Shown here piece by piece: positions 1 through 18,974 of a stretch of DNA of 18,974 bases. Each line of letters starts with the position of its first letter. Within the stretch, counting starts at the first letter, position 1. Location of the stretch: positions 1 through 18,974 of IMG/VR virus record IMGVR_UViG_3300045988_008842, one strand, 5' to 3'. The translations under genes were made by a program, and so were the position numbers. The stretch is from a virus. A model generated the notes under the pieces. The model was not told where the DNA came from. It saw only the letters and a program-made list of their open reading frames with translations, and ran no database searches.

Positions 1-179
1 GGAGGGAGGTGGGAGGGGTGTGGGTTTGTGTGAAGATTTTCCCTTGTGGCTTTTTTTATTTGTGTATTATTTTTTTTTGTTCTGTGTGTGTTGTGTGTCT
101 TTGTTTTGTTCATAGTCCTATTATATTTTTTTTACGCCTGTCTGTCAAGTTTTTTTATTTTCGGCGTGTCGTTTTTTTA

Positions 180-194
180 TTGACACTGTGTCAA
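180..194. promoter_or_regulatory. 15-bp perfect palindrome TTGACAC-T-GTGTCAA, an operator-like site (mirrored at 18781-18795)
   Basis: Arms TTGACAC and GTGTCAA are exact reverse complements around a single T. The site lies in the ITR 6 nt downstream of the direct-repeat motif GGCGTGTCGTT (163-173). It contains a TTGACA -35-like hexamer on each strand. Confidence 0.4.
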
Positions 195-325
195 TGGTTG
201 TATATGCAACAATCTGTGTCTGGCTAAGTTACGGTAACGTAACCGTAGCCTGCTTGTCTACCTATCGGTGGTTGTTTTTTATTTTTTTGTTTTGTTTTGT
301 TTGGGGCGTGTCGTTGTTTTGTTTG

Positions 326-334
326 TGGTATGAT
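326..334 (+). promoter_or_regulatory. Extended -10 promoter TGgTATGAT (left early promoter)
   Basis: The TGnTATGAT motif lies about 33 nt upstream of ATG 367, with the RBS AAGGAA at about 356-361 in between. It is preceded by the second copy of GGCGTGTCGTT (305-315). Confidence 0.5.
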
Positions 335-366
335 AAAACTATCAACTTCAAGGGAAAGGAAATAAA

Positions 367-612
367 ATGATGGTTTCAAATATGACTCTTAGGGAAAAGA
401 ATGAACTGCTGACCACTTTGTGGGATGACCCGTCTGTAACGCTTCATGGCGTCAAGGACGGTGTTACGAGTTCGATTGATCGCGATCAGGCCGTTGACGA
501 TTATGAGGTAGCTTTGTATGATTCGTATCAATTCCTTTTGCCTTATGAAACGGATGACGATTTGCTTCTGTTTTCTGTTGAAGACTTGGAAACGTTTGCT
601 CGGACGTGGTAA
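367..612 (+). CDS. Hypothetical early protein, 81 aa, strongly acidic
   Basis: This is the only + strand gene. Its ATG follows the ITR-borne RBS and it ends 6 nt before a strong hairpin terminator. I count 18 D/E against 5 K/R. I recognise no motif. Confidence 0.7.
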   Translation: MMVSNMTLREKNELLTTLWDDPSVTLHGVKDGVTSSIDRDQAVDDYEVALYDSYQFLLPYETDDDLLLFSVEDLETFARTW

Positions 613-617
613 TAGTA

Positions 618-652
618 AAGCCCCTAGGTTATTAACCTAGGGGCTTATTTTA
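618..652. terminator. Bidirectional intrinsic terminator between convergent genes
   Basis: A 13-bp perfect stem AAGCCCCTAGGTT (618-630) / AACCTAGGGGCTT (634-646) has a 3-nt loop. It is followed by ATTTTAT on the + strand. It sits between the stop of 367..612(+) and the stop of the endolysin gene (663, minus strand). Confidence 0.8.
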
Positions 653-662
653 TGCTGTCAAT

Positions 663-1340
663 TTAGGCGAATACGAGATACCATGCGGACTTGTCTTCTG
701 GTGCGAGTGCGACGTATCGGGTTTTTCCTGAATAGCCTACGTAGTGTGCCCAAATGTATCCTTCTGCGATCATGCCGCCTTCGGATAGGTTGACTGTCTG
801 TCCGTAATGGTATTGGGCTACTATCTGTGCTGAGGTTGACGGCGCAGAGCGTACGTTGAGTGCGTCTACGTTGACTTTGTAGGTTCCTGGAATGATTGTT
901 GCGTTATTGTTTGCCGGTGCTGGCGTGGGCGTGTTTGCCGTGCGTGGGTGGAAGTAGCCGATAATACCGTTCTTGGTGAGGGTTACGTATCCGGCCTTGT
1001 TTGGGTTCTGCGACATGGTTTCCAGGGTGCCGTTGCCGTTGTCTCGCACTACGATGGCTACGTGATTCATGCCATTGCCGTTCCAAAATGCCACGTCACC
1101 GTAAACCGGCGTGTAGTTGCCTGCTTCGCGGATGAATGTGTTTTGCAGTGCTTTGGATCGGTCGTATCGTGCGGTGTAGACGCTTGCGGCGTATCCATCT
1201 ACGGTGTTGGTGTCGGCGGCTGGGATACCGTATACGTTGCGGGCGTAGTTGCTCCATAAGTCCCAGCATTGCCCGCCGTATGCGCCGTCCATGTCTACAA
1301 CCTGTCCGTTTACCGAGTTCATCCATTCTCGAATGTTCAT
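663..1340 (-). CDS. Endolysin: N-terminal CHAP peptidase/amidase plus C-terminal SH3b-like cell-wall-binding domain (225 aa)
   Basis: The start is trimmed to MNIREW (ATG 1340), preceded by AAGGAG. CHAP signature: DMDGAYGGQCWDLW (catalytic Cys), GDVAFW, NHVAIV (His), SQNP. The C-terminus YKVNVDALNVRSAPSTSAQIVAQYHYGQTVNL is SH3b-like. It is the last gene of the late operon, directly after the holin. Confidence 0.9.
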   Translation of the reverse strand: MNIREWMNSVNGQVVDMDGAYGGQCWDLWSNYARNVYGIPAADTNTVDGYAASVYTARYDRSKALQNTFIREAGNYTPVYGDVAFWNGNGMNHVAIVVRDNGNGTLETMSQNPNKAGYVTLTKNGIIGYFHPRTANTPTPAPANNNATIIPGTYKVNVDALNVRSAPSTSAQIVAQYHYGQTVNLSEGGMIAEGYIWAHYVGYSGKTRYVALAPEDKSAWYLVFA

Positions 1341-1341
1341 T

Positions 1342-1713
1342 CTAGTTCTCCTTCTTATGTTTGGGGGTATTGTTTTGCGCGAATACACTCATAAACGGTG
1401 CGTCCGCCAACTCTGGATTGATGGCGGTGATATTTTCGAGGATTGAGGTGAGTTCGATTAGGCTGATGCCGCCTACGGTGCAGACGAACACGCTGACCGG
1501 CAGTCCAAGATCTACATGTAAGTTAATCATGTCCACGAAATAGGCTACCAAGGTGAGCATGAGGTAGGCGAACTTGTGCCATAAGCCTTGTCGCATTTTT
1601 TGTGAACTCAACGTGTTGTTGAGTATGGCTTTTGCAATACCGGTGACGTAGTCTACAATGATGAAGAAGACTATTGCGAACACGCACCATATGTCCGTTG
1701 TCGTCATTGTCAT
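1342..1713 (-). CDS. Holin (phage_holin_4 / LL-H-like family, 123 aa)
   Basis: Hydrophobic helices (IWCVFAIVFFIIVDYVTGIAKA, FAYLMLTLVAYFV, VSVFVCTVGGISLIEL) match the pattern D-Y-x-T-G ... SS-x-G ... K of that holin family. The C-terminus is charged (KHKKEN). AAGGAG lies 7 nt upstream of ATG 1713. The gene is immediately upstream of the endolysin. Confidence 0.8.
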   Translation of the reverse strand: MTMTTTDIWCVFAIVFFIIVDYVTGIAKAILNNTLSSQKMRQGLWHKFAYLMLTLVAYFVDMINLHVDLGLPVSVFVCTVGGISLIELTSILENITAINPELADAPFMSVFAQNNTPKHKKEN

Positions 1714-1724
1714 TAATTATCTCC

Positions 1725-2792
1725 TTACTTTCCTAGTAATTCTCCTATGATTAAGCCAAAGTCGGATTTTACTTGTGAGTCGTCGAACCGTATTTTGCCA
1801 AGTCGATAGCCGGTGGTGAGTCGCCTTATGATATCATCTGACTTTTTGACGTACCATGTTTTTTCGTCAACGTGGTTCGGGTCGAGCGTGTAGATGGGAC
1901 GTGTGTTGTCTTTTGGAATGCGTCGTGAAACATATTGTGAAACATGTCCGTCGCGTTCGGATACGGAAACCCATATTCCAAACCGCGCGTAGTCGGTAGT
2001 GTCCAGCACGTATGACAGTTCGCCATCGCTGGGGATTGGCGCTAGTAACGTGTCCGATTCATCGCGGAACTTGTTACGTATCGCATAGTCAGCATAATCA
2101 CCGTCGTATTGCTCAAGGAATTTGCCGAATTTCGACTGTGCGACTTTTGCCGAGAAGCCGCCATAGTCGGCCAGTTCGAGACATACGAACCCACCGCAAT
2201 ATAATTTGTATTGTTGTTGGTTTTGCTGTTGCGCTCCAATGTCCAGTCGGTATTTTGCAAAATATGGATTGGCTTTTTGAACGGCGTTCGAGAGGAATAG
2301 TACTTTTGTTCTATCCTGCCAACGGTCAACCGTATTGTAAAACTCGCTGAAACTGTTCACTTCGTTGCTCAGAAAGCGTAGATTGTCGGGGAATATTTCG
2401 TCGAAGACAATCAAATGCACTTTAGGGTAGGCGACTGATTTCAATCCGCCCGCTTGAGAAAGCGCGACGAAATAACAGCATGTCCGCCAATCTTTTTCAT
2501 CCCATGATGCTTTATGGATCTGTCCTTTTTCACCGTTGACTCGAAACTCGTACGATGGAAAGAACTCTTGAATATCCTTGAAAAACGTTTCCTTGCGGTG
2601 CTGTTCCACATCCGTGCGGCGCAAATAAATGAACTCATGGCCGTGCTTGAGATATTCCTTGATGCCATACCGTTTCGCTGCGAACGTCTTGCCCAGACCA
2701 CGCGCGCCAATTATGAAATTCCAAGGGGCGTTTCGCGTCAACAGATTATGCAGATCGTAATAATCGCCCTCGTCAAGCGTCTGCAATGTCAT
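1725..2792 (-). CDS. DNA encapsidation (packaging) ATPase, phi29 gp16-like (355 aa)
   Basis: Walker A NFIIGARGLGKTF and Walker B VHLIVFDEIF are present. The start is trimmed to MTLQTL (ATG 2792), preceded by AGGAGGG. The longer track ORF (to 2861) would read through a 12-bp GC hairpin and has no RBS. Confidence 0.9.
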   Translation of the reverse strand: MTLQTLDEGDYYDLHNLLTRNAPWNFIIGARGLGKTFAAKRYGIKEYLKHGHEFIYLRRTDVEQHRKETFFKDIQEFFPSYEFRVNGEKGQIHKASWDEKDWRTCCYFVALSQAGGLKSVAYPKVHLIVFDEIFPDNLRFLSNEVNSFSEFYNTVDRWQDRTKVLFLSNAVQKANPYFAKYRLDIGAQQQNQQQYKLYCGGFVCLELADYGGFSAKVAQSKFGKFLEQYDGDYADYAIRNKFRDESDTLLAPIPSDGELSYVLDTTDYARFGIWVSVSERDGHVSQYVSRRIPKDNTRPIYTLDPNHVDEKTWYVKKSDDIIRRLTTGYRLGKIRFDDSQVKSDFGLIIGELLGK

Positions 2793-2806
2793 GCTTGCAA
2801 CCCTCC

Positions 2807-2848
2807 TAAAACTAGCGGAGGGCGTGCGCCATGACTCGCACGCCCTCC
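2807..2848 (-). terminator. GC-rich hairpin plus short U run in the ATPase leader (terminator/attenuator)
   Basis: On the minus strand GGAGGGCGTGCG (2848-2837) pairs with CGCACGCCCTCC (2828-2817) around an 8-nt loop, followed by GCTAGTTTTA. The ATPase RBS AGGAGGG (2807-2801) follows immediately. Confidence 0.55.
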
Positions 2849-2911
2849 ACCAACCTATCATTGGCAGCCGTTCAAAGGGGAAAGGTCATCATACAACCAC
2901 TGCCACTATTA

Positions 2912-2920
2912 AGTATACCA
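2912..2920 (-). promoter_or_regulatory. Extended -10 promoter TGgTATACT
   Basis: The minus strand reads TG-g-TATACT, 5 nt after the stop codon of the tail lysin gene (2926). It faces the ATPase-holin-endolysin cassette. A second -10-like TATGAT lies at 2893-2888. Confidence 0.4.
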
Positions 2921-2925
2921 CACTT

Positions 2926-4137
2926 TTAGAAAGCGGGAGGATTAGACTTGCCATCCCACACGCTCAATAGCGAATATGCCTGATTATACCGTGTCGTATA
3001 CGGGCCGAACGGGAACGTGCTAAGAATGTTGCTTTTGAGCCGTTCGAGGTTCGACGCCTTCGGCACCCTGAGCGCGTTCGCCGGTGACTGGTGGTATGCC
3101 GTCACCCAAAGAATTTGCATTTTCGTGTCATCATACTCTTTAGGATAGCCCGCATAGTCTTCTGCGAACTGTTTGCGCTGTCCGTCACGCGACTCACTAC
3201 GTGCCGCCCACGTTCTGAACGCGGCCGCCTCCACTGAGGTGAGCGAACGTTTGAACGTGCCGCCCGACTCCATGAGCGCGGCTATTCCAGGCGCGGCGGT
3301 TTTGAATGCCTCATATCCGGTTGGATCGGCGGTTTTCATCGCGTTGAGCACTTGCAGGCGTCGCTCGAAACTCCATTGCGCAATGCCGATACCCTGCAAA
3401 TTGGCCGCTTCCACTGCATCCCAGCGCAAACCGGACTCAACCGCGCCAACCACATAGAGCGCGTACGAGTTTTCCGCACTGACCGAGCTGGACGGGTGCC
3501 CCTGTCCTTGCGAGTCGGACGGCTGGGATTGCGACGCCTTTTCCGAAAAATTATTGGCAGTAGTACGGTAAAAGATGCGTGTCCGCGTCCCGGCATTGTC
3601 GGTCTCGTGCAAGTAGAGGTTGTCGCCCTGCCAATGTATCCATGCTCCCCCGCGTCCAGTATCGGGGTTGCCCTGGTTATTGTTGCCGGTCGGATTGTCC
3701 ACGTCCGGCTTCGGCATGGTACGGGGATGCAAGTAGCCTAAGAGTCCGGTGGTGGGGAACCATTTCAACGCGCTAGCGTCTGGATTTTGCGTGATAACGT
3801 AAATGTTCCCGTCTTTCACGCCGTCACCGGCGACTATGGCCACATGAGTGTAGGGGGTATACGTGCCGTATCCCCATATGGCGACATCCCCAGCCACGGG
3901 CAAGTATCCGTCCGCTGGAATACGTTCGTACACTTGTTCGCACCGTGCGGACACGGGGTATGCGGTATATAGTCCGCCCGCGTATCCAGTTGGGGTTATG
4001 CAATCCTGGATACTCATGCCGTACATATCCATAGAATATTTCGCCCATAAGTCCCAGCATTGCGCCCCGTATGCGCCGTCCATATCCCAGTATCGGCCTT
4101 GCGTCTGCCTAATCCAATCATCAAAAGTAATAGCCAT
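2926..4137 (-). CDS. Virion-associated peptidoglycan hydrolase (phi29 gp13 position): N-terminal CHAP plus G/N/S/Q-rich linker plus C-terminal lysozyme/transglycosylase-like domain (403 aa)
   Basis: The CHAP signature DMDGAYGAQCWDLW ... GDVAIW ... THVAIV ... TQNP is paralogous to the endolysin CHAP domain. The C-terminal domain has VESGLRWD ... GIGIAQWS ... AYHQSP, reminiscent of the E-S / G-x-x-Q / A-Y motifs of lytic transglycosylases; this was matched by eye only. The gene lies between the fibre gene and the ATPase gene. Confidence 0.75.
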   Translation of the reverse strand: MAITFDDWIRQTQGRYWDMDGAYGAQCWDLWAKYSMDMYGMSIQDCITPTGYAGGLYTAYPVSARCEQVYERIPADGYLPVAGDVAIWGYGTYTPYTHVAIVAGDGVKDGNIYVITQNPDASALKWFPTTGLLGYLHPRTMPKPDVDNPTGNNNQGNPDTGRGGAWIHWQGDNLYLHETDNAGTRTRIFYRTTANNFSEKASQSQPSDSQGQGHPSSSVSAENSYALYVVGAVESGLRWDAVEAANLQGIGIAQWSFERRLQVLNAMKTADPTGYEAFKTAAPGIAALMESGGTFKRSLTSVEAAAFRTWAARSESRDGQRKQFAEDYAGYPKEYDDTKMQILWVTAYHQSPANALRVPKASNLERLKSNILSTFPFGPYTTRYNQAYSLLSVWDGKSNPPAF

Positions 4138-4162
4138 GCCACCATTATAGTGGCATGGCTAT
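4130..4162 (-). promoter_or_regulatory. 13-bp hairpin enclosing the start codon of the tail lysin gene, with TATAAT in the loop
   Basis: 4130-4142 is the reverse complement of 4150-4162. The minus-strand loop is TATAATG. ATG 4137-4135 lies in the 3' arm. The minus strand continues TACTTTTGAT after the stem. No usable SD precedes the ATG. Confidence 0.5.
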
Positions 4163-4179
4163 GTGTGGATTATCGGAGA

Positions 4180-5640
4180 CTAAGCGGCGTAGGATGCCAT
4201 GAAACTAGCGTGTCCTTGGTCGGATACAGTCGGATTATATACTCCCCAGACTCCATCTGGCCGAATGTATCCCAGCCGCGGAGTGTTGGTGGAACCACCT
4301 GTGACTATCCACGTCCAAATATTGTGACGTGGATACGCCCATTTCGCCAAGGTTCCACCCTTGCCCTCTCCGATTGATGGAATATCGCCCTGTCCGTCTA
4401 CCGTGACAACGCCGTTTTGCAGAGTGAACTCCACCGGCATGGAGCCGAACATTGAAACGGCGTACGCATGTCGGCCGCGATAGCTGTCACGGCACGCCGT
4501 GTAGAGATATTTTGCGATAACCTTGGCTCCAGTCTCGTTAGGGTGAATGTCTCCCGACGGGAACCAACTGTCTTCGCTCTTACACCAAACGTAGGCGCTG
4601 TCCGCCACCACGACGCGACGATTTCCGGTCGCGGCGGTGATCGCACCGTCGAGCAGTGCGTAATATTTCCGCATTCCGCCTTCGTCGAGAGTGGCATGGT
4701 CGAAGAGCATTGGGGCGATTACGATGATCGCGTTCGGAAACGCCGTCTTCATCGCCACAACTACGTCACGCGCCTTGGTTAGTCCGGTGTTGTAGTCCAG
4801 GATGTCGTTACGTCCACCGGCGCATACGGCGACCTTGATCTTGTCTTTGTCCACACTGGTATCGGCCACGCAATTAGCAACCTGCTGAGCAAACGTCGGA
4901 ATGCCGGACACGTTAAAACCGGCACCGCTCTTCGCATAGTTTTTCCACTGCAATTCCGGAAACATGGTGGACAATTGGTATGACCACGTATGCTCCCTTT
5001 GCGTGCTGTCGGCGTACGAGTCGCCAAACGTCACTAAATATCCGTCCTCGTACTGCGCTTGCCCCAGTTTTTCCAGAATCTGCGCAATCTGCAAGGAATT
5101 ATTGCCCACCGAAGTGGATAGTGCGGTGATATCCGTAGTGTTTTTATCCCACTTCGTTCTGTTTGCTGTGGCGTGCGCGGTGGTGTCGGCCCCTAGCGCT
5201 GTGAGGATGGTTTTGTTCGAGTCGGCCTTGCTGATGGCGGTGGTGGCGTCCACTCCCGCTTTATCCCACTTGGCTTTCGCTTCAGTGGCGTGCGCGGCGG
5301 TGTCCGCGCCGAGCGCGGCGAGAATGGCGCTGTTATTGTCTGCCTTGGCTGCGGCCGCGGTAGCGGCGGTAGCGGCGGCGGTGGCGTCCACTCCTGCTTT
5401 ATCCCATTTGTTTTTCGCAGTGGTGGCGTTGTCCACCGTGCTTCCTCCAAGCAGCGCTTTGACCACTTCTTCATCGTGTGTCTCACGCGACTCCACGCTT
5501 TCGATGCGATTGAGATGCGTTTCGAGCGTGGAGTCAATGGTGCGCATGGATCCGTTATATCCGTCGCGCAGATCGGCGGGGTCGCTGTCGCCGTAAAGAT
5601 TCAGCCCGTAATTGTCGGTTTTGTCGTAGACGGTGGTCAT
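4180..5640 (-). CDS. Tail fibre/appendage protein with SGNH (GDSL) esterase domain (486 aa)
   Basis: The N-terminal anchor motif is YGLNLYGDSDPADLRDGYNGSMRTIDSTL, followed by a coiled segment. Tandem repeats of KWDKAGVDAT...KAD.N..IL.ALGADT.AHAT follow. SGNH blocks are FGDSYAD (I), KSGAGF (II), GGRND (III) and GDIHPNETG (V). A beta-rich C-terminal region completes the protein. Confidence 0.8.
   Translation of the reverse strand: MTTVYDKTDNYGLNLYGDSDPADLRDGYNGSMRTIDSTLETHLNRIESVESRETHDEEVVKALLGGSTVDNATTAKNKWDKAGVDATAAATAATAAAAKADNNSAILAALGADTAAHATEAKAKWDKAGVDATTAISKADSNKTILTALGADTTAHATANRTKWDKNTTDITALSTSVGNNSLQIAQILEKLGQAQYEDGYLVTFGDSYADSTQREHTWSYQLSTMFPELQWKNYAKSGAGFNVSGIPTFAQQVANCVADTSVDKDKIKVAVCAGGRNDILDYNTGLTKARDVVVAMKTAFPNAIIVIAPMLFDHATLDEGGMRKYYALLDGAITAATGNRRVVVADSAYVWCKSEDSWFPSGDIHPNETGAKVIAKYLYTACRDSYRGRHAYAVSMFGSMPVEFTLQNGVVTVDGQGDIPSIGEGKGGTLAKWAYPRHNIWTWIVTGGSTNTPRLGYIRPDGVWGVYNPTVSDQGHASFMASYAA
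5131..5421 (-). repeat. In-frame tandem repeats (about 2.5 units of 40-47 codons) inside the fibre gene
   Basis: The repeat is visible at both the protein and DNA levels (for example CTTTATCCCACTTGGC / CTTTATCCCATTTG, GTGGCGTGCGCGG(T/C)GGTGTC). One unit carries an expanded Ala/Thr run (TAAATAATAAAA) encoded by GCGGC/GGTAGC reiterations. Confidence 0.8.
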
Positions 5641-5819
5641 TGGTTTGCTCCTTTGGTTTCACGGATGAGGGTTTCCAGTTGGTGTATGAGTCGGTCGATC
5701 ATCACCATTGCCCGATTATATCCGTCGCGCAGATCGGACGGGGTATCGTCGGCGTAGAGAGGTAGCCCGTAGGTTGTGGTGCGCCCGTACATGTCGCGGT
5801 TTTCGTCATTTTCATTCAT
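5637..5819 (-). CDS. 60-aa protein that is a stand-alone copy of the fibre N-terminal anchor module
   Basis: TTTYGLPLYADDTPSDLRDGYNRAMVMIDRLIHQLETLI aligns with KTDNYGLNLYGDSDPADLRDGYNGSMRTIDSTLETHLNRI of the next gene. Its stop overlaps the fibre ATG (ATGA at 5637-5640). Its own ATG overlaps the upstream stop by 8 nt. Confidence 0.6.
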   Translation of the reverse strand: MNENDENRDMYGRTTTYGLPLYADDTPSDLRDGYNRAMVMIDRLIHQLETLIRETKGANQ

Positions 5820-6447
5820 GGTCTTCTCTTTCTCTGATGTAGATACAGTTCCCGCAAGAATAAAAATCGGTCACCCCGTCCGTGACTATCGTTCCGGCTG
5901 GGGTGCGCCCTAGGCTCAGGGAAAAATAAAACGGCAGAGCAAGCCCCGTCAATGTCCCCGTGGCGGCATATGAGAAATACAATGGGACCAGGATATTCGG
6001 CACGCCCCTACCGACGGTGTCCTTCATCGCCATGTTGACTAGTGTCGTCTGGAAGGTATTCCAGGGCCCCGGTGTTCCCTGTTTTTTATCGCCCACCACC
6101 CACAGCAGCCCGAACGATGGAAGATAGGCGGCGGGGGTTACCCCATTTACAAGTGAGTTGAGAAATGCGATGTACGCGACTTTGAGTTGTTCACTCCACA
6201 CGAGAATGACCTGATCCTCAAGCGTTGTTGTCACTGGAGTCGTTAGAATGTCGTTTATGGACAACACTGTCCCCCACGGTAGTGTTGCCGTCACGTTCAT
6301 GTTGTCCGTATCCTTTTGCACTTCGAACCCCGCTTGAGAGCATACTTCATCGAGCGCGATATTAAGCTGGGTTCTGAAGTCGCGGCCTTCTGAATCTTTC
6401 AAACCACGAACGGTTATCGAGCTTATCGTTTTTTTGATATCCATCAT
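5812..6447 (-). CDS. Hypothetical tail/receptor-binding module protein (211 aa)
   Basis: The start is trimmed to MMDIKK (ATG 6447), preceded by GAAGGGGG and overlapping the upstream stop (ATGA). No motif was recognised. Its position between the collar and fibre genes suggests a structural tail role. Confidence 0.6.
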   Translation of the reverse strand: MMDIKKTISSITVRGLKDSEGRDFRTQLNIALDEVCSQAGFEVQKDTDNMNVTATLPWGTVLSINDILTTPVTTTLEDQVILVWSEQLKVAYIAFLNSLVNGVTPAAYLPSFGLLWVVGDKKQGTPGPWNTFQTTLVNMAMKDTVGRGVPNILVPLYFSYAATGTLTGLALPFYFSLSLGRTPAGTIVTDGVTDFYSCGNCIYIREREDHE

Positions 6448-7070
6448 TCCCCCTTCTTTTCGTGGACAATGAAATATGTTGCTTGGGTCCCCGGTGACGT
6501 GGCTCTGTCGATTGGGATATATCCTTTTTCCGGTGATGCCGGTGGCGGTGTCGGTCGCTGATTCTGAGGTCGGGGCGTTACCCGCGGTTCTTCGTTGCCG
6601 AAAATCTCGCGATTGCCTAACACCGCCCAAGTGATGCAATCATGCTGTGCCGCCTGAGCCGTGGTTACGGTAGCCATCTGATTAACCCGCGCGCCGAATA
6701 CGGCAAGTTCGCGGTACATGTCTCGATTAGTGTTTTTCGAGTCTTCGTACTTGCCACGTGTCGGATTATAGGTAAGGGCACTGTCTTCGTATTGTCCGAC
6801 TTGCCTTTCCAAGTCGTCCAAAGTTTCATTGATGCGCTCGAATTGCTCGTTGAAACCGGCTATCAGCTGCTTGATGGCTTCGACGTCCGCGTTCTCGTCC
6901 TTGGCGAGATTGTCGAGCTGTTCCCTGAGCTGGTCGAGATGTTCGGCCACCTCCTGCACGTATCCTAATACGGTCAACGTGTCTCGGTATGAAAACGGTT
7001 GCACGGTGGTGAAATACCGTTGCCGCGGGTCGACATCCAAGGGCGCGGCGCACATGTTGATTCCGTCCAT
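6444..7070 (-). CDS. Hypothetical tail protein with central coiled coil and Pro-rich C-terminus (208 aa)
   Basis: The start is trimmed to MDGINM (ATG 7070), with GGAGG 5 nt upstream. A heptad-like acidic segment reads AEHLDQLREQLDNLAKDENADVEAIKQLIAGFNEQFERINETLDDLERQ. It shares the short string N-x-NRDMY with the 60-aa protein. Confidence 0.6.
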   Translation of the reverse strand: MDGINMCAAPLDVDPRQRYFTTVQPFSYRDTLTVLGYVQEVAEHLDQLREQLDNLAKDENADVEAIKQLIAGFNEQFERINETLDDLERQVGQYEDSALTYNPTRGKYEDSKNTNRDMYRELAVFGARVNQMATVTTAQAAQHDCITWAVLGNREIFGNEEPRVTPRPQNQRPTPPPASPEKGYIPIDRATSPGTQATYFIVHEKKGE

Positions 7071-7103
7071 ATATCCTCCAATCTGTCTCAAGTCAAGTAT
7101 ACT

Positions 7104-7916
7104 CTAATGGCCGAGATTATAGGCAAGACTCGTGCTGTAAAGCTGTGGCACGTTGGTCATATTGTCGCCACTCCCCCACATGCCCATAAACAGATCTTCA
7201 AGCGAGTTAATGACCATCATGTCAATATTGAGCATGGTATTGCGCCAATCCTGCAAGAGCTGGGACTGGGACCCGCTGGTTCCCAGGGTATGCGACGTGG
7301 AATTGCCCTTGTCGGACGAATGCGCATAATCCGTGTTGCTCGTGCTGGTTGCGGTGGCCGTGCTGTCCTGCTGGGTTGCCGTATGCGTGTTGCCCGTCGA
7401 GTCCGTTTGTGATGCGGTTGTGGCGTACTTGCGAAAATCGTCAAGGCGAGTCTGCGGGAGCTCGGAATTAAAAGTCATTGACGAATTGTCGGCCGTGGTG
7501 TCGGACGTGCTGTTAGCCGTAGACTCGTTCGACTGTGTGCCGCTCGATTTTCCGCTGGACTCGTTAACACTGGTAGAGTCCATCGACTGCTTAATATCGG
7601 ACGTAATAAAGGGGTCAAACTCGCGCTGGGCGGACAGATAGAGTTGGTTGAAATAGTCCATCTGCTCCCGCATGGTACGCCCCAAATAAAAGACGAACAT
7701 TTGCGGCGTTTCCGAACCGATTTCACGCAATGCGTAGTGTGCCACGATTTTCTCGTTCAATTTCGCCCTATAGTTTTCGTCGAAAATCGGGTAATATTGA
7801 GCGCTCAAATGCAGTTTTTCATCCGTATCGAAACCGCGTGCGATCAGATTGCCCAAAGTCAAGGTATAATCCGCCATGCTGTCTTTAACCGCATACATGC
7901 TCAAATCTTGCACCAT
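7104..7916 (-). CDS. Lower collar protein, phi29 gp11-like (270 aa)
   Basis: The start is trimmed to MVQDLS (ATG 7916), preceded by AAGGAGGAGGA and overlapping the portal stop (TAATG). The N-terminal pattern YYPIFDENYRAKLNEKIVAHYALREIGSETPQMF resembles the lower collar family of phi29-like phages. It has a long Ser/Thr-rich central region. Position immediately after the portal supports the call. Confidence 0.7.
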   Translation of the reverse strand: MVQDLSMYAVKDSMADYTLTLGNLIARGFDTDEKLHLSAQYYPIFDENYRAKLNEKIVAHYALREIGSETPQMFVFYLGRTMREQMDYFNQLYLSAQREFDPFITSDIKQSMDSTSVNESSGKSSGTQSNESTANSTSDTTADNSSMTFNSELPQTRLDDFRKYATTASQTDSTGNTHTATQQDSTATATSTSNTDYAHSSDKGNSTSHTLGTSGSQSQLLQDWRNTMLNIDMMVINSLEDLFMGMWGSGDNMTNVPQLYSTSLAYNLGH

Positions 7917-8854
7917 TAGTCCTCCTCCTTGTTGCCTTCGACATCCAGCAAACCGCCGCTGGTGGTGTCGTTCCATTCGATACCGATCGGCTTCCCGGAG
8001 TCGGCCATTTGCGGCCACAACCGGTTGATCGTGTCGCACGCCTGCTGACGAGCCTTGAGATAGCTCAACCGGAACACGTTCGTACGTGAGTTACCAGCCG
8101 TCACTTCCGATTCAAGCAGTCGTTCCTTCTTTTCCGTGGTGCTGTTGTCAATACCAAGATAGTTCACGAGTTCGTTCCAGATCTGCGTTTTCGTGGTGAT
8201 GATCTTGTCAGCAAGAAATGGGGTGACGTTCGGGAACGTTTGGAACATGCCGGTAATATCCGCCGAATCGTACGTATAAATGTACGGGTCGCCGTCTTCC
8301 CTCGCCTTCACTAGGTTTTGGGCGGTCAATTTGTTGGTTTCGGACGTTGCGATAATCAACGGCACGCTGATGTTGTCCAAATTCACGTCCAAAGCGCGGT
8401 CTGCGATGGCGAGTCGTGTGGCGTAATTCCACATGACATCAATCATGGTGCAACGTAATTGGTTGTCCCAAATCGGCACGCATTCCTTCGACCCTATTTG
8501 CGGGTGCGAGTAGTTCGTGGCTACGGGCTGAAACGAGGTCGGATTATTATAATTGTTGACTCCGCCGATATTGCCGGACGTGACCATGAAACGGTGTACA
8601 CCCTTGCGTTTGTCGGGGAAGAAGAGGGCCAACCCGTTCTCGAACAGGGTCAGTTCCAAATATCGTTCGTCGATATACGGTGGCAGGTTGACCCATTTGA
8701 ACCGGGAGACTGCCAACATCTCAATCAGCTTCATGTACTGGTTGATTCTCAGGCTTTGCCGCATTTCAGGTAGGTTCAAATTGCCCCACATTGAACCTAA
8801 TACGCTTTGATTGTCCCAGTGTGCCGCCTTACGCGCGTTGTTGCGCTTGCTCAT
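7916..8854 (-). CDS. Portal / upper collar connector, phi29 gp10-like (312 aa)
   Basis: [23 protein letters not shown] aligns with phi29 gp10 [34 protein letters not shown] aligns with EKKERMVTDEV. I prefer the start MSKRNNARK (ATG 8854, AGGA 8 nt upstream). The alternative ATG 8902 has no RBS and overlaps a TATAAT hexamer. Confidence 0.88.
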   Translation of the reverse strand: [312 protein letters not shown]

Positions 8855-8907
8855 GGTCACCGTCCTATAAATAATGGAGAGAGTTTTCTTGACTCCCTCC
8901 ATTATAT

Positions 8908-11142
8908 CTAGTATGCGATACCGGATAGTGGCGTATTGTCCGCATAATCGGTGACGCCGATTTTATCGGGGTCGGTCCATACCGTCACGCCCGATTCAAA
9001 AATGCCCTTCACTGTAAGCCGGTATTCTTCCGGGCACGTCGAGCTACGCACATACAATTCGTGCAGTTTCCAATATGTAAAATTGGACATTGCCATCAAA
9101 TTCGTAGGAAGTTGCATGAAACGTTGCACATAGTAGCCGTACCTTAACCACACTTCACCAATGGCTTGCATGGCGGCTGGGGGAATCTGCCGGAACCGCA
9201 CCATGACACCAATCAGGCCGTTAGCCAAATTGAACGCGTCACCGCCTAATGCGCCGGACGTGGTTGGCGGTACGGTTTGGGTCTGTTGTACTTGGGCGTT
9301 GATGCCGGCGATCGTGTTTCCATAATCGCCTTGCGCGGTGGCCTGCGCGAGTTGTCGGTTCATGTCCGCGAGCTGCGTTGTCTGTTGGTTGGACAGATTG
9401 GTTTGCGCGAGACTGTAGGCGTTGGCCTGCGAGGTCGAAGCGTTGTTGGTGGTTTGCGTGTTCGCAAGTTGCTGATTAGCGGTCGATACGTTGTTGTTGT
9501 AGGTTTGCTGGTTCGTCCACGCGCCGATAGCAGTGCCCGCCACTGCACCGGCCACACCGCCAATATTGCCCGTGACTGCGGAACCCACCGCGTTCGCCAC
9601 GCCACTGCCGATCGTATTCAATTGCGCCATCTGATTATTGAAACCGAGGTTTTTCAGTGTCAAGTCGGTGCCCATCTGCGCAGCCTGGTTGCTGATCGCG
9701 TTCATCGCGTTGCGGTTCGACGTGCCGAGCCGGTTTTGGGCGCTTGCATACTGTGTGCCGAGTTGTGCTTGAGCGTAGGCGTTGTTGATACCCATCTGCG
9801 TTTTCTGAAAACTCCAGTCCGCGCTTTGTTGGGCGTATTGGCGCGTGTACGCGCTGTTTGCAAGCGCCAAAGCTGACCCGTTATTTACCGCCATAAATGT
9901 AGGGAAATTGGTGATGCCGAAGGACGCGTTGAGCATTTCGCCCGTATCGATGGGCAATCCAAGACCGTTCGGCAACGGTTGGCGTTCTCCAAGATTTCCC
10001 GCATGATATCCGCGCGCGTAGAAATTCAGGCGCGGAGACGGTGGCGCGTAATTCCACGATTCTCGAATAATCAGGTCAGCGGACGGAATCTGTTCCGGCT
10101 CGTATGTGATCACGGTGCCGTTCAGGCACGAGCATTCGATGTAGGCATATGGCGCTGTGAGGAATTTTTTCAGATACTTGTAGCGTTCCGGCAACTGGAA
10201 TGCGTCCCGAAAATCCTTAATATCGATAATATCTTCATATCTGTCAGAAGAATTCGCGACATTACCGGTAAGTAGCCAGCATGACCCCGACCATTGCACA
10301 TCCTGCCCGAACAATTTCGGATTTTTGGCGGCATGGTTTTCAAGCATTTTCGTTGGAATGGTCGGCACCATGTAAATCCCGCATATGCCTTGTGTAGCCC
10401 ACGGTTTCGTAGACCCTGCCCCGAAGAATCTAAAAATATCGGACGTGTTGTCTAAATAGTAGAGTTCCGTACCGTTCATCTGGTTTTCAAACGTACTTCC
10501 GGTAGCGCTCTGGATAGTAGGGTTGTCTTTGGTTCCCGCGTCGGCTTCTAGCTTTACGGTGGTGGCAATGATAATGCCATACGAGTATGCCGAGTTTGAC
10601 TTAGCACCCATCAATGGGTGCCATGACTCATTGGTCAGTACGGTGCATTTGCCGGTGTCGAGTCCTTCGGGAAGATCCAAATACGTTTTTCCATAGTCTT
10701 TCCAGGCGTTCTCGTTCGCAATGCCCACATGGCCGCGTTCGACATAGGCGTTGCCCAATTGAATATCATGCTGGAATGACTGCCACACATCCAATTGGAT
10801 ATTGAGCTGTGTGGTGTGTGCGTTCACATAATCGCATGTCTGGATGAAATAATACCAACTGCGGGGGGTGTCGAAGTCATAGTCGTTCGTCGCGATCAGA
10901 TAATTGTACCGACATGCTTGGGCGAACGGCACCGGTAGTCGTACCGGAAGGCCATATTTCGCCATAGTGCAGTCGGTGAACTCGATACCGTCCAATCGGT
11001 CGAAATAATCTCTTTGAGCTTGCTCGCTCCATCTGACTATATCCCTATAACCCATGTCCCACGGGACGTTGCAGAGTTTGAATCTGGTGTTTGGTGTCCA
11101 TTTCGCATAGCTGAAGTTTATAGGCAAGTCGTTCGCGCTCAT
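8908..11142 (-). CDS. Tail knob / distal tube protein, phi29 gp9-like (744 aa)
   Basis: The N-terminal pattern NVPWDMGYRD ... YNYLIATNDYDFDTPRSWYYFIQTCDYVNAHTTQLNIQLDVWQSF matches phi29 gp9 (DVPFSNDYKN ... [41 protein letters not shown]). It carries a long Q/N/A-rich insertion with a Gly/Ala hydrophobic core. AGGAGA RBS. Confidence 0.85.
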   Translation of the reverse strand: MSANDLPINFSYAKWTPNTRFKLCNVPWDMGYRDIVRWSEQAQRDYFDRLDGIEFTDCTMAKYGLPVRLPVPFAQACRYNYLIATNDYDFDTPRSWYYFIQTCDYVNAHTTQLNIQLDVWQSFQHDIQLGNAYVERGHVGIANENAWKDYGKTYLDLPEGLDTGKCTVLTNESWHPLMGAKSNSAYSYGIIIATTVKLEADAGTKDNPTIQSATGSTFENQMNGTELYYLDNTSDIFRFFGAGSTKPWATQGICGIYMVPTIPTKMLENHAAKNPKLFGQDVQWSGSCWLLTGNVANSSDRYEDIIDIKDFRDAFQLPERYKYLKKFLTAPYAYIECSCLNGTVITYEPEQIPSADLIIRESWNYAPPSPRLNFYARGYHAGNLGERQPLPNGLGLPIDTGEMLNASFGITNFPTFMAVNNGSALALANSAYTRQYAQQSADWSFQKTQMGINNAYAQAQLGTQYASAQNRLGTSNRNAMNAISNQAAQMGTDLTLKNLGFNNQMAQLNTIGSGVANAVGSAVTGNIGGVAGAVAGTAIGAWTNQQTYNNNVSTANQQLANTQTTNNASTSQANAYSLAQTNLSNQQTTQLADMNRQLAQATAQGDYGNTIAGINAQVQQTQTVPPTTSGALGGDAFNLANGLIGVMVRFRQIPPAAMQAIGEVWLRYGYYVQRFMQLPTNLMAMSNFTYWKLHELYVRSSTCPEEYRLTVKGIFESGVTVWTDPDKIGVTDYADNTPLSGIAY

Positions 11143-11151
11143 AAAAGTTCT

Positions 11152-11193
11152 CCTAAAAATAATAGGTGTGAATAAAGTCTATCCACACCTATT
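11152..11193 (-). terminator. Intrinsic terminator downstream of the major capsid gene
   Basis: On the minus strand a 10-bp stem (11193-11184 / 11170-11161) with a 13-nt loop is followed by ATTTTTA. The tail-knob RBS follows. A partial terminator after the capsid gene is a common way to set the capsid:tail ratio. Confidence 0.6.
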
Positions 11194-11213
11194 TTAGCGG
11201 CTGGTTATCATCG

Positions 11214-12929
11214 CTATGCGATGACGGTGACCTTTGCCGTTCCGACAGCTCCCGCAAACTTCACAGAGACGTTGGCAGTGCCCGCTACGGTTCCTGTCAA
11301 CACTCCGTTAGGGGTGACGGTCGCGTGGGCGTCCACCGTCCACATGGCGAGATTGGTGACGTCTGCTGTGTTGCCGTCCGTCTTGGTGGCGATCGCCTTA
11401 AGAACCACATTGCCGTTCACTTTGACCGACGTTCCGCCCTGAATCTCAACGGACTCGATGGCACCAGTTTTCCAACCGCCCAACCATTCTCCGACCACGG
11501 GCACGGATAGTGCGGCGGAAACCGTCTGGTCGATTTCAGGCGTGGCCGGATTGATGTAGGTAGCCTGGGCGGTGACCTTAAGCGTTTCGGCGGTTTCATC
11601 CAAACCACAACGGAGGATACCGTCGTTATCAATGGTCGTGAACTGGGAGGTTGCGCCCTCGACAGCATATTTAATGCCTGTCGGCTGGAACGTCGCCGTC
11701 TCCTTGTTGGCGCTCGTAATAGTGGACACCACCTGCACCAGGTCGCCACGGGACACGTTCTGCGGAGTGATGGCGAGCTGACCGTATTTCTGCACGCGCA
11801 ACTCGAATACCGGCGTTGAGGTGGTGAGCGTATCCGGCAACGTCACGGACTCATTGGAGCCTTCACCGGTCCAGAAAAGAATCGCGTTCGCAAACGGATT
11901 AGGAGTAATGCTACCACGATGCTTATAGAAAATGTTGCGCGTGCCGTCAATCGGGTTCACGGGAGAATTGGTGGTCTCCAGCATTTCATCCCAGCAGAAG
12001 AAGAAGTCCTCCGTGGTAAGCACTGCCTGAACCTTGCCACCCTGTCCGCCAATACCAAACATATCCTCCGGAATCGGAATGATACGATACGGGACGTTCA
12101 CTTTATCAATGTTGAATGCGGCGGCCAATGCTTCGACGTTGAGCGCGGCGATAACCTGCGGAGTGGCGAACAAGATCGCTTCACTATCTCGCCATGGCGT
12201 GACCCACGACATGGCGTTATACCGCGGCATGGCGCTCATTGGCGACGCCTTCAATTCGTTCGCCATCTGCTGAATGAGGCGCAGTAGACCCCTCGCGTCC
12301 GCTTCGGTCGAGTCGGCCTTACCAACGTCGGGGGTATGCACGCGGTAGAAACCGCCCTTACGAGCGTACTCCGCAAACGTCTGCGTCTTCATGAGATACA
12401 TATCGTTTCTATCCGAGAGGATAGGTGCGTTCATGATTTCAGCGATATAATCCGACATGCCCGACTCACCGTCGAAAGCCGTCAGCAGCGCATCCTCTGG
12501 AATGGTGACGGGGTAATAATGGTCAAAAGTCAGGGGGTGGAACACGCTTGCAGTCGGAAGCGAGTAGCGGCCATACACATCGTCGCCCAAATATTCCTTA
12601 TTGAAGTTACGGGTGCGTGCCTTGACGAGGCCGACTGCCGCCTGTTCGTAGGTGGAGCCGTAGCGCTTGAGGGTGCGCGGGGAACCGATCAGTTTGAGCG
12701 GGTCATCCCAGTCGGCGTGCTGAATGTATAAGCCGATGAGACGCTGGATGAGTACGCCGGTGAACTCGTCGCGCAAATAGGGGAAGTTGCGCATGGTGTC
12801 CACGGCGTTCCGAATATTGCCTTGCGTTGCCGATGGGATACGGGTCTGGAACTGGGGGCTGGTGGCGTTTCGGACGGCATTGAAGATCTCAACGTCACCC
12901 TTGCCAGCCAATGGTCGAATATTAGACAT
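11214..12929 (-). CDS. Major capsid protein with C-terminal Ig-like (Big_2-type) domain (571 aa)
   Basis: Its size and its position after the scaffold gene match phi29 gp8, which also carries a C-terminal Ig-like domain. The C-terminus VTVTPNGVLTGTVAGTANVSVKFAGAVGTAKVTVIA is typical of Big_2. GGAG RBS. It is followed by a terminator. Confidence 0.8.
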   Translation of the reverse strand: MSNIRPLAGKGDVEIFNAVRNATSPQFQTRIPSATQGNIRNAVDTMRNFPYLRDEFTGVLIQRLIGLYIQHADWDDPLKLIGSPRTLKRYGSTYEQAAVGLVKARTRNFNKEYLGDDVYGRYSLPTASVFHPLTFDHYYPVTIPEDALLTAFDGESGMSDYIAEIMNAPILSDRNDMYLMKTQTFAEYARKGGFYRVHTPDVGKADSTEADARGLLRLIQQMANELKASPMSAMPRYNAMSWVTPWRDSEAILFATPQVIAALNVEALAAAFNIDKVNVPYRIIPIPEDMFGIGGQGGKVQAVLTTEDFFFCWDEMLETTNSPVNPIDGTRNIFYKHRGSITPNPFANAILFWTGEGSNESVTLPDTLTTSTPVFELRVQKYGQLAITPQNVSRGDLVQVVSTITSANKETATFQPTGIKYAVEGATSQFTTIDNDGILRCGLDETAETLKVTAQATYINPATPEIDQTVSAALSVPVVGEWLGGWKTGAIESVEIQGGTSVKVNGNVVLKAIATKTDGNTADVTNLAMWTVDAHATVTPNGVLTGTVAGTANVSVKFAGAVGTAKVTVIA

Positions 12930-12949
12930 TATGTTATCTCCTAACTATT

Positions 12950-13237
12950 TTAGTCGAACAAATCTTCGATAGATTCGGTGCTGTCATTGTCTCCGTCGCC
13001 GTCATTGTCGGACGGTGCGGGGTCATTGTAGCCGAGCGTGTCCATCATGGCTTTCAGTCCGGCCAATTCCTTTTCGATCGCGTCAAGGCGGGCGGAAACG
13101 TCCGGCTCCTGTTTCAGATCCGGTTCCGGCTCGGGTTCTTTCGGCTTTACTTCATCATCTACGGTTTCGGTTTGCTGTTCCTCTTCGGTCGGCGGCGGAG
13201 TGGTGGTTTCCTCGCCGTCATTGTCTGGGTCTGCCAT
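12950..13237 (-). CDS. Putative scaffolding protein (95 aa, very acidic, helical core)
   Basis: It is the first gene after the late promoter and immediately upstream of the capsid gene, like phi29 gp7 (98 aa). It has D/E/P/T-rich termini and a helical core LDAIEKELAGLKAMMDTL. AGGAG RBS. The assignment rests on position and composition only. Confidence 0.5.
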   Translation of the reverse strand: MADPDNDGEETTTPPPTEEEQQTETVDDEVKPKEPEPEPDLKQEPDVSARLDAIEKELAGLKAMMDTLGYNDPAPSDNDGDGDNDSTESIEDLFD

Positions 13238-13272
13238 ACAAACTCCTAACGATTGGCAATAGTTTCATAGAA

Positions 13273-13281
13273 ATTATATCA
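13273..13281 (-). promoter_or_regulatory. Late promoter, extended -10 TGaTATAAT
   Basis: The minus strand reads CATGATATAAT, directly after the early/ncRNA terminator and about 36 nt upstream of the scaffold ATG (13237). Confidence 0.55.
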
Positions 13282-13288
13282 TGTCGTA

Positions 13289-13322
13289 AGAAAATAAAAT
13301 GACCCCGCAATCACGCGGGGTC
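13289..13322 (-). terminator. Intrinsic terminator ending the early operon / ncRNA
   Basis: On the minus strand GACCCCGC (13322-13315) pairs with GCGGGGTC (13308-13301) around a 6-nt loop, followed by ATTTTATTTT (13300-13291). Confidence 0.8.
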
Positions 13323-13460
13323 GAAACGTCTTATGTGAGCGCGAGTTGAAGATCGTAGGGCACTACCGCCACGATAATGATTTTCACAGTCGGCGGCATT
13401 CTCAGCCGTGGCAGTCCGACTCATGTTGCTCCCAGTCGAAAATCGACGCTCAGGAAGACT
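13291..13460 (-). ncRNA. Candidate prohead/packaging RNA (pRNA-like), about 165-170 nt
   Basis: It has its own extended -10 promoter and terminator and no ORF. By hand fold, the 5'/3' ends pair in a helix with an internal loop. There is also a stem with an 8-nt bulge loop ACUGCCAC and a hairpin with loop GGUAGU complementary to that bulge over 6 nt. A 3' terminal hairpin forms a separate domain. See the first finding for coordinates. Confidence 0.5.
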
Positions 13461-13465
13461 CAATT

Positions 13466-13474
13466 ATTATAGCA
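13466..13474 (-). promoter_or_regulatory. Extended -10 promoter TGcTATAAT overlapping the polymerase stop codon
   Basis: The minus strand reads GTG-CTA-TAA-T, so the TAA stop lies inside TATAAT. The 17-mer TGCTATAATAATTGAGT is repeated with one mismatch at 15987-15971. Confidence 0.5.
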
Positions 13475-14918
13475 CGACTACCGTGCCGTAATCGTCCATG
13501 ACTTGCGTTCCATGCCGGAACTCTTCGTAGGGAATGGGCCGGGAGAACATGTTTCCAGCCATGCAAACGTCAACCCCCCCGTCTTCCCTCCATCCTTGAT
13601 AACGATTCATGCCAAGAATAGTGAGTTTCTCGTATCGTGCGGAGATCCTCCACTTGCCGAGTTCGGTCGGATGAATCTCGCATGATCGTACCGGTTCCCA
13701 GCCGGATAGGATGCAACCGTCCGTGTTCGCGTAAAGTAACCGGTCGGCGTTCGCGTGGCACACGTCCATGAGTTTGCGGCGTGCATAAGCATTGACCCAC
13801 ACGGGCACGGGCAGATAGTCGGTTTTCAGGTTCGATTCTTCGCGCTGGGCAACATCCCAGTCGAGAGTGATGCCGTCTTTGGAGAAGGGGAGTAGGACGG
13901 TGCCTTTTGGGAGACTCGCCATTTTCCCCACCAGGGCGTTCATAATCAGTTTCGCCATCTGCCGTTTCTCGCCCGTCGCCTTCTGTTTCAAGTCTCCCCA
14001 TTCATCGACGAATGAACGGAAATAGCCTTTGGAGCGGCGGAATTTCCACCCTCGAACATGCTGGTATATAGTCACTTCGTAATTGTCGTACAGTAGTTGC
14101 TGATCAATGTCAGTCAATACGCGCGTGATATAGCCACGTGTCGAAGTGAGACGGTTCAAGCCGTACACGCTACGATTGTCGAGTAGAAATGGGTAGCCGT
14201 TTGGTTTGAGTTCCGCGCGAAACGTGAGTTCGTCGCAATGCAATGGCATGTCATCATCTTGGACGTATTCGCCGTCGTATTGTTCCGGTTCGCCCCACGG
14301 CAACCACTCGTCCCGTAATATGGACGGATACATTGAGTTGCAGTCAACGTCAATAGCCCTGCCATACGCCACTTCTCTTGCGATCATGAAACCGCCGATA
14401 TAAGCATCATGCAATGACTTTTTGGTTTCGGTTTCGAGTTGGGGGAATTTGTCGTAATACCATTTCCACTCGCCGGACGCGAACGCCTCCATACTCGCCC
14501 CGCCCGCCGTGATCTTGCACAAGTTGCGATTATCATACTCACGCAGAATATTGAGTAGTTGCGTGTCGGTCATGGTGATACGGCAGTTTTCACACAGTAG
14601 ATTGGAAATGTCGAAGAAGCGTGCCGAGTTTTCACGGTCGATACGTGCCGTGAAGCTGAAAAATTTGCCTTTTTTCGAGATGATGGCGTCCCAGCTCAGA
14701 TTAGCATTGTGTTCGTTGTGGGGCAATGCGTGTACGACGTGCGCTATAAATGGGTCAAGCAGTTCGGGATTAGTCACGTAGACGGTGAGTTTGCCGCCCG
14801 ACATGATGTACGCCAAAAGGCGGTTAGGCGCGGTAATGTCACGCAATGCGGTGCCGTCCGTGAATCGTATGACGTTATCCGCACACCACAATCCCACTCG
14901 ATTGTCTTGCCTGGTCAT
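13467..14918 (-). CDS. Protein-primed family-B DNA polymerase, phi29 gp2-like (483 aa)
   Basis: FPQLETETKKSLHDAYIGGF aligns with phi29 FPTLSLGLDKEVRYAYRGGF. Motif A is DVDCNSMYPS and motif B is KLIMNALVGK. A TPR2-like insertion reads MASLPKGTVLLPFSKDGITLDW. Motif C is YANTDG (phi29 YCDTDS). ELGKW and VCMAGN are in the thumb. The start is trimmed to MTRQDN (ATG 14918, AAAGGA upstream); the track ORF extension would overlap the upstream gene by 116 nt. Confidence 0.93.
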   Translation of the reverse strand: MTRQDNRVGLWCADNVIRFTDGTALRDITAPNRLLAYIMSGGKLTVYVTNPELLDPFIAHVVHALPHNEHNANLSWDAIISKKGKFFSFTARIDRENSARFFDISNLLCENCRITMTDTQLLNILREYDNRNLCKITAGGASMEAFASGEWKWYYDKFPQLETETKKSLHDAYIGGFMIAREVAYGRAIDVDCNSMYPSILRDEWLPWGEPEQYDGEYVQDDDMPLHCDELTFRAELKPNGYPFLLDNRSVYGLNRLTSTRGYITRVLTDIDQQLLYDNYEVTIYQHVRGWKFRRSKGYFRSFVDEWGDLKQKATGEKRQMAKLIMNALVGKMASLPKGTVLLPFSKDGITLDWDVAQREESNLKTDYLPVPVWVNAYARRKLMDVCHANADRLLYANTDGCILSGWEPVRSCEIHPTELGKWRISARYEKLTILGMNRYQGWREDGGVDVCMAGNMFSRPIPYEEFRHGTQVMDDYGTVVVL

Positions 14919-14946
14919 GGTATAACTATCCTTTATTTGCCGTCCG

Positions 14947-15909
14947 CTACTTTTCCAGTGCGCCCGCTTCCGCCAACCACCTGTCAAACTGCTTGCGGGA
15001 TCGCTGATAGCCCTCGCTGTTGTCACGGAACACTGAAGTAAAACCGTGCCGTACTGGATCATATACCGTCCAGTCGAACACGATGCGCGGCGCGTCCGTC
15101 TGCTCGATGAACGCGCGTTTTTGCGCTGCCGACAGTTGACGGAATCGTTTCAACCGTTTCGAGCCGAGAGTGGTAGCCAAGATCTTCTCGAACACCTCAT
15201 AACGCCCGCGACTCATATAGGACGGCCAATCATGCTCGCCGTACAGGTCTTTGCCCTGTTTACCTGTTCCCCGCCTTTTGGACGGTTTGTTTTTTTGTTC
15301 GGTGCGCAATCCCAGTATTTCGGCGGCGTCATGGATCTGGTCCAGTAGTTCGTTGCGATGGCCGCTTTCCAGTTGGGAGCGCACGAATGCTTCGTCTGAC
15401 AGCACGTTGGTCATCTGCAGAAAGTCGGTGAGTTTCGATGGAATGATCTGATTGCGGCCGAAGCCTTCGCCGGTGGTGCCGGTGATTTCGCCCACGCGTT
15501 GGTCGTACACGCTTTTCGCGGGCATGGCTTGAGCTTTGTTCCATTCGTTGATTTTCCGTCGTGCCGCATTGATTTTCCGCTGCTGTTGCCTCAGGAGTTT
15601 GCGTCGCTTCGCCACCGGCTCCGCCTGAATTTGCGCGTCTGTGATGGGTGTGCGCCCTGCGAACATGTAGTCTTTCTTTGTCGGCTTTTCGATGGCGGCG
15701 GCGCGGTATGGTGTTGCTTTCGCTTCCGCTATGGCCTGTTTCTTCTGCCGCTCCCACTCCTTGCCCAAGGTTTTCGCGATATTGACTAGTTGTTTGTCCG
15801 CGGTTTTGGCGAGATTCGAGTGGGAGTAAGCGCCAAGCTGTTTGATGTTGCGGGCGGCGCGGGCTTGCGCGGCCTGACGTGCCTTGACATGCTTTTGCTT
15901 TCGAGACAT
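14947..15909 (-). CDS. Putative terminal protein (320 aa, basic)
   Basis: It lies immediately upstream of the protein-primed polymerase, as phi29 gene 3 does relative to gene 2. It is lysine/arginine-rich (KRRKLLRQQQRKINAARRKINEW, KNKPSKRRGTGKQGK). The genome has ITR ends. No sequence motif was recognised, so the call rests on synteny and composition. Confidence 0.5.
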   Translation of the reverse strand: MSRKQKHVKARQAAQARAARNIKQLGAYSHSNLAKTADKQLVNIAKTLGKEWERQKKQAIAEAKATPYRAAAIEKPTKKDYMFAGRTPITDAQIQAEPVAKRRKLLRQQQRKINAARRKINEWNKAQAMPAKSVYDQRVGEITGTTGEGFGRNQIIPSKLTDFLQMTNVLSDEAFVRSQLESGHRNELLDQIHDAAEILGLRTEQKNKPSKRRGTGKQGKDLYGEHDWPSYMSRGRYEVFEKILATTLGSKRLKRFRQLSAAQKRAFIEQTDAPRIVFDWTVYDPVRHGFTSVFRDNSEGYQRSRKQFDRWLAEAGALEK

Positions 15910-15931
15910 ATGGCACAGTCCTTAAGATGGC

Positions 15932-15956
15932 GAGAGCACCCAAATTGGGTGCTCTC
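15932..15956 (-). promoter_or_regulatory. 11-bp perfect hairpin in the leader of the terminal-protein/polymerase genes
   Basis: GAGAGCACCCA (15932-15942) and TGGGTGCTCTC (15946-15956) are exact reverse complements around a 3-nt loop. No U tract follows on either strand. The hairpin lies between the promoter at 15987-15979 and the RBS AAGGA of the gene starting at 15909. Confidence 0.5.
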
Positions 15957-15978
15957 TATGAATGAACGCTACTCAGTT

Positions 15979-15987
15979 ATTATAGCA
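15979..15987 (-). promoter_or_regulatory. Extended -10 promoter TGcTATAAT upstream of the terminal protein gene
   Basis: The minus strand reads GCTTGCTATAATAACTGAGT, starting 3 nt after the stop of the SSB-like gene. It matches the promoter at 13474-13458 in 16 of 17 positions. Confidence 0.5.
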
Positions 15988-15990
15988 AGC

Positions 15991-16425
15991 TCACTTGGTT
16001 TCCTCGTCCACCGGCTCAATGCTGAAAAACTTGAAGCCACGACGGGAGCGACGTTCGACAACCTTGATGCACAGCGGTTCCGTCCACGTGTTCGGCGTGC
16101 CGAAGATACCGAACATGGTGTTCAGTCCCGCCGCGAGAGTGGGGGAGGTGGCCGCGTACGCCTTGTTATCGTCGGTCACGATGATGACGCGCACGGTGTT
16201 GGAGATTTCGCCCGTCTGGTCGTCGGTCACCTGCACGGCCTGGGCGACGGCGTTCGTCATGTTCAGCGGCTCGTTGAGGTGTTCGTCGAGCTTTTCGGCG
16301 TTCTGCAATGCCGAGTAGAGCTTGATCTTGCCTTCACGGGTCGAAGTGTCGATGAAGTGCTGGACGGTGCCGAGTTCGGTGTTCTCGGTGCTGAACGCGA
16401 TGAGTGCGGTATTAGTGTTTTCCAT
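15991..16425 (-). CDS. Putative ssDNA-binding protein (144 aa)
   Basis: Its position corresponds to phi29 gene 5 (gene order 6-5-..-3-2). The overall pattern (VRVIIVTDDNKAYAATSPTLAAGLNTMFGIFGTPNTW ... KVVERRSRRGFKFFSIE, acidic C-terminal end) resembles phage OB-fold SSBs from memory, not from a search. GGAAAGG RBS. Confidence 0.4.
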   Translation of the reverse strand: MENTNTALIAFSTENTELGTVQHFIDTSTREGKIKLYSALQNAEKLDEHLNEPLNMTNAVAQAVQVTDDQTGEISNTVRVIIVTDDNKAYAATSPTLAAGLNTMFGIFGTPNTWTEPLCIKVVERRSRRGFKFFSIEPVDEETK

Positions 16426-16482
16426 TGTTTAACCTTTCCTAGATTGTTGTTATTTTATTTTCAGGCTTATGCCTAAAATCTT

Positions 16483-16491
16483 TTTATATCA
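16483..16491 (-). promoter_or_regulatory. Extended -10-like element TGaTATAAA overlapping a stop codon
   Basis: The minus strand reads GTG-TGA-TATAAA, so the TGA stop of the 105-aa gene supplies the TG. An AT-rich leader of about 50 nt precedes the SSB-like gene. Confidence 0.35.
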
Positions 16492-16806
16492 CACGTCTTC
16501 GTTATTTTCAGCGTCGGCGTGTCGGTTTTTTGTATGCTCTTCTGGATTCCATTCTTGAGGTTCTTCAAAGGTAGCATATTTGTAGAAAGTTTCCTCATTC
16601 ATAGAGACTTTCTGAGAAAAAATACGGATGGAACGAGGAATGAAATTCGGAAACAATTTCTTCGCACGAATCGAATATGCGCGAGCGTCCTTAAGGCGTC
16701 CGTCGATAACGTGCTCGGCTCTCATGAAGTCGCCGTCCACCAATTCCATGCCCTTGAGCACGGCATATACGCGCGTGCGGAAAATTTCGGTTTTGGTTCT
16801 AGCCAA
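16489..16806 (-). CDS. Hypothetical early protein, basic N-terminal part with acidic C-terminal tail (105 aa); possible p6-like DNA-binding protein
   Basis: A TTG start has GGGGAGG 6 nt upstream and overlaps the upstream gene by 8 nt. Its size, position and acidic tail (EEPQEWNPEEH...ADAENNEDV) parallel phi29 p6. The function is inferred only. Confidence 0.55.
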   Translation of the reverse strand: MARTKTEIFRTRVYAVLKGMELVDGDFMRAEHVIDGRLKDARAYSIRAKKLFPNFIPRSIRIFSQKVSMNEETFYKYATFEEPQEWNPEEHTKNRHADAENNEDV

Positions 16807-17329
16807 TTTTTACCTCCCCTTGCAGTAAGATTTTTTGCAATTCACTGTCATCATAACGTGTCGTGTCCAGTCTGTCAAAATTTTTAAACACGGCAATAAT
16901 CAAATTCTGCGCTTGCTGACTGTCGAAAATCATGCAACAATCATACGACGTACCACCCTTGACCGCGCAGACCGCGCACCAGGCAATCAAATTAGGCGGA
17001 TTGATGGAACCGTCCAAATATTCGACATCGGACGTGCGGGATAGGGCGGCAGAGAGTCCACCCCCCATAGACAGACTGCCCGCAATCTGAGACACAGTAA
17101 CCACCGCCTGCGTAAACCACTCACTAGGAGCTTCACGCCACAACTCACATAGCATATTCACGGCACGGCAACACGTTTCAAAATCACCATACCCCAGGTC
17201 AAAACGCCTCAAGTTCAGTTCACGCTTATGGCCTTTTGTGGCGCGGACAATACGCTTGCTTTCCATGATGGCATCGTCGAAGTCACGCATACGGTAGATA
17301 GGGCGCCTATCATCGCCACTCCTAAACAT
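16799..17329 (-). CDS. Hypothetical early protein (176 aa)
   Basis: ATG 17329 has GAGGAG 7 nt upstream. It is translationally coupled on both sides. No motif was recognised. Confidence 0.65.
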   Translation of the reverse strand: MFRSGDDRRPIYRMRDFDDAIMESKRIVRATKGHKRELNLRRFDLGYGDFETCCRAVNMLCELWREAPSEWFTQAVVTVSQIAGSLSMGGGLSAALSRTSDVEYLDGSINPPNLIAWCAVCAVKGGTSYDCCMIFDSQQAQNLIIAVFKNFDRLDTTRYDDSELQKILLQGEVKIG

Positions 17330-17498
17330 AATATCGCTCCTCGACGCGAAAATAACTAATATTCTCCGTATGAGACCGGATAGCCGCCCACCGTTTAATC
17401 AAATCTGCCGCATCCTTATATGAGGACGCGTAACCGATCTCGATAGGTGGCTTGCGCGCATCCCTCAAGTATGCGAGAGCCACGAAAGTACTATACAT
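17322..17498 (-). CDS. Hypothetical small early protein (58 aa), below the ORF-track cutoff
   Basis: Hand translation gives MYSTFVALAYLRDARKPPIEIGYASSYKDAADLIKRWAAIRSHTENISYFRVEERYYV. ATG 17498 has GGAG 8 nt upstream. Its stop overlaps the next ATG by 8 nt. It fills an otherwise unexplained 170-nt gap in a tightly packed operon. Confidence 0.5.
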   Translation of the reverse strand: MYSTFVALAYLRDARKPPIEIGYASSYKDAADLIKRWAAIRSHTENISYFRVEERYYV

Positions 17499-17500
17499 GT

Positions 17501-17704
17501 CTAAAACTCCAATTCATCAACAGGATCACCATCACCATACAGCCACATGACCGCCCACAACCGCCGATCAGGGCAACGTTTCGGAGGATTAGTGGCGCTC
17601 CGCTTATGCTGTCTCCCAGCCCAAAACGCGCGCAATCGCCAATAACTATCAGCGTCCGTGCACGTGCCGCATATCCACGAATGTATCCAACCATGAAAAT
17701 ACAT
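17501..17704 (-). CDS. Hypothetical small Trp/Cys-rich early protein (67 aa)
   Basis: The start is trimmed to MYFHGW (ATG 17704), 1 nt after the upstream stop and with AGGGA upstream. It contains CGTC plus a distal Cys/His and seven Trp. Confidence 0.45.
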   Translation of the reverse strand: MYFHGWIHSWICGTCTDADSYWRLRAFWAGRQHKRSATNPPKRCPDRRLWAVMWLYGDGDPVDELEF

Positions 17705-17705
17705 A

Positions 17706-17954
17706 TCAATCCCTATCCGGTAGTGGGGTATTGGCAATATCGATAGCATCCAGCATCAAATCAACCACCTGAGGTCCATCCCCAGCATCATACGCACACA
17801 AGGCCGACCCGTCACATACACCACCGCACGGTGTACAAAACTGGACAGCATACCTCAGTTCATACCGTTGACCGTGAGGACAATACCACAGGCGCACACC
17901 ACCGCCCACAAACGGCGACGCAAACACGGCAACATTCGTGTCATTCCTACACAT
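17706..17954 (-). CDS. Hypothetical small Cys-rich early protein, zinc-ribbon-like (82 aa)
   Basis: WYCPHG ... FCTPCGGVC ... LCAY gives a C-x-H ... C-x2-C-x3-C pattern. ATG 17954 lies 1 nt after the upstream stop. Confidence 0.5.
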   Translation of the reverse strand: MCRNDTNVAVFASPFVGGGVRLWYCPHGQRYELRYAVQFCTPCGGVCDGSALCAYDAGDGPQVVDLMLDAIDIANTPLPDRD

Positions 17955-17955
17955 T

Positions 17956-18123
17956 TCAAAACCTTTTCACTACAAAACCCAATACGATAGCCACGCCCAC
18001 AGCGAGCATGACCAAAAAACAAAAAACGTCACGCGCATTACGCGGTAGTTCGCAAAACACCGTAGCAGCCATCGTAAGAAACAGAACCGCAAACAAGACA
18101 ACAATAGTCATATCAATCATCAT
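17956..18123 (-). CDS. Small membrane protein with two predicted TM helices (about 51-55 aa; start uncertain)
   Basis: IVVLFAVLFLTMAATVF and VFCFLVMLAVGVAIVLGFVV are separated by the charged loop ELPRNARD. Candidate starts are ATG 18123, 18120 and 18111. The track start 18189 is a TTG deep inside the upstream gene. Confidence 0.5.
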   Translation of the reverse strand: MMIDMTIVVLFAVLFLTMAATVFCELPRNARDVFCFLVMLAVGVAIVLGFVVKRF

Positions 18124-18361
18124 AACACCACGGCCCACTGTTAAAAGCCCGACTAAGCTCTTGAAAATCAATGCCATTACAGTAAGCAATTCCGTCGTCT
18201 ACGTCGATAAAATCCATAACAGGTACCCAACGGCCACGTTCTAGATCAAATATTTCAAACCGGTAGTCCACACCGCAGTAGTCGCATGGATGCTCACACC
18301 ACCGAAAACGACGGTCTAACCCCGTGTACGTGTCAACAACAGTAAAATAATGCCATTCCAT
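18113..18361 (-). CDS. Hypothetical small Cys-rich early protein (82 aa)
   Basis: The start is trimmed to MEWHYF (ATG 18361), with GGAGG 7 nt upstream. It contains WCEHPCDYCG (C-x3-C-x2-C with His) plus two distal Cys. Confidence 0.6.
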   Translation of the reverse strand: MEWHYFTVVDTYTGLDRRFRWCEHPCDYCGVDYRFEIFDLERGRWVPVMDFIDVDDGIAYCNGIDFQELSRAFNSGPWCYDD

Positions 18362-18375
18362 GATTTGACCTCCAA

Positions 18376-18606
18376 TCAAACGAGCGAAACTTTGACCATG
18401 CCAACCATCGTACCGTCAAGATCAAACGTGGCATTATCAATATCCACACTCACATTACGCCCAACATAAGCGCTACGAACATGAGACAACACGCCATCCA
18501 ATGACGCTTTCAACGACGCTGTATGAAACATGCCACTAGGCTTCACGCAATCAGGCAAAATCTCAAACACCTGAAAACCGTTTTCGGTGATATTAAAATA
18601 CCACAT
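18376..18606 (-). CDS. Hypothetical first early protein of the right arm (76 aa)
   Basis: The start is trimmed to MWYFNITENG (ATG 18606). This ATG and its RBS AAGGAAA belong to the ITR, mirroring ATG 367 on the left. The longer track ORF extends into ITR low-complexity sequence. Confidence 0.65.
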   Translation of the reverse strand: MWYFNITENGFQVFEILPDCVKPSGMFHTASLKASLDGVLSHVRSAYVGRNVSVDIDNATFDLDGTMVGMVKVSLV

Positions 18607-18974
18607 TTTATTTTTCCTTTCCCTTGAAGTTGATAGTTTTATCATACCACAAACAAAACAACGACACGCCCCAAACAAAACAAAACAAAAAAATAAAAAA
18701 CAACCACCGATAGGTAGACAAGCAGGCTACGGTTACGTTACCGTAACTTAGCCAGACACAGATTGTTGCATATACAACCATTGACACAGTGTCAATAAAA
18801 AAACGACACGCCGAAAATAAAAAAACTTGACAGACAGGCGTAAAAAAAATATAATAGGACTATGAACAAAACAAAGACACACAACACACACAGAACAAAA
18901 AAAAATAATACACAAATAAAAAAAGCCACAAGGGAAAATCTTCACACAAACCCACACCCCTCCCACCTCCCTCC
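18604..18974. repeat. Right inverted terminal repeat (ITR-R)
   Basis: Reverse complement of 1-369 and 2 nt longer (AAGGAAAAATAAAATG versus AAGGAAATAAAATG). The window ends ...CCCCTCCCACCTCCCTCC, the exact complement of the first bases. Confidence 0.95.
18641..18649 (-). promoter_or_regulatory. Extended -10 promoter TGgTATGAT (right early promoter, ITR copy)
   Basis: Exact mirror of 326-334. It faces the whole minus-strand early operon. Confidence 0.5.

Follow-up and report, generated by a model that had tools for sequence, protein, structure and literature searches.

The gap at 13238–13466 in a phi29-like Bifidobacterium phage contains a small RNA gene whose 132-nt core is probably a divergent counterpart of the phi29 prohead (packaging) RNA, with a presumed role in DNA packaging. 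The window, that is, the whole stretch of 18,974 nucleotides that was analysed, is the complete 19-kb genome of this podophage. The gene lies on the minus strand and is composed of an extended −10 promoter, the structured core (13459–13328), and an intrinsic terminator. The RNA is real and structured, and each element of its predicted fold has a close counterpart in the prohead-binding domain of phi29 pRNA. Judged from its sequence, the locus is a gene for a ~167-nt non-coding RNA with a promoter and a terminator of its own; transcription is predicted, and we infer that the gene is expressed. A first-pass annotation, made from this sequence alone, had read the locus as a self-contained unit folding like a phi29-type packaging RNA. 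That overall reading survived comparative testing and was strengthened by it, with support for part of what had been proposed.

Genomic context and transcription signals

The genome carries inverted terminal repeats of 367 bp and contains matches to the PHROG families of DNA polymerase, upper collar, lower collar, and terminase. The packaging ATPase resembled full-length phi29 gp16 (7jqq, E = 7.5e-37), and the portal resembled the phi29 connector (1h5w, E = 2e-28); the N-terminus of the portal is basic (MSKRNNARK) if internal Met17 is the translation start. The RNA gene is situated between the early and late operons, directly 3′ of the polymerase gene and on the same strand, the order at the end of the early operon being terminal protein candidate, polymerase, RNA gene. 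Promoter, terminator, and position were all present and conserved in relatives. The coordinates of all features are collected in Table 1.

The extended −10 element that had been proposed as the promoter is present, and it overlaps the stop codon of the polymerase gene. A TGnTAnnnT motif was found 5′ of the RNA in 99 of 100 homologues, and the stricter TGnTATAAT in 85 of them; the distance from the −10 element to the first G of the terminal helix was 6–7 nt in 79 of the 100. The transcript probably starts at G13459 or A13460. At the other end of the gene, a terminator scan recovered the hairpin of the first-pass annotation, GACCCCGCG-UGAU-UGCGGGGUC at 13322–13301, followed by AUUUUAUUUU, and the hairpin indeed forms a separate 3′ domain. 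The terminator stem covaries (CCCCGCG/CGCGGGG changes to CCCUCCG/CGGAGGG), and a U run is present 3′ of the stem in 96 of 100 homologues. The terminator begins 5 nt after the end of the fold, and the late genes come next on the same strand. A second extended −10 element, located downstream of the terminator, was found at a distance of at most 120 nt in 93 of 100 homologues; it is probably the promoter of the late operon, in which a 95-aa ORF is followed by the capsid gene.

A 50-codon TTG ORF overlaps the RNA region. The locus had been described as free of ORFs, and no ORF was conserved in the RNA region among the homologues, whose lengths ranged from 172 to 181 nt and fell into all classes modulo 3. 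Indels of both one and two bases were observed.

Table 1. Coordinates of the RNA gene elements and of other features of the window
Feature	Coordinates	Strand	Sequence or pairing	Basis or remark
Packaging ATPase gene	1725..2861	−		
Portal gene	7916..8902	−		
Extended −10 promoter	13466..13474	−	TGcTATAAT	sequence; overlaps DNA polymerase stop codon TAA 13469–13467
A helix, outer part, 5′ strand	13455..13459	−	GUCUU, pairs with AAGAC 13332–13328	
A helix, internal loop	13453..13454 and 13333..13335	−	CC 13454–13453 opposite CAU 13335–13333	
A helix, inner part, 5′ strand	13446..13452	−	UGAGCGU, pairs with GCGCUCA 13342–13336	RNAalifold
Small hairpin H1	13437..13445	−	CGA-UUU-UCG	absent from first-pass annotation
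GGG helix	13431..13433	−	pairs with CCC 13360–13358	closes three-way junction; absent from first-pass annotation
C helix, 5′ strand	13416..13425	−	CAU-g-AGUCGG, pairs with CCGACUGUG 13393–13385	G13422 bulged
CE-like bulge	13409..13415	−	ACUGCCA	5′ side only; last four, GCCA 13412–13409, complement D loop
E-like hairpin	13394..13408	−	CGGC-UGAGAAU-GCCG	most conserved part of the RNA
D-like hairpin	13361..13379	−	CAUUAUC-GUGGC-GGUAGUG	loop 13372–13368; UGGC 13371–13368 predicted to pair with bulge
Single-stranded segment	13343..13357	−	UACGAUCUUCAACUC (15 nt)	invariant alignment columns; absent from first-pass annotation
A helix, 3′ strands	13328..13342	−	GCGCUCA 13342–13336, loop CAU, AAGAC 13332–13328	evidence as for 5′ strands
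Intrinsic terminator, separate 3′ domain	13291..13322	−	hairpin and U tract	terminator scan and covariation
Second extended −10, downstream of terminator	13273..13281	−	TGaTATAAT	conserved in six GenBank relatives
50-codon TTG ORF	13311..13463	−		

Conserved structure of the RNA

We found 119 distinct versions of the RNA, and a covariance model built on it gave one match per genome in all relatives. The main covariation statistics refer to an alignment of 100 sequences; a smaller test set contained 76 homologues. Across the 100-sequence alignment, 96.2% of cells were paired, and compensatory changes were present at 29 of 41 pairs. The observed covariation was equalled in none of 500 shuffles, and only 36–48% of cells were paired in slid-register controls. 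An alignment made by MAFFT, which was not fitted to the structure, gave the same covariation picture, and RNAalifold agreed. G-U cells exceeded A-C cells ca. five-fold (308 versus 60), which implies that selection acts on the minus-strand transcript. The comparison with shuffled sequence that had been suggested as a check gave the same answer for the window sequence by itself: its minimum free energy was −64.7 kcal/mol (z = −3.79), and none of 200 shuffles folded as well. One pairing of this minimum-energy fold, between UCGAUUUU and GAAAAUCA, was dropped because its 3′ partner is not conserved.

Two of the four structural elements drawn by hand in the first-pass annotation were recovered by RNAalifold and covary, namely the terminal helix (GUCUU/AAGAC and UGAGCG/CGCUCA) and the stem AGUCGG/CCGACU with its 5′ bulge and capped hairpin. 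In the outer part of the A helix, 98% of cells were paired, with compensatory changes in four of five pairs; in the inner part, GC was replaced by AU in 14 sequences and CG by UA in 6, while five core pairs were without mismatch. The GGG/CCC helix was paired in 100% of cells and occurred also as GAG/CUC and AGG/CCU (RNAalifold, 100-sequence alignment). Seven of the nine C helix pairs were compensatory, and 93% of cells were paired. The corresponding figure was 99.5% for the E-like hairpin, with CGAC/GUCG and CACC/GGUG as variants, and 99.6–100% for the D-like hairpin, which RNAalifold predicted independently and in which five to seven of the seven pairs were compensatory, depending on the alignment. 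H1 is the weakest helix of the model. It was paired in 99% of cells, and one to two of its three pairs were compensatory, again depending on the alignment, when scored one base off (U13446-A13436, C13445-G13437, and G13444-C13438, with A13443-U13439 left out).

Within the 15-nt single-stranded segment, UACGAU is nearly invariant. No covarying partner of this motif was found; the sole candidate, the AUCGU strand of the first-pass annotation, does not covary with it. The segment and H1 look like direct repeats of each other, agreeing at 9 of 12 bases.

The third of the hand-drawn elements, a hairpin formed by AUCGUGGC and GCC-cu-ACGAU with the loop GGUAGU, had to be abandoned. It can be drawn in this one sequence, but among the 76 homologues only one cell was compensatory, and one of the pairs had 19 mismatches. 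It is also mutually exclusive with the hairpin 13379–13373/13367–13361, which does covary.

Complementarity between the bulge and the D loop

The fourth element was a kissing interaction between ACUGCC in the bulge and GGUAGU. The 6-nt complementarity exists, but GGUAGU is a strand of the strongly covarying D-like hairpin. The pair was dropped on this ground; pairing also decays in divergent homologues, where it fell to 90% and two positions had 22 and 13 mismatches. On the closer homologue set, a register slid by 3 scored equal to it, due to the GGY-repeat nature of GUGGCGGUAGUG. With this periodicity, GUGGCGGUAGUG offers the bulge three possible registers, and pairing was kept in divergent homologues only by the register that uses the D loop.

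In the loop register, GCCA of the bulge complements UGGC of the D loop, and 97.3% of cells were paired among the 100 sequences. The pair at alignment columns 58/106 was GC in 74 sequences, GU in 15, and AU in 11, without mismatches; pair 59/105 was CG in 100 of 100, and pair 60/104 was CG in 94 and UG in 6. An A in column 58 was never found together with a C in column 106, despite at least six and at least nine changes of the two columns, respectively, on the tree. At the fourth position, U.U in nine sequences and A.C in two left 3 bp. Both-sided changes were seen at just one of the four pairs, and the sequences are related; the support from covariation is real and appears to rest on some 5–6 independent events. 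The sequence is compatible with pairing either within one molecule or between molecules.

Known RNA families and RNAs of other phages

The Rfam model of pRNA (RF00044, Phage_pRNA, gathering threshold 100 bits), a scan with which had been proposed along with the original fold, gave no match in the window and none at E ≤ 10 in 13150–13600; on phi29 itself it scored 145 bits. When all families of Rfam 15 were searched, no match reached the gathering score anywhere in the window, and the gap gave chance-level matches only at E ≤ 10 (RAGATH-31, CRISPR-DR10, and snoRNAs, E = 2.3–8.7). A published pRNA model also failed on the candidate RNA of phage Cp-1 (PMC6266182), and the miss in Rfam is thus compatible with a distant relative.

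RNAs of the same design, in the same place and of unrelated sequence, were found in phi29-like phages of Arthrobacter (Anjalivirus) and Curtobacterium. Like the window RNA, they lie between the polymerase region and a scaffold-like ORF with the capsid gene, and a strong terminator comes next. A gene between the polymerase gene and the RNA, annotated as ribbon-helix-helix in Arthrobacter and present as an unnamed small ORF in Curtobacterium, does not occur in the window. The arm has a common design in the three groups, consisting of a C helix, a bulge on the 5′ side only, a short E helix, and a D hairpin. The E helix is 4 bp in Arthrobacter and 3–4 bp in Curtobacterium, in both cases with a 6-nt loop containing UGAA. 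The 3′ end of the bulge again complements the D loop (AGCU:AGCU, and UGCA:UGCA, the latter changing to CGC:GCG). Unlike in the window RNA, a long terminal helix meets the junction directly, as in phi29, and there is no extra hairpin. We found no published description of the Arthrobacter and Curtobacterium RNAs.

The Rfam pRNA model gave no match on the Arthrobacter and BadAztec candidates. Neither did the covariance model of the window RNA match the syntenic RNA of honeybee Bifidobacterium phages (BadAztec1), whose fold was not resolvable from two sequences, and a search of IMG/VR yielded no intermediates between the two Bifidobacterium phage groups. In the equivalent gap of Actinomyces phage Av-1, a promoter, a short hairpin, and a terminator are present, and the full design is absent.

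Discussion

If the core acts as a prohead RNA, the portal vertex of the empty prohead would be bound by the D hairpin and by the arm that comprises C helix, 7-nt bulge, and E hairpin. GCCA in the bulge of one molecule would pair with the UGGC of the D loop in the next, giving a closed ring. The helix in which the two ends of the RNA pair would project outward and dock the gp16-type packaging ATPase, which would then thread the linear, protein-capped genome into the head. For the window RNA, we infer that molecules join into a ring, that they bind the prohead, and that they have a role in packaging. The added hairpin and conserved single strand of this RNA may provide an extra protein contact.

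A structured small RNA might instead act in trans during infection in some other way, for instance by governing the switch from early to late genes, by serving as a decoy for a protein of host or phage, or by counteracting defence; we consider this unlikely, though it deserves to be weighed. The bulge–loop complementarity would then be an intramolecular pseudoknot that stabilises a compact fold, with which the sequence is compatible. The gene stands exactly at the boundary of the early and late operons with its own promoter and terminator, the UACGAU strand and the E hairpin, both nearly invariant, look like binding sites, and Rfam gave no pRNA match. With such a role, however, the element-by-element appearance of the phi29 prohead-binding fold, including the positions of the complementary bases, would be a coincidence, and the same design recurs in further phi29-like phages, each with an ATPase of the gp16 type. 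Moreover, regulators that act by base pairing usually expose a seed region and not 41 conserved pairs.

The close spacing of fold and terminator, with the late genes next on the same strand, would also suit a cis-acting leader or attenuator, in which the terminator has to be suppressed, by the fold or by a bound factor, before transcription from the upstream promoter can read into the late genes. We regard this as improbable, since most homologues (93 of 100) have a second conserved extended −10 element after the terminator and ahead of the late genes. The fold and the terminator have no alternative pairing with each other, being separated and covarying independently, and the two ends of the core pair with each other, as they do in a free-standing RNA. 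It is very improbable that the conservation reflects a DNA-level element (for replication, packaging, or protein binding), a small unannotated protein-coding gene, or a chance fold. The TTG ORF that overlaps the region speaks for coding, but one- and two-base indels and homologue lengths in all classes modulo 3 speak against it. Compensatory changes are strand-specific, with the five-to-one preference for G-U over A-C, and their extent was never reached by shuffling.

To our knowledge, prohead RNA is the only RNA that is essential to a viral DNA-packaging motor. Why the phi29 motor uses RNA is an open question, and prohead RNA is widely used as a building block in RNA nanotechnology. If the window RNA is a true counterpart, the RNA-dependent motor reaches phages whose hosts belong to another bacterial phylum, and phages of the human gut. 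Over 100 natural variants, along with two or more further lineages whose loop codes differ, would then help comparative studies to show which parts of the RNA are important, and new self-assembling three-way-junction scaffolds of higher GC content would be at hand. It would also follow that annotation pipelines and the current Rfam model miss such genes, and the RNA-containing packaging motor may be much commoner than thought.

Recent reviews confine pRNA to phi29 and its relatives among Bacillus phages (PMC5066667, PMC11476376), as the first-pass annotation had also assumed. This is nearly correct; a pRNA predicted for Streptococcus phage Cp-1, cited in PMC6266182, departs from it. The evidence leaves it evenly balanced whether prohead RNAs are ancestral and general to the packaging motor in phages of the phi29 type, among them abundant Bifidobacterium phages of the human gut and soil actinophages. 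Each lineage would then have its own interlocking-loop code (GCCA/UGGC, AGCU/AGCU, UGCA/UGCA), and the window RNA would represent a version to which a hairpin and a conserved single strand have been added.

Comparison with known RNAs

Three-way-junction RNAs with intramolecular loop–loop contacts exist, for example the aptamers of purine riboswitches. They share with the window RNA two arms of similar length that emanate from a three-way junction and have complementary distal loops. In the window RNA, however, one of the partners is not a terminal loop but a bulge in the middle of an arm, an expression platform is absent, the gene has its own promoter and terminator, and no riboswitch family of Rfam matched.

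The window RNA and phi29 pRNA have no sequence similarity, and they differ in several respects. The bulge is 7 nt long in the window RNA and 9 nt in phi29. The three-way junction is closed by the 3-bp GGG/CCC helix instead of the A helix, and H1 and the conserved 15-nt single strand, both present in the window RNA only, separate this 3-bp helix from the terminal helix, which has ~11–12 bp compared with ~24 in phi29. The phi29 RNA gene is at the genome end, while the window gene is in mid-genome, at the boundary of early and late operons that are all on one strand. The window phage has an actinobacterial host and 367-bp terminal repeats, compared with 6 bp in phi29. Of the pRNA layout initially proposed for this locus, the paired ends, the bulged and capped arm, the second hairpin, the bulge–loop complementarity, and the 3′ domain stand, but the terminal helix does not join the junction directly.

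The likeness lies in the architecture. The RF00044 consensus on phi29,
<<<<<-<<<<---------<<<<______>>>>>>>>>>>>>,,,<<<<<<_____>>>>>>
can be set beside the structure line of the window RNA,
<<<-<<<<<<-------<<<<_______>>>>>>>>>>>>>,,,,<<<<<<<_____>>>>>>>
In both, a 9-bp C helix with one bulged base leads to a bulge on the 5′ side only and then to a 4-bp E helix, whose 6–7-nt loop contains UGAG; a short linker is followed by a D hairpin of 6–7 bp with a 5-nt loop, to which the closing helix is joined without a linker. Each RNA has a terminal helix, interrupted by an internal loop, in which its two ends pair. Both RNAs have their own promoter and a primary transcript of ~170 nt (both predicted for the window RNA) and a separate 3′ hairpin domain, and both are encoded by phi29-like podophages 3′ of the terminal protein and polymerase genes. 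The interlocking bases occupy equivalent positions, 4 nt each at the 3′ end of the bulge and of the D loop, and read AACC/GGUU in phi29 and GCCA/UGGC in the window RNA.

A Conserved RNA Gene Downstream of the Polymerase Gene

It is close to certain that the gap at 13238–13466 contains a genuine, conserved, structured non-coding RNA gene (hereafter, the window RNA). The signals proposed for it in the first-pass annotation were recovered: the extended −10 element TGcTATAAT is present at 13474–13466, where it overlaps the polymerase stop codon, and a terminator scan returned a 9-bp GC-rich hairpin at 13322–13301 followed by AUUUUAUUUU. The 170-nt stretch folds at −64.7 kcal/mol, compared with −49.2 ± 4.1 for shuffled sequences (z = −3.8; none of 200 as good). 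The gap is 76–85% identical across six GenBank relatives, with both −10 boxes kept. The second box, an extended −10 TGaTATAAT just past the terminator (13273–13281, minus strand), is kept in 93 of 100 relatives and is probably the late promoter; both units thus use extended −10 promoters with no clear −35 element.

Homologues were collected by a capsid-gene search, by the conserved RNA motif in IMG/VR and metagenomes, and from GenBank. This yielded 119 distinct full-length versions, 76 of which were used to build a covariance model of the family (R1). R1 detects a single copy in each genome, invariably located between the polymerase gene and the capsid operon, and scores divergent members at 79–107 bits, compared with 146 bits for the window.

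Secondary Structure of the Window RNA

The structure listed in the table, whose arms carry the names of phi29 pRNA elements, was obtained in three agreeing analyses: RNAalifold on a plain MAFFT alignment, pair counts on the same alignment, and pair counts on a 100-sequence covariance model alignment. In the latter, standard pairs occupied 96.2% of 4,098 cells, changes on both sides were seen at 29 of 41 pairs, and compensatory cells numbered 225, compared with 51 ± 6 in shuffles (none of 500 reached that number). When 3′ partners were slid by 1–3 columns, pairing fell to 36–48%. G-U cells exceeded A-C cells (308 vs. 60), and the selected molecule is therefore the minus-strand RNA. The homologues are 172–181 nt long with all frames represented, which excludes a coding explanation.

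Structural elements of the window RNA and locations of RNAs in other phi29-like phages
Feature	Sequence or description	Position	Strand	Remark
Terminal helix, outer	GUCUU with AAGAC	13459–13455 with 13332–13328	minus	
Terminal helix, inner	UGAGCGU with GCGCUCA	13452–13446 with 13342–13336	minus	
Small hairpin		13445–13437	minus	
Three-bp helix	GGG with CCC	13433–13431 with 13360–13358	minus	
C helix	CAU-g-AGUCGG with CCGACUGUG	13425–13416 with 13393–13385	minus	
Bulge	ACUGCCA	13415–13409	minus	only on the 5′ side
E hairpin	CGGC-UGAGAAU-GCCG	13408–13394	minus	
Linker between E and D hairpins	AAAAU		minus	
D hairpin	CAUUAUC-GUGGC-GGUAGUG	13379–13361	minus	stacked directly on CCC
Single strand	15 nt	13357–13343	minus	UACGAU nearly invariant
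Arthrobacter Anjalivirus RNA	~100 nt + terminator	Mendel NC_048740 4934–5105	plus	without annotation
Curtobacterium RNA		Pize 3937–4110	plus	z = −4.5
Honeybee Bifidobacterium phage RNA		BadAztec1 12680–12857; BadAargau2 13051–13229	minus	3′ of polymerase gene

RNAalifold and pair counts bore out the terminal helix of the earlier hand-drawn fold, and its bulged second stem (AGUCGG/CCGACU) reappears as the C helix with its 5′ bulge and the E hairpin. In a third hairpin of that fold (AUCGUGGC/GCC-cu-ACGAU), a single cell was compensatory and one pair had 19 mismatches. It was rejected, as it competes with the D hairpin, which is 99.6–100% paired, with 5 of 7 pairs compensatory in the MAFFT alignment and 7 of 7 in the 100-sequence alignment (variants include CAUUGUC/GACAAUG, UGCCGUU/GACGGUG, UGCUGUU/AACAGUG, and UAUGGGU/GCCCGUA). 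It follows that GGUAGU forms one strand of a stem instead of a loop. The proposed contact between ACUGCC and GGUAGU is real in the window sequence, but a register shifted by three is equally good on the closer set. In divergent members, pairing of ACUGCC with GGUAGU drops to 90%, and two of the pairs have 22 and 13 mismatches. The earlier fold also lacked the small hairpin, the GGG/CCC helix, and the conserved single strand.

The small hairpin (UCGAUUUUCGAC, 13446–13435) and the conserved single strand (ACGAUCUUCAAC, 13356–13345) form a direct repeat on the minus strand, with 9 of 12 bases the same; the family consensus has CGAUUUUC in both. The two could be copies of one protein-binding site.

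Complementarity of the Bulge and the D Loop

At its 3′ end the bulge carries GCCA (13412–13409), which is complementary to the UGGC (13371–13368) that ends the 5-nt D loop. Among 100 sequences, the first pair is G-C in 74, G-U in 15, and A-U in 11, with no mismatches; of the middle pairs, one is C-G in all 100 and the other C-G in 94 and U-G in 6; the last is A-U in 85, G-U in 4, and unpaired in 11. With those columns excluded, a neighbour-joining tree gave at least six changes at the bulge position and at least nine at the loop position, and a bulge A never occurs together with a loop C. The counts were reproduced on an alignment not fitted to the structure. The GCCA/UGGC pairing is maintained; the evidence is good, not overwhelming, because some five or six independent events underlie it, all at one pair.

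The Phage and Its Packaging Proteins

The window is a complete linear phage genome of 18,974 bases, with inverted terminal repeats of 367 bp (1–367 and 18608–18974, 99% complementary), much longer than the 6-bp repeats of phi29. T-rich TTTTG-type tracts lie inside the repeats at 272–324. The closest relatives are Bifidobacterium podophages (BP1, 81% identity; BD811P1-3, 77%) and a human faecal contig. Almost every gene is on the minus strand, in the order SSB, 320-aa ORF, family-B DNA polymerase (13467–15062), and, past the gap, 95-aa ORF, major capsid protein, tail protein, upper collar (portal), lower collar, endolysin, and packaging ATPase. For the ATPase, the match is to full-length phi29 gp16 (7jqq; E = 7.5e-37), and for the portal to the phi29 connector (1h5w; E = 2e-28); the capsid protein is distant kin of capsids of Bacillus phi29-like phages (24% identity). 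From this gene content and these matches, we conclude that the window is a phi29-like phage of an actinobacterial host.

The longest polymerase ORF (minus strand, 531 aa) overlaps the upstream 320-aa ORF (14947–15909) by 116 nt (14947–15062). Since polymerases annotated in relatives are shorter (446–484 aa), translation of the polymerase probably starts inside this ORF. The 320-aa ORF sits at the terminal-protein position and has no PHROG family match. The portal ORF (7916–8902, minus strand) probably starts at the internal Met17; such a start would give it a basic N-terminus, MSKRNNARKAAHW, that recalls the basic N-terminus by which the phi29 connector binds pRNA.

RNAs in Other phi29-Like Phages

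Distant actinobacterial phi29-like phages carry a structured RNA followed by a strong terminator at the equivalent place. In Arthrobacter Anjalivirus (consensus of four genomes, including Mendel), it is flanked by a ribbon-helix-helix gene and by a scaffold-like ORF and the capsid gene. Its layout is almost identical to that of phi29 pRNA. The terminal helix is long, consists of three segments, and shows compensatory changes. The C helix (5+4 bp) contains a single bulged base and is followed by a bulge of 6 nt on the 5′ side only and by a CCCC/GGGG E helix, whose loop is UUGAAU. After a 3-nt linker comes a D hairpin, which adjoins the terminal helix directly. AGCU, a self-complementary sequence, ends both the bulge and the D loop. 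Curtobacterium phages (Pize and five others) show this layout again at the equivalent place. Bulge and loop both read UGCA in Ellison17 and Ayka; Fairywren and Reje have CGC in the bulge and GCG in the loop, which exchanges a U-A pair for C-G. The honeybee Bifidobacterium phages BadAztec1 and BadAargau2 combine the promoter TGcTATA(G/A)T, a ~115-nt RNA with a UGAGCG/CGCUCA closing helix, and a GC-rich hairpin; compensatory changes between these two sequences include ACAG/CUGU to GCGG/CCGC. R1 did not detect the BadAztec1 RNA, Rfam had no match to the RNAs of these other lineages, and papers on these phages yielded no mention of pRNA.

In Actinomyces phage Av-1, a promoter is annotated in the gap before ORF8 and the head gene (4471–4611, plus strand), which also contains a short hairpin region and a very strong terminator hairpin (z = −3.6); the full pRNA-like layout was not seen there.

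Comparison with phi29 pRNA

As a reference fold, we used the curated Rfam pRNA consensus run on phi29 itself. Past the A helix it reads <<<<<-<<<<---------<<<<______>>>>>>>>>>>>>,,,<<<<<<_____>>>>>>, and the window RNA model reads <<<-<<<<<<-------<<<<_______>>>>>>>>>>>>>,,,,<<<<<<<_____>>>>>>>. Both RNAs have a C helix of 9 bp with one bulged 5′-strand base, a 4-bp E helix, a 5-nt D loop, and no linker between D and the closing helix. phi29 and window RNA differ in the 5′-only bulge (9 vs. 7 nt), the E loop (6 nt, UUGAGU, vs. 7 nt, UGAGAAU), the E–D linker (3 vs. 5 nt), and the D stem (6 vs. 7 bp). The interlocking AACC/GGUU of phi29 are the last four bases of bulge and D loop, exactly the positions of GCCA/UGGC. 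According to a review (PMC5066667), it is through these loops that phi29 pRNA molecules join into a ring on the prohead, for which two G-C pairs are enough. Moreover, the phi29 pRNA gene follows terminal protein, polymerase, and gene 1 on the same strand, a position to which that of the window RNA gene corresponds.

The two RNAs part at the junction, whose third arm is a 3-bp helix in the window RNA and the A helix in phi29. Unlike phi29, the window RNA has an extra hairpin and a conserved single strand between the 3-bp helix and the terminal helix, the latter about half as long as that of phi29. The Rfam pRNA model (RF00044) gave no match to the window RNA even at E ≤ 10. Given this and the altered junction, the window RNA is not a member of RF00044 as currently defined; it probably works like pRNA and is probably related to it.

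That the window RNA is a functional counterpart of pRNA is the best-supported explanation, and one that we consider reasonably probable: its structure matches element by element, the kissing bases occupy equivalent positions, the motor proteins are of phi29 type, the position of the gene corresponds, and the design recurs in other lineages. The main rival, a structured RNA with another role whose bulge–loop contact would be an intramolecular pseudoknot, appears rather improbable. With a second conserved promoter past the terminator, a cis-acting leader is unlikely. A DNA-level, coding, or chance origin is excluded by the strand specificity of the covariation.

Reviews regard pRNA as exclusive to phi29 and its Bacillus relatives (PMC5066667, PMC11476376), and an early proposal named a candidate in Streptococcus phage Cp-1 (as cited in PMC6266182). 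What is new here is that Bifidobacterium phages of the gut have a pRNA-like RNA, one whose junction is altered and which has counterparts in soil actinophages. A pRNA-like RNA in these phages would considerably widen the known distribution of RNA-dependent packaging motors.
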